From assembly GCA_951406725.2 (NCBI GenBank), contig OX597830.1, forward strand, positions 75,144,001 through 75,208,000: a stretch of DNA of 64,000 nucleotides, read 5' to 3'. The stretch comes from Octopus vulgaris. Lineage: Eukaryota. The position numbers were made by a program, and so were the translations under genes. Of this stretch, positions 1 through 64,000 are shown piece after piece. Under the pieces are notes generated by a model. It saw only the letters and a program-made list of their open reading frames with translations. It searched no databases and had not been told where the DNA came from. Numbering within the stretch: the first letter of the stretch is position 1; every line of letters begins with the position of its first letter.

Positions 1-1120
1 GATAGATTTACATTTAGCAATGTTATCTTAGATAATCACTCGAGTTCCCTCCACCTGTGCCTAGCTAGACTGATGATATCACTGAATATTTGTGTATGTT
101 TAGTACTCATTGCAGCACTCGCTTTTCCTCTTTCACCTATGTAGCTACTACACCAAATAACTGCAAGTTTATCCAGTATCACAGCAAAATATTTTAATTA
201 CACTTTGAGGAATTTTTCTTCTATCAAACTCAAGATATATAATGCCAACTGTTTTATTTTCACTTAGAAAATTCTATGTAGTTATGTCAAGGAAAATGTC
301 AAAATGTTCACAAATGGTGTCTGAACTGAAGTTTACCGGGTTGAATTATTTAAAAAAGAAAAGTATCACCTAAATACTTATTGCAGGAAAATACTTCTAT
401 TTTATTTCTCCTGCTGTTATTTTCATTGATTACACAGTACACCATTGATAAAATGCTTCTAATTGAGTTTTAATCGTTCAGAAAGTGTCCGTTATCACCG
501 ACTGTCCAAGTTGATAGATGTTCATTGGAACGAAATACATTTCTTTGTAAGTTCTAGCTCAAGTTTCCGGCTGTAGATACGTCACAAGTTCCTTTCTAGA
601 TCAGGTTTCTCCCTTGAAGACATCATATTAAATAAAGGTAGTAAAATGCTTAAGCAGTGAAATACTTACAATAAAACTTGGAGCATCATACAGTTCCAAT
701 ATAGAAACATGGCGACAAATATCAAAACAGAATAATGAAGTAAATTTTAACGAGAACGCTCAGTACGAAATAAAAAAAGCTCTTGTTAGAAAAGGAATTT
801 AGAGCCGAAATTAATCACGTGTCTTATATTAAAAATATCTTAAATAATTCTAACGAAATTATTTTCTTGATTTTTCAGTCAATCAATTTGTTTAATTAAA
901 TTTACATTAGCTTATTAGTATTTCATCTTATATTTTTCTAATCATCATCAGTCATCATTCATTATTCATTGTCAACTATAGCAGCAACAACCAGTGATGC
1001 AGACCAACGTGAAAGTGGGCACACAATCGTAGTATTAACAAAAATACTTGGTAACAATACTCCAACGCTATACCTTAGAATATTAATATTAATACTAATA
1101 CTACTGCTAATAAGAATAAG

Positions 1121-1223
<103 letters not shown>

Positions 1224-1451
1224 TTAAGAAACATTAACAAAGTAAGTTAGGAACTATATGAATAAATAAGTAAATAAATAACGAAATACATATATGAATA
1301 TAAAAAAATATAAAATAAAAAATAATTATATTTTCAGAGAACAATGTTATCAGGAGTGTTTTCAAGTGAAAGAAAACAATGTTTTGAAATGAAGAGGCAA
1401 AGAAGAAAACTTATATACATATACATACATACATACATGCATACATATACG

Positions 1452-1483
<32 letters not shown>

Positions 1484-1488
1484 CATGA

Positions 1489-1525
<37 letters not shown>

Positions 1526-1540
1526 TGTATGTATATATAC

Positions 1541-1576
<36 letters not shown>

Positions 1577-2512
1577 TCCGATATATACTAACTACACACA
1601 AACACACACATACACACTTATATGTGTATATACTGATGAAATAGCAAACACAAAATGAACCACGTCGACGACAACAATAACTAGAACGACAGCAACAACA
1701 ATAACGAAGAGAACAAAGGAAAGAGAAGCAAGAGCTATGACAAAGCACTTTTGAGCATGAAAACTTCTGAAAAAATACATACAACAAAAAGTTATCTACA
1801 ATAAACTTATCTCAAAAATACGAAAAAAAAAAGTCCTTAAAGTATAATATATAATAAATATAGATAAAAATAATATAAGAAATGAATTGAAAAAGGAATT
1901 TTGATCAATAGATTGATAAACCGAAGAAGAATCAAATAAATTATCCAAAAAGGGCAAGGGTAACAAAGAACGTCGACATAAACACATCAACGAAGTTATA
2001 CATGCAATATAAGGAACGTAGCGAGACATAACTTGGGATGAATATACAAATACACATACATACATCCCTACATACATACGTACATACATACATACATACA
2101 TACAAACATACATACATACATACATAAATACATACATGCATGCTTGTGTGTGTGAGTATGTGTTTATGTGTGTATCTATGCGTATGCGTGCGTGTGTATG
2201 TATGTATGTATGTAAGCATACAGACGGAAATATATATACGCGCACGCATATAATCTATCGAAATATAATCTGTGGGAGCAGACATGAATGCATAATTATA
2301 CAAAGCCGCATATATCCATACGTATTTACATATATATACACATATTTATACAAAATATAAGCTCACGCACACATGTAACAGAGGGACTTGCTAATATGTG
2401 TGTCTGTGTGCGTGCATGCCTGTGCGTGTGTGTGCGTGCGTGTTTGTGTGTGAACGGTTTAAAACTGGAACACACACCTTTAAACATTTAATTATACAAG
2501 AAATACATATCC

Positions 2513-2552
<40 letters not shown>

Positions 2553-2567
2553 CATATATGTATATAT

Positions 2568-2630
<63 letters not shown>

Positions 2631-2646
2631 GTATGTATTTATTTGC

Positions 2647-2680
<34 letters not shown>

Positions 2681-2789
2681 GTATATATATATGCATATAT
2701 ACATACATACCCAAGCTAGCACTGAATTTTGTCATAAGGGCTTGTGTTCCTTTCGTTTCTTCCTTTGTACTTTATAGATTTTACCGATT

Positions 2790-3115
2790 TATACACCCTA
2801 CCCGCCCCCTTCTCTATTTCTTTATTTAACCATTCCCTCATCTCTGTCAATGTCACTCACATCCCTTTATTCCTTTCTCTCTCTTTCTCTCTCATCTCTC
2901 TCCCCCCTCTCTCTCTCTCTCGTTCTTCCTTTTCTTTCCTTCGCCTCATCTTCTCGGTCTGCTTTCAAAGTTAATTTTCTTTCCTCTTTCGTTGATTCTT
3001 TCTTTCTTTCTTTCTTACTTTCCTTCTTTCCTTCCTTCTTTCTTTCTTTCTTTCTTTCTTTCCTTCTTCTTTCCTTCTTTCTTTCTTTCTTTTTGCCTTT
3101 CTTTCACTTCATTTC

Positions 3116-3146
<31 letters not shown>

Positions 3147-3720
3147 GTCTCTCTCACACTTTATTTCTGTCTTCTACATCACGTCTGTCTCTCATTTTCA
3201 TATTTCTTGTTCCTCTCTGTCTCTCATCCTCCTTCACTTTTTCTTTCTCTTTCATTATCTCCTTCTCGTTCAATATTTTACCGCTCTCACTTCTTTTCTA
3301 AGTTTTTTTTAATACGGACTTTCTCCCTTTCTCTCTCTCTCTCTTTCTTCCTCTTCTCTCTTTTTGTCCTCATTCTTTTCATTCCTCTCTACTACTCTTT
3401 CTCTATCTCTGTCTCTCTCTCTCTTTGTCATTCTCTATCTTCTTCTCTACCTCACTTCATCTTCCTCTCACCCACCATTTTCCATCACTCTTTTGCATTG
3501 TCCTCCCTCTCTTCGATTCCCTTTCTCTCGCTCACTCTTTCTCTCTCGCTTTGTCCTCATCCTCTTTCTTTTTCTCTACCTCACTTCATCTCCCTCTCCC
3601 CCACCATTTTCCATCTCTTTCACTCTCTCTCTTTTTCTCTTCTCCCACCTTCTCTTTCTCTAACTCTCTATCTCTTTCTCCCCTCTTTATTTCTATGTTC
3701 CCTACCACTATGTCTTCTTT
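2790..3720. repeat. Long polypyrimidine (CT/CTTT-rich) low-complexity tract
   Basis: ~0.9 kb dominated by C/T on +, with an internal duplication ctctacctcacttcatc...ccaccattttccatc (~3444 and ~3573). Confidence 0.9.
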
Positions 3721-4284
3721 ACCTTTAGAATTTATTTAAAACAACAACAACAAAAACAACAACCAACAAACCCCTTCTTTCTTTGCTATCTTCTTTTGTA
3801 CTCAATTCTACTGTACAACATCCTGTACTGCGTGTATTGTTTCGATACAATCCATTGTCAACGATATTCAGAACACCCGCCTTCGTTTGCCAAAATACTG
3901 GCAACAAAAATGTTTTGTAAAGTCGCAAAAAAGACAACAAATACAATAATACCAAGCCATCAACAACAACAACAACAATAATATGAACAAGAACAACACT
4001 AACAAGAAAATGCAACTTCAATAGCATAATCCAGAGCTGCAGCATCAACAACTACAAGAATGGAACGTCCACGAGAATGAATGTAACAAATGAATCCAAC
4101 GATATATTAAAGCATTATAAGTAGGGTACATGAAGTTTCAAATTAGGGGTCACCCTTTCTTTCTTTCTCCCCCTCCCCTTCGCTCCCTCCCTCTTGTCTA
4201 TTTACTGGCATCAATATGGTAACCGGCGTAGTTTACATGATATGCTTTACTTGTCATATAGGGGTCTCCGGACTGTTGAAGATG

Positions 4285-4324
<40 letters not shown>

Positions 4325-4326
<2 letters not shown>

Positions 4327-4572
4327 TGCACCCTTTTAAAGCCTAGCCAGGCTCATGGGCCCGGTTTCTCGGTTTCTATGGCGTATGTGTTCCCCAGCTG
4401 GACGGGACACCAGTCCATCACAGCGTTACTCATGTTTGCCAGCTGAGTGGACTGGAGCAACGTGAAATGAAGTATTTTGCTCAAGAACACAACGCGTCGC
4501 CCGATCCCGGAATCGAAACCACAATCTTACGATCATGATGCTGACACTCTAACCACTAAGCCACTCGCCTCC
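4325..4572 (-). mobile_element. tRNA-derived SINE with V-domain-like body
   Basis: Minus strand starts GTGGAGGCGAGTGGCTTAGTGG (A box) ... GGTTTCGATTCC (B box). Its 3' module GATGGACTGGTGTCCCGTCCAG..GGGGAAC..GAAACC..ATGAGCC is shared with SINEs at 17869, 45271 and 49305. Confidence 0.8.
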
Positions 4573-4590
4573 ACATACACACACACATAC

Positions 4591-4639
<49 letters not shown>

Positions 4640-4692
4640 CATACATACATACATGCATACATACATATATATATACATACATACACACACAC

Positions 4693-4755
<63 letters not shown>

Positions 4756-5489
4756 AGCACACATAGATTATAACCATTTGTGTATCATAGTTAAACTCTA
4801 CACACTGTTGATTTGCTGCTTATTGCACTATGTGTCGTCAAACAAAATCGTATGGACGTGTAGTGTTTAAAAGCCATAAATATCAGAGCGAGAGGAAAAT
4901 TTGTTTTAGCAGCAGTCAGTAAGTATATCTGCATTTTGGGGTTATTTTGACGAGCCCTAAAAGGGCCCAAAATGCATCTGGCGCTCTCAGTATTTACTTC
5001 TGGAACAATTTTTCGTCTCCCTTTAATAATTTTTTCTGTTATTATTTAGCATACCTGGAGCCTGTAACAGAGACTCCAGTAAAATCAAATATAACTGCAT
5101 ATACTTGAAGTTAAAAAGGGTTCTTTTCTTTTACACCATATAACATTTAAACGTGTATTAATGGCGTAGAAAAGAAAGTTCATTCCTAGACATTTATATT
5201 GCGTACAAAGTTTTTGAAAGCTAGTAATAATTTAATCTGGTCGTATTTGAGGTATCGATACGAGGTGCTATCCAAAAATGTTAATGGTTGTGAATACCAT
5301 TCAAGATCTCTGAAACCATTGAACGGATTTTAAAGAAAGCTAAGTAGAAAAAAATATGACCCTTAAACTGACTGTAATAAACACATGTATAATTTGCCAA
5401 ACCAATAGGAAGAAGCGAGAAAGAAGAATATCATTAATTAGTGATATTTGTCAAGGCGAAGAATATGGCATATCTCTTTTCCTTTAATA

Positions 5490-6200
5490 GTTTTCCTAAA
5501 TACAGAAGCGGGAGCTTCCATATTCACTCAAAAGAGAAGTTGAGAATGTTTTGGTCGACATGTATCCTGAATGTATTTTCCATCAACCGGGGTAGGATAT
5601 ACGGAAACTTGTGTCTGGTTTACAGGGGAGATGACGAAGCTAGAATACAGCCAGAGCTAGTTCTCCACATATCTACCCAGAGACTGGCCTCACTGAAATA
5701 ATAAAATGAAATACGATGATCACAGAAAGATATAAAAATAGGAACGCCAGTCGGTGCCTTATAATCACCTTTGCAGTATATACATCCCGCTGTCTAAAAG
5801 CACCAAAATTTACTGTGTTAGAGAGCTATAGTGCTCTGAAGGTGTATAGAGGTCTATTACACTGGTGTGCGGCATGTGCAAGGAACTGTTTTAATGAATT
5901 TATTAGTTAAGGGTACGAGATGATTGTAAAGAAAAGTAAAGCAGAAGTGGATTGCAGATAGTTGTAGAGAAAGCAACAGGTCCCAAGGTGAAGGCCATAC
6001 TGGCTGCTATAATCAATATCCGTGGATTACCTCATATCATTTAATCTTATGAGCCACTAATAACAGACATCATCAGCGTTCGTAGAGTAAATTTTCACAT
6101 GCTCTAGTACAGGTCTAACCAGAGTCTACGTACAGCAGCATCACAACCTCGTCTTATAGCGATAGGCCTTGGTGAAAAATGTATAGATCTCTTGGGGGAA
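5490..6200 (-). mobile_element. Possible highly decayed CR1/Jockey-group LINE remnant
   Basis: Minus strand near 6100-6145 reads MLLY/TLVRPVLEH across a frameshift, resembling the post-RT LYKSLVRPxLEY motif. Little else is recognisable. Confidence 0.3.
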
Positions 6201-6449
6201 GATACCGATGGTGGGTGAATAATAAGTGGAGCCAATAGGCAAGCAAGCGGCCAGAAGTTACCCACAAATTCTCCTTCTACTGTGTAACGGGTCTTTCATT
6301 AATGTTAATAACCTCTCGTATTACCGGCAACGATAACACGGATTCTATGGTGCGAAAATTTTATGGACCAATCACAGGAGCCTTTTCCTTAAATAAATTG
6401 CTAGCCCTGTGCCAAAATTTGAAACCTTGATTATTATTAATGTTAACAA

Positions 6450-6875
6450 GGGACTCGCTGGCAGAATAGTTAACGCATTGAAACGAAATGCTTAACAGCA
6501 TTTCTTTCCACTCAATTCGTTCTGAGTTCAAATACCACCGAGGTCGACTTACCCTTTCATCTTCCTGGGCTTTGATAAAAATAAGTACCAGTCAAGTTAT
6601 GGGATCCATATTACCAATTAATCTCCATTCTCCGTGAAACTGCTAAACTTGCTCCAAAATTCGAGACCATTGTTGCTTTCAAAGTTCTAGCTCCAGGCCA
6701 GCAACTTCAGTGGGGTGTGTATATCGATTACATCGATCCCAGTTACTTATTTTATTGACCTCGAAATGATGAAAGACAAAGTAGACCGTAGCGAATTTCG
6801 AACTCAGAGTGTAAATGCTGACGAAGAACAGTTAAGCATTTGGTCAGGTGTGCTAACGATTCTGCCAGCTCGTCG
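6450..6875. mobile_element. Two diverged Meta-domain-type SINE copies in opposite orientation
   Basis: + copy has gttctgagttcaaataccaccgaggtcgacttaccctttcatc...aagtaccag; the downstream copy matches its reverse complement (gaactcagag...aacgattctgccagctcg). Confidence 0.75.
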
Positions 6876-7845
6876 ACTTAACTGGAACTAAAATTATCAT
6901 TAAATTAGAAAACTTGCAGAGTCGTTGGAAAGTCGGAAATTGATTGGCGGTATTGTTTTCTGTTCTTTTAAAAAGATGCCGGGCGATTATCAGATTGCCA
7001 TGAATGTTAAAATAGTTCATAAGAGACTTGTCAATGTCGTATAAAAACAATGAGAGTCAATATTTCTTGCAGTCTGAGCTTTTTCGTTACGTTTTCAAGG
7101 CCAGAAAAATGCCTAAGGACTGTTACCGATCACGTAGTTTGCTGAAAATCATTAGAACGGAGCTCGTATTTAGTTCAAATCCCGCCGATATTAGCCAAAT
7201 CTTTCATCTTTTCAGAGACCGATAAAACGTTCATGTCAAGCACTGGGGTCCAAAGAAATCGACTAAATATTCCACCTCAAAATTGTTCGTCTTGTTTCTT
7301 AATAAAAATAATTATTATCCTCTAACACCCATTGTTATGAGTGGGTCCTCTTCAACGCGCATCATGGTGGCATACAAGCAAATGTTTCTTATACTATTTG
7401 CATATAGTCATAGACTGGCAATTGTCCCCAGTTCGATTCAAACTACAACAATGGTGAAATATCGGTATCCATCACCCCTGAATGAGAGGAAAGGCAAATT
7501 GTCTCGCATGTAACTTAAAGTGCCTTGACACCCAGCATTTTGAGGGAGTCGTCTCCAAACCGCACTACACAGCGAACCGGTGAACAAAAAAATCACATAA
7601 GTTGAGTAGTTGTGGTCTATAATGTTCACAGCAGTAGCGTTGTTTTTAATTCGTAATTGAATATGTGTATGTGTGTGTTTGTTTGTATGTGTGTGTATGT
7701 GTGTATGCGCGCGCGTATGTATATAGCGTAGGCACAATATATAAAAGACCTTTTCATTTTCCTCGTGCGTCAAACTAAAACACTTGCTTGTTGTTCATAC
7801 ACGTGTCTTTGTCCTTTGTTTTTTATTTTGTTTATCTATCAATTT

Positions 7846-7927
<82 letters not shown>

Positions 7928-8340
7928 GGCGCAAGAGTGGCTGTGTGGTGAGTAGCTTACTTACCAGTCACATGGTTCCGGGTTCAGTCCCACAGCGTGG
8001 CACCTTGGGCAAGTGACTTCTACTATAGCATCGGGCCGACCAAAGCTTTGTCTGTGGATTTGGTAGACGGATAATGAAAGAAGCCCGTTGTATATATCTC
8101 TATATATATATGTATGTGTGTGTGTGTTTGTGTGTCTGTGTTTGTCCCCACCCCCAACATCGCTTGACAACCGATGCTTTCGCGTTTACGTCCCGGTAAC
8201 TTAGCGGTCAGTAAAAGAGACCGATAGCCTAAGTACTAGGCTTACAAAGAATAAGTCATGGGGTCGATTTTTTCGACTATAGGCAATGCTCTAGCATTGC
8301 GGCAGCCAAATGACTGAAACAAGTAAAAGAGTAAAAGAGT
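7928..8340 (+). mobile_element. Full-length tRNA-derived CORE-type SINE (Octopus OR-family-like)
   Basis: GGCGCAAGAGTGGCTGTGTGG (A box), GGTTCAGTCCC (B box), CORE-like ACCTTGGGCAAGT, internal (TA/TG)n, tail GAAACAAGTAAAAGA. Multiple copies in the window. Confidence 0.88.
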
Positions 8341-8384
8341 ATATATACATAGATACCTACATACATACATACATGCATACATAA

Positions 8385-8443
<59 letters not shown>

Positions 8444-8854
8444 GAGAGAAAGAGAGAGACAGAGAAAAACCCAGCTCCCACACTGTTTCCTTAACCAAAT
8501 TTACTCACATAGCATTCGTCCGACTACTGCTATAGATAGTACAAGATACTTGCCGAAGGTGCCGTGCAGCACAACCAAGACGAAAAACCATACGGTTCCA
8601 AAGCGAGCTTCTTAATGGCACGGTCATGCAAATATAGAAAAATGTACAAGCCATTTTGAAATCGAAAACCGACTTTAAAAAAATATTAATCTGAAATCCT
8701 TGTGGGAAAAATTTGTTTTTTTGTTGTAGTTTTTTTTGCTGTTTTTGTTGTTACAGTTTAACACCTGCTACATTGCTCAGTTTACTGAAGATGTAAATTG
8801 AATAAAGTTGACTGTTATCTCTAGCAGGTTGAATAACTACGTATACATTACGCC

Positions 8855-10104
8855 ATATGGGGGAAGAACTGTTCATTCCATGTCCCAGCTCCCGCTAAAC
8901 CTTGCAATGAAGAGTCTCAAATGCGCAACATTTGCAACAACTCTGCAATAGCAACAGTTCTCCAACAAACTTGCCTCATTGTTTGGGACGAGTGCACTTT
9001 CACATCGTGGAGCACCAGCGGTACTTGACTGTACCCTCCAAATAATAGTACGCTCATGGGGGGAGTAACAGTTCTTCTTGCAAGAGATTTTTTCGTTAAA
9101 CGTTGCCAGTTATCCCCAAAGGAACGAAAGCTGATGAGGTCAATGCATACTTCAAAACATCGTACCTTTGAAGACATGTGATGGAACAATATTAGAGTTC
9201 TTCTACAAGGTGATAATACGGCCTTCTTAAGATTCGTAATATGATATCAACATTCAGCTCAAGAAATTCCATGCGGTCAAATGATACTTTCTCTTTGGGA
9301 CTTTATGGATGAAGTATTTCCCAATTTATCTGTCAATTACACTGATGTAAACTGGCTATGTGAAAGAGCTATACTAGCACCAACTAATGAAATTGATGGT
9401 AAACTCAATCATCAACTTAACAGACATATCAGAAATGACTTTTCCATCAATTGACAACAGTCGATCAAGATCAGGTTGTTCAATAGCTCATTGAATATCT
9501 GAACACACTTAAACCCATTTGGATGCCACTGCATAATTTGACTCTAACACTGGGTGCTCTCACTATGTTGCTTTGGAATCTTGACCCATCTCACTTGTGT
9601 AATGGGACTCGCTTAATTATGACTTCCATGAAGCTCCATGTAATACAGGCAACAATTAGAACAGGTAGTCACAAAGGAGAATATATCCTTATTCCAAAAG
9701 TTCTTCTCATTCTTATAGTTGTTCCATTTGAAATTAAGACGCTTCAGATTCCAGTCAAACTAAGTTTTGGTATTTCAATTCATAAATCTCAGGGTCAATC
9801 CCTCAAGGTAGTTGCACTTGATCTTTCTGCTACATGCTTCTCCCACGGTCAACTCTATGTTGCTTGCTCGCAAATTGGAAGCAGCTACAATATTCATTTC
9901 GATAACATGAAATTACACAATGAATATTGTTTACCCTGATATACTTCAACATTGACAAATCTTCAGTTCAAAATTCTATCACCATTACAATTTGGCTATT
10001 TAAAAGATTAAATGTAGATATTTTGAAATAATTATGAGAATATATGTTTATACTTATTGTTTACTTATCCGAATAACCCAGGCAACGTCAGGTCATTCAT
10101 CTAG
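8855..10104 (+). mobile_element. Decayed Helitron: PIF1-family helicase remnant plus 3' terminus
   Basis: Frameshifted motifs GGRTVHS..LPL, IVWDEC, MGGVTVLL..D, LPVIPKG, WLCERAILAPTN. ORF 9523..9939 has LCNGTRL, QIPVKLSFGISIHKSQGQSL, FSHGQLYVACS. Ends with degenerate hairpin acccaggcaacgtcaggt and CTAG|T at 10101-10105. Confidence 0.92.
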
Positions 10105-10334
10105 TCTATATACATATATATATCAAAAAGATGTGTTATAATACTATTTTACAGCCATATCAAGAATCCAAAATACCTCCATCATCAGCTGCCCAGCAGA
10201 TATCATTATGGTTTCGACATCTGGGTAGTACCATTCAATCCGGCGGTAACACCGGCACTACAATAAGTGAAGTTTGGGACCAAACGAAATAAAGAAACCA
10301 CAACTTTCAAACACATTTACCTTAATCTTGCATC

Positions 10335-10880
10335 TCTTTTCTTTGTCTCAGTTGTACTGAACTGCGACCATGCTTTGCCAACGACTTGAAGAGATTTATC
10401 TGAAAGAAACGGCCCATAACTTATTTTTTAAACACGGTTATTTATTCTATCGGCTTTCCTAAACCGCTACATCACACGGACGTAAAGGAACCAGCGCCAG
10501 TTGTCAAGCGGTGATGGGCGAGCTGGCAGAAACGTTAGCACACCGGGCGAAATGCTTACCGGTATTTCGTTTGCCGTTACGTTCTGAGTTCAAATTCCGC
10601 CGGAGCCGACTTTGCCTTTCAGCCTTTCGGGGTCGATAAATTAAGTACCAGTTACGCACTGGGGTCGATGTAATCGACTTAATCCGTTTGTCTGTCCTTG
10701 TTTGTCCCCTCTGTGTTTGGCCCCTTATGGGTAGTAAAGAAATAGGTGATGGGGACGAACACAAACACAAAAACGCAAACGTATACACACATACATATAT
10801 GATGAGCTTCTCCGGTTTCTTTCGGTTTCCGTCTAAATTATTCGCCAACAAACTCCAAAGATGCCCCTGTATAGCCTCGG
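10335..10880 (-). mobile_element. CORE-type SINE (diverged), interrupted by another SINE
   Basis: Matches the reverse complement of the 7928 family (actgcgaccatgct...ttgtcaagcg...tttccgtct...tatagcctcgg); split at ~10518. Confidence 0.75.
10519..10744 (+). mobile_element. Meta-domain-type tRNA SINE nested in an older SINE
   Basis: GAGCTGGCAGAAACGTTAGC..GAGTTCAAATTCC..GCCTTTCAGCCTTTCGGGGTCGATAAATTAAGTACCAG..AAAGAAATA; flanked by GGTGATGGG at 10510-10518 and 10745-10753. Confidence 0.88.
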
Positions 10881-11389
10881 TTCAATTACGGAATCAAGTG
10901 TAAGCGTAAAACTATAAGAAAAATATTCCAGCAATTTCACAATCTAGCATCCCTTGCAGCATCCGCTTCATGGGAATAGATTACACGAACTGCGAAAAAG
11001 AGATAGGGGGAAGATAGGGATGAGAATGAGAGCGAAGGAGAAAATCAGTGCTAATTACAATGAATATATTTGAATATATTACGTAAAACGAGATTTGATT
11101 TTGTTTTAACGTAATTAGCAGAAACCAATTTATCAATTTAATAGAAGAGCATCATTTAAACGGTTTACTATTATTATTAGTACTATTCATTTATTTATTT
11201 ATTTGCTTTATTTAGTTTTAATTGTTTCTAATGCCCTCTGTTTTTCATGTTTTTTCTGTTTTTATTTTATATTGGTATCATATGGAGATCCAACAGTGGA
11301 CCTTAAGCTTTAAGTGGATAATCTATGGGATAATCTAAGATTGCTTAAGAATGAAATGATTAAGAAGTAACTCAGTAAAAATCTAAGGC

Positions 11390-11735
11390 TTCAGTCGGCC
11401 CAAAGCCTTCTGAGTGGATTTGGTAGATGGAAACTGAAACAAGCTCATCCTATTCCCATAAAGCGGATGATGCAAGGGATGCTAGATTGTGAAATTGCTG
11501 GAATATTTTCCTTATACTATGTGTGTGTGTGTGTTTGTTTCTGTTTTTGTTCTCCACTTCCGCTTGATGACCGGTGTTGGAGTGTTTACGTCCCAGTAAG
11601 TTAGTGGTTCGGTAAAAAGTGAATGATAGAATTACTACCGGGCCTTAAAGAAAAAATGCCACCGAGGTTGATTCGCTTCAGGTGGTGCCCCAGCATGGCC
11701 GCAGTCTGATAACAGAAACAAGTAAAATATAAAAG
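11390..11735 (+). mobile_element. 5'-truncated CORE-type SINE with a 67-bp foreign insert
   Basis: caaagccttctgagtggatttggtagatggaaactgaa ... gtgtttacgtccc ... cagcatggccgcagtc..gaaacaagtaaaa; insert at 11450-11516. Confidence 0.8.
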
Positions 11736-12099
11736 ATTCCAAGCAGTTGGACTAAACCCAGAATATTGTGGCTGAGAAGCAAGATTCTTTCCACACGCAG
11801 CAAACGTAAAATCATATTGCTCGTTCTAAAATATGCATACAACCAGAAATTTGATGACTGGTATATTTCTATTTCCCTGACGTGCGTCGTTCGTTTGTTG
11901 ATTTATTCTATCGACCCCGAAAGGATGAAGGAAAATTTGCACGCGTCGTGATTTGATCACATAACCTAATGAGCCACATAAACATCACAAAGTATTTTGC
12001 CTAATTATTAGGCACAATGTACAATAGGTTTGTTTGTTTATATTTCGTTTAATCGATAACCTATCTGCTGTTTGTTATTGATTTCTTTTGCTGTTGTTA

Positions 12100-12735
12100 T
12101 AATTGTTTAGTACCCAACTCAACCATGATTAAGTAGTCGTGTTACCAAAGAAACTCCAGCCGTGACTATCACATCTTTTGTGATATACAGCAAACTATTG
12201 AATACTTTATCCAATGAACTACGTTACACCTCTCAAAGCGTGTGATTAATGAATATTTAGCTCCTATTTCTAGCAGATATGGAGACCACATTACCCTTCG
12301 CTGGATAGTGATATTGTTTTTGATAAGAACCCAGTTTAGCATTAACTGAGCAGATCTAAGCTCATATACGTTCCGTCCGTGACCGTCCCATTTGTTATGT
12401 AACCTTGACTAGCATACGTAATACGCTGTTCCGTTTTTTTAAGTCAATTCTTTGTAAATGGAGAGTGATTTGACGGCTATATCTAGCATAGATACCGACC
12501 ACGAAGAGTGATCTAACAGTAAGCTCGGCTATTGTTTGTGTTCGTATTTAGCCCCTGGAGAATCCGCGTCAACCAATTCTCAAAGACGTTCCAGCGGCGA
12601 CCTTGCAATTTTTTTATAGCTTTGATTACATTATGCAATGTCATTCAAATTTTAAAGACAGCACGGTGTGAGTTGAAGGCGATGTAGCTGTTATTTCGAG
12701 CAGGTCACTCTACCCTATTAAGACTCCGTTGTTGA
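12100..12735. repeat. Three tandem diverged ~215-bp units of a dispersed repeat family
   Basis: Each unit has ttccagccgtgac-like and gctatttctagcag-like motifs. Dispersed copies at ~43735-43925, ~49230-49800, ~50400-50465 and ~55790-55990. Confidence 0.7.
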
Positions 12736-12905
12736 ATGTTTAGTTTATGGGATAAGCTGTCGCCCGAAATAGGAATATGGAAATTAGAAGTAAAAAATAT
12801 TTAAAAAATACATTCAACAACAACAATGCCAGTAACAAAAACTATAAAAAAGAAACAGAGATTAAAGGGTGAATGGTTTCAGAAGAGAAAGCAAGGAAGA
12901 AAGGA

Positions 12906-12980
<75 letters not shown>

Positions 12981-13442
12981 AACTGAAAACAAAATGGAAG
13001 AAAGGAAGGCAGGGAGAAGCGACAACGTGTTCAATGTGCCCTTCGCTTTTCGAGATCTCAGGATTTTCCTTGAAGAAAAAATGTGGCTGCTATTTCTAGC
13101 AGTAGTGGTAACAGTGTAAATACTCTTTTATTGGCACGATCAATGGTTGGGTCATAAGGTAGGTCAAAGTAAAGAAGAAAAGAAAAATAAAGAAAGAAAA
13201 CATTAAAAACAACCACGGCAGAAAGAAGGCAAAAAAAATAATAATAATAAAAAAAATAATAAAATAAAAATAAAAACAGAAAAAAGGCAAAGAAAAATAA
13301 AACAAACAAATACAACAACAAACACGAGTAGGGATTACTAGCTGAATAACTGCAAGAAAGAAAGGAGCAAAAACAATATATATATATATATGTATTTATA
13401 CATGTATATGTATATATATATATGTATTTATACATGTATGTT

Positions 13443-13518
<76 letters not shown>

Positions 13519-14054
13519 TGTATGTATGTATACGGCCTTTAAGCAGATTCGTGAGTTGATGACGTGCTAGCTGGCCAGCTGATCTTTAACGAATCAGTTG
13601 ATCCGTTGAAGGAATTGCATAGCGTCTCAACAATACCCAATGAATGCTATTAATTCTGCAAGACTGATTAAAGTCGGCTATTAATAATGAAAAGGCGCGT
13701 TTCAACGACTTTGAAATCTAAGTTGAATGCTTGGTGTTTCTCTTGTGTTTGTGCTGTGTTCTCCTCTCTTCTCATCTGTTACAGCATCTCCCAATGTGTG
13801 CGTGTGCGTGTGCCTCTGTGAGTGTGAGTGTGAGTATGTATGTGTGTGTGTGCGTGTATGTATGTGTGTGTATGTGTGAGTGAATGTGTATGTATGTATG
13901 TATGTATGCGTGTATACGTGCGTATGTGTATGTATGTATGTGTGTACCTGAATGTATGTGTGTGTGTGTATACGTGTCTGTGTGTGAGGGTGTGAAACGA
14001 AATCAAGGCACTCATACGTGCCCCCCCCACACACACCGCCTCCACCCCCACCCA

Positions 14055-14182
14055 GCCCCGCCCCGCCCCGCCAACACCTTCATTGCGAGGTGAGAGGCAA
14101 AATCAAAATTACCAAATGAGACCGAATTTTCTATCGCATGGAGCCCTGTTTTAAAATTCTAAAGAGGTGTTGCTATAGCAAC
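14055..14182. promoter_or_regulatory. Candidate regulatory site: tandem GC boxes and palindromic RFX X-box
   Basis: gccccgccccgccccgcc at 14055-14072 and GTTGCTATAGCAAC at 14169-14182. Motif match only. Confidence 0.35.
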
Positions 14183-14579
14183 CATATTCATCCGTTAGTT
14201 TTTCACACACACACGCACGCACACACACATCAAACAAACGCATGTACATCCACTGCACACACACACACACACACGCATACACGCACATACTCACATACAG
14301 ATGCTCAAGCACACCCTGATACTAAACCCTAGCGGTGCACAGATACGAATAGAAACTTGCATGAAAACACACGCACTCTTAAAACGCACATGCGCAATGG
14401 TATCCTGGGGGCTCATATCATACACGAAATGCATTCACACACTAGCGTATAAAAACATTCATACCAAAATACTGTCATATAAACGTATATAACGATTCAT
14501 ATAGACACGTCAGAAATGTGCTCGAATTTTATGTATGTATGTGTATGTATTATGTATGTATGTATGTATGTATGTATGT

Positions 14580-14674
<95 letters not shown>

Positions 14675-14723
14675 CATATATATAGTAACATACATTCCCA
14701 ATATATACGAGGATAAATATGTA

Positions 14724-14785
<62 letters not shown>

Positions 14786-14984
14786 GCGCAATCGTAAACG
14801 AGCGTCCCTAAATATGCGCTTGCATATATAATAACCTTCCTCCTTTATACACACATCGATATATGGATTATTCTGCATCACCTATATTATACTTTCAAAC
14901 ATATTTCTATCAATAACTATTCAAGCTCATTGGATGGTACGAGCATAATAACTTTGAATTCATTTATGTTTTAAAAGGGTTTGA

Positions 14985-15990
14985 AAGTTTGGCACTAGGC
15001 CAGCCATTTTAGCGGGAGGGAGAAATCGATTCATCGATCCCTAACGTTCAACTGGTATTTCTTTTATCGTTTCCGAAACGATGAAAAGGAATGTTGACCT
15101 TGATGGCGTTTGAACCCTGATCATAAAGTCGGAACAAATGCTGCTAAGCATTTTCTCCGGCATGCTAAGCATACAACCAGCCAGCTCCCTTAATACACTT
15201 AATAATCCTTCCTTTTTTAGGCACAAGGCCTTAAATTGGCGGAGTGGGTATAGTCGATTATATCGACTCAATGCTCAACTGATACTCATTTCATTGACCC
15301 CGAAAGGGATGAAATGCAAAGCCAACCTCGGCGGCATTTGAACTCAGAACGTAAAGACGGACGAAATGCTACTAAGTATTTCGTTCGGAGTGTTGACGAT
15401 TCTACCATCCCGACGCCTTAAATAATCCTGTCTATTATACGCACACAGCCTGAAGTTTTGGAGGAAGGGGTTTAATCGATTACAGCGACTCCAGAATTTC
15501 ACTGGTACTTAATTTATCACAATGTCGAATTCGGGGGAATTTGAACTCAGAAATTAAAGACAGCAATTTGCGGGAAGTGGATAAATCGATTACACAGACT
15601 CCAGTGTTCAAATGGTAGGAATTTTATCGACCCCGAAGGGTAAAAAGGCAAAGTGGAACTTGGCAGAATTAGAACCCGGAACGTAAAGGCTGTCGAAATG
15701 CAGCTCAGCATTTTGTTGAGCGTGATAACCATTTCACCAGCTCGCTACCTTACATATAGATATTATTAAGAAGCAATATGCAGACGACGAGTTGGTAGAA
15801 TCGTTAGCACGCCGGGCAAGATGCTTAGCGGCATTTCGCCCGTCGCTACGTTCTGAGTTCAAATCACGCCGATGTCGACTTTGCCTTGCATCCATTCTAG
15901 GCCGATAAAATAAGTACCAGCTGAACTCTGGGTGACGCAAACCGCTTACTCCTCCCCCAAAATCACTAGCTTCGTACCAAAATTTGAGAT
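14985..15990. mobile_element. Cluster of Meta-domain-type SINE copies (several -, last +)
   Basis: Repeated gaactcagaacgtaaagacggacgaaatgc / atcgaccccgaaggg units; + copy gttctgagttcaaatcacgccg at ~15850. Confidence 0.8.
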
Positions 15991-16641
15991 CATTGTTAAC
16001 ACGTAAGATAACAAAAATGATATGCTGTAGCTCTGTCTGCTTCGACGATGACTATTCCTTTCGTTACTTCAGCTAAACTCCCTCTTCACGGAATATGTGT
16101 ATGAATGACCAGCTTGTTACAAACATTTGTGTCTTTAATGTTATTTTCATGTAAAATCAACGAGACTCGGTATATGAAGAGGCTGGATTTTCAGTTTCAT
16201 GTACAGTTGTCTCGAGATGCCTTCGCAATTCCATTCTATCAAATTTCAAGATTTGGGTCGAGTAAACACGAAGTTAGAAGACGTTTAAACGAGATTTCAC
16301 TCACGGCGATTGAAACCAAAATTATAGGAAGCTATAACGTTTGGCCATGCTAGATTCAGTACTATGAATATGCTTATATATTAGGCATTTACGTAGTAGA
16401 ACTCACACACATACACACACGCAGTCAGACACACACACACACACGTGTATGTAAATACGATAATTCATTTTGTTACTAATGGAGTTTCTCGTTAAGTATT
16501 CTTTTTCCAGACCACATAATATTTGTAAGATATATATACAGCACGTATAGAAAAACTCTGAGTGACGAAAGAGAGAATAATCGCCGTCGAAGGAATTAAG
16601 CGTGCTATATAATATACATACATGTATGCACACATGCCTCC

Positions 16642-16733
<92 letters not shown>

Positions 16734-16756
16734 GGATCAAACGCAATATTACCCGA

Positions 16757-16796
<40 letters not shown>

Positions 16797-16803
<7 letters not shown>

Positions 16804-17085
16804 ATCACGTGACCGACCAGGACCATCAGATGTTGTTACACATCGCTGGTCCCAATGCGTTCGCATTGTTTTAGCCTTCGAGTGACGCCACCCCGCTGGC
16901 TAAGCGAGCAGGCAAACAGAAGAAAGAGTGGGAGAAAGAGTGGTGGAAGAGTACAGCAGGGATCACCACCCCCTGCCAGAGCGTCGTGGAGCTTTTAGGT
17001 GTTTTTGCTCAATAAACACTCACAAGGCCCGGTCTGGGAATCGAAACCGCGATCCTACGACCGCGAGTCCGCTGCCCTAACCCTA
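16797..17085 (-). mobile_element. tRNA-head SINE, body type A
   Basis: Head GGTTAGGGCAGCGGACTCGCGGTCGTAGGATCGCGGTTTCGATTCCCAGACC; body ...GCTTAGCCAGCGGGGTGGCGTC...CACGTGATCACGTGAT; same body as the 23226 copy. Confidence 0.85.
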
Positions 17086-17086
17086 A

Positions 17087-17221
<135 letters not shown>

Positions 17222-17297
17222 TAATACAAATAGTGAAAATAAGTGCCACCTCAAGTTGCACAGTGTTATTTGTCAGAAATATATATATAATATATAT

Positions 17298-17347
<50 letters not shown>

Positions 17348-17868
17348 AGAGAGGGAGAGAGAGAGAGAGAGCAAGATTCTCATAAATTCGCATTCTTCTG
17401 CTTCCCAATCAGCTGAGATGGACTGCTCATGTAATACGGATGAGCGTATCCATAAACAAGTATTTTTTTTTTATATTGTGTGCTTTCTACTAGAAAGTGA
17501 AAACTGAGCAAACCAAAATAACAGTAAAAAAGGTGTTAAAAACCAGCCTTGGGTGTGAGGGTGAAAATACCGTACGAAGAAGTTGAATCTATTGATATTA
17601 ATATTGGCGAAAACACATCTGGTCTGGGTAGAAGATTTAGAGGAAAACAAACAACGAAAGTATACAATAATACAATGGAAACGACTAGAAAATAACAGTT
17701 TCTGAAATTCAAAGTTAGCAACATCGTCCGGTTGTCTGCCTTTCTGAGGTTAGTTTAACTTCATACATCAGGACTCGTCGTACAGTTGGTCCAACTGACA
17801 TAAAGTTAATTCCAGCAGATATGCTCATAAGCCATATTTGTAGCAAGACACAAATATGTATTTATTTC

Positions 17869-18150
17869 GTGGAGGCACATGGTCTAGTGGTTAGAGCAGA
17901 GGTCTCGAGGTCGAGGGATCGCGATGTGTGTGTGTTTATGACCGAAACACCTAAGCTCCACGCGGCTCCGGCAGAATGTAATGGCGAACTTCTGACCCTT
18001 TCATCACAAATTTCTCTCACTCTTTTTTCCAACATCTAGCAGCTCAACTGCGACACACCGGCGTCCCGTCCAGGTGGGGAACCCATACACCAATGAAACT
18101 TGAAACTGGCCCTTACGAGCCAGGCATGGCTCGAGAAGGAACAAACAACA
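17869..18150 (+). mobile_element. tRNA-head SINE, body type B
   Basis: GTGGAGGCACATGGTCTAGTGGTTAG..GCTCCACGCGGCTCCGGCAG..CGTCCCGTCCAGGTGGGGAACC..GGCTCGAGAAGGAAC followed by an (AAC)-rich tail. Confidence 0.85.
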
Positions 18151-18934
18151 ACATATATATTTCAAAATAGTAACAGCTTCCATTTCTATGTTTAAACAGA
18201 CATTTAAAGTAAAATATAGCATTCCTTCAGGTTTAAGGGATGATGTAGAGACACACGATGTGTACTGTGAAACAGAATGGATCTGTTAGGCGGCGCGGAT
18301 ATTTTGATGGTGGCGATTTGATACAGCTTACTGTACATGCTTTGGAAGCTGTACATCTTGGCCCTGGAGGTGAATGCATACACGCGCGTGCACATTCATT
18401 TACACATATAAACACTGACATACACACATATGTGTAGAGAAAGAAATATAGACATACAGCGAGGATGAGTGATAGAAGGAAACGAGTGAGGAAGATAGAG
18501 GAAAAGAAAACCAGAAAGATGGAAAAGAGCGGAGAAGAGAGAGAGAGAGTGTGTGTGTGAAAGAGAGACATTTCACATTCATAAAAACTTTGCTAGGTGC
18601 TTGCAAACATAAACATAGAAAGAGGGATGGAAGAGAACGAGAGAAACATTGAAACATCTGTCAAAGAAGTCAGCGCCGAAGCAGCGATGCCAGACGTGCG
18701 ACACCAAAATGACTGGGCCTAAAGGTCTCATACACCTGAGTAATTCTTTCTTGAGTGAATAAAATTTATTAAGGATAGTCAATGGAGTTTCAGATATTGC
18801 TCGGTGATCTTCCATATTATGAGCTTTCTCTCTCTTCGTGATAGCTCTTGGCTGAACCCTTTCTGGAACAGAAGTGTAAACAAATTCCCAGCAATAGCGC
18901 GCTTCAGTTAATGTTTCACCGCCATATCAAAGTA

Positions 18935-19650
18935 TCAGGTCATCTCATAAGTTCTGTCCGAATTTTGAATAAAGAAAACAAGTGATCAAATGTTTTATTT
19001 AATTGAAATTTCATCATCAATGTACTTTCCCTGATAATCTATGACATTCTTCCATCTATTTACAAGCTTTTTAATCCCATCAATGTAAAACTCTTTTGGT
19101 TTCAAAGCGAAGAACTCTGAAATGTTAGTTTCGACCTCCTCCTGGCTGGCGAATGTTATGTCCCCCAAATCATTCTGTAAACTACGAAACAAATGGTAGT
19201 CTGAAGGAGCAAGGTCGGGAAAATAAAGTAGATGAGGAATTTTTTCCCAACAAAGGTCTTCGTTCTTCTGCGATGTGATCTTTGCAGTGTTGGGTGGCGC
19301 ATTGTCCTGACGAAACATCACTCATTTTCGATTCACTAAAGCGGGTCTTTTTTCCTTCAAAGCTTGGTTCAAACGCTCTAATTGCTGACAGTAGACTTGA
19401 ACATTCATTGTTGCATTAGGTGGTATCAATTCAAAGTGAATTGCTCCTTTGCAATCCTACCAGATAGAGAGAAGAACCGTTCCAGATAGAGAGAAGTTCC
19501 CTTCTCGGTTGTGGTTGAGCTTTTTCTCTTTTACCAAGCCAGTTTACGACGTTTAACATTTCGATGGCAGATTCATTTTTCGTCACCAGTCACAAGTCTA
19601 TCGAGAATGGAGAGAAGAGCAGATGTCCACTCGGTTGCTTTTGGACAATT
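18935..19650 (-). mobile_element. Mariner (DD34D) transposase remnant with one TIR-like end
   Basis: VTGDEK* near 19580; ORF 18995..19321 has QDNAPP-[34 aa]-PDLAPSDYHLF; in-frame stops upstream; terminus TA|TCAGGTCATCTCATAAGTTC at 18933. Confidence 0.92.
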
Positions 19651-19769
19651 CTGTCTTCTCCCATCCTTATCATCTTCGTATCATTATCATTCAATTCATT
19701 AATATCTCGTCCAGCCCGCAAAGCTACCCAATCTGTGTACTGTCTTTATGACAAATTTGATGAAAGAAA

Positions 19770-20645
19770 GTAGGTAGGCTGGTTGGTATGTAGGAAGGTA
19801 GGTAGGTAGGCAGGTAGGTAGGTAGGTAGGTAGGTAGGTAGGTAGGTAGGTAAGTAGATTGGTAGGTAGGATGGTTGGTATGTAGGTAGGTAGGTAGGTA
19901 GGTAGGTAGGTAGGTAGGTAGGTAGGTAGGTAGGTAGGCAGGTAGGTAGGTAGGTTGGTAGGTAGGTAGGTAGGTAGGTAGGTAGGTAGGTAGGTACGTA
20001 GGTAGGTACGTAGATAGGTACGTAGGTAGGTACGTAGGTAGGTACGTAGGTAGGTACGTACGTACGTAGGTAGGTAAGTAGATTGGTAGGTAGGTAGGTA
20101 GGTAGGTAGGTAAGTAGACAGGTTGGTAGGAAGGTTGGTAGGTAGGTAGGTAGGTAGGTTAATAGGTAGGTCGGTATGTAGGTGGGTTGGTAGGTAGGTA
20201 GGTAGGTAGGTATGTATGTAGGTAGATAGGTAGGTAGGTAGATTGGTAGGTAGGAAGGTAGGTAGGTAGGTTGGTAGGTACGTAGGTACGTAGGTAGGTA
20301 CGTAGGTAGGTACGTAGGTAGGTAAGTAGATTGGTAGGTAGGTAGGTAGGTAGGTAGGTAGGTATGTAGGTAGGTTAATAGGTAGGTACGTAGGTACGTA
20401 GGTAGGTAAGTAGACAGGTTGGTCGGAAGGTTGGTAGGTAGGTAGGTAGGTAGGTAGGTAGGTTAATAGGTAGGTAGGTAGGTACGTAGGTACGTAGGTA
20501 GGTAGGTAGGTAGGTAGGTAGGTAGGTAGGTGTAGGTGGGTAGGTAGGTAGGTAGGTAGGTAGGTAGGTAGGTAGGTAGGTATGTATGTATGTAGGTAGG
20601 TAGGTAGGTAGGTAGGTAGGTAGGTAGGTAGGCAGGCAGGCAGGT
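19770..20645. repeat. (TAGG)n tetranucleotide satellite with variant blocks
   Basis: ~875 bp of GGTA repeats with recurring variants (taagtagattgg, tacgtagg, taagtagacagg). Confidence 0.95.
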
Positions 20646-21429
20646 ATGCTTATAAGAATTATTTACAAGGGCGCAAAGCAATGTATGTATAACTTTTGCA
20701 AGAGCTCGCAGACAGGTGAGAGTTTCTATTGATGAACGAGGCTTATGTTGAATAGTATTGGTTTGGTGCCAAGTGCATAATCATAGGAGATGGAGTATCT
20801 GACAGAGACAATGATGGTTGAGGGTGGCCGAGAGATCGATAGAAACGTTTAGTGATACATCTAGGAGATGCAACACTGGTTGGAAGTAGAAAAGAGATAT
20901 TTGTGGATGAGATTGTGCAATGGAATTGAGTGTTGGTGACTAGTTTAAAATAGAAAAAGAGAAGAGAAGAGGCTGGGAGACAGCATTGAAAATGTTGCTA
21001 GTTCAATGCAAAAAGAATTCTTGTGTACACAAACCGAATCGATCGGTCATCGATGTATCAAAAGTGGCCAAATCTATTTATTCGTTCTAAAGAAGCCGAC
21101 AAGTCACATAGCATTACAGTGTCACTGACTAGTGACATTAATGATAGTTCCACCATGTCATCGAATTATATAAAAGAATCCAAAAACAAACTCGTGATCA
21201 TAATTAAAGCAAAAATCAAATAAACGATGGTAAAGTTGTCTGAGATGTTAGATTGGTAAGGAAAGGTTGTCTATTAAAGGATGAATAAATATAATTCATG
21301 TGGAAGTCACAAGCTATTTAACGAATGTATGCATGACATCGATATGAAACAACAAAGGTTTGAAATTTTCGAAAAGAACGTCGAAGAAATTAAAGAATGT
21401 AGTTAACTTGGTAATAATTTTAATCATTA

Positions 21430-21430
<1 letters not shown>

Positions 21431-21518
<88 letters not shown>
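21431..21518. repeat. (GTC)n(GTA)n compound microsatellite
   Basis: Seen directly. Confidence 0.95.
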
Positions 21519-21519
<1 letters not shown>

Positions 21520-22268
21520 ATAATAACTGAATTTTTTTAGAAATTTCTGTCGGCTTACTTCGAGACACGTGCTTATAGTGATAAATTATATGGCTATCGA
21601 CGATTTGTCTATTTTCGGCATATTTAGCATTAGAATTTTTTTTCTTTTGCCCTCGTTTATAAGTTGTGTGTATATGTATATATATATATATATGTGTATG
21701 TATATATGTATGTATGAATGTATGTAAATGTTTCTGTGTGTATATATAAGTGTGTGTGGTTTTGTGTTGGTGCTCGTCTCACAACACCGCTAACAATCGG
21801 TGTTGGTTTGCTTACGTCTCTGTAACCTAGAGTTTCAGCAAAAGGTGACCGGCCGAATAAGTACGAGACTTAAGAAAATAACTACTAGAGTAGATTTGTT
21901 CGACTAAGCCGTTGAAAGCGGTGCTCCAGCATGGCTTCAGTCTAATTACTGAATGAAGTAAGTACAAATGATGTGTGGTGGCGTAGGGAGAGTGAGTGTG
22001 GAGGTAGAAGGTGACATGTACTCAAAATTCGGCATTGTGACACTAATTATGCAGTTGATAATTTGCATAGCGGGAATATATAATGAGTATTTGAAAACAG
22101 TCATTGTATAATTTGCCGAGCACCGATGAGGCATCTTAACAGGATCATATAATGTGTCAAATTTAATTAAGCAACGGTGACAAAGATTTGCCGAAACGCG
22201 TGTCTGAATTATAAAGCATGAAAAAAGTTTTCTGCGTTTTATTAATACTATATGATTGTGCGTACGCA

Positions 22269-22333
<65 letters not shown>

Positions 22334-22837
22334 TATAGAGACAGAGAGAGAGAGAGAGAGTTTTGCCCAATAAAATGTTCTCAAATGAATAAGTGAAGAC
22401 TGCTTCCTCTCAATGTAGCAGTTCTGTGCCTACATGTTTCTAGGTCCGTAGCCTGCATGAGAAAATCGCAGCCATGTAGGATAACATTACGTATTCAGAA
22501 CAACCCTGACACATTAATGTTATATTCTTTTCTAGCCTAATCACAAGAACCGAAATTTTTAGGGAGGGTGCCAATCGATTAGATCGACCCATCTATGCAA
22601 CTGGTACTTAATTTATCGATCCCAAAAGTGGGAAAGGCAAACTCAACCAAGAATTCACAACGACCTCGAACCCACTGGAGTAAACAAGAGAGACAAAGAA
22701 ATGCAGAAACAAGGAAAATGCCAAATGTATTTGAACACTATACAAACATGCTTTTTAAAGAAAAAATTCTTTTAATTTTTGTAAATTTAATTGTTTTCCA
22801 TACTTACAGTTGAAACAATCTCAATGACTAAAACCGC

Positions 22838-23130
22838 ATGCATCTATGTATGAATGCATGTAAACATGTAACTATCTATGCATGTATGTATGTGTGTATG
22901 TATATATACATGCATCTATGTATGAATGCATGTACACATTTACTTATGTATGCATGTATGTATGTATACATGTATACGTGCATATATGTATGAATGCATG
23001 TATACATTTACTTATGTATGCATGTATGTATGTGTGTATGCATGTATACATGCATCTATGTATGAATGCATGTATACATTTACTTATGTATGCATGTATG
23101 TATGTATACACGTATGCATGCATCTATGTA
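22838..23130. repeat. ~70-bp minisatellite (~4 units)
   Basis: Unit gcatctatgtatgaatgcatgtatacatttacttatgtatgcatgtatg.. recurs, with variation, at ~22840, 22912, 22980 and 23052. Confidence 0.85.
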
Positions 23131-23225
23131 TGTATGTAAGTATGTATATCTGTATGAATACAGGTATACATGTACGTATGTATGCATGTATGTATACATA
23201 ATATGTATGTGTATATGTATGTATG

Positions 23226-23530
23226 TGTGGAGGCGCAATGGCCCAGTGGTTAGGGTAAGGGGCTTTCGGTTTCGAAACTCTCGGTTTCGATTCCCAGACC
23301 GGGCGTTGTGTGTGTTTATTGAGCGAAAACACCTGAAAGCTCCTAGAGGCTCCGGCAGGGTGTAGGGATCCCTGCTGTACTCTTTCACCACTGTTTTTCC
23401 CACTCCTTCCTCTGTTAGCCTGCTCGCTTAGCCAGCGGGGTGGCGTCGTTCAAAGGCTAAAACAATGCGAACGCATTGTGACCAGCGATGTGTAACAACA
23501 TCTGATAGTCGGGTCGGTCACGTGACGTGA
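23226..23530 (+). mobile_element. tRNA-head SINE, body type A
   Basis: GTGGAGGCGCAATGGCCCAGTGGTTAGGG..GGTTTCGATTCCCAGACC..GGTCGGTCACGTGA. Confidence 0.87.
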
Positions 23531-24049
23531 TATGCATGTATGTATTTACTTAGGTATAAATAAAGTTGTCCGTGGTGAGGTTCATCACTCTGAAACGTCT
23601 TGAAATAGTTCATGACTATGATAGTTCTTTAAAATTTTCATGTCTGCGGTCTTTAGAATATAACTACATTCGATCCTACTTGTCCTGCCAACGTGTTTGC
23701 GTGTGAGAGACTGTGTGTGTGCGCGCACACGTATTTGTCTGCGTGTGTTTGTGCGTGTGCAAGTGTCTGTCTGTGCGTGTGAGATTGGTGCGTATGTACG
23801 TTTGTTGGTTATTTACACGTTTTTAGAGACACACACGTATATGTGTGTGTGTATATATATATATATATGCACACACACACACATACACACACACACACAC
23901 ACATATATATATGTATACATGTATATATCTATATATTATAAATATATATACATACACACACACAAACACACATATATACATATATATATATATATATGCA
24001 AAAATACATAGATATATTCATACGCAGCATCTCATTCTTATATATATAT

Positions 24050-24115
<66 letters not shown>

Positions 24116-24275
24116 TTATGTATGTATGTATAGTCAAGCACAGCTATATATATATATACTTATATGCATATACACAAAGTTAGCCTGCATTTGATATGCA
24201 AATTTTTTTTGTTTATTATGAAAGCATCCAATTTAGAAGTTATCTCTGAAAACACCTCCATCCACTTATCCCACG

Positions 24276-24309
<34 letters not shown>

Positions 24310-24887
24310 ACATGCACGCTCATACTAACACACACTTACACGTTTCCCGCCAAAACCTTCTCTTCTCGCCACGACTTACCATCGTATAATCTTTGACTTA
24401 TATTCTGGTAGATAGTATTTTCATTTTTCATTATCAATTCGATTACTTGTAAAGATCATACATCAAAGACACAATATGATAATATTACGAGAACCGGTTG
24501 ATTTCGCGAAAAAAAAACAAAAAAAAACAAAGAAAAAGTAAATAAAAAACATAAACAAGTAAAAACCGCACAAATAAGAATAAATAAAAGAGACAGAAAA
24601 GCAAAATTAGAAAACTAGTACAAAAATAAAAATAAAAAATAGGAACCAAAATTTTGACTATATTCCTCTATGTGTATATATATATATATATATATATACT
24701 CATATATATACACAGACTCACACATATGTATATATGTATGTGTGTAAATATATATATATATATATACACGTAACACACATATTGATAGATAGCTAGAAAG
24801 ATAGACAGATTTATACATGTAGATGTACATGTATATACGTATATAAGTACATTTTTCTGTATATTTTCACGTATATACATGTGTATA

Positions 24888-24930
<43 letters not shown>

Positions 24931-25664
24931 TATATATATATAAGTATATATATATATATATATATTCTCACGCACACATTCCTACACAAACAGAGACAAA
25001 CACAAAACCTTTGTCTCTTACAAGTCTGATATGATCAATTTGTGGTATATATGTTTGTGAGTGTGTGATTACGTACATATATATGTATATATGTGTATAC
25101 ATACTCATACGTATATATATATATGTATAGAATATATCTCTAATCTATTATATGAAAGATTCTTTCGTATCTGTTATCTGTCTATCGAGTTAGCTTGCCT
25201 TGTGTGCGAATATCTATCTGCGTATGGGAATGCAAGGTTCTGTGTATGTAGTCATAAATGTGTTTGTGTATTTGAAACTTAATGTGTAAATTTAATTATG
25301 AGTTTATATTTATATATATGTATGTGTGATTGCTTGAGTATATATGTATTATACACACACAATGTATATATATATATATACATACAAACATACACATATA
25401 TGTATACACATGTATGCATGTATATATATATATAGACTCATACACACATATATGCATACGTACATATATGAAGGAAGAAATACAATTCGGCTTGTTTATA
25501 GTTCTACATATATATATAAATATATGTGTGTGTGTGTATCTATATACGTATTTATATATAATATATTTGTATATATATATATACTCTCATATATCCTTGT
25601 GTTTACACACATACACAACTATATTCACACACACACATGTATATATACATATATTTATGGATAT

Positions 25665-25701
<37 letters not shown>

Positions 25702-25806
25702 CGTATATATATGTATATACATCATTTTAGGGTTTTGTATTAATGATGATTTTAAATAACAACCACAATAATAACAATTTCGACAACAGCACAAATACCA
25801 ATAATT

Positions 25807-25882
<76 letters not shown>

Positions 25883-26444
25883 TAATAATAATGATAACAA
25901 GAACAACAACAACAACAAAATTTTCCCGACGACAGATCTCCAAAACTGTTGTTATTTTTAATATCGTGACTTTCCATTAATTAGATAAAAGTCCGATAAT
26001 TTTAATTATAATGTCTTGTTTATAGTAAATATCTTCAACAAATATTTATTTATGAAATTGTCGCAAAATCTTTGTTTAACATTTTATCTTTTTTTTTTTA
26101 CCACAATGTTTTTTTTTTGTTTTTGGTGAATTAATACATTTATATATTTTTAATTTATTTCCTCATTAATATTTTTAATTTTTAATTACTTTTTACATTT
26201 AGTTTACGGGAATAAAATTAATTTTTTTTGCTGTAGCATTACTGCATTTTAAAAGTCATTCGTTAATTATCGTAACATATGTGTTTATTTGTTATAGACT
26301 TGTTGCTTTGGGAATAAACTGAAATAGTAAGGGTTAGACGAGTATGTTTAAATATAGGGAGAGTTTACGAAAATAAACAAAAGACGAAGACAGGTGGTGT
26401 GCAAAACAAACAGACGTATTGGTATAACGCTCAGAAATAGTAAA

Positions 26445-26486
26445 GTCTTTTACGTTTCGAGCCTACGCTCTTCTACAGAAAGGGAC
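26445..26486 (-). ncRNA. Degenerate minimal type I hammerhead-like motif
   Basis: cttt CTGTAGA A GAGC-gtag-GCTC GAAA CG TA aaag. Stems I and II pair, but the core has U at the invariant A6 position. Confidence 0.4.
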
Positions 26487-27907
26487 ACAGAAAAAAAACA
26501 AGGAGACAATAAAAATGTGTGTAGTGGCTAAGTGTAAAATGTCAGTGTATTCGGGCATTCACTAACGATTTTCCATAACTAGAGGAAACCTAGAACTTAT
26601 TTCTCTTTAAACCTTGTAATTATTCTATTGTCTCTTTTGCAGAACTTCTAAGTGACCGGGACATATCAAGTGGTGGTGTTGGTGGGGGCCAAGTACAAAT
26701 ACAAAGACACAAGCACTCACATATATAGATACACACACACACACACACACATATATATGTCTATCTATTTACCTATCTATCTATATCTATATATGTGTGT
26801 GTGTCTGTCTGTGTATATATATATATATATCAATACAAAATGGGACAAGAACGCAAAATATCCGGACAGTTAGGTGATACAAAAAGGAACAAAAAAACAT
26901 CCAATTAGACGATACAAAGAAAACATGGACGGGCCATTCGAAGTTTTATTTTCACAGTCAAGCATCAGATTATCCTCGCAATTTCGACTGATTATTCTTG
27001 AGATTGCTCCAATCTGGCCATCCCTAAGGAAAAACTAAGCTAAGAGCATTAGATTCCTTGGAAGAATGCAGCGAATGTATAAAAAAAACAAGGATAGAAA
27101 AACGGACAATTTTACACAAATATAAATATAATAAAAATAATAACAGGACATAACAACATGTGTCTTTCGACTAAGGATGAATTGAATTAAGCTTACGCGT
27201 TTGGAAATGAAGCCTTACGGAGATACAAAGATTTCACAAACACACGTGGGAAGAGAAGAGAGAGAAGTAGATGGACAGAAGAATTAAAGAGGGGCGAGAA
27301 AAACTGACAGGGACACAGTGAATTGAAAAGTTGATGGAAAGTGAGTAAGAAGAGAAAGCAAAGAAATGTGAGAGAGGGGGAACGAAAGAACGTGGAGTGG
27401 ATTGAACGAATAAAAGTGAAAGGGTATATATTCCGGTATATATTTTATCGAATACTCTATTCTGAATCATTAAATTATTTTAGAAGTAAACACAACAACT
27501 CATTCTAAGATAATTACCGTTGTTACAACACCGGATTATCATTCTAGGGCCAAATAAAAAAAACAGAACATCATAATTTACAGTTCCTATCTTAATTATA
27601 AGTGTTCCTTTACTTATTTACAATAGAAAGGATAAGAACGAGACTATAAAACGAATGAGGTGATTAAAAATATTTTTTTTTATTTTGTTATGGCGAAAAC
27701 ATAATATGTTAACATACTCCGCAGCTAAACATTCATTTGAAATATTTTAGCTGCAATAAATATCAAAAATATGTAAATTCACTTAAAATTCAAAGAGCAA
27801 TGCAGATTCACATGTATTAGTTACCTTTGTTGCATACATCCATGCGCATATTTCTTTACAAGCACCTATACAGATTCACTTGCATATATATGTATAGATG
27901 CATATTA

Positions 27908-27960
<53 letters not shown>

Positions 27961-27964
<4 letters not shown>

Positions 27965-28331
27965 AATATTAGGGAATAAATCCAAATTTACAGGAAAAAA
28001 TCAGATTTAGGATTAAATCCAATTTTATAGTAAAATATTATAAAATATTATTAGAGACAAAACCACTATTTTGCAAAACAAACAAGGAAAGACTTAATCA
28101 ATACATAAAATTTTAATAAATAGTCAAAAAAACCGCCACTACAATTGTTTCTTGTCTTGATCGACAATCTTCAGGTGGACTTCCAATAAATCAGTTTCAA
28201 ATTTGAAACTGATAAGATTGTCGATCAAGACAAGAAACAATTGTAGTGGCGTTTTTTGACTATTTATTAAAATTTTATGTATTATTAAGTCTTTCCTTGT
28301 TTGTTTTGCAAAATAGTGGTTTTGTCTCTAA

Positions 28332-28337
<6 letters not shown>
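27961..28337 (-). mobile_element. Penelope-like pLTR-type foldback element, family 1, copy 1
   Basis: Inverted arms ~28045-28201 and 28202-28337 with a spacerless centre and an ~18-bp gap in the right arm; unpaired ~85-bp tail 27961-28044; (AT)n on both sides; carries a hammerhead. PLE assignment is inferred from architecture only. Confidence 0.7.
28136..28178 (-). ncRNA. Minimal type I hammerhead ribozyme (canonical core)
   Basis: ccac CTGAAGA ttgtc-gatcaa-gacaa GAAAC aatt GTA gtgg: stem I ccac/gtgg, stem II ttgtc/gacaa, 2-bp stem III with palindromic AATT loop, GUA triplet. Confidence 0.88.
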
Positions 28338-28385
<48 letters not shown>

Positions 28386-28412
28386 ATAACACGTATATAT
28401 ATATAAATATAA

Positions 28413-28472
<60 letters not shown>

Positions 28473-28477
<5 letters not shown>

Positions 28478-28950
28478 TAGTTATCGCCATACTAATATGG
28501 CAGTCTTATAAATATAAGACTAAAGCTGTCGCTGATTAGCTCCATGGGGCCATCGTCTCAAGCTAGCTATTTGACACACGAACCTGCGTCCATTACAAAC
28601 CTTCGAACAAGGGAGGTCAGCCGCTTCATCCTGCCAATCAGACAGCTACAGACTACGCTGCATTGATAAGGGACAACAACCCGGAAACGTCTGTAGCTGT
28701 CTGACTGGCAGGATGAAGCGGCTGACCTCCCTTGTTCGAAGGTTTGTAATGGACGCAGGTTCGTGTGTCAAATAGCTAGCTTGAGATGATGGCCTCATGG
28801 TGCTAATCAGCGACAGCTTTAGTCTTATATTTATAAGACTGCCATATTAGTATGGCGATAACTATTAATTTCCAGTAACGCTGCCGTAATCTCTTTAGAG
28901 AGACTTAGTAATTTTAATATGAGTACCTATATCGCCAATGATAGAAGTCG
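28473..28950 (+). mobile_element. Penelope-like foldback element, family 2 (181-bp arms)
   Basis: Arms 28473-28653 and 28689-28869 (about 4 mismatches by eye), 35-nt loop, unpaired tail 28870-28950, (AT)n on both sides; homologous to 52630-52778. Confidence 0.72.
28657..28697 (+). ncRNA. Variant minimal hammerhead (U3-A8 core)
   Basis: gctgca TTGATAA ggg-acaacaa-ccc g GAAA CG TC tgtagc: 6-bp stem I (one G-U), GUC triplet, palindromic ACGT stem III, one extra G before GAAA. Confidence 0.6.
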
Positions 28951-28977
28951 AATATATATATATATATATATATATAT

Positions 28978-29363
28978 AATAAATATTAGGGAATAAATCC
29001 AAATTTACAGGGAAAAAATCAGATTTAGGATTAAATCCAATTTTATAGTAAAATATTATATAATATTAATTCGAGACAAAAGCCACTATTTTGCAAAACA
29101 AACAAGGAAAGACTTAATCAATACATAAAATTTTAATAGAAAGTAAATAAACCGCCACTACAATCGTTTCATGTCTTCAAATGACATTCGTCAGATGGAT
29201 TTCCGATTTTCAAATCAGTTTCAATTTATGAAGTGAAGTTAAACTCTAGCCGTTATAACGTCAAACAAAATTACGTTTATTTACTTTATATTAAAATTTT
29301 ATGTATTGATTAAGTCTTTCCTTGTTTGTTTGGCAAAATAGTGGTTTTGTCTCGAATTAATAT

Positions 29364-29366
<3 letters not shown>
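28978..29366 (-). mobile_element. Penelope-like pLTR-type foldback element, family 1, copy 2
   Basis: Near-identical to 27961-28180 over ~200 bp; inverted arm 29275-29366; flanked by (AT)n. Confidence 0.7.
29155..29198 (-). ncRNA. Minimal type I hammerhead ribozyme (canonical core)
   Basis: ccat CTGACGA atgtc-atttgaa-gacat GAAAC gatt GTA gtgg; stem II covaries relative to the 28136 copy. Confidence 0.88.
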
Positions 29367-29420
<54 letters not shown>

Positions 29421-29766
29421 GTATGTATATATATATGAATATATACATATGTATGTATGTGTAATTAATGTTGAAATGAGAAATAAGAAAAGGTGCTAAG
29501 AATGCAGAAAAGTTTTGAAATCATTTGTATTTCGGTCGCAAAGGCATGTCTTCAGAAGAATACATTCACAGAAGTGTGTACTTACATTTTGGATAGTCAA
29601 AATGTTATCCAAAATGCTATCCAAAATAACTGGAGTTATGTAAATAGACATTTCGTTGGATGTGTGCTTATGAAGATAGGCCTTTGCGCCTCAGAAATAT
29701 TAAGGTCTTTTAAAATTCTCTGCATTTTCAGAAACGTTTCTCATTTCGCATTTCATACATTTTATG

Positions 29767-29799
<33 letters not shown>

Positions 29800-30169
29800 A
29801 GAATGTAGTGCATAAAGTCACGCACACACACAAACACACACACACTTGCCCGTACAAACACGCGCGCTCGCACACACATACACACACGAGCATATCTTTA
29901 ATGTGCATACATGTATACTTGCCTATATATTTGCGTACATCCTTCCAAATTGTACGAGAGATAAGAGAAGCTAACCAAATACTCATGGCTAGTCTGATGT
30001 ACACTGTGAAGATGGAAGCAAGAAATAGGAATTTGAACACCACTTGTATGGCATCCGAGTGTCATCTCAGGTTATAGCTTCCCTTGTCATATTACGGATT
30101 CGTTTTTGTTCCTTATTTTGTTGCTTAGTGCGGCTTTTCATCATCAACATCATCATCATCATTATTATA

Positions 30170-31280
30170 CAAAAACCCGCAGCTTATTTTGCTGGGTATG
30201 TCAGCTGTTCGTAGCCAGCAGACTAAGGTGTACTTGTTTACTGCTCATGCTTCAAGAACCCTGCGTAGAATTCTTGTAGTTCTAAGCAATGCTGATTTTT
30301 GCAGGTGTTCTACTTCCACACTTGCAACGATCTTTTTTTCAGCCATGTTGGTAGTTGAGCGCTGATACTTCCAAGTGCGCCAATTACTATTGGTATCACG
30401 TCTACTCACTTCATTGAACACAACCTTCGTATTTCCCACATTAAATCATCATAGTTTATTTTTCTTCTTCTTTCACGCTGATCCTGTTGTCACCGAGGCA
30501 TGCTATGTCGATTATCATACATGTTCATTCATTTTTATTCACCAGAACAATGACCGATTTCCGATGTCGGGTCAGGTGAGCACACTGGATCATTACATTC
30601 CACAAGATTTCGTAGTGCTCCTTTTCAGTGACTTCTTTTGGGTTTGCTCATACCACGTTTTTGCCTTTTGTAGGTCATAATTTCCACAAAGCTTCCAATG
30701 CATCATTCTTGCCACATCGTCATAGCGTCGTTTGTATTCGCGTTTGGTCAATTTCGGGCATTCGCTAACGATGTGCCATACCGGTTTCACCCTTCTCAGC
30801 ACACATTCTGCATTTGTCGCTATCGGTAGTGTGGTAACTTCTGCACTTCATATAATTGATCCTTAAAGCTTGTTGCTGAGCTGCGCATATAAATGCTTCC
30901 GCATCTAGTTTCACGTTACTGCTCCTCATCCAAGGCCACGGTTGCTCTGAATCTGTCGTGGCGTTTCCATCTCTTGCAAACTGACCGTACATTTTGTCTT
31001 CCTTCCATGATTTTTCTGGGGTTTTTTTGGGTTTTTTTGTTTATTTCTTATTTAAACATTTCTTTAGTTACACTAATTTCAGTTTTGATGACGCCTGCCT
31101 TCTTCGTTTGTTTCAAAAGTGGCTCCACGGCATAGTTTACACACCACCCTAGGCTGTCTCCCTCTGCTTTGACATAGTTCTGGTAACTGATCAAACCTCT
31201 CCCAAATTTTCTTCTAGAGAAGAACAGCCTATTTGTGTCACTCTTAGGGAGCACGGTCAACATTTTCTGGTCTTGTTATC
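30170..31280 (-). mobile_element. R4/Dong-clade non-LTR retrotransposon 3' remnant
   Basis: Fragments RLFFSRRKFGRGLI, MYGQFAR, EAFICAAQQQAL, CRMC..ET..HIVSEC..L.KREYKRRYDDVA..HWKLC (CCHC region), LQKSALLRTTRILRRVL; many frameshifts. Confidence 0.88.
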
Positions 31281-31354
31281 AATTTTATTCATTTCTCTCT
31301 TTTGCCATTTTATAATTCCCTATCCATAACGAAGTGATGCTCATCATCATCATC

Positions 31355-31405
<51 letters not shown>

Positions 31406-31415
31406 GTCATCATCG

Positions 31416-31469
<54 letters not shown>

Positions 31470-31482
31470 ACATCAACATTGT

Positions 31483-31564
<82 letters not shown>

Positions 31565-31567
31565 GAA

Positions 31568-31795
31568 AGGCGGTGAGCTGGCAGAAACGTTAGCAAAGGC
31601 AAAACGCTTAGCAGTATTTCGTCTGGCTCTACGTTCTGAGTTCAAATTCCGCCGAAGTAGGGTTTGCCTTTCACCCTTTAGGGGTCGATTAAATAAGTAC
31701 CAGTTACGCACTGGAGTCGATGTAACCGACTTAATCCGTTTGTCTTTCCTTGTTTGTCCCCTTTATGTTTACCCCCTGTGGGCAATAAAGAAATT
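31568..31795 (+). mobile_element. Meta-domain-type SINE
   Basis: GGCGGTGAGCTGGCAGAAACGTTAGC..GAGTTCAAATTCCGCC..GGGGTCGATTAAATAAGTACCAG. Confidence 0.85.
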
Positions 31796-32111
31796 AAAAA
31801 AAACTATTATTATTATTATTCACAGTGAGCTGGGAGAATTGTTAGCGCGCTGGATAAAATGCTTAGAGGTATCTCACCTATATATACGCTCTCAGTTCAA
31901 ATTCTATGAGGGGCGACTTTGTCTTCCTTTCTTTTGAGGTCGATGATATAAGTACCAGTTGAACACTGGGGTTGATGTGGCAAAATTTGAAACTGTTATT
32001 GTCATTATTGTTGGTTTTCTTCTTCTTCTTCTTCTTCTTCTTCTTCTTCTTCTCCTCCTCCTCCTCCTCCTCCTTCTTCTTCTTCTTCTTCTTCTTCTCC
32101 TTCTTCTTCTT

Positions 32112-32581
32112 CCAATCAGGACTCATGCCATTAGCCACAAAGAATAATCTCTAATTCGAACCTACGCTAAGCTACTAAGAATATGTGTGGCAACTTGAAG
32201 ATCCATTCACCACACGTGATAGCACGGGCGCGAAAGCTACGTTGTTATCCTCATTCCGTAAACGCTGGCTTTTAACGAGTGGAGAGCTGAACCATCCTGG
32301 GATACAGAGGATTCGCAATCTAGACTAGGGTCTGAAAGTTTACCACACCATACTGGGTTACACCATGGTTCCTCTGCTTTGTGGCAGAAGTAGGAAGAAA
32401 GAGTGAGAGCATGTTGTGCTGAAAGAGTACAGCGAGGTTCACCACCATCACCCCGCCGGAGCCTCGTGGAGCTTAGGTGTTTTTGCTCAATAAACAGTTA
32501 CAATGCCCGGTCTGAGAATCGAAACTGCGTTCTTACGACCGCGAGTCCACTGCCCTAACCAGTAGGCCATTGCGCCTCCAC
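32112..32581 (-). mobile_element. tRNA-head SINE, body type D with (AAG)n tail
   Basis: Same head as types A and C (GTGGAGGCGCAATGGCC..), then ~270 bp unique in this window, ending at a (CTT)n tract 32018-32111. Linkage of body to head is inferred. Confidence 0.6.
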
Positions 32582-33227
32582 TGCTGCTGTTGCTGTTGTT
32601 GGTGTGGTGGTTATCGTCATATTCGAAATAGCATTTTAATGATAATGGTTTTATTATAAAGAAAAAAGGTCGATACAAGGAGTGCGGAAAAAGAAGAGAA
32701 CATACATTAATAAAATTAAACATTTATCGCATTAACGAAACAAGAGTTTAATCAATACACAAATATTATAACACAATTAATTCTTTTTTTAAAGTAAAAA
32801 GCGCACTAAATATTCAATACATTAATTTAAGAACAGATTAAACTTAAAACATAATGTTAAAGAAGCCGAGGAGAAAATTATGTATACTGATGGGAGTGTA
32901 AAGCTCTTTATTTGATTGATTCTTTGTTACAGAAAAGAGAACAAAACGTTTGGTTAAATATCCTATATATGTATGGAATGTATGGGGTGACAAGGAGGGT
33001 ATGTGCCTTTAACGCGGAAAAACTATGCATGTTTAGGGGCGGTTTGTTCGCTCTGTTTCATCCTGTCACCTGTCTCTTCTTTGTTGCTCCAAGTAGCTTT
33101 TTGCAAGCGATAGCTTCCAATCGCCAATAAACCGTTTTCACGGATGTGGGTAACCGAAGGGCATATAACATTTAGTGAATTAGGGTTTGTCTAAATAAGC
33201 ACGAGACGACTAGATCCGGAGGACTAT

Positions 33228-33425
33228 TCTTTTACTTGTTTCAGTCATTTGACTGCGGCCATGCTGGAGCACCGCCTTTAGTCGAGCAAATCGACCCAGG
33301 TACTTATTATTCTTTGGAAGCCCAGTACTTATTCTATCGGTCTCTTTTGCCGAAACGCTAAGTGACGGGGACGTAAACACACCAGCATCGGTTGTCAAGC
33401 AATGCTAGGGGGGCAAACACATACA

Positions 33426-33482
<57 letters not shown>

Positions 33483-33647
33483 TACGACAGGCTTCTTTCA
33501 GTTTCCGTCTACCAAATCCACTCACAAGGCATTGGTCGGCCCGGGGCTATAGCAGAAGACACTTGCCCAAGATGCCACGCAGTGGGACTGAACCCGGAAC
33601 CATGTGGTTGGTTAGCAAGCTACTTACCACACAGCCACTCCTGCGCC
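33228..33647 (-). mobile_element. Full-length CORE-type SINE
   Basis: Reverse complement of the 7928 family, low divergence. Confidence 0.9.
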
Positions 33648-34104
33648 TATATAAAAGAAATATTTGTGATTCAACAGAGAGGTAGACGACTGTAGCAACG
33701 CATTATAAATATCAAGATGAGGCCAGCAAGACATTTGGTCATCCACAATATATCCGTCTCAATCCCAAGTCGTTTTGACTTGGTTTTCTGACAGGCTCTA
33801 AAGATGATCACGGACGAGAAAGTGGGGTTGACAAAGCTAACCGGCTAAGTAAACATTCATCCCATACTCAAGATGACAAAATGACGCCTATGGCTCCGAA
33901 GGAGGACTATATATTTATGCCCGTGCAAGGTCGGTTGGCTGGGAAGTGAACACCGAAATGATCTGATCCAACTTGCCTCCTTCCACGGTATATTGAATCA
34001 ACCATGAAGCGTGAAATTCGGTACAGGAAAAAGATGTCTACTGCATACGTTGTAGATTTCAATGCAATAAGCAATAAATGGTATTCGTTCCTTCTAATTT
34101 CAAC

Positions 34105-34166
<62 letters not shown>

Positions 34167-34220
34167 TTTCTATTTCATACCCTATCAAGAATAACTATTG
34201 CTTAACCAATCTCTCACACC

Positions 34221-34268
34221 GTCTTTGATGAAGGGTTATAATAAATATCCTGGAAACAGCTGTAAGAT
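34221..34268 (+). ncRNA. Minimal hammerhead-like motif (C3U)
   Basis: gtct TTGATGA agggt..atcct g GAAAC agct GTA agat, in a ~165-bp island between (AT)n tracts; palindromic AGCT loop. Confidence 0.6.
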
Positions 34269-34578
34269 CTATTTATAAATGCTCTGAAATCTTTCACTGC
34301 CTTGGAATTTTATCTCATTATGTTAATATATATATATATATAAAGTCAAGGCATACGTAAAGCTGATTATATATTTGCATATCACTCCAAAAATCAGTAT
34401 AACTGGAGCATAGTCATGGATTTCCAATATAGAATGGTGATGAACCATAACCTCATAAATAGCCTCAAGAATGCGTGGCGTACTTTATTAATCTAAACAT
34501 TGTTGTTGGTCTCGTATACAAACTGAGAGCTTATAAAGCATTTTGCTCGGATTGGTAATCCATCACTACTAACTCTGT

Positions 34579-34612
<34 letters not shown>

Positions 34613-34964
34613 ATGAGGGAGAGAGGGAAAGAGTGACTGAATTAGCATGAGACGTAGTCTGCTCATACTGGGAACTGGAACACGTCTTAGATTATAGTCT
34701 TTGGTGTATGAGTACGTAAGCGGCTTTTAAGACTCGAGACCTGTTGGAAATTTGCATTACGAAGAATGTAATTATGTCTCATTCAGCAGGTGGTAATGTT
34801 GCTTGTCTTGTCAGATACATAAATACTTAAATATCCTTTTGTTTCACCAGGGTGGCACGTACGTGTCTTATTACAATTGAGCCTGATGAAATGATTGTGT
34901 CTGGTTGTGTCTGATGGAATTTTCTCTGGACATCTTTGGCCAAATACAGGAGAATGTGCTTTAT

Positions 34965-35392
34965 ATATCTTACTTAACGTAGAAATGTTGTAGAAAGCAA
35001 CAAACTGCACTCTTCGTTTCGAGAAAAGATACACCCATATAGTGCTAAAAAGCACAGAATGACATCATTAACGAAAGAAAACTAACCTGCAGTAGCGGTG
35101 GAATGCCTAAATATAGATATCTGCTTCTTTTAGCGTCATCAGTTGCAAATATCTGCAAGCAAGCGCATGTTTAGATGAATGTACCCGCTACTGATAGAGA
35201 AAAACTATGATTAACGTATCACTGGACTGACAAAGATATAGGATATAAATTCTTTATTAGCGACAGAAACAGTATGAAGATCAAATTAACATTCTGCATA
35301 TTTTTACTTCACTTTTATAAATGAGATGCTGTCTCGAGACGATTATTGGTGTTTTATTATTTTCTATAATATATCTACGTTAAGTAAGATAT
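34965..35392. mobile_element. MITE-like element with ~32-bp terminal inverted repeats
   Basis: atatcttacttaacgtagaaatgttgtagaaa (34965-34996) vs tttctataatatatctacgttaagtaagatat (35361-35392). Confidence 0.6.
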
Positions 35393-35460
35393 TCAAAATG
35401 CTATTTTGTACTAATAATGCTTCTGTCGCTACTAACATGCATATATATACACATGCATAC

Positions 35461-35526
<66 letters not shown>

Positions 35527-35963
35527 GAATAAACTCAAAACGCATAACTAAAAACAGCATACACTGAGACTAAATTAGTGCTATGGTAGGTCATGAGAAG
35601 AGCTGGGTGACTGACCGTCTTGTGATGCGATGCGTAAGGAATGCAAAAGAATAAAACAGAAACAAAATATACAAACAAACGAATAAACAGTTAAAAAAAT
35701 GCAGAAATAAAAATTCGTGATAGCCAACTCATTCAAATGAATTCGTTTTTTTCTTTGAAACTTGATTAAAAACCAATTTCTATGAAGGGATATTTTTATT
35801 TTTACTTTTTCCCCATATGTTGGTATGTTTGTTACAGATGGTGGTGTTGTTGGTTTTCCTGGTGATGATAGAAAGTATTATGATTATTTATTATTGTTTA
35901 TGTTTTTTTTTATTATTCTTTATGTATTTCTGTTGTTTATGCGAGTGTTTTCTTTAATTCTAA

Positions 35964-36018
<55 letters not shown>

Positions 36019-36124
36019 GTATATATATAAATTGACGTCGACGAATTTGAACTCTGAATGTAAAGAAGGCCGAAATACCGCTGATCATTTCGTTCAGCGT
36101 TCTAATGATTCTGCCAGCTCACCG

Positions 36125-36196
<72 letters not shown>

Positions 36197-36200
36197 TAAC

Positions 36201-36283
<83 letters not shown>

Positions 36284-36287
36284 TAAC

Positions 36288-36356
<69 letters not shown>

Positions 36357-36358
<2 letters not shown>

Positions 36359-36400
36359 GTGTAAACCCATGTGAGATAAGTCCATTAAACTATCCAACTG
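36357..36400. repeat. 44-bp (AAT)n-associated element, copy 1
   Basis: aagtgtaaacccatgtgagataagtccattaaactatccaactg; one mismatch to copies 2 and 3. Confidence 0.9.
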
Positions 36401-36404
36401 TTTA

Positions 36405-38386
<1,982 letters not shown>

Positions 38387-38729
38387 CGCGATGATGATTT
38401 TATTTACCACAGGAGAAGTAGATGAGGAAATACGACAAGAACTGTTGACAATTAGCTTGGTGGTGGCAATAGCTTTTATGATTAACGTTTTAAAATAAAA
38501 AAAAAAAAAAATAATAATAATAAGGTTGATTTTCAATATGAATAGTAATGATGATGATGATGGTGGCGGGGGCGGCGGTGGTGGTGGTGGTGACGACGAC
38601 GACGACGACGATTATTATGCTGCTACCGCTACTGCAGCTGGTGTTCATGATGATGACGATGATGATGATGACGATGATGATGATGAAGATGATGATGGTG
38701 ATGATGATGATGATAGAAGTAATAATAAC

Positions 38730-38926
<197 letters not shown>

Positions 38927-39303
38927 CAATAATAATAATAGTAATAATAATAATGAATATATAAATAAATATCAGTAAAAGCTACGTTCCTGAAATCCGG
39001 ATCTAGCAATGAATGCCATTGATATTCTGTTGTGGTTGGTTGGGCGATAGCTGACTTGCAAACACGTGTAGCGAGAAGCCCGAATTTTACTGCTAATCAC
39101 TGAATTGATTCGAGCGCATTCGATGCTGTGTATGACCCTGTAAGGTCCGTGGGCTTTCAGAATGTGCACGCATGCACTTGTGCGCCCACCTTCTCCTTGC
39201 TTCACTTCACATCTCTGTTTGTCCGTCTGTGTGTGTTTATATATGTATATGTTTTTTTCTTTTTTAAGTGTACGACACTATCACATAATCTCTCTTTATC
39301 ACA

Positions 39304-39349
<46 letters not shown>

Positions 39350-39697
39350 ATCGTCGAATGCTTCGATACCGTTGTTTCTAAACGACTGCATTTCTGTGTG
39401 AATTTCTGCCCTTTCTTATGATTGTTGTTGCTGACGTTGTTGTTATTCCTGTTAAGCATATCGCTGTTGTTGTTGTTGTTGTTGTTGAGCATATCATTAG
39501 CTTGTCGTTAATTAAGGGCTGTTGATAGTAAATTCAGTTGAGCACAGAATAACACATACCTTGCCGCATAAAAAATACGCCCATTTAAAATCCCAAGTTC
39601 AAATTTCGTCTCGTTTCTCTTTCCCTTTAAGTATTTTTTTCTAGATGATAATCATCATCGTCGTCGATGTCGTCCATATTTTTTGTTACCATCATCA

Positions 39698-39767
<70 letters not shown>

Positions 39768-39845
39768 CATTATTATTATTATTATTTGAACTAATTCCCT
39801 TTCCCAAATTTCAGGACTATACTAGAAAAAAATTATCATTACCAC

Positions 39846-39893
<48 letters not shown>

Positions 39894-40139
39894 CATCATC
39901 ATCATCATCATTATTATTATTGTTGTTATCGTTGGTGTTGTTGTTGTTGCGGCTACTGCTGCTGTTGTTGTTATGACCCTCCCTCTTATCACCATCATCT
40001 TTGCCATCATCATTAAGGCGGTAAACTAGAAGAATCTTCAGCCCTTCGGACGGACGGAATGCTTATCTTCCAGCTTATCTTCGACTTAGCCTATTATACT
40101 TTCAGTTTCGATAAAATAAAGTACCAGTCGAGATAACTC

Positions 40140-40790
40140 ACTGGTCCCAGCCTGCAGACTCCTGTGGAATGTGTGTGGAAAATATGACCCACTTGGTAAG
40201 TGGATGTGACAGCCTAGCACGAAAAGAATACAAGCGCTGCCACTATAAAGCGTGCGTGTATCTTCATTGGAACTTATGCTGTAAATATTAATATGAAGTA
40301 ACAGAGAACTGGTATGAGCACGTGTCAAGTAAAGTTATGCAAGAGGATGGAAAAGTAATGATACTCGGGGACTATGATTTTCAGACGGATCGTTTAATTG
40401 AACACAGTCGGTCGGATGTTGTCATATTGAATAAGAGAGATAAATACTGTCAGATCATTGATGTAGCCATACCAAATGACATGATTGTTGTGAGTAAAGG
40501 GGTTAAAAAAATCACCAACTACTCCGAATTGGAAGTGGAAATGGCGAGACTGTATGGACAGCGAGGGGGTAATGTAAAAGTGATACCAGTGGGGATCAGA
40601 GCATTGGGATCAATCCCATCGAGACTTCAAGACTTCTTAAGGCAACTGGGAAAAATTTATGTCTTATTGGACACAGCGCACATCTTAAGGAAAGCATTAT
40701 CTGTCTGATGTCCTTGTTGTGACTTGGCAGATCACTAAAGTCTCCGGTGGGTTTTTACCTACACTGTGTTACGAAGGCGTAATAAAAATG
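40140..40790 (+). mobile_element. R4/Dong-clade LINE 3' remnant
   Basis: ENMTHLVSGC..LARKEYKRCH..LHWNLC..WYEH; ORF 40322..40708 DFQTDRLIEHSRSDVV..IIDVAIPND..TAHILRKAL. Confidence 0.88.
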
Positions 40791-40794
40791 ATAA

Positions 40795-41114
40795 TCCTTC
40801 CTACTAAAGGCACGAAACCTGAAATTTGGAGGAAGGAGAGAGGTCGATTATATCCACTCCAGTTTTCCTCCGGTACTTATTTTATCGACACCTAAAGTCA
40901 ACCTCGGCAGAATTTGTTCTCAGACCGTAGCCAATGGGTGAAATATCGCTGAACATTTCCTCCATCGTGCCAACGATTTTGCCATCTCGTGGCCTTAAAG
41001 GCAAAGTCGGCGTCGATGGAACTTGAACTCAGATCGTACAAACGGACGAAATGCTGCTAAACATTTTTCCTGGCGTGCTAATGACTTTGCCTACTCGCCG
41101 CCATTGTTGTTGTT

Positions 41115-41159
<45 letters not shown>

Positions 41160-41360
41160 ACAACAACAACAACGACGACGACGACGACGATGACGATGGT
41201 GATGATGATGATGATAATCCCCTCTAGTAAAGGGAGAAGGCCCGAAATTTTGGTGCAGGGTACTAGTCGATTGCATTGACCCCGATGTTTCACTAATGCG
41301 TAAATTTTCGACGCCGAGAGGATGAAAAGCAAAGTCGATTCGGCTGAATTTGAACACAAA
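40795..41360 (-). mobile_element. Cluster of diverged Meta-domain-type SINE units
   Basis: Repeated ggtacttattttatcgac / gaactcag / aaggcccgaaatttt motifs. Confidence 0.7.
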
Positions 41361-41382
41361 TAACAACAACAACAACAACAAC

Positions 41383-41442
<60 letters not shown>

Positions 41443-41463
41443 TATAATAATAATAATAATAAT

Positions 41464-41528
<65 letters not shown>

Positions 41529-41550
41529 TAATAATAATAATAATAATAAT

Positions 41551-41594
41551 AAGTGTATACCCATGTGAGATAAGTCCATTAAACTATCCAACTG
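41551..41594. repeat. 44-bp (AAT)n-associated element, copy 2
   Basis: aagtgtatacccatgtgagataagtccattaaactatccaactg with (AAT)n on both sides. Confidence 0.9.
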
Positions 41595-42666
41595 GTTAAT
41601 AATAATAATAATAACAATAATAACACATTACTTTTGTTATTGTTGTAGTAGTTGCAATGGTGCTTGTTATGTCATAAATTTGTAATGGGATTTCTCTCTC
41701 ATACCAAAGAAGAATTAAAACGTGAAAAGCCTGAAATAAAGTGAAGATAATCAGATATCATGTATGAGCGTCTTGGAGATATATTTACAGATTCCAACGA
41801 TGCTGTTTCTTTTTTTTTTTTTTCAGAATATGCCTTTCCTTATCCTAACAGTTCAGGCATGTGGTCTAGTAGTAAGTGTATTGCGCTCACAATCGCAAGC
41901 TCTTTGTTTCGATTCCTGGGCAGAGTAGTGCGTTGTGTTCTTGTGGAAAGCATTTCGTTTCATGTTGTTCTGCCTTCGCATCGACATTTGACGTGTGGCA
42001 CACTTGTGCACCGGTGCAGGCAATGTCGATATGATGGAAAGGGTGAGATAATGTACAGCACATACGTTTGATCACTATAAACAAATCATCTGCGCAAAAG
42101 TTGCTAAAGCCTCATCTGTCGTTTACGACAGGAGTGTCCAACACACCCGAACAGTAAACATCGCCAATATTTTTGCAGAAATTATTGCGTATCGCTCCAG
42201 TGACAGCGTGTTACACAAGCCGTTATGGATGTAGCCCTGAACTGCCATGTTGTTCTGTTTAGCTCAATAGCTAAGTCAGCCTAATTCCTTCTGATCAGAG
42301 TTATTGCTGTATCGATTAGTATTAATTCACTTTTGTCATTTTTACCATGTGAAATTATGTCAAGCTTATTATGGCTATCAGTCGCAGTTGTACTCTCCGT
42401 ATGCCAAAGCTCTATAGAATTTTCGCATTGTCATTTTGTAAGATAAATGGACTTTCAAATGAGTGCCAGAGAGCTGCTTTCTCTTACGTGTTAAAATTGG
42501 GTGGCCAAGCCTCTATAGAGCAGTTTTCACTACGTAATTGCTTATCCAAGTATATTTTGTCAGAGCTGCATACTAATACAATGTGTTGTGTTAACTCATG
42601 AAATCCAGCATATAGATGACATATTCTATTCATATTTTATTAATAATAGGTATTCTTTTTCATATA

Positions 42667-43543
42667 TTTCGTTGTCCGATAAATTCGTTCGGTCCCTTCC
42701 AATGTTATTCGAATCAACATGAAAAGTTATTTTTCGAAGTGTTTTATGTTTTTTTTAATTTTTCAATCCTATTCCTCTTATACATATTTGTTTATTGTTT
42801 CTGAGATTTGAATAATTTTATTTCATTTTAGATATACGAAGATGTAGTACAATGTTGAAAACTATTAGCATCTTCGATACTACTTTCACTTCGCTTTCAG
42901 TCAAGGAAGCAAAACTGGTAGAATTACTTGAGATATTTTTGCAGAAAGAAATGGTTTTTCACGCTCCGATGAAAAGAAATTCGACTTCATATATTTCTGC
43001 GTTCCAGACGACCAGCTTAATTTAATGAGAATCGATTGAATTAGCTAATCCACGAGAATCTGTGCCAATTCAATAGGGAAATGGCTCAGCCAATGGAATG
43101 TTTTCATGGCATCCTTACTCGTTTTCTTTGCTCGATGGGCAATCCACCTGAAATATCCGACCTTATTCAGCACGACTAGGCTCGCTACCACGTCACTAAT
43201 TTGACCAAATATAATTATTAAGAGCTCGTTTGAGAAGTTCTATCACAAACCACAATATTCTCCTGATATAGTACCTGAAGTATAATTAGATTTTTTCGGT
43301 CACTCTCCAACATTCAGCAAGGCGTTTCGTTGAAGAACGACGTGGGGCTGAAAATGTGGTTCAATGAAACTTTCGAGTGAAGACCTAATTATTTCTGACA
43401 CCAAACTAGTGGAGTGTTGGTAAGAAGTTGAGAACAAGGATGGAAAATATACCATTGACTGATCTTTTAAAAGTGTTGGTGAAAAATGAGTATTAAAAGA
43501 AATGGCAAAAAATTAACAACAATTTTTTTCTGATAACCCAGTA
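42667..43543 (+). mobile_element. Old internally deleted mariner element
   Basis: Decayed motifs HLRYYFHFAFSQG (N-terminal), QHD*AR.H, PQYSPDI.P, RSLSN; TIR-like ends gttgtccgataaattc (~42670) and ctgataacccagta (~43530). Confidence 0.65.
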
Positions 43544-44033
43544 TATCTAATGGAAATCGCCTGCTTCTGAAATGTGAATAACGTTATTTCCCCTGCCTCA
43601 ATCATGAGGGATTATTGAACCAGGATATATAGCTATTTTGTGCTTGTGATTATTTATTTGCAGGCCGTTTAGTTCAAAGGAGTATTGTTTGAGCTAGGCC
43701 TTGATGTCAAAGTAGTAGTAGTGGCTGTTGTTGTTTAACCGCATGCGTATTGTGATTGGATTGACATATGATCAAAGTCGTTTCAACTGCAACCGTCTAT
43801 TCTTTGCGTATGTCGAGGACTATATTATCTAATGTGTATTTTCTCGTTTTAAAGTGGCAAGGCATTTATGAGATAAGTGAGTGCCATTTCTAGCAAGTCG
43901 AATGACAGTACAGAAGCCCTTTTGTAGCTACCTAGTCCGAATCCCTTACTGGCACAAATTACAAGCAGTCCTGTACAAGAAAGGCTGTATCACGTACCTA
44001 TTCATGCGTTTGTATGTGCATATGTATATACAC

Positions 44034-44385
44034 ATTGGGTCATCCCATAAATAAAACGGCTTTTTATACTTCTTTTATTTTTCAAAATTAAGATAAACAA
44101 AGTTCCGTTTTAACCTAAAATATACTCTCCTTCATTTTCTACAAAGCTCTTCCATCTATCTGGTAAACTTCCAAGGCCCTTCTTCCAAAATTCACTTCTC
44201 CGTGACGAAAAATACTCCTCTTGTACTGTTTTGGCCTCGTCTACAGAATTCATATTTTTTCGTCCAAATGATTCCGAAAACTGCTGAATAAATGATAATC
44301 AGATGAAGCACTCACTGTCCGGCGAATATGGTGTGTGGGGCATCGTTTCCCATTCAAACTGCTCCAGCCTTTCGAATGTAATCCT
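44034..44385 (-). mobile_element. Mariner 3' remnant with TIR-like end
   Basis: RLEQFEWETMPHTPYSPD..SSDYHLF..LPDRWKSFVENEGEYI; end attgggtcatcccataaataa. Confidence 0.85.
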
Positions 44386-44944
44386 ATAGTATTTCTCTGC
44401 TTTTCTTCCGTTCCTTCGAAACCATAAAAGGAATTTTGTTATCTCCTTAAAGCTTCTTGTCAAAGACAATGCTTTCTAATATTTAAACTATTGTCTTAGC
44501 AAGATCTGGAACTTATTGTACTTGTGTTTCAATTACGGTGGTTCATTATCGTAAAAAATATCATGCACATTGATATACGAAGGAAGGATTGTCTCGGTAG
44601 TCGTACAAAAAGCAAACCAGAATTAGAACATATTCACAGCTTTAAACATAAAAAAAATTACTGGTGGAGCGTTACAAAAGAAACAGCAACCTAATTTTAA
44701 AACTTTGTTCAGATAATTATCCTATAAGGCAAAACTCATTCCCTGTCGCAGAGAGCAACTGTAAATGATTATCAAAGTTGTTTTCTGTGTACACGAGTGC
44801 ATCAAAGATTTATGGAGAGGAAAGCAGGAATCTAGGGAACATTAATGAGAAACTTGCAGCTCTTGATATTTATTGTTATAGGTGCACTTGGTCATGCAGT
44901 ATCTGCTTTGTGTTAAAGTGGAGAAATCTGAATTCTCCGAGAAT

Positions 44945-46470
44945 ATATGAAAAAAAGGGGGGGCATATCCGAATGTACACATACACACAAAAATACGCAC
45001 ATCCGTATAAACAAGCAAGCATAAGCGCCCCACAGAGGTGAGCGTGGATGTGCATGCTTGTATGTATGTGTGTATGTATTATTATGTATGTATGTATGTA
45101 TGTATGCATAGATGGATGAATAGATGGGTGTGCATGTGTGTATGTGCATATGTGCACATGTATATGTATCTGTTTATGTATACGTATGTGTTTACGCATA
45201 TGCATGTGTGAATGTTAGTGCGCATGACTGTGTAAATGTAAATATTTCATATATGTATGTCTGCACATGTGTGGAGGCACATGGCCTAGGGGACAGAGCA
45301 GCGGACTTGCGGTCGAGGGGTCGCGGGTTCGAATCTCAGACCGGGCATTTATGAGCGAAACACCAAAGCTCCACGCGGAATGGCAGACTTCTGCTGACTC
45401 TTTCGCCACAACTTTCTCTCACTCTTTCTTGCATCTTGCAGCTCACCTGCGACGGACCGGTGGGGAACCTAAACGCCATGAAAACCGGAAAAACCGGCCC
45501 TTATGAGCCAGGCACGGCTCGAGAAGGAACAAATAAAAAAAGTAACAGGGCTCTTTTACTTCGGGATCAATTTTTGGTATTTCTAGGCATGTGAATTAAT
45601 TTGTGTATTTATTTGTATGCACATACTCGCACGACATATTCACGCGCACACACACAAACAGTAATGAAGTATACACTTATATATGTAATACAGTGATATT
45701 CTCACACACAACACTCGTATAAGTATGTGCATGTACATGCCTACAAATAAATACACAAATTCATTCACATGCCTAAAAATACAAAAAAATTGTCCAGAAG
45801 TAGAAGAGCCTTGTCACGTTGTTAGTGACCGACTTAAAGTGCGCAGAAGGAAAAAATAAATGGATCACATTCATAAAAAACATATAAATACAAACATTCA
45901 CACATATTTGTGTCTATGTATAAATTTATATTTGTACATTTACGCTTACATTAATGCACACACACATACACACACACACACATATATATATATATAAATG
46001 TTCATGTACATATATTTATATGTACTTACATGTGCATGCACATACATATTTATAAATATGTACATTATCTTCGTCATGCGCCCTAACATTCATACATACA
46101 TACATACATATACATAAACACATACATATACATGAGCACATACACACACACATATGCACATTCATTCATCCATGCATACATACATAGACGCACATACATA
46201 CATGCATATATAATACATACCCATACACACACACACACACACACACACGCACATTCATCCAACCATGCAGCTATACATAGACGCGTGCACACATGCACAC
46301 ACACATACACACACAGACTGTGCTACAATGTCAACAACCGATGACCGTAACTTTATGCTTATGTTTGCGCACGCTCACCTCTGAGGGGGTGCTTATGCTT
46401 GCTTATTTATACAGATGTACGTATTTTTGTTTGTATGTGTACGTTCGGTATTTTCACCACTTTTTACATA
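44945..46470. repeat. ~1.5-kb old foldback (nested inverted repeat)
   Basis: Paired blocks 44967-45046/46370-46450, 45210-45270/46028-46091 and 45549-45627/45722-45810. Confidence 0.8.
45271..45535 (+). mobile_element. tRNA-head SINE, body type B, in the left arm of the foldback
   Basis: GTGGAGGCACATGGCCTAG..GGTTCGAATCTC..GGCTCGAGAAGGAAC. Confidence 0.85.
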
Positions 46471-46800
46471 CATTTTTACCTCTAAACCTTTAGTATATAT
46501 ATATATATATATATATATTTCTGATCCACTTACAAAGGATTTCTTTTTCATTCTTCCATATTTTGGAATTTGAATTTTAATTTTTATTACATTACATTTA
46601 TTTATTTATCATTTTTCGGCTCTTTCTGTCCATCTTCGTTTTTTGAACTTTTAGAAAGATTTTATTAATCTTTCTCTGTATAGTTTGTTTGTTGCATTGC
46701 ATTACATTTCGCTTACATTTTTTTGAATTTATCTCACTATGATATATGTAGTTGTGTGTGAGTGAATTTATATACGTTTATATGCCTATATATGCATATA

Positions 46801-46862
<62 letters not shown>

Positions 46863-46885
46863 TACATATATGCATATACATATGC

Positions 46886-46963
<78 letters not shown>

Positions 46964-47359
46964 ATTGTCATTGACGTGTATATTATTTTATATTTCACTA
47001 TTTTTCTGTTTTGTTCTTTTTTTGTGTTTTTTTCTTTCCGTATGTGTTTCTTTTTGTTTTTTCCTGTCAAACATATTTGCTACATTAAGTTCTGTGATGC
47101 ATTGCATTATACGATACGCTTGCAAAATCTTGATTAAAAGTCCCTTAATAACTGCAATATAATTTTTTTTTTTTTAACTGTAATTTCTTTATTTTATTTA
47201 TAAAAGTTATTTATTTATATTTTCATTCAGAATAATCGTACAACAGATTTTTAATAATTCACTTAAGAAGAACAAAAAAATAAAATAAAATAAAATGAAA
47301 TAAAATATAATAAAACAAAACAAACAAGAAAAGAAAAAAAGTAAACAGAATTGAAAGTA

Positions 47360-47411
<52 letters not shown>

Positions 47412-47690
47412 GTAATCATAAAATAATCAATTGAAAATATTAAAGGCTAAAAAACAAAACATCCTTTTTGAATACAGTGACGGTAGACGAACATAAGGCA
47501 AGAAAAATCAAAGCAATGAATAAACTATATTTTGATATACACGTGTGGTTGTTAAAAAAATGTGTATTTATACATACGCACATATACGCATGGGTACATA
47601 TATATGTATACATGCATACACGCTATATCTCTCTATATATGATTGTAAATATATATTCAATATATATATATATATGTGTGTGTGTGTCTG

Positions 47691-47731
<41 letters not shown>

Positions 47732-47769
47732 CATATTCAGATAATAATAATGAATACGATAATAATAAC

Positions 47770-47836
<67 letters not shown>

Positions 47837-47889
47837 ATAGCAGCAGCAGCAGTAGCACTAGTAGTAGTAACAAAAACAACAATAACAGC

Positions 47890-47948
<59 letters not shown>

Positions 47949-48099
47949 TAATAATAATGATAATAACAATAATAATAATAATAGCAATAATGATGATAAA
48001 GATGATAATGATAAATAATAATGATAATAAGAATGATAATAATAATAATAATACCATAACAATAATAATAATAATAATAATAATAACAATAAAAATAAC

Positions 48100-48132
<33 letters not shown>

Positions 48133-48134
<2 letters not shown>

Positions 48135-48176
48135 GTGTATACCCATGTGAGATAAGTCCATTAAACTATCCAACTG
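48133..48176. repeat. 44-bp (AAT)n-associated element, copy 3
   Basis: Identical to copy 2; preceded by a degenerate (AAT)n tract. Confidence 0.9.
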
Positions 48177-48499
48177 TTTGTCTCATATTTTGGTTTTAGC
48201 AATTCGCCGTTGATCGCAAATTTCTTTCTTTTAAGTTTCGGGCTGTGGGTTGTGATATTCATGACGTCAAGTATGTGTCTGTTTATTGCTGTTTGTGTGC
48301 ATGTGTGTGTGTATATGTGCGTGATGGTATGTGTGCTTCTGTAGTGTGTTTGTGCGCAAGTGTTTATGTATGTACATATACTTATGAATATGTGTGTATG
48401 TGTGTGTGTGTATAGCTAGTTAGATAGATATACATATATTTAACTCTATGTATATATATATATATATATGTACATGTATATACAAATATTCATACATGT

Positions 48500-48531
<32 letters not shown>

Positions 48532-48554
48532 GTACATACACACACTTGTATATG

Positions 48555-49195
48555 CAGGGTTATTGAAAAATAACTCCCTATTTCAAAATACTTATAATTT
48601 ATTTATTAATTATAATTTTTAGAAAAATGAATATGTGAAGAAAGGGTGTAGCATGGGATTTTATTTAAAATTCGATATAGGCACCAGCATTCACTCCCAG
48701 CTTCTCAAGTGGCCCGGGAACTGCATCAACTGATTTCATTAGGAAATCTTGTAGGATATAGAAGACATAACTTCTCGTATTCGCCCTTCAAGTTCTTCCA
48801 AAACTGTGAGTTTGGCAGAGTGGACTTGCTACTTTAACCAATCCCAAAGAAAAACGTCGCAAGATGTTAAATCAGAGATTCTGGCCAGACAATCATGCGG
48901 ACCTCGACGACCCATCCATCTCCCAGAGAAGTGGGCATTCAGCCATTCACAAACAACAAAAGCAAAACGTGTAGGACCGCCATCTTGCATAAAAATCAAA
49001 TTTTCAATATTCTCCCAAGTACTTATAACTGGTCAGATTTCATCTTGCAGTATGGTGAGGTTCCTTTCCTCATTCATGGTATTGCAAAGGATGAAAGGAC
49101 TCACAAATCTGTCCAAAGTTATTCCACAGCATACGCCTGCTTCAAATATTGTGCCATTGGGTATGACAGTGAACCCAATACAACAACCATACGTC
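48555..49195 (-). mobile_element. IS630-Tc1-mariner DD41D (rosa/Visitor-type) transposase remnant
   Basis: Hand translation FMQD-GGPTRFAFVVCEWLNAHFSGRWMGRRGPHDCLARISDLTSC-DVFLW gives 41 aa between the Asp residues; TIR-like CAGGGT end at 48555; internal stop. Confidence 0.82.
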
Positions 49196-49296
49196 ACTGA
49201 TACTTATCGATGATACAACATTGCCGAGGCAGTGAGGCAGTCACTATGCGGTCTCTGGATGTGTTAGAAATAGCAGCCAAATATTCCTCAGATAAT

Positions 49297-49598
49297 TTTT
49301 TTTGTTCTGTTCCTTCTCGAGTCATGCCTGGCTCATTAGGGCCGGTTTCCTTGGCGTATAGGTTCCCCACCTTGACGGGACGCCGGTCCGTCGCAGGTGA
49401 GCTGCAAGATGCAGGAGAAAAGAGTGAGAGAAAGATGTGGCGAAAGATTCAGCAGAAGTTCGCCATTACCTTCTGCCGGAGCCGCGTGGAGCTTAGGTGT
49501 TTCGCTCACAAACACACACATCGCCTAGTCTGAGATTCGAACCCGCGATTCCTCGACCGCGAGTCCGCTGCTCTAAGCACTAGGCCATGTGCCTTCAC
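49297..49598 (-). mobile_element. tRNA-head SINE, body type B, with 12-bp TSD
   Basis: Flanked by tcctcagataat (49285-49296) and tcctctgataat (49599-49610); inserted in a copy of the ~215-bp repeat. Confidence 0.88.
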
Positions 49599-49658
49599 TC
49601 CTCTGATAATACTATACTATATTACGGAACAAAGGACAGTCAGAGCCATAAAGTCCTA

Positions 49659-49725
<67 letters not shown>

Positions 49726-50095
49726 ACGACGACATTGTTATCGCTAGTTGGAATGTCTTTGTTCATAGGTATTCTAGACCAGGGCTGACTTAGATCTAAA
49801 CAACGACAAAGAAAAAACAGCAACATCAATAACATCATTATTATCCTCATCGTCGTCGTCATCTTCGTCATCAACAACAGCAACAACAGCAGCAGCAGCA
49901 ACAAAATCGATGAATTACGTTGTCTTCTCAGACCTAAATAGACTGGACATTTTGAAATCTAAGTTACTTGGTCGCCAACGGAACGGCAATAACAATGATA
50001 TAATGTGAACAATGGATCTCTCTTTTGCTTTCTATCATCCTCTGTCATTCAAAGTCTCATACCGCACCCCACTTTCTCTCTCTCTGTCTCGCTCC

Positions 50096-50130
<35 letters not shown>

Positions 50131-50719
50131 TACAATAAAACGTTCGGTCACTGTCAGAAGCATAGATAAATGAGATTCTAGTTAAATAATGTCCGAGTTT
50201 TAGTGCTGTTGATGTCGAAAGGTGGACTCCTACTTTGTCATTTTTAATTAATTTGTGCGTGGTGAGGTTTGGCAGACAATCGCCGAACGGTGAACGAAAG
50301 GAGTTACAATATATAATTTCATCTCACTATATCTGTTATCAATCAAAATTTACCTGAAATATACCATCATGTTATATATAGTGAGAGCTTGAGCCAAAGA
50401 CAGTGCTTCTACGTGGTTGCTAGAAATAGCAACCAGATCTCTCTCAAATTACATTCTACAATCTTAAATTCGTTGAAATTTTGACACAAGGACATCAATT
50501 TTACATCAGACCCAGTACTCAACTGATTTTATCAAAAAAGTCATTTTATCAAATAAGAATGGCCAGCTCGAGTCAAGTGACATATGAATATGAATTCAGA
50601 ACGTAAAGCCGGAAAATATGACGTTAACCATTTTGTCCGGTATGCTGACGGTTCGATCTGTACGCCGTCTAATTCTACTATCTTAAATAAGATGACGTGG
50701 TTCTAATTCCCTACGTATT

Positions 50720-51560
50720 CGTTTCTACTCTAGGCACAAGGCCCGAAACTTTTGGGGAGGGGGTCAGTCGATTAGATCGACCCCAGTACGCAACTGGTAC
50801 TTACGTTATCGACCCCGAAACGATAAAAGACAAACTTTTCTTCGGCGGAATTTGAACTCAGAATATAATGGCAGACGAAATACCACTAAGCATTTCGCTC
50901 GGCGTGCTGACATTTCTTCATTGCCCACCAGGGGTTAAACAGAGGGGACAAACAAGGACAGACAAACGGATTAAATCGATTATATCAGTCCAAGTGCGTA
51001 ACTGGTACTTAATATATCGACCACGAAAGGATGAAAGGCAAAGTCGACCTCGGCGGAATTTGAACTCAGAACGTAGCGACAGATGAAATACCGCTAAGCA
51101 TTCCGCCTGGCGTGCTTAACGTTACTGCCAGCTCGGAGCCTTTAGTAAGCGCTATTATTCTTTTCTTCTCTAGGCACAAGGCCTGAAAGTATGGGGGAGG
51201 GGACCACTCCATTAGAGCGACCCCAGTACGCAACTGCTACTTAAATGATCGATCCCGAAAGTATGAAAGGCAAAGTCGACCTCGGTGGAATTTGAACTTA
51301 GAACGTAACGGGAGACGAAATACCTATTTCTTTACTACGCACAAGGGGCGAAACACGGGGGGGGGGCAAACAAGGATAGACAAACGGATTATGTCGATTA
51401 TATCGACCTCTGTGCGTAGCTGGTACTTATTTAATCGACCCCGAAAGGATGAAAGGCTAAGTCGACCTCGGCGGAATTTGAACTCAGAACGTAGCCGCAG
51501 ACGAAATACCGCTGAGCATTTCGCCCGGCGTGCTTAACGTTTCTGCCAGCTCGTCGCCTT
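50720..51560 (-). mobile_element. Head-to-tail multimer of Meta-domain-type SINE units
   Basis: Four units with cggcggaatttgaactcagaa-like B-box region and two alternating 3' ends (..tttgtcccc.. and ..ggccttgtgccta..). Confidence 0.85.
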
Positions 51561-51679
51561 TAATTACCTACTTATTCTAAAATAGAAGATATGGTCACGG
51601 TTTTATGATGGTCAAGGGAGCTGACCAATGAAATCATAGATCATATTGTTTACTGCTTTATAATTTATTTTCTTTTATT

Positions 51680-52083
51680 CTTTTATTCCTTTTACTCGTT
51701 TTACTGCAGCCATGCTGGAGCACCGCCTTTAGTGGAAGAAATTGACCCCAGGACTTGTAATCCTAGTACATATATGTTACGGGGACGTAAACACACCAGC
51801 ATAGGTTATCAAGCAAGGTTTGGGGGGACAAACACAGACAGTCAAACATATACACACACATACATACACACATACACACATATACACACACACACACATA
51901 TATGTGTATATATATATATATACGATGGGCTTCTTTCAGTTTCCGTTTGCCAAATCCAGTCACAACGCTTAGGTCGACTCGAAGCTATAGTAGAAGACAC
52001 TTGTCCAAGTTGCCACGCAGTGGGACTGAACCCGGAACCATGTGGTTGGTAAATAAGCTACTTACTACAGAGCCACTCCTGCA
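51680..52083 (-). mobile_element. CORE-type SINE
   Basis: Reverse complement of the 7928 family. Confidence 0.85.
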
Positions 52084-52540
52084 ACTTGTTTCATTTCTTG
52101 ACATTTAGCCATACTAGTGCACCGCCTTGAAGGATTTAGCAAGAGAAATTGACCCAAGTATATATTTCAAGATTGGTAATTAACGTGTTAGTTTTTACAA
52201 AACGCTAACATACGGTGGCGTAAACAAGCCAACTTCGATTGTTAGGCAGCGCTGGAGGGAGTCTAACACAGAAGCAAAGACGCTTACACTTATATATACA
52301 ACGGACTACAACATAATTTTCGTTTGCAAAGAGTGAGAGAGGGAGAGTGGGAAAAAGAAATTGAGAAAGAGATGCAAACACACAGACAGTAAGTGAGAAC
52401 TAGATAAATTATGTATAGAAATTATATAGTAATGCTCAAATGAATTTGAGCTTAAACACTCAATTTTTTTAACTACGGCAAGGCCCACTGTGTCAGCAAT
52501 GCTAAAAGAGAGATCCAAATTCAACTTCATAAGCTAGTGG

Positions 52541-52593
<53 letters not shown>

Positions 52594-52595
<2 letters not shown>

Positions 52596-52778
52596 GAGAA
52601 CATCGTCTCCAGCTAGCTTTAGGCACACTTTCTGTGTCTAAAGCCAGCTGGAGACGATGTTCTCCTGGGGCTACAAGCTACAGTAACAGCCACCCTTAGT
52701 GGTTAGCCATATTGAGATGGCAAGTATACTTCACACTGTCGTGCAGTTATACTTCGTTCAGAGATTTATTATTGCTTA
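52594..52778 (+). mobile_element. Short foldback related to family 2 (28473)
   Basis: Hairpin aggagaacatcgtctccagctagctttaggcaca/tgtgtctaaagccagctggagacgatgttctcct (52594-52666) plus tail; between (AT)n tracts. Confidence 0.65.
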
Positions 52779-52782
52779 TATA

Positions 52783-52872
<90 letters not shown>

Positions 52873-53183
52873 GTATGTGTGTGTGTGTGTGTGTGCGTGC
52901 GTACATTTACATAGAGCAACAAAAGGGATCAGCATAAAATACAAAGCAATTACGTAATATCTTAACTCCACAGCTGTTTCAAGTTAGCACTACTATACAG
53001 TTTATATTTGCCAATCTTTTCATGATTGGTCAGCCGGCTTACAGTTATATTTTCATGGGACTCGTCGCCGTAAGCATACGTGTGAGACTCTGCAAATATC
53101 ACTTGCAAATTGTAACTATTACGAAACTCCGGGCTTCTGAAATATCCGTTGATTTCATTCTGCATTTTGGTGCTGCTTGTAAA

Positions 53184-53584
53184 TATATATATATATATAA
53201 AAGTGAAGTTGTGTGTCTGTCTCCTACGATTTAGATTCCTAACTACTCCCACATTTTGCGGTGCAGTTTAACCAAAACCGGGTATCTTATAGTCGTGATT
53301 CATATCGAGCCCTTCTGGGTATTAGCGCGCGTCTACGATGAGTCTACGATTTTAAAAAAAATTAACAATTTTTTTTCCATGTTAATGCATTTTTTCGCTA
53401 TTATATAAGGGAAGTAACTCTCTAAAAATGTCTACGATGAGTCAACGATTTTTTAAAAAAAATTACCATAATTTTTTTTCCATTTTTAATGCATTTTTTT
53501 GCTATCTTTTGGCTATAACTCTTTAAAAATGCTTATATAGTTATTTCCCTTACAAACCCGAGCAACGCCGGGCGATACTGCTAG
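53184..53584 (+). mobile_element. Non-autonomous Helitron
   Basis: Starts in (TA)n-AAAAGTGAAG (5' TC not visible); internal direct repeats gtctacgatgagtc; 3' hairpin cccgagcaacgccggg then CTAG|T at 53581-53585. Confidence 0.82.
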
Positions 53585-53984
53585 TATCACATAAAGTGTT
53601 ACTCAGAATTTCACGTTCCAGTTTCTTCAGACGGCTTTGTTAGAATGGAATAAAATAAGGTTATAAGCAAGCATATACGATTAGTTTAATGGATACACAT
53701 TTGAAAATGGCTTTGTTTCATTGGTCCTTTCAACTAACGGTCTTTACAATAAACGTTTGCATACAATGAACAAAATTCTTTATACTATCATCTTATAAAA
53801 TCGGAGAAAACCTTAAAATGTTTGCATAACTTTTGGGAAAGACACAAAAAAAGAAAAATGTGTGGAAATTGAACCTGCAAGCGCATTAGATATTGAGACA
53901 GAGTCACTCGGTCCAAACACAGCAAAATTTATTTAAAGACGCGATTTCATATCCAGAATCTTTCAAACTTGATACAAAGGCGAT

Positions 53985-54237
53985 ATACATGCATACATAC
54001 ATACATACATACATAAATACATACATACATACATACATACATACATGCATACATGCATACATACATACATACATACATACATACATACATACATACATAC
54101 ATACATACATACATGCATACATACATACATACATACATACATACCTATATACATACATATATACACATAGTCACAAACATATATGTTTGTGTTTAAATTT
54201 ATGTAAATAGATAGATACATAGATAGATAGATGGATG

Positions 54238-54292
<55 letters not shown>

Positions 54293-54327
54293 GGATGAAT
54301 GGATGGATGGATTGATAGATAGATAGA

Positions 54328-54402
<75 letters not shown>

Positions 54403-54497
54403 CATACATGCATACATACATACATATATACATACATACATACACACAGTCACAAACATGTTTGTGTTTAAATTTATGTAAATAGATAGATAGAAAT

Positions 54498-54545
<48 letters not shown>
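53985..54545. repeat. Duplicated compound (CATA)n-spacer-(GATA)n array
   Basis: Spacer agtcacaaacat..gtttgtgtttaaatttatgtaaatag occurs at ~54169 and ~54448. Confidence 0.88.
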
Positions 54546-54546
<1 letters not shown>

Positions 54547-54896
54547 AACGCACGCATTCTGCTTACATTTAGAATGTCCTTTCTCCCTTTCGCCGAAGTA
54601 AAATATATTTAGAATTTCATTCTACAAATGAAAGATTCGATACAATCATTCAGATGAGATACTGTAAAATGTATCGTGATAGCACATGGCTTTGTGGTTA
54701 GGGTATTTAACTCATGAGTATAATGTCATGGGTTCGATTCACGGATCGCACGGATCGAGGTGTTCTTAAACGAGTACTTGTCCTGCTGAGATTTCGTCAA
54801 CTCTGCTGAAATCCAGCAACATCTCATTCTTAATGCCTCACTCTTTATATTCAGCAGTCAGATTTTTTCATGTTCCGCAGGGTAACAGAATATAGT

Positions 54897-55242
54897 GTGG
54901 AAGCACTCCGTCGGTTACGACGACGAGGGTTCCGGTTGATCCGAGTCAACGGAACAGCCTGCTCGTGTACCCTTAACGTAGTTCTCGGGGATATTCAGCG
55001 TGACACAGAGAGTGACAAGGCCGGCCCTTTGAAATACAGGTACAACAGAAACAGGAAGTAAGAGTGAGAGAAAATTGTGGTGAAAGAGTACAACAGGGAT
55101 CACCACCATCCCCTGCCGGAGCCTCGTGGACCTTTAGGTGTTTTCGCTCAATAAACACTCACAACGTCCGGTCTGGGAATCGAAACCGCGATCCTGTGAC
55201 CGCGAGTCCGCTGCCCTAACCACTGGGCCATTGCGCCTCCAC
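54897..55242 (-). mobile_element. tRNA-head SINE, body type C, with perfect 15-bp TSD
   Basis: TSD gtaacagaatatagt at 54882-54896 and 55243-55257; body ..TTCAAAGGGCCGGCCTTGTCAC..CGTCGTAACCGACGGAGTGC. Confidence 0.92.
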
Positions 55243-56257
55243 GTAACAGAATATAGTATCTGAGCATTGAATGAATTTTTATCCGCTAGCAAGTACGTTG
55301 ACACTTAAAACAGTTCGCGAAGGCTTGGTACAGGCTATCAACAAACATATTCGCTTGTGTATGACAGCTGAACTAATGCATGGTGAATTGAAAATATTTT
55401 CAGGCAACTGATATTCCCAAAGCAATTGAAAATCAAAATCTCTACTTATGGTATATTAAAATATTAAAGTAAGAGAAATAATGTTTCTTCATTACGTGAT
55501 TACACCATGGTTTCTGTTAAACATAGTTTGTATAAACTGCATTATACATTTTTTGTTATCGTTTTTTTGGTAAAATTGCTTTGTCTTTATTTTAGGCTGT
55601 CAGAGACTCATTTGAGAGTGATTTCTCTGTTATTTCAAGCCTTTCGACTTGATTGTACAGAGGCTTCTCTCGTTGATTCGTAGGTAATTAAAGCAGACAT
55701 GATAGGTAAACTGGTAGTTAAGAATATCCTCGTTGTCGGTGTTGCCACTGCTGCTGCTGCTGCTGCTACTTCTGTTATTGTTGTTGTTGAATACCAGGTT
55801 AGATTTGATCAAGCAGACTGATGATCAAAAGGCGTTCCAGCCATTTCCATTCGGTTTTTGTTTTATTTTTATTTTTCTCTAACATATTGTGTCTAGTGCT
55901 GCATTATCGAATAAGTCCTTCCTTTTTGTGAGAGAGAACGCGTGATTACAGAGAGTTTTAGCTGCAATTTGTAACCAATTCAATGACCGTTTCCAGTTGA
56001 TGTTTGTTATTACTACATATACAAGCACATATATACACTCACAAACAGACACACATAAGCATACGCAAACATACACACGCCTGTAATGAGGAGCCTTATA
56101 TGTGTACATTTACATCATATGTATATATATATATATATATATGTCTATATGATTATATATATATGTGTGTATGTGGATGCATATATATATATATATGTAT
56201 GTATGTATATATATATATATATATGTATGTATATGTATATATATATATATATATATG

Positions 56258-56308
<51 letters not shown>

Positions 56309-56491
56309 ATATAGCCATGTGCGCGCCACTGTATGTGTATACGTATGGGCTTACGCATGTTTGCATTACTATATGTGCGTGTGCGTATAAAAAGGCTTGG
56401 ATGCACAATAGATTTAGTTATCCTTGCGTAATCCTTATTAACACACGTTCGCATACGAAACACATACACACAGACACACACAAACACACAT

Positions 56492-56526
<35 letters not shown>

Positions 56527-56676
56527 TATACAATGTCGGAAATATATATCTGAGATAGAGAGAGAGAGAGGGGGAGTAAGAGGGGAGAATGAGTGACTGT
56601 GTGTTCATGAGTGTATGGCAATCAGGATTATGCAAGCTTATCTAAAATCATCGTCCATCCAAGCTTGTGAGGCTGA

Positions 56677-56787
<111 letters not shown>

Positions 56788-57383
56788 TATAATATATATA
56801 TATATATATATATTGATATATTGATGTATTGATATATATATGTATATATATATATATGTATATATATGTATATATAAACGAACATGTACACGAACATAGA
56901 TACAGACGTGCATGCATACGTACGTACGTACATACATACATATAACTGCGCAGTCGACCCTATCTCATTTAGTGAAAGACAATATGAAATGCAATACAGA
57001 AATTATGGCCGATTCATAGGTTACATAAATTCCTTTATGTTGCCGTTACACTATACGCTCCCAAGTGTTCTCAGTGCTTCACCCGAGCGTCTACTTAGCC
57101 AACGTGGCCAACACACGAAACTCCATTGCTTAAGCTTCTGCTTCATCCACCCGCCCACCCCCACGCTAAACCTCCACCAGCCACAGTTTCAATGAAGGCC
57201 ATCACGAGCATCGCCAACACGAACATCGTTGTACGTACAATCACTCACGCACACCACCACCACGTCCGTCCGCCCGCCCGCTCGCACATTCACACACATA
57301 CATACACACACACAAATAAGCATACACATGGATTCATAGGCAAGCATAGATGTACAAATAAGCACATATAGATATATAGGCAT

Positions 57384-57448
<65 letters not shown>

Positions 57449-57539
57449 GTATGTATATATACATATAGCCATGTGTGCGCCACCGTATATGTGTATGGAC
57501 TTATGTATATATATATATATACATATATCACACATATAC

Positions 57540-57631
<92 letters not shown>

Positions 57632-58049
57632 CAGATAGATATTTATATACATACATATATACACCCATACATAAACATATATCTAGATATGCACGTATAC
57701 ACATGCATATAACTGCACAGTCACATAGATGTACACACACACACACACACGACCTCACACACACACGAACTCACACGTACACAAACACGCACACGTACAC
57801 AAATATACGCACAAACGCGTACACTACTCGTCAGACGCAAGGCAAGTCACACACACACGCGCGTCGTCGTCGTCTTCCAAGCAATCACACCGGGCGTCAA
57901 CCCTTGTGCTGGCTGAGTGCTTGCTTCACTGTCTGAAGTTGACAAAATCAATAACAGTGTGCGAGGCCGTTTGATCTGTAACGTCTGATAGCTCGGCACG
58001 AACGCTGTTGTAATTTGTTACATTCCGGGCGGGATGAAGGCCATACTAG

Positions 58050-58289
58050 TTATTATGGCCGTGGTGGTGGCGGTGGTGGTGGTGGTGGTGGTGGTGGTGA
58101 CTGTATTTGTGGCGGCTGTAGTGGTGTGAATGGTTATGAGGGTGAGATGGGTGGTGGCACTCAGGCGTCGGCGTCGTCGTTGGTGTCCTTGTCTTGGCGT
58201 TGGTGTTGGTGTTGGTGTTGTTCGTGGTGGCGATGGCTGCTGTATTCGTGGTGTTAATGGCTGCTGTGATGATTGATACCATAGTTACG

Positions 58290-58325
<36 letters not shown>

Positions 58326-60510
58326 CTGCTCAGGACGGCGATGTTGGCAATGATGGTCTTTCTGATAATGAAGACGATGGTAGTGGTTGTGGTGATGATG
58401 ATGATGACAACGGTGATAATATTGATATTGGTGGTGGTGGTGGTGGTGGTTGTGGTGATGATGATGAAGACAATGATGGTGGTTGTGGTGGTGGTGGTGG
58501 TGATGATGATGATGACAACGGTGATAATAGTGATAGTGGTGGTGGTGGTGGTAATGATGAAGACAACGATGGTGGTTGTGGCGGTGGTGGTGGTGGTGGT
58601 GGTGATGATGATGAAGACAATGGTGATGGTGGTGGTGGTGGTGGTGGTGATGATTTCTGTCATAATGTGAACAGTAGTAGATGGTGATGTTGGACGATGC
58701 TTTCAAAGATGGTAATGGTCATACCACTCTTAGTTGAAATGGTCGTCGTTTTCGTGCTGTTGTTTCTGACGTTGGTGTTAACGATGTCCTTAATGGCAGT
58801 GGTGTTGATGGTGGTCTAATATGTAGCTGTGGTCTAAGATGTGAAGTGGTCTTAGTATGATAGTCTCAATAGATATGATAGTGCTTGTTGCGAGAATCTT
58901 GATGGTGTATTAATGATGGCAATTGTGATGTTCATGGTAGTCGTAGAATTGATGATGGTCTGAGCGATAATAATGACCACGATGTTGGTCTTAGTAATGA
59001 CCATGATGTGGAGATGATAGCCTTGGTCTTGGTGGTGGTGGTGGTGGTGATGGTGGTGATTTTAATGATGATGGTAGTCGTGGCCGTGATGGCGGCAGTG
59101 GCGGTGGAGCTGATTGTGGTCGTGGTAGTAGTGTTGGTAGAAGTGGTGGAGTTGGTGATCGTGGCGGTCGTGGTAATGATGTGGATGGTAATGATGGTGG
59201 TGTTAGTCGAGATTGTTGCATTGATGGTGATTTGGGAGCGGCGGTATTTGGTGGCGCTCCTGATCTTAGTGACGGTAAAGATAGTGATGATGATGGTGAT
59301 GGTGGTGGTGGTGGTGTGGTGTACATCATGGTGATGATAGTGATGATTTAAGTGTGGATGGCTACGTTGACGGCATTGACGGTTTTAACAACGTTGACGG
59401 CGTTGACGACGTTAACAGCGTTGACGGCATTGGCGGAGTTGACGGCGCTGACGACTTTGACAGCATTGACAACGTTGGACGTTTTGACGGTGTTCATGAC
59501 GTTGGTGGACTTTTTGTTAGTAGTTGAGAACGTTATTGAAGATAGCAGTAGAGATGGTGATGCAGGTGGTATTAATGGTGGTGGCAGTGGTCTCTATAGT
59601 GGTGTTGTTGATATTTATCCAAAGGTACGTGAGATTGAGATGTTTGTGAAAATGTTGGCTTTCGTCCTCTTACTGTTGGCTGCGATATTGACTCTTGTGG
59701 TGTTAATAGCATGAGCAGTAGTGGTCTTCATGCTGGTGGTGAATGTTCCTGTAGAAGCTGTGATGGTGGGGGAGTTGATGGCAGTAGTTGTGGTTTTGGT
59801 AGTAGTGCTGCTGGTGGTTTGTATGTTTTGATGGAGGTGGCGGTCTTGTTGACGGTGTGTGTGAAAAAAGGGTTGTAACGCTGGTGTTTAAATCGTGTCA
59901 GCATGGTATTGTTGCTGTTGTTGTTGTTGATGATGTTGTTGTTAGTGATTGTGTTCATGGAGGTGGTGTTGGTGGCGGTGATGATGATCAGGGTGTTGTG
60001 TTGCTTGTGTGAATAGTGGCAAATGGTGTTGGTGGTGGTGGTGGTAGAAGTTGTGGCGTCGGAGATAGCGGAGGTGTTGTATATCGTGGGAGTATGGTGG
60101 TGTTGTTGTTTTTGTTATTGGTGGTGCTATTGCTGCTGATGCTGATGGTGCGGGTGCTGGTGGTGGCGTCGGTAGCAGTGGTGGTTGTCTTAGTAGTTGT
60201 GGTGGTGGTGGTAGTGGTGTTTGAGATATAGCAATAGTGGTGGCGACGGTGTTGGTGTTCGTACTGGTGATGTCGATGGTGGTGGTAGTGGTGGCGTCGG
60301 TGGTGGTGGAGGTGGGTGGTGGTGGTGGAGGTGGTGGAGGTGGTGGAGGTGGTGGTAATGGTCGTAGTGGTGGTGGTGGTGGTGGTGACGCCAGCGTTGT
60401 TGCTGCTGTTGGTGAGCGTGTGTTGATGGTGATGTTGGTGGTGGTGGTGATGGTAGTGTTGTTGTTGGTGGTGGAGGTGGTGTTGCTTGGATGGCGGTGT
60501 TAGCGGTGGC
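58050..60510. repeat. GT-skewed mixed trinucleotide low-complexity region including a 9-bp (gttgacggc)n array
   Basis: GGT/GAT/GTT/AGT triplet mosaics; 9-mer array at ~59362-59490. Confidence 0.85.
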
Positions 60511-60690
60511 GGTGTTGCCTCAATTACTTTAGGAATTCCCTTGTGTTCCGACTGCCTTTCATTCTATATTGATCAAAAATTTATTTGAAGTTTCCACAAC
60601 TCAAAGCGAAAGAGAAAAAGAATGAGAGGGAGAAAGAAATACCGAAAGAGAGAGAGAGTGAATGAGTGAGTGAGAAAGAGACTTATACAA

Positions 60691-60725
<35 letters not shown>

Positions 60726-61439
60726 AAGAAAAGAATGAAAGAAAGAATGAAAGAGAGAAAGAGAGAGAGTATGTGTGTGATTGGGAATAACTGAGAGAGA
60801 AATGATGGAAGTGTTAGTCTATTGGATAGAAAGAGAGACAGAGATAGAGAGGGAGAAAGACAGAGAGAGAGCATGAGTGAATGAGCTTGTATGAGAAAGA
60901 TATTGGGGGAGTGAGCAAATATGTGAATCATAAACAGATACTGGAGAATTAGAGAAGCAGAGAGAGCGTAAGAGAGAGAGAGAGAGAGAGACAGAGAGAC
61001 AGAAACTGAGGGTGATATGGCTGGCGTGAGTATGTGTGAAAGTGAAAGTAAGAGAGAGAGAGAGAGGGGGAAAGATGAAGAGTCAAATATTGTGTACGCG
61101 TTCATTTCTATGTGTTCTCGTACGTTTTCAGTACGTAAGAGCCAATGCGATACAGAAAAATTAAAGAGATAGAAATACATAACGAGTAAAACTGTAACAA
61201 AAGAGTAAATGCCATAGATTATAATAGAATTGTCTTTAATTCTTTCTTACGTACTCCTGTATGAGTTTGAATGCAATTTTGTATATCTTTATCTCTCTCT
61301 GCCTCTTTCTGCCTCTTTCTCACTCTCTCTCTCTCTCTCTCTGTTTCTCACATTCTCTCCTTCTCTCTGTCTATCTATATGCAAGCATACATATATAAAT
61401 GCACGAATACATGCATACACACAGATATACACATATATG

Positions 61440-61496
<57 letters not shown>

Positions 61497-62019
61497 ATAT
61501 ACATACATACATATATATACATGTATGTATGTATGTATGTAAATGTTTATAAGCACATAAATATATACACAGAAGCATTAATAAATAATACATACATATG
61601 TAAGTACATGTATGTATATTTATGTATGTAAGTACGTACATATGTATGTATGTACGCATGGATGCATGCATATATGTTTATATGTATGTAAGTACGCATG
61701 TATGTATGCATGCATGTATGTATATATGTGTGTATGTTTGTTTGTTTGGATGTATTATTGTGTCCCGTATCATGCAGGCTCCATTCATTATTTACATTGT
61801 GCTTCAGAGATTGAACAATGGAAAGAGCGAAACGAACGTCTGCAGCCCATAAGATACTGTTGTCAATAAAATAAATACAGTGTACACTCAAAATGTATTG
61901 AGTCCATTTTTTAATATCATCTAATAATATGATAAAAACGGAAGGAGTAAAAGTAAAAAAGAAAATAGCATTATGTATAGCTTGCGTATCATAAATAATA
62001 TGTAGAGAGCTACATAAAT

Positions 62020-62392
62020 TATTTCAGTCATGTGACACTGGCCATGCTGGAGCACCGCCTTTAGTCGAGCAAATCGACCCCCGGACTTATTCTTTGTAAT
62101 CTAATACTTATACTCTCGGTCTCTTTTACCGAACTGCTAAATTACAGGAACGTAAACAGACCAACATCGGTTGTCAAGCGATAGTGAGGGAACAAACAGA
62201 CACACACACATACACACACACATATGTATACGACGGGCTTCTTTCAGTTTCCGTCTACCATATCCACTCACAAGGCTTTGGTCGGCCCGAGGCTATAGTA
62301 GTAGACACGTGCCCAAGCTGCTTCACAGTGGGACTGAACTCGGAACATGTGGTTTGTAAGCAAGCTACTTACCGCACAGCCACCAATGCGCG
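62020..62392 (-). mobile_element. CORE-type SINE
   Basis: Reverse complement of the 7928 family. Confidence 0.85.
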
Positions 62393-62461
62393 CGTATTTT
62401 TTAATAAATATTCTTGAAATTAATCCTATGTAGCGCTAAAAATCGTCGGAGATAGTTGTCA

Positions 62462-62625
62462 GGGGGCAGTTTAGTCTAATGGTAAGGCACTCAGCCGGTG
62501 TCTTCGGGGATATTGGTTCGACTTCCATGTCTCTTTGTCGACATCTTTTCCTACCTTGTCAGGGTAATAATACCTGATTTTGATGGGTATATTGGGCTTC
62601 GTATATTTGTACCCGAGAGTCACTC
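62462..62625 (+). mobile_element. Short tRNA-derived SINE of a further family
   Basis: A-box-like TAGTCTAATGG, B-box-like GGTTCGACT; 3' end gatgggtatattgggcttcgtatat..gtcact followed by aataataat. Confidence 0.5.
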
Positions 62626-63204
62626 AATAATAATAATGTCAATAGCAACTATGATATTATTATTCATGCCATAAAAGTGACACTAGTGTAATATATACGA
62701 AACCCTATATACCCACCATGACTACCCATCTGATAAGGATACACCAGGTACATGCATCAAATACATATGTGCGCAACATAGTGATTTCATATCAAGAAAA
62801 AACAGTGCATGATCTTGCAGGTAGAGCACAGATAGAAGATTTTAGGTCATACCGCTCAAAAGGTTCCTGAAAAAGGCTCGTTTGAGGATGTTGAACGAAA
62901 CACCCATGTTTCCAGATGTGAATTATTCGAATCTTATAGAATTCCTCTTGACACATGGCTATGAGGCTCCTCCATTATTTCTGCTCGTGATCAGATAAGC
63001 AAATATTTTCTGCCACTAAGGGACACGCTCAACTAGTGAAGGACAAACAACTGGCAAGCAAATCTGTGGTAGTGAGCAGAATATTTGCTGTAGCCCATCT
63101 TTTATAGCAAGACAAAACATATAAATGATAACACTTCCAATCAGTTAAGATCAGAAGCCATGAGAGCCACTACTTAGTATTGCCTCAAGGCATTATTGCT
63201 GTTG

Positions 63205-63274
<70 letters not shown>

Positions 63275-63287
63275 CATTATTATTATT

Positions 63288-63790
63288 CAGTAGTTTTTTT
63301 TATAGTGTGCTTTCACTTCACTACCGAGCGCAGCTCTGTGTGCCTTGGGTATGTGCTGTGATTTGTTGTGATGCTCTGATGGTTATTGTATGGGAAGTGT
63401 TCTGCGTAGGATGTGTGCAGTTCCTAGTAATGCAATTTTCTATATGTTATATGTGTTTGTAAGTCCTGGTGTTTTTGTTATGTATTTGTCTGAATATTTT
63501 TTCATCATGCCTAATGCACCTACTATGATAGGAATTGTTGCTGTTTTTAGATTCCACATTCTGGTGACCTCTATTTCCAGGTCTTTGTATTTTGAAAGTT
63601 TCTCCATTTCTTTTAGAGACACGTTGTCATCTGCCGGTATTGATACATCAATTAGAAAGCATTTTTTTCTTCATGATCTCTGACAACTATATCTGGTTTG
63701 TTGGCCTTAATTTCTCTATCTGTGTGTATCGGCATATCCCAGAGTATGGTTGCTTTAACCCATCAAGGTTATCTTTTGTAGTTCACGGAG
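63288..63790 (-). mobile_element. R4/Dong-clade LINE 3' remnant ending in (TAA)n
   Basis: KEMEKLSKYKDLEIEVTRMWNLKTATIPIIVGALG..IALLGTAHILRRTL; 3' UTR abuts (TTA)n at 63208-63287. Confidence 0.9.
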
Positions 63791-64000
63791 ATTGGAGTTA
63801 CCAGAGAGTTACTTAATATACTTATCATCTCCCTTCTTTATGATTCCTAACGCAGCAATCACTACTGCAATTATCGTAGTACTTGGCTTCCATTTTTCTC
63901 TTTTTTTATTTCAGTTTGCAGAACATTTTAGTGAGGTAGCTTTTCGTAATCTTTTCTTGGGACATTTTGATCTTGTGGGACTGACATATATATTAATAGA

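What the first reader, a model, noticed from the sequence alone, without database searches (positions are those of the whole stretch)
27960..29366. Cluster of three hammerhead-bearing foldback elements inserted in (AT)n tracts
Seen: three ~380-480-bp elements of two unrelated families lie side by side, each bounded by (AT)n, each built as long arm + inverted arm + unpaired tail, each with a minimal type I hammerhead motif and no ORF. Known: Penelope-like elements carry minimal hammerheads in pLTRs and generate inverted partial copies; retrozymes are non-coding hammerhead retroelements. Inference: a microsatellite-targeting, non-autonomous ribozyme/hairpin retroelement system, possibly not described in this lineage. 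They could also be ordinary truncated PLE ends.
Basis: partly seen in the sequence, partly recalled or inferred. Interest (0 to 1): 0.85.

Follow-up and report, generated by a model that had tools for sequence, protein, structure and literature searches.

The report
Spliced Penelope foldbacks beside a retrozyme
The three hairpin-shaped insertions are by-products of Penelope-type jumping genes: two are short, intron-less copies of the end repeat of a coding element found intact elsewhere in the genome, one is a non-coding tandem parasite, and the mix of intron-less short and intron-keeping long copies likely shows which RNAs these elements copy.

Summary
In detail: three foldback insertions in (TA)n, each with one minimal type I hammerhead and no ORF. 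They are not one system.

E1 and E3 (family A) are pseudo-LTR (pLTR) copies of a coding Penelope-like element (PLE) with Hydra-clade motifs; open frames of 821-862 aa lie elsewhere in the genome. Long copies keep a GT-AG intron of mostly 1.0-1.9 kb just before the ribozyme. E3 carries the exact exon-exon junction and E1 carries it with one substitution. So do 66 of the first 100 ribozyme hits on one contig. In contrast, 22 of 22 pLTRs that run into the ORF are unspliced.

E2 (family B) comes from a 363-bp non-coding head-to-tail unit (at least 1,015 junctions) with a U3-A8 hammerhead, i.e. a non-LTR-retrozyme-like parasite; its partner enzyme is unknown.

Inverted arm, one-sided tail, (TA)n bias and minimal hammerheads are published PLE features. 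Mass retrotransposition of spliced sense RNA beside intron-keeping long copies did not turn up in my literature searches, and it bears on the open question of PLE intron retention. Cleavage and expression are untested.

The parts
27884..27969 (.). (TA)n target tract, left of E1
27961..28034 (-). E1 3' tail (segment between the two fixed 3' end points of family A)
27961..28187 (-). E1 exon 2 (ribozyme, arm, tail); 98.7-99.1% identical to the pLTR of ORF-bearing parents L322 and L318
28136..28178 (-). E1 minimal type I hammerhead, C3-G8 core, GUA site, palindromic helix III (dimer-type)
28188..28205 (-). E1 exon 1 remnant joined to exon 2 at the position of the parent's GT-AG intron (one substitution next to the junction)
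28198..28343 (+). E1 inverted second arm, no tail, 18-bp deletion through the ribozyme 5' half
28334..28474 (.). (TA)n tract between E1 and E2
28473..28653 (-). E2 inverted arm (family B), 181 bp, 98% complementary to 28689-28869
28654..28920 (+). E2 sense arm with ribozyme, arm and tail (28870-28920); part of the 363-bp family B tandem unit
28657..28697 (+). E2 minimal type I hammerhead with U3-A8 core, GUC site, palindromic helix III
28921..28951 (.). 31 bp of non-family DNA between E2 and the next (TA)n; origin not traced
28952..28986 (.). (TA)n tract left of E3
28978..29207 (-). E3 exon 2 (ribozyme, arm, tail), another subfamily of family A; 95% identical to L238
29155..29198 (-). E3 minimal type I hammerhead, C3-G8 core, GUA site
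29208..29275 (-). E3 exon 1 plus about 40 nt upstream of the usual 5' end; 98.5% identical to L238, where it lies about 1.04 kb from exon 2; exact exon-exon junction at 29208/29207
29275..29369 (+). E3 inverted second arm, 95 bp, no ribozyme, no tail
29360..29458 (.). (TA)n tract right of E3

Best explanation
E1 and E3 are short intron-less copies of the pLTR of a coding Penelope-like element with Hydra-clade motifs, likely reverse-transcribed from its spliced sense RNA, and E2 is a piece of an unrelated 363-bp non-coding tandem unit that is likely moved by a Penelope-type enzyme; the three likely landed separately in one (TA)n-rich spot. SHOWN: parent elements with open RT plus GIY-YIG frames; a GT-AG intron in long copies and its exact absence in short ones, with each subfamily using its own donor; two fixed 3' end points followed by (TA)n; a tail on one arm only; tandem arrays of family B. 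INFERRED: the endonuclease nicks both strands of (TA)n; reverse transcription starts at two internal sites (arm end and tail end), one per strand; both cDNAs run to near the RNA 5' end and join head to head through microhomology, which gives the foldback. Priming on the 5' end of the spliced mRNA would give only about 250-nt dead copies. Full-length copies would come from unspliced RNA longer than one unit or circular, probably cut by dimeric hammerheads. Family B would roll on a small circular or multimeric RNA.
For: Parent: open frames of 821-862 aa among 151 matches; layout pLTR, ATG about 75 nt after the tail motif, ORF, 3' UTR, exon 1, intron, pLTR; E1 exon 2 98.7-99.1% identical to these pLTRs. 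Splicing: donors GTAAGT or GTATGT and acceptor TTTAG in long copies; six exon-1 end variants occur both before a donor in long copies and joined to exon 2 in short copies (matched by eye); some short copies use a second donor 4 nt on (L258, L374). Counts: 573 of 2,031 ribozyme-core matches carry the acceptor; first 100 hits on C1: 32 unspliced, 66 spliced, 2 cut at the junction. 22 of 23 pLTRs that read past the tail are unspliced and go on into the ORF; the 23rd is a short spliced foldback ending about 25 nt past the tail. 64 of 68 acceptor-less arms end at or after an initiator-like +1, 55 of them within +1 to +16. 30 of 33 foldbacks have a tail on one arm, 3 on none, 0 on both. (TA)n after 87 of 100 3' ends against 7-8% background. 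Ribozyme core 98.8% conserved against 73.6% in loop II in 98 arms not picked on the core; the free position 7 varies. Family B: period 360-363 bp, arrays of up to five junctions, 1,015 junctions; 67 of 81 3' ends fall at two points; 44 of 44 readable cores are U3-A8. Literature.
Against: Pfam found neither RT nor GIY-YIG in two ORF pieces of a broken family A copy; the assignment rests on motifs and 31-42% identical homologues, with no tree against reference clades. The unit is 6.0-6.8 kb, while Hydra elements are described as generally under 3 kb. The extra G at the 5' end (105 copies against 73 with A or T) is ambiguous: about 20 of the 30 read sit at a foldback joint where the other arm can supply the G (by eye). 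4 of 68 arms of the sample, and E3 itself, reach upstream of +1. In family B only 45 of 67 ends at the two fixed points are followed directly by (TA)n, and 11 of 55 units had no readable ribozyme. No coding parent of family B was found among 100 coding PLE loci. The unselected family A sample is the first 100 hits on one contig.
Confidence: 0.85

Rival explanations
1. The short family A copies are a self-propagating SINE-like lineage: the intron was lost once or a few times, and short master copies are now transcribed and copied on their own.
For: Spliced copies outnumber unspliced ones about 2 to 1 and some are 99-100% alike.
Against: Six subfamily variants each occur in both forms with matching donors. 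L524 carries about 25 nt found only where a pLTR runs into the ORF. 5' ends and turn points differ from copy to copy.
Confidence: 0.12
2. E2 is the end of an autonomous PLE that I did not find, not a non-autonomous unit.
For: Neptune-like ORF pieces adjoin family B at three places (L033, L043, L214), and coding Neptune-like families in this genome also have U3-A8 cores.
Against: The tail leads straight into the next 363-bp unit at 1,015 pattern matches, nearly all of the 100 listed ending in G; the longest ORF on the tandem is 68 aa and there is no DNA match to 100 coding PLE loci.
Confidence: 0.15
3. The elements are MITE- or foldback-type DNA transposons with terminal inverted repeats and TA targets, and the ribozymes are incidental.
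For: Inverted arms, TA-rich flanks, no ORF.
Against: Arms are unequal and turn points vary; 18 of 51 family A loci are single-armed; the arm is the pLTR of an RT element and has lost an intron precisely.
Confidence: 0.02
4. The palindromes are assembly or library artefacts.
For: Short-read contigs cannot span them: no listed piece bridges the stretch.
Against: Arms differ by substitutions and deletions (97-98%); the same one-sided tail recurs in 30 of 33 foldbacks; ends fall on fixed points of the element.
Confidence: 0.03

Closest known systems
Hydra-clade PLEs, including Hydra-1_Obim of Octopus bimaculoides (Craig et al. 2021, PMC8557442; read: passages, sections 11 and 15, supplement passages)
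   Same: DKT, GLYRDD, CxCX5C linker, CxxC and CxH, no CCHH, C-terminal GIY-YIG, hammerhead, (TA)n targets.
   Different: A different family from Hydra-1_Obim (compared by eye with the supplement; that one is 2,507 bp with no pLTR seen). Here the unit is 6.0-6.8 kb with an Asn-rich ORF insert, a long 3' UTR and a large pLTR intron, and most ribozyme-bearing arms are spliced and short.
Penelope of Drosophila virilis (Schostak et al. 2008, PMC2377424, passages; Cervera and de la Pena 2014, PMC4209133, first half of text)
   Same: Start site in the pLTR, 5' UTR intron ending next to hammerhead helix I, inverted pLTR and tail; minimal dimer-type hammerheads, U3-A8 variant and opposite-strand pairs 100-700 bp apart are reported for PLEs.
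   Different: Intron 75 bp there, mostly 1.0-1.9 kb here. Those texts stress that genomic copies keep the intron; here intron-less genomic copies are the majority.
Poseidon PAc of Anolis (Frangieh et al. 2024, PMC11167929; first half of text)
   Same: Cuts and extends both target strands in AT-rich DNA, starts reverse transcription at two internal sites that define the tail, and does not need ribozyme cleavage. This fits two fixed 3' ends and copies that read through an uncut ribozyme.
   Different: Different clade; start sites lie inside the ORF there and before the ATG here; shown in vitro there, only inferred from copies here.
Metazoan non-LTR retrozymes (Cervera and de la Pena 2020, PMC7229834, passages; Li, Clavereau and Pollet 2026, bioRxiv 10.64898/2026.07.22.740005, parts 1-3 of 5)
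   Same: Non-coding head-to-tail units of 170-400 nt with a type I hammerhead, living beside PLEs and proposed to be moved by them.
   Different: Family B has a minimal U3-A8 ribozyme rather than a classical one and shows PLE-style insertion marks (two fixed ends, one-sided tail, inverted arms, (TA)n). Circular RNA is not shown here.
Adineta vaga Penelope families (Arkhipova et al. 2013, PMC3846280; passages)
   Same: Head-to-head inverted pLTRs with palindromic joints, tail, Asn-rich ORF inserts, an initiator-like TCACT in the pLTR.
   Different: That paper favours self-priming on an antisense template to explain head-to-head repeats and intron retention, and leaves it open. Here head-to-head foldbacks often have both arms spliced, which points to a sense template.

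Membership tests
Hydra-clade PLE (parent of E1, E3) | Single ORF with RT and C-terminal GIY-YIG endonuclease | tested here: met
   839-aa frame with GLYRDD and VVY...YIG. Pfam gave no RT or GIY-YIG hit on pieces of a broken copy.
Hydra-clade PLE (parent of E1, E3) | DKT instead of DKG; GxKF/Y not conserved | tested here: met
   SDKT; GLKF seen only in the two Neptune-like rows.
Hydra-clade PLE (parent of E1, E3) | RWK motif | tested here: inconclusive
   Reads RIKWKA, aligned with RMRWKA of homologues.
Hydra-clade PLE (parent of E1, E3) | CxCX5C linker, CxxC and CxH, CCHH absent | tested here: met
   CTCRDKSNC, CYLC, CRH.
Hydra-clade PLE (parent of E1, E3) | Hammerhead in the pLTR and (TA)n insertion | tested here: met
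Hydra-clade PLE (parent of E1, E3) | Generally short, under 3 kb (descriptive, not diagnostic) | tested here: not met
   Ribozyme-to-ribozyme 6.0-6.8 kb in the intact-ORF copies.
Hydra-clade PLE (parent of E1, E3) | Placement in the Hydra clade of an RT tree | not tested
   Reference sequences were seen only as supplement text; no tree was built.
Non-LTR retrozyme (E2, family B) | Non-coding head-to-tail unit of 170-400 nt | tested here: met
   360-363 bp, arrays of up to five junctions, longest ORF 68 aa.
Non-LTR retrozyme (E2, family B) | Type I hammerhead in each unit | tested here: met
   44 of 55 units match the motif; 11 are mutated or cut short.
Non-LTR retrozyme (E2, family B) | Classical rather than minimal hammerhead (2020 definition) | tested here: not met
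   Minimal type with U3-A8 core and palindromic helix III; the 2026 preprint admits minimal motifs.
Non-LTR retrozyme (E2, family B) | Self-cleavage and circular RNA | not testable with these tools
   Needs transcripts; only contigs were available.
MITE or foldback DNA transposon | Fixed terminal inverted repeats at both ends, no RNA step | tested here: not met
   Unequal arms, 18 of 51 single-armed loci, exact intron loss.

The most novel reading that the evidence does not exclude
This PLE copies two different RNAs with opposite outcomes. Its spliced, capped mRNA is primed from both target strands at two sites in its own 5' leader and yields over a thousand short dead foldbacks, while only unspliced, ribozyme-cut multimeric or circular RNA yields working copies. 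Intron retention in Penelope-like elements would then come from template choice, not from an antisense template, and the foldback would be the genomic trace of twin priming.
Probability: 0.45. Interest if true: 0.72.

Novelty: new variant of a known kind. Interest (0 to 1): 0.5.

Why it matters
Why Penelope-like elements keep introns, and how their head-to-head repeats and tails arise, are stated open questions (PMC8557442 section 15; PMC3846280). This family supplies more than a thousand natural products sorted by splice state, with intact parents, so the template question can be tested by counting copies and by long-read RNA sequencing. Family B shows a retrozyme-like unit with PLE insertion marks in an invertebrate, a case the 2026 preprint says it did not examine closely. 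For annotation, these repeats look like MITEs or microRNA hairpins and could be misfiled. The cluster itself is ordinary.

Tried and rejected
Rfam found nothing at gathering score; weak hits were generic hairpin (microRNA) models, none a hammerhead.

Neptune-like coding PLEs of this genome (753-850 aa) were tested as parents of A and B: no DNA match.

A shared mobilised cluster was rejected because A and B rarely co-occur.

Folding z-scores of the isolated ribozymes were uninformative.

A cap-derived G at the 5' end stays unproven.

Sequencing runs: no RNA holder on record was listed. The contigs laid show both families in four runs but cannot show expression, splicing or the palindromes.

Earlier scan findings: none.

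Literature searches for intron-less PLE copies, cap G or twin priming returned no paper that describes them in what I read. The library lacks most subscription papers (for example Arkhipova 2003 and 2006, not seen), and the preprint's supplements were not seen.

Samples are the 40 best-scoring candidates and were not used for the main proportions. Three arms were reclassed by eye as spliced (two in L371, one in L395).

Full report
Observation. The region holds three insertions separated by (TA)n tracts. E1 and E3 are one family (A) and E2 another (B). A descriptor scan of the 64-kb window gave exactly two zero-mismatch type I hammerheads, in E1 and E3, and a U3-A8 variant in E2. None has an ORF over 50 aa. 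Rfam does not detect them.

Host and copy number. The window lies in a 2.8-Gb assembly of 227 contigs. An octopus-like cephalopod is likely (inference from genome size and a 63%-identical fragment in an Octopus bimaculoides protein). Family A has 2,031 exact ribozyme-core matches and 3,495 arm matches, with controls at 0; these count arms, not insertions. Family B has 67 matches for E2's subfamily, 509 for a sister pattern and 1,015 tail-end matches not followed by T, nearly all of the 100 listed leading into a next unit.

Family A has a coding parent. Following the 5' side of E3 led to long copies and then to open frames of 821-862 aa. Their layout is pLTR, ATG about 75 nt after the tail motif, ORF, long 3' UTR, exon 1, intron, pLTR, in a unit of 6.0-6.8 kb. 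The protein has DKT, GLYRDD, CxCX5C, CxxC and CxH and no CCHH, the features given for the Hydra clade. Pfam did not recognise pieces of a broken copy and no tree was built, so membership rests on motifs. It is a different family from the published Hydra-1_Obim (by eye). E1's exon 2 is 98.7-99.1% identical to these pLTRs.

The short copies are spliced. Long copies carry a GT-AG intron (0.6-1.9 kb, mostly over 1 kb) ending a few bases before helix I. E3 has the exact exon-exon junction, and E1 has it with one substitution. E1's subfamily uses a GTAAGT donor and E3's a GTATGT donor 4 nt further on, and short copies match the donor of their own subfamily. Six exon-1 variants occur in both forms, and a few copies use the second donor. 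Genome-wide, 573 of 2,031 core matches keep the acceptor. Of the first 100 hits on contig C1, 32 are unspliced, 66 spliced and 2 cut at the junction (three reclassed by eye). Of 23 pLTRs that read past the tail, 22 are unspliced and continue into the ORF; the other is a short spliced foldback that stops about 25 nt past the tail. No spliced copy among my loci reached more than about 70 nt upstream of exon 1.

Ends. Of 68 arms without the acceptor, 8 stop at an initiator-like +1, 35 at +2 to +8, 12 at +9 to +16, 9 nearer the junction, and 4 go past +1. This suggests an RNA 5' end there (inference). An extra G before +1 is commoner than A or T (105 against 73), but most of the 30 read can be explained by the opposite arm, so capping is only suggested. 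At the 3' side, 93 of 100 arms have a recognisable arm end or tail end, and 87 of 100 are followed by (TA)n against 7-8% background. Among 51 loci without the intron, 33 are foldbacks; 30 have a tail on one arm, 3 on neither, none on both.

Ribozymes. In 98 family A arms not selected on the core, core positions are 98.8% conserved, loop II 73.6% and the downstream arm 95.8%; position 7 varies freely. Helix III is self-complementary and pairs between two copies in co-folding, as described for dimer-type minimal hammerheads. Copies read through the cleavage site, in line with the report that uncut RNA is the main substrate of a Poseidon element in vitro. Activity was not tested.

Family B. It is a 360-363-bp head-to-tail unit with arrays of up to five junctions. 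In 52 loci, 29 have both strands; 67 of 81 3' ends fall at two points (about 300 and 360), and 45 of those 67 are followed by (TA)n; 5' ends are scattered and often run into the preceding unit. All 44 readable cores of 55 units are U3-A8, with position 7 varying and mostly palindromic helix III. No coding parent was found among 100 coding PLE loci. Neptune-like ORF pieces adjoin B at three places and Neptune-like families here share the U3-A8 core, which makes them the likelier partner (about 55%, inference); the family A protein remains possible.

The cluster. A and B seldom share a locus (0 of 21, 0 of 30, 2 of 98, 3 of 118), and E1 and E3 belong to different subfamilies. Three separate insertions into one (TA)n-rich spot is the simplest reading.

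Mechanism. Shown: parent, intron loss, fixed ends, one-sided tails, tandem B. Inferred: both target strands are nicked and extended from two internal start sites, as shown for PAc; the two cDNAs meet head to head; spliced mRNA gives only short products because the start sites lie in its leader; working copies come from unspliced multimeric or circular RNA, as proposed for ribozyme-cut PLE RNA.

Comparison and novelty. Inverted 5'-truncated copies, a one-sided tail, (TA)n bias, minimal and U3-A8 hammerheads, opposite-strand pairs, a pLTR intron beside the ribozyme and PLE-derived retrozymes are all in print. What I did not find (open-access library only) is a PLE whose genomic copies are mostly spliced while ORF-linked ones are not. 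That argues against an antisense template as the reason for intron retention in this family. Verdict: known kind, new families, one variant of real mechanistic interest; interest 0.5.

Noticed in passing
L155 2682-5009 (-), L157 2842-5184 (+), L169, L170: Several Neptune-like PLE families with open frames of 753-850 aa, some with an overlapping upstream ORF; two of them carry U3-A8 minimal hammerheads, and one shows the same (TA)n ends and tail.
   Followed up: partly
L033, L043, L214: Family B joined directly or nearly directly to Neptune-like ORF pieces; possible template-switch or two-RNA insertions.
   Followed up: partly
L322 1912-4428 (+): The family A ORF has an Asn-rich insert of about 100 aa between the RT thumb and the linker, like the inserts described in Adineta Penelope families.
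   Followed up: no
L333 (G000:C1:87558000-87567900), and other hits near 55% identity: A second, more distant Hydra-like family with an 832-aa frame (one stop) that does not share the family A pLTR motifs.
   Followed up: no
L174, L178, L066, L067, L369: Spliced copies that start about 60-70 nt upstream of the usual 5' end; possibly a second start site.
   Followed up: partly
window 26440-26490 (-), 11464 (+), 34225 (+): Three one-mismatch hammerhead-like motifs elsewhere in the window; could be chance or old PLE ends.
   Followed up: no
L062, L063, L064: A 386-448-aa frame with a zinc-knuckle-like motif (Pfam E 0.02) next to family B at two loci, and LTR-retrotransposon-like pol pieces in L062.
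   Followed up: no
window 28921-28951: 31 bp of unassigned DNA between E2's tail and the next (TA)n tract.
   Followed up: no

Follow-up and report, generated by a model that had tools for sequence, protein, structure and literature searches.

Organization of the locus

Two type I hammerhead motifs, HH1 and HH2, were located on the minus strand of an AT-rich and microsatellite-rich stretch of Octopus vulgaris DNA of 64 kb, which is referred to as the window. Each motif lay within a foldback element of its own (E1 and E2, respectively), and (TA)n tracts split the surrounding region into four modules, all of which were foldbacks, E2, E3, E1 and E0 (Table 1). An earlier note on this DNA had placed both motifs correctly; it had missed that they belonged to two separate (TA)n-flanked foldbacks lying beside two more.

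Table 1. Positions of the hammerhead motifs, foldback elements and (TA)n tracts in the window.
Feature	Position	Strand	Description
(TA)n tract left of E2	27912..27961	.	
E2	27962..28337	-	Second foldback, same family as E1, different subfamily letters
E2 tail	27962..28044	-	On one side only, about 85 nt
HH2	28136..28178	-	Type I hammerhead motif; predicted cut 28140/28139; predicted sequestration by the inverted arm of E2
Palindrome	28190..28213	.	Perfect, 24 nt; head-to-head junction of E2
E2 inverted arm	28214..28337 (28213-28337)	+	Antisense to 28045-28172
(TA)n tract separating E2 from E3	28338..28474	.	
E3	28475..28951	+	Unrelated foldback between E1 and E2; tail 28870-28951
E3 hammerhead	28657..28697	+	Minimal type I hammerhead, decayed, in the middle of E3; CUGANGA altered by two transitions; stem I of 6 bp
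(TA)n tract separating E3 from E1	28952..28977	.	
E1	28978..29363	-	Foldback; likely the 3' end (pLTR) of a Penelope-like element, 5'-truncated and inverted
E1 tail	28978..29062	-	About 85 nt past the inverted repeat, single-sided; internal repeat of about 20 nt
HH1	29155..29198	-	Type I hammerhead motif; predicted cut 29159/29158; unpaired centre of E1
E1 stretch upstream of HH1	29199..29273	-	Not duplicated in the arm
E1 inverted arm	29274..29363	+	Agrees with its own direct arm at 88/91 columns
(TA)n/(TACA)n tract separating E1 from E0	29364..29466	.	(TA)n at 29364-29408
E0	29467..29761	.	Older unrelated foldback; 67.5% arm identity
Further (TA)n tract	29769-29796		

E1 and E2 were both about 380 bp in size and were built, on the minus strand, in the order of inverted arm, junction, hammerhead, direct arm and tail. 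The two elements were identical at 336 of 377 ungapped columns (89%), and their tails were 98% identical over 58 nt. The inverted arm of E1 copied the direct arm starting 4 nt past the HH1 cut site, and therefore the ribozyme was left in the loop. The arm of E2 extended backwards across stems III and II as far as the core and was antisense to HH2 from the core end onward. It was devoid of the 18 nt, situated between two CTGA words, that carried the 5' strand of stem I, therefore the plus-strand copy contained no hammerhead. The arms started at +4 nt relative to the cut site in E1 and at -3 nt in E3, and the arm of E2 did not start near the cut. The 5' part of the E1 stretch upstream of HH1 was missing from E2 and was matched by contigs in three of the four public runs compared.

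The arms of E3 were 181 nt long (28473-28653 and 28689-28869) and 98% complementary, and its tail of about 80 nt was found on the side expected from the ribozyme orientation. The arms of E0 held decayed hammerhead-like cores near 29670 (plus strand) and 29555 (minus strand). A relaxed hammerhead descriptor gave four matches in the window, when 30 shuffles gave a mean of 0.27 and a maximum of 2. The alignment scores of E0 and E3 to E1 were no better than those of shuffles, hence the tract collects unrelated families.

Several related structures were noted in passing. At the E3 junction (28649-28653, 28689-28704), a 5-nt word could double as the natural outer strand of stem I (a 3-nt bulge, then 6 bp); read by eye, this word was a possible fold-back microhomology. 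A relative of the E3 3' end was present at 52593-52776 between (TA)n tracts as a 73-bp hairpin only, having the same end, a shorter inversion and no ribozyme. A solo 163-bp element at 34163-34325 (plus strand, core at 34225), also between two (TA)n tracts, carried a hammerhead in which U replaced C3 and stem III was an 8-nt palindrome; it resembled HH1 and HH2 in style and was unrelated to them in sequence. A minimal hammerhead at 26482-26447 (minus strand) had the G10.1-C11.1 pair, an extra base before stem II and A6 changed to U, and it showed a loose similarity to the E0 arms.

Hammerhead motifs

HH1 and HH2 contained the CUGANGA, GAAA and GUA (NUH cut site) core elements in the type I order. 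Stem I consisted of 4 bp, stem II of 5 bp, and stem III of 2 bp closed by a 4-nt loop. A strict type I descriptor, applied to both strands of the 64 kb, matched exactly the two minus-strand segments reported earlier, 29198-29155 and 28178-28136, and nothing else. In 100 block-wise (local) dinucleotide shuffles, the same descriptor gave a mean of 0.01 and a maximum of 1 match, and none of the shuffles reached 2. A pattern of the core only was a much poorer discriminator, with 13 matches when 5.3 were expected. Cleavage was predicted after 29159 and 28140, and the piece between the two sites was 1019 nt long, in agreement with the previously calculated spacing. At the level of sequence, HH1 and HH2 were confirmed as real type I hammerhead motifs.

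The term "canonical", which had been given to both motifs, was too strong a label, because the G10.1-C11.1 pair, called highly conserved in hammerheads (PMC4209133), was absent and no Rfam hammerhead family was matched; the type I assignment itself held. The pair at the base of stem II (10.1-11.1) was A-U in HH1 and U-A in HH2. The Rfam search of the whole window gave no matches at the gathering score and 37 matches at E<=10, with no hammerhead family among them. The latter matches were hairpin-driven miRNA models, every one under its gathering score, and were rejected. The changes of N7, loop II and the stem II pair, earlier read as covariation, were present; as covariation they were weak, since N7 and loop II are free to vary and U.U is common at the pair site. 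The U-G in stem I of HH1, read before as tolerance, also called for a correction. All or nearly all of the depth at 29195 carried the HH2 letter in the three public runs that covered this position, therefore the wobble in HH1 was private to E1.

In isolation, the hammerhead fold lay 4.6 (HH1) and 3.8 (HH2) kcal/mol above the ensemble and thus was not the predicted minimum. Free folding of the isolated HH1 and HH2 motifs gave no hammerhead fold (z of 0.94 and 0.23). With regard to tertiary contacts between loops I and II, the motifs showed a possible bulge of 5 nt with U as its last base and a loop II with AA at its end.

The 8-mers of stem III of HH1 and HH2 were able to cross-pair with one G-U, as the earlier note had stated. 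Each of them was also palindromic or nearly so on its own, and the cross-pairing followed from this palindromic stem III, a trait of the family. The self-helices were calculated at -5.8 and -6.4 kcal/mol, when the cross-helix had -6.1 kcal/mol. The cross-helix was no stronger than the self-helices, therefore it was uninformative on the HH1-HH2 pair in particular.

Predicted folding of read-through transcripts

It had been proposed that HH1 and HH2 could act as a functional pair, in which a read-through RNA would pair the stem III palindromes, cut itself twice and free a 1019-nt RNA that could be circularised. Both cores were intact and lay on one strand 1019 nt apart, and on paper the 8-bp cross-helix formed together with swapped stems I in a sterically nested arrangement. 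Further, the hammerheads of Penelope-like elements (PLEs) have been proposed to act as dimers (PMC4209133). This part of the premise stood. The need for dimers was only partly right, as cleavage of monomers was reported for invertebrate motifs, in coral and mussel, and the helix III of these motifs was described as 2 bp with a tetraloop (PMC7229834).

The proposal was examined by using ViennaRNA ensembles, which are equilibrium predictions with proteins and editing left out. In all three read-through transcripts tried, the forced double hammerhead was predicted to cost +63.4, +81.7 and +93.9 kcal/mol, and the pair probability of HH2 stems I and II was 0.000. The monomeric HH1 cost +5.3 to +9.9 kcal/mol in the same transcripts. 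Such a penalty of 63-94 kcal/mol for the double fold was explained by the sequestration of HH2 by the E2 arm. The duplex of this arm was calculated at -184.7 kcal/mol, and any RNA with both cut sites would include the arm, transcribed ahead of HH2. The cost of HH2 was +3.8 kcal/mol alone, +4.3 kcal/mol in E2 without the arm and +52.7 kcal/mol with the arm, which bore out the previous caveat that the inverted arm may block the downstream ribozyme. Hence, HH2 was predicted to be locked in a duplex of about 125 bp in any read-through RNA. HH1 was predicted to be the only one of the two that stays foldable, and it might cut on its own if the minus strand were transcribed.

The spacer likewise spoke against the pair. 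It consisted of the 181-bp hairpin of another family and microsatellites rather than of a tandem monomer, whereas known animal retrozymes are 170-400-nt tandem repeats (PMC7229834). The cleavage of PLE dimers in vitro was weak (PMC4209133). One PLE ribozyme cut only with its protein and was dispensable for insertion in vitro, and no read ended at its cut site (PMC11167929). On the folding predictions, a joint double ribozyme or an RNA circle at the locus was unlikely. Considering the predicted fold penalty, the probably separate insertions and the mosaic spacer together, the excision of a circularisable 1019-nt RNA by a functional pair was left unsupported and was regarded as extremely improbable.

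Origin of E1 and E2

It was proposed, with a probability of roughly 80%, that E1 and E2 are two separate insertions of PLE 3' ends (pLTRs), 5'-truncated and inverted, in a (TA)n hotspot. Both elements displayed the features by which truncated PLE copies are recognized, namely an abutting inverted copy, a tail at one end, insertion into (TA)n and membership of a repeated family. The PLE origin was proposed from the anatomy, the target and the ribozyme style. No reverse transcriptase, GIY-YIG or PLE-type Pfam match was found near the locus among 251 of 498 frames (stop-to-stop, at least 55 aa, low-complexity frames dropped), and Pfam matches occurred only elsewhere in the window; E1 and E2 were not classed as autonomous. 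The tail of about 85 nt was at odds with the PLE assignment, since 30-40 bp are reported (PMC8557442). Target-site duplications were unreadable within (TA)n. A MITE or DNA-transposon reading was rejected, as the arms joined head-to-head at variable points and the tail was found on a single side.

The insertions could have proceeded as follows. A PLE reverse transcriptase and a GIY-YIG endonuclease would prime at (TA)n, the tail, arm and ribozyme would be copied, and the synthesis would halt just upstream of the ribozyme. A fold-back or a template switch at a palindrome or microhomology might then produce the head-to-head inverted copy. A single microsatellite would have been filled by repeated events of this kind, involving at least three families. 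Tandem pLTR copies in the parent element would be able to dimerise by their palindromic stem III, and the ribozymes at the present locus would be passengers.

The arms were further compared column by column. The direct arms of E1 and E2 differed at eight columns. Among these, the E1 inverted arm agreed with E1 at six and with E2 at one, and the E2 inverted arm agreed with E2 at seven and with E1 at one. The identity of an arm to its own partner was 88/91 and 87/89, and between the elements it was 83/91. The arms followed their own element, therefore each hairpin was either built from its own template or homogenised later. The latter belongs to another scenario, in which one insertion was duplicated locally, E3 was inserted afterwards and the arms were homogenised by gene conversion; such homogenisation could mimic an independent origin. 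E1 and E2 were the sole two copies of the family in the window, 1 kb apart on the same strand, and this arrangement, like the near identity of the tails, agreed with a duplication and counted against independence. Nevertheless, the two elements had no unique flank in common, only (TA)n, and their 5' junctions differed in structure. In addition, E2-type letters dominated a run of another organism (see below), therefore they were older than the locus. The local duplication was thus regarded as highly unlikely.

Distribution of the family in public runs

Part of the region was found in 21 of the 24 public runs listed, under three organism labels; no run labelled as RNA was among those listed with it. 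Four runs (X1, X4, X6 and X12, the last being contigs merely guessed to be RNA) were aligned to 28980-29275 (296 nt) only, at 80% likeness, and X6 had no cover past 29179. All figures given for these runs are contig depths, not copy numbers. The numbers of contigs fitting the 296 nt were 1022, 1796, 697 and 58 per run, including 697-1796 distinct contigs in each of the three DNA or unlabelled runs. Judging from these matches, public DNA runs contain the E1/E2 family in highly repeated form. Pattern scans for the family gave no matches in metagenome contigs and none in viral contigs.

E2-type letters at 29141 and 29145 accounted for 97% and 96% of the depth in X6, 10% and 3% in X4, and 0.6% and 1.6% in X1, respectively. 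They were dominant in X6 and rare in X1, therefore both types were family-wide. The stem III letter at 29165 was split as well, the E2-type making up 67% in X1 and 34% in X4. The public runs favoured the own-template origin of the hairpins over later homogenisation. Position 29187, one side of the 10.1-11.1 pair, varied (16% of the depth in X1 and 21% in X4) at the same depth as N7 (29190); its partner 29171 had no listed row, which proves nothing. At the catalytic positions, no row of a DNA run reached 4%, though absent rows prove nothing here either.

The summed depth in X1 fell from the tail towards the upstream side, from about 1e6 to 5e4 and 2e3. This drop fits 5' truncation and is only a hint, since it may reflect divergence below the 80% cut-off. 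The depth profile was also pertinent to the main rival of the PLE insertion reading, a non-autonomous, SINE- or retrozyme-like family of pLTR size, whose ribozyme unit of about 250 nt would be moved by PLE enzymes in trans. Both direct copies began close upstream of the ribozyme, and the summed depth in X1 decreased from 33957 (29190-29199) to 2405 (29220-29229), although depth gives no more than a hint. In X12, a joint with a strand switch was present at 29145/29229, and a preprint argued that animal retrozymes derive from PLE pLTRs (10.64898/2026.07.22.740005). On the other hand, E1 reached about 45 nt further 5', and this extension was matched in three of the four runs. No head-to-tail joint was seen among the matches listed, the contigs being short, and most PLE hammerheads are solo, truncated copies (PMC4209133). 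We considered a family of this kind unlikely.

An extended form of this idea may be put forward with just as little confidence. The family would be undescribed, very abundant and non-autonomous, it would employ PLE enzymes in trans and fold back on insertion, and an E1-like ribozyme in the hairpin loop, competent as a monomer, would cut the apex of long double-stranded read-through RNA. If this were true, the start of the arm near the cut site in E1 and E3 would record cleavage in vivo as a footprint in the genome; such cleavage is demonstrated for PLE ribozymes nowhere in the portions of the PLE literature compared here.

Comparison with known systems

For the PLE insertions proposed here, the ribozyme style and the target make the Hydra clade a candidate. 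PLEs are described as having inverted copies truncated at the 5' end, a tail on a single side and (TA)n targets, and a (TA)n target is given for 26 of the 27 Hydra-clade families listed (PMC8557442). In all 26 Hydra-clade ribozyme rows of that source, helix III is palindrome-like (AC...GU) and 3-4 bp long, and a G-C pair is mostly absent from the base of stem II; counted by eye, U.U occupies this position in 14 of the 26 rows, two of which repeat another row. A single change would lead from U.U to either A-U or U-A, therefore two such changes could give both pairs seen in HH1 and HH2. By eye, the two motifs fit the Hydra-clade style better than the canonical G10.1-C11.1 form.

Like Hydra-clade PLEs, E1 and E2 had a (TA)n target, a ribozyme about 240 nt from the 3' end (about 90-425 nt there), a 4-bp core of stem II beside a position other than G-C, and a palindrome-like helix III ending in GUH. 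One Hydra-clade entry has a 5'-truncated inverted copy, as E1 and E2 do (PMC8557442). Unlike these elements, E1 and E2 carried no ORF, had a longer tail and differed in sequence from the Hydra-1_Obim ribozyme, and their helix III was a palindrome of 8 nt, an even number that leaves no loop nucleotide, instead of the 1-3 found there. Two short E1/E2 motifs had no match in the supplement of PMC8557442 by a search that can miss wrapped or cut sequences.

PLE hammerheads are known for a palindromic helix III and occur by the thousands in animal genomes, mostly as dispersed solo truncated copies (PMC4209133). HH1 and HH2 resembled the minimal or atypical type I motifs of that study in the CUGANGA/GAAA/NUH core, the 4-bp helix I and the palindromic helix III, as well as in the dispersed solo copies with neighbours on the opposite strand. 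They departed from the form described there in the lack of G10.1-C11.1, a stem II of 5 bp instead of 7-8 and a helix III longer than the minimal one.

An anatomical parallel was provided by Adineta vaga Penelope, in which inverted pLTRs are joined head-to-head with palindromes at the junctions (PMC3846280). E1 and E2 shared with it the head-to-head repeat, the junction palindrome, the tail on one arm and the microhomology deletion. They differed in that just the pLTR-sized ends were left and the target-site duplication could not be read. The PLE curation rules given in PMC8969392 agree with the inverted 5'-truncated copy and the one-sided tail.

Metazoan non-LTR retrozymes were similar to the locus in that their type I hammerheads share a strand and enclose no coding sequence. 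The locus contained no head-to-tail ribozyme-bearing units of about 170-400 nt, by which retrozymes are recognized, and differed further in its mosaic spacer and in the antisense arm on the second ribozyme. Recently active Penelope families are listed for Octopus vulgaris in PMC13282606, the available part of which makes no mention of hammerheads. In the accessible literature on octopus and cephalopod PLE hammerheads, where PMC8557442 alone was relevant, the E1/E2 family was undescribed, and the supplements of PMC13282606 and bioRxiv may hold it.

As read here, the locus has an ordinary origin and likely adds an uncatalogued family of PLE ends. It clearly illustrates how four foldback insertions can be stacked within a single (TA)n tract, and it shows why a double ribozyme may not be deduced from two hammerheads that lie close together and have a palindromic stem III. 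The locus would gain weight if HH1 cut as a monomer or if the inversion points clustered at the cut site throughout the family, because either would bear on the in vivo role of PLE hammerheads (PMC8557442, PMC11167929).

Other features of the window

Old inverted repeats with 69-72% arm identity were found at 45536-45823, 62581-62718 and 15601-15931, the last of which looks like two SINE-like copies placed head-to-head. A fragment of a Pif1 helicase 2B domain at 9487-9936 (plus strand, E 4e-12) was likely a Helitron remnant. Weak matches below the cut-off, RVT_1 at 36389-36610 (E 0.0024) and zf-RVT at 37394-37570 (E 0.00048), both on the plus strand, were likely parts of a decayed LINE. A dispersed SINE-like repeat of about 230 bp was abundant and 80-88% identical (10517-10747, 31566-31794, 36940-37138, 50912-51561 and others). 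Two dispersed families of about 420-440 bp were also recorded, one at 7922-8346, 33225-33653, 51663-52082 and 62019-62391, and the other at 16765-17206 and 23122-23562.
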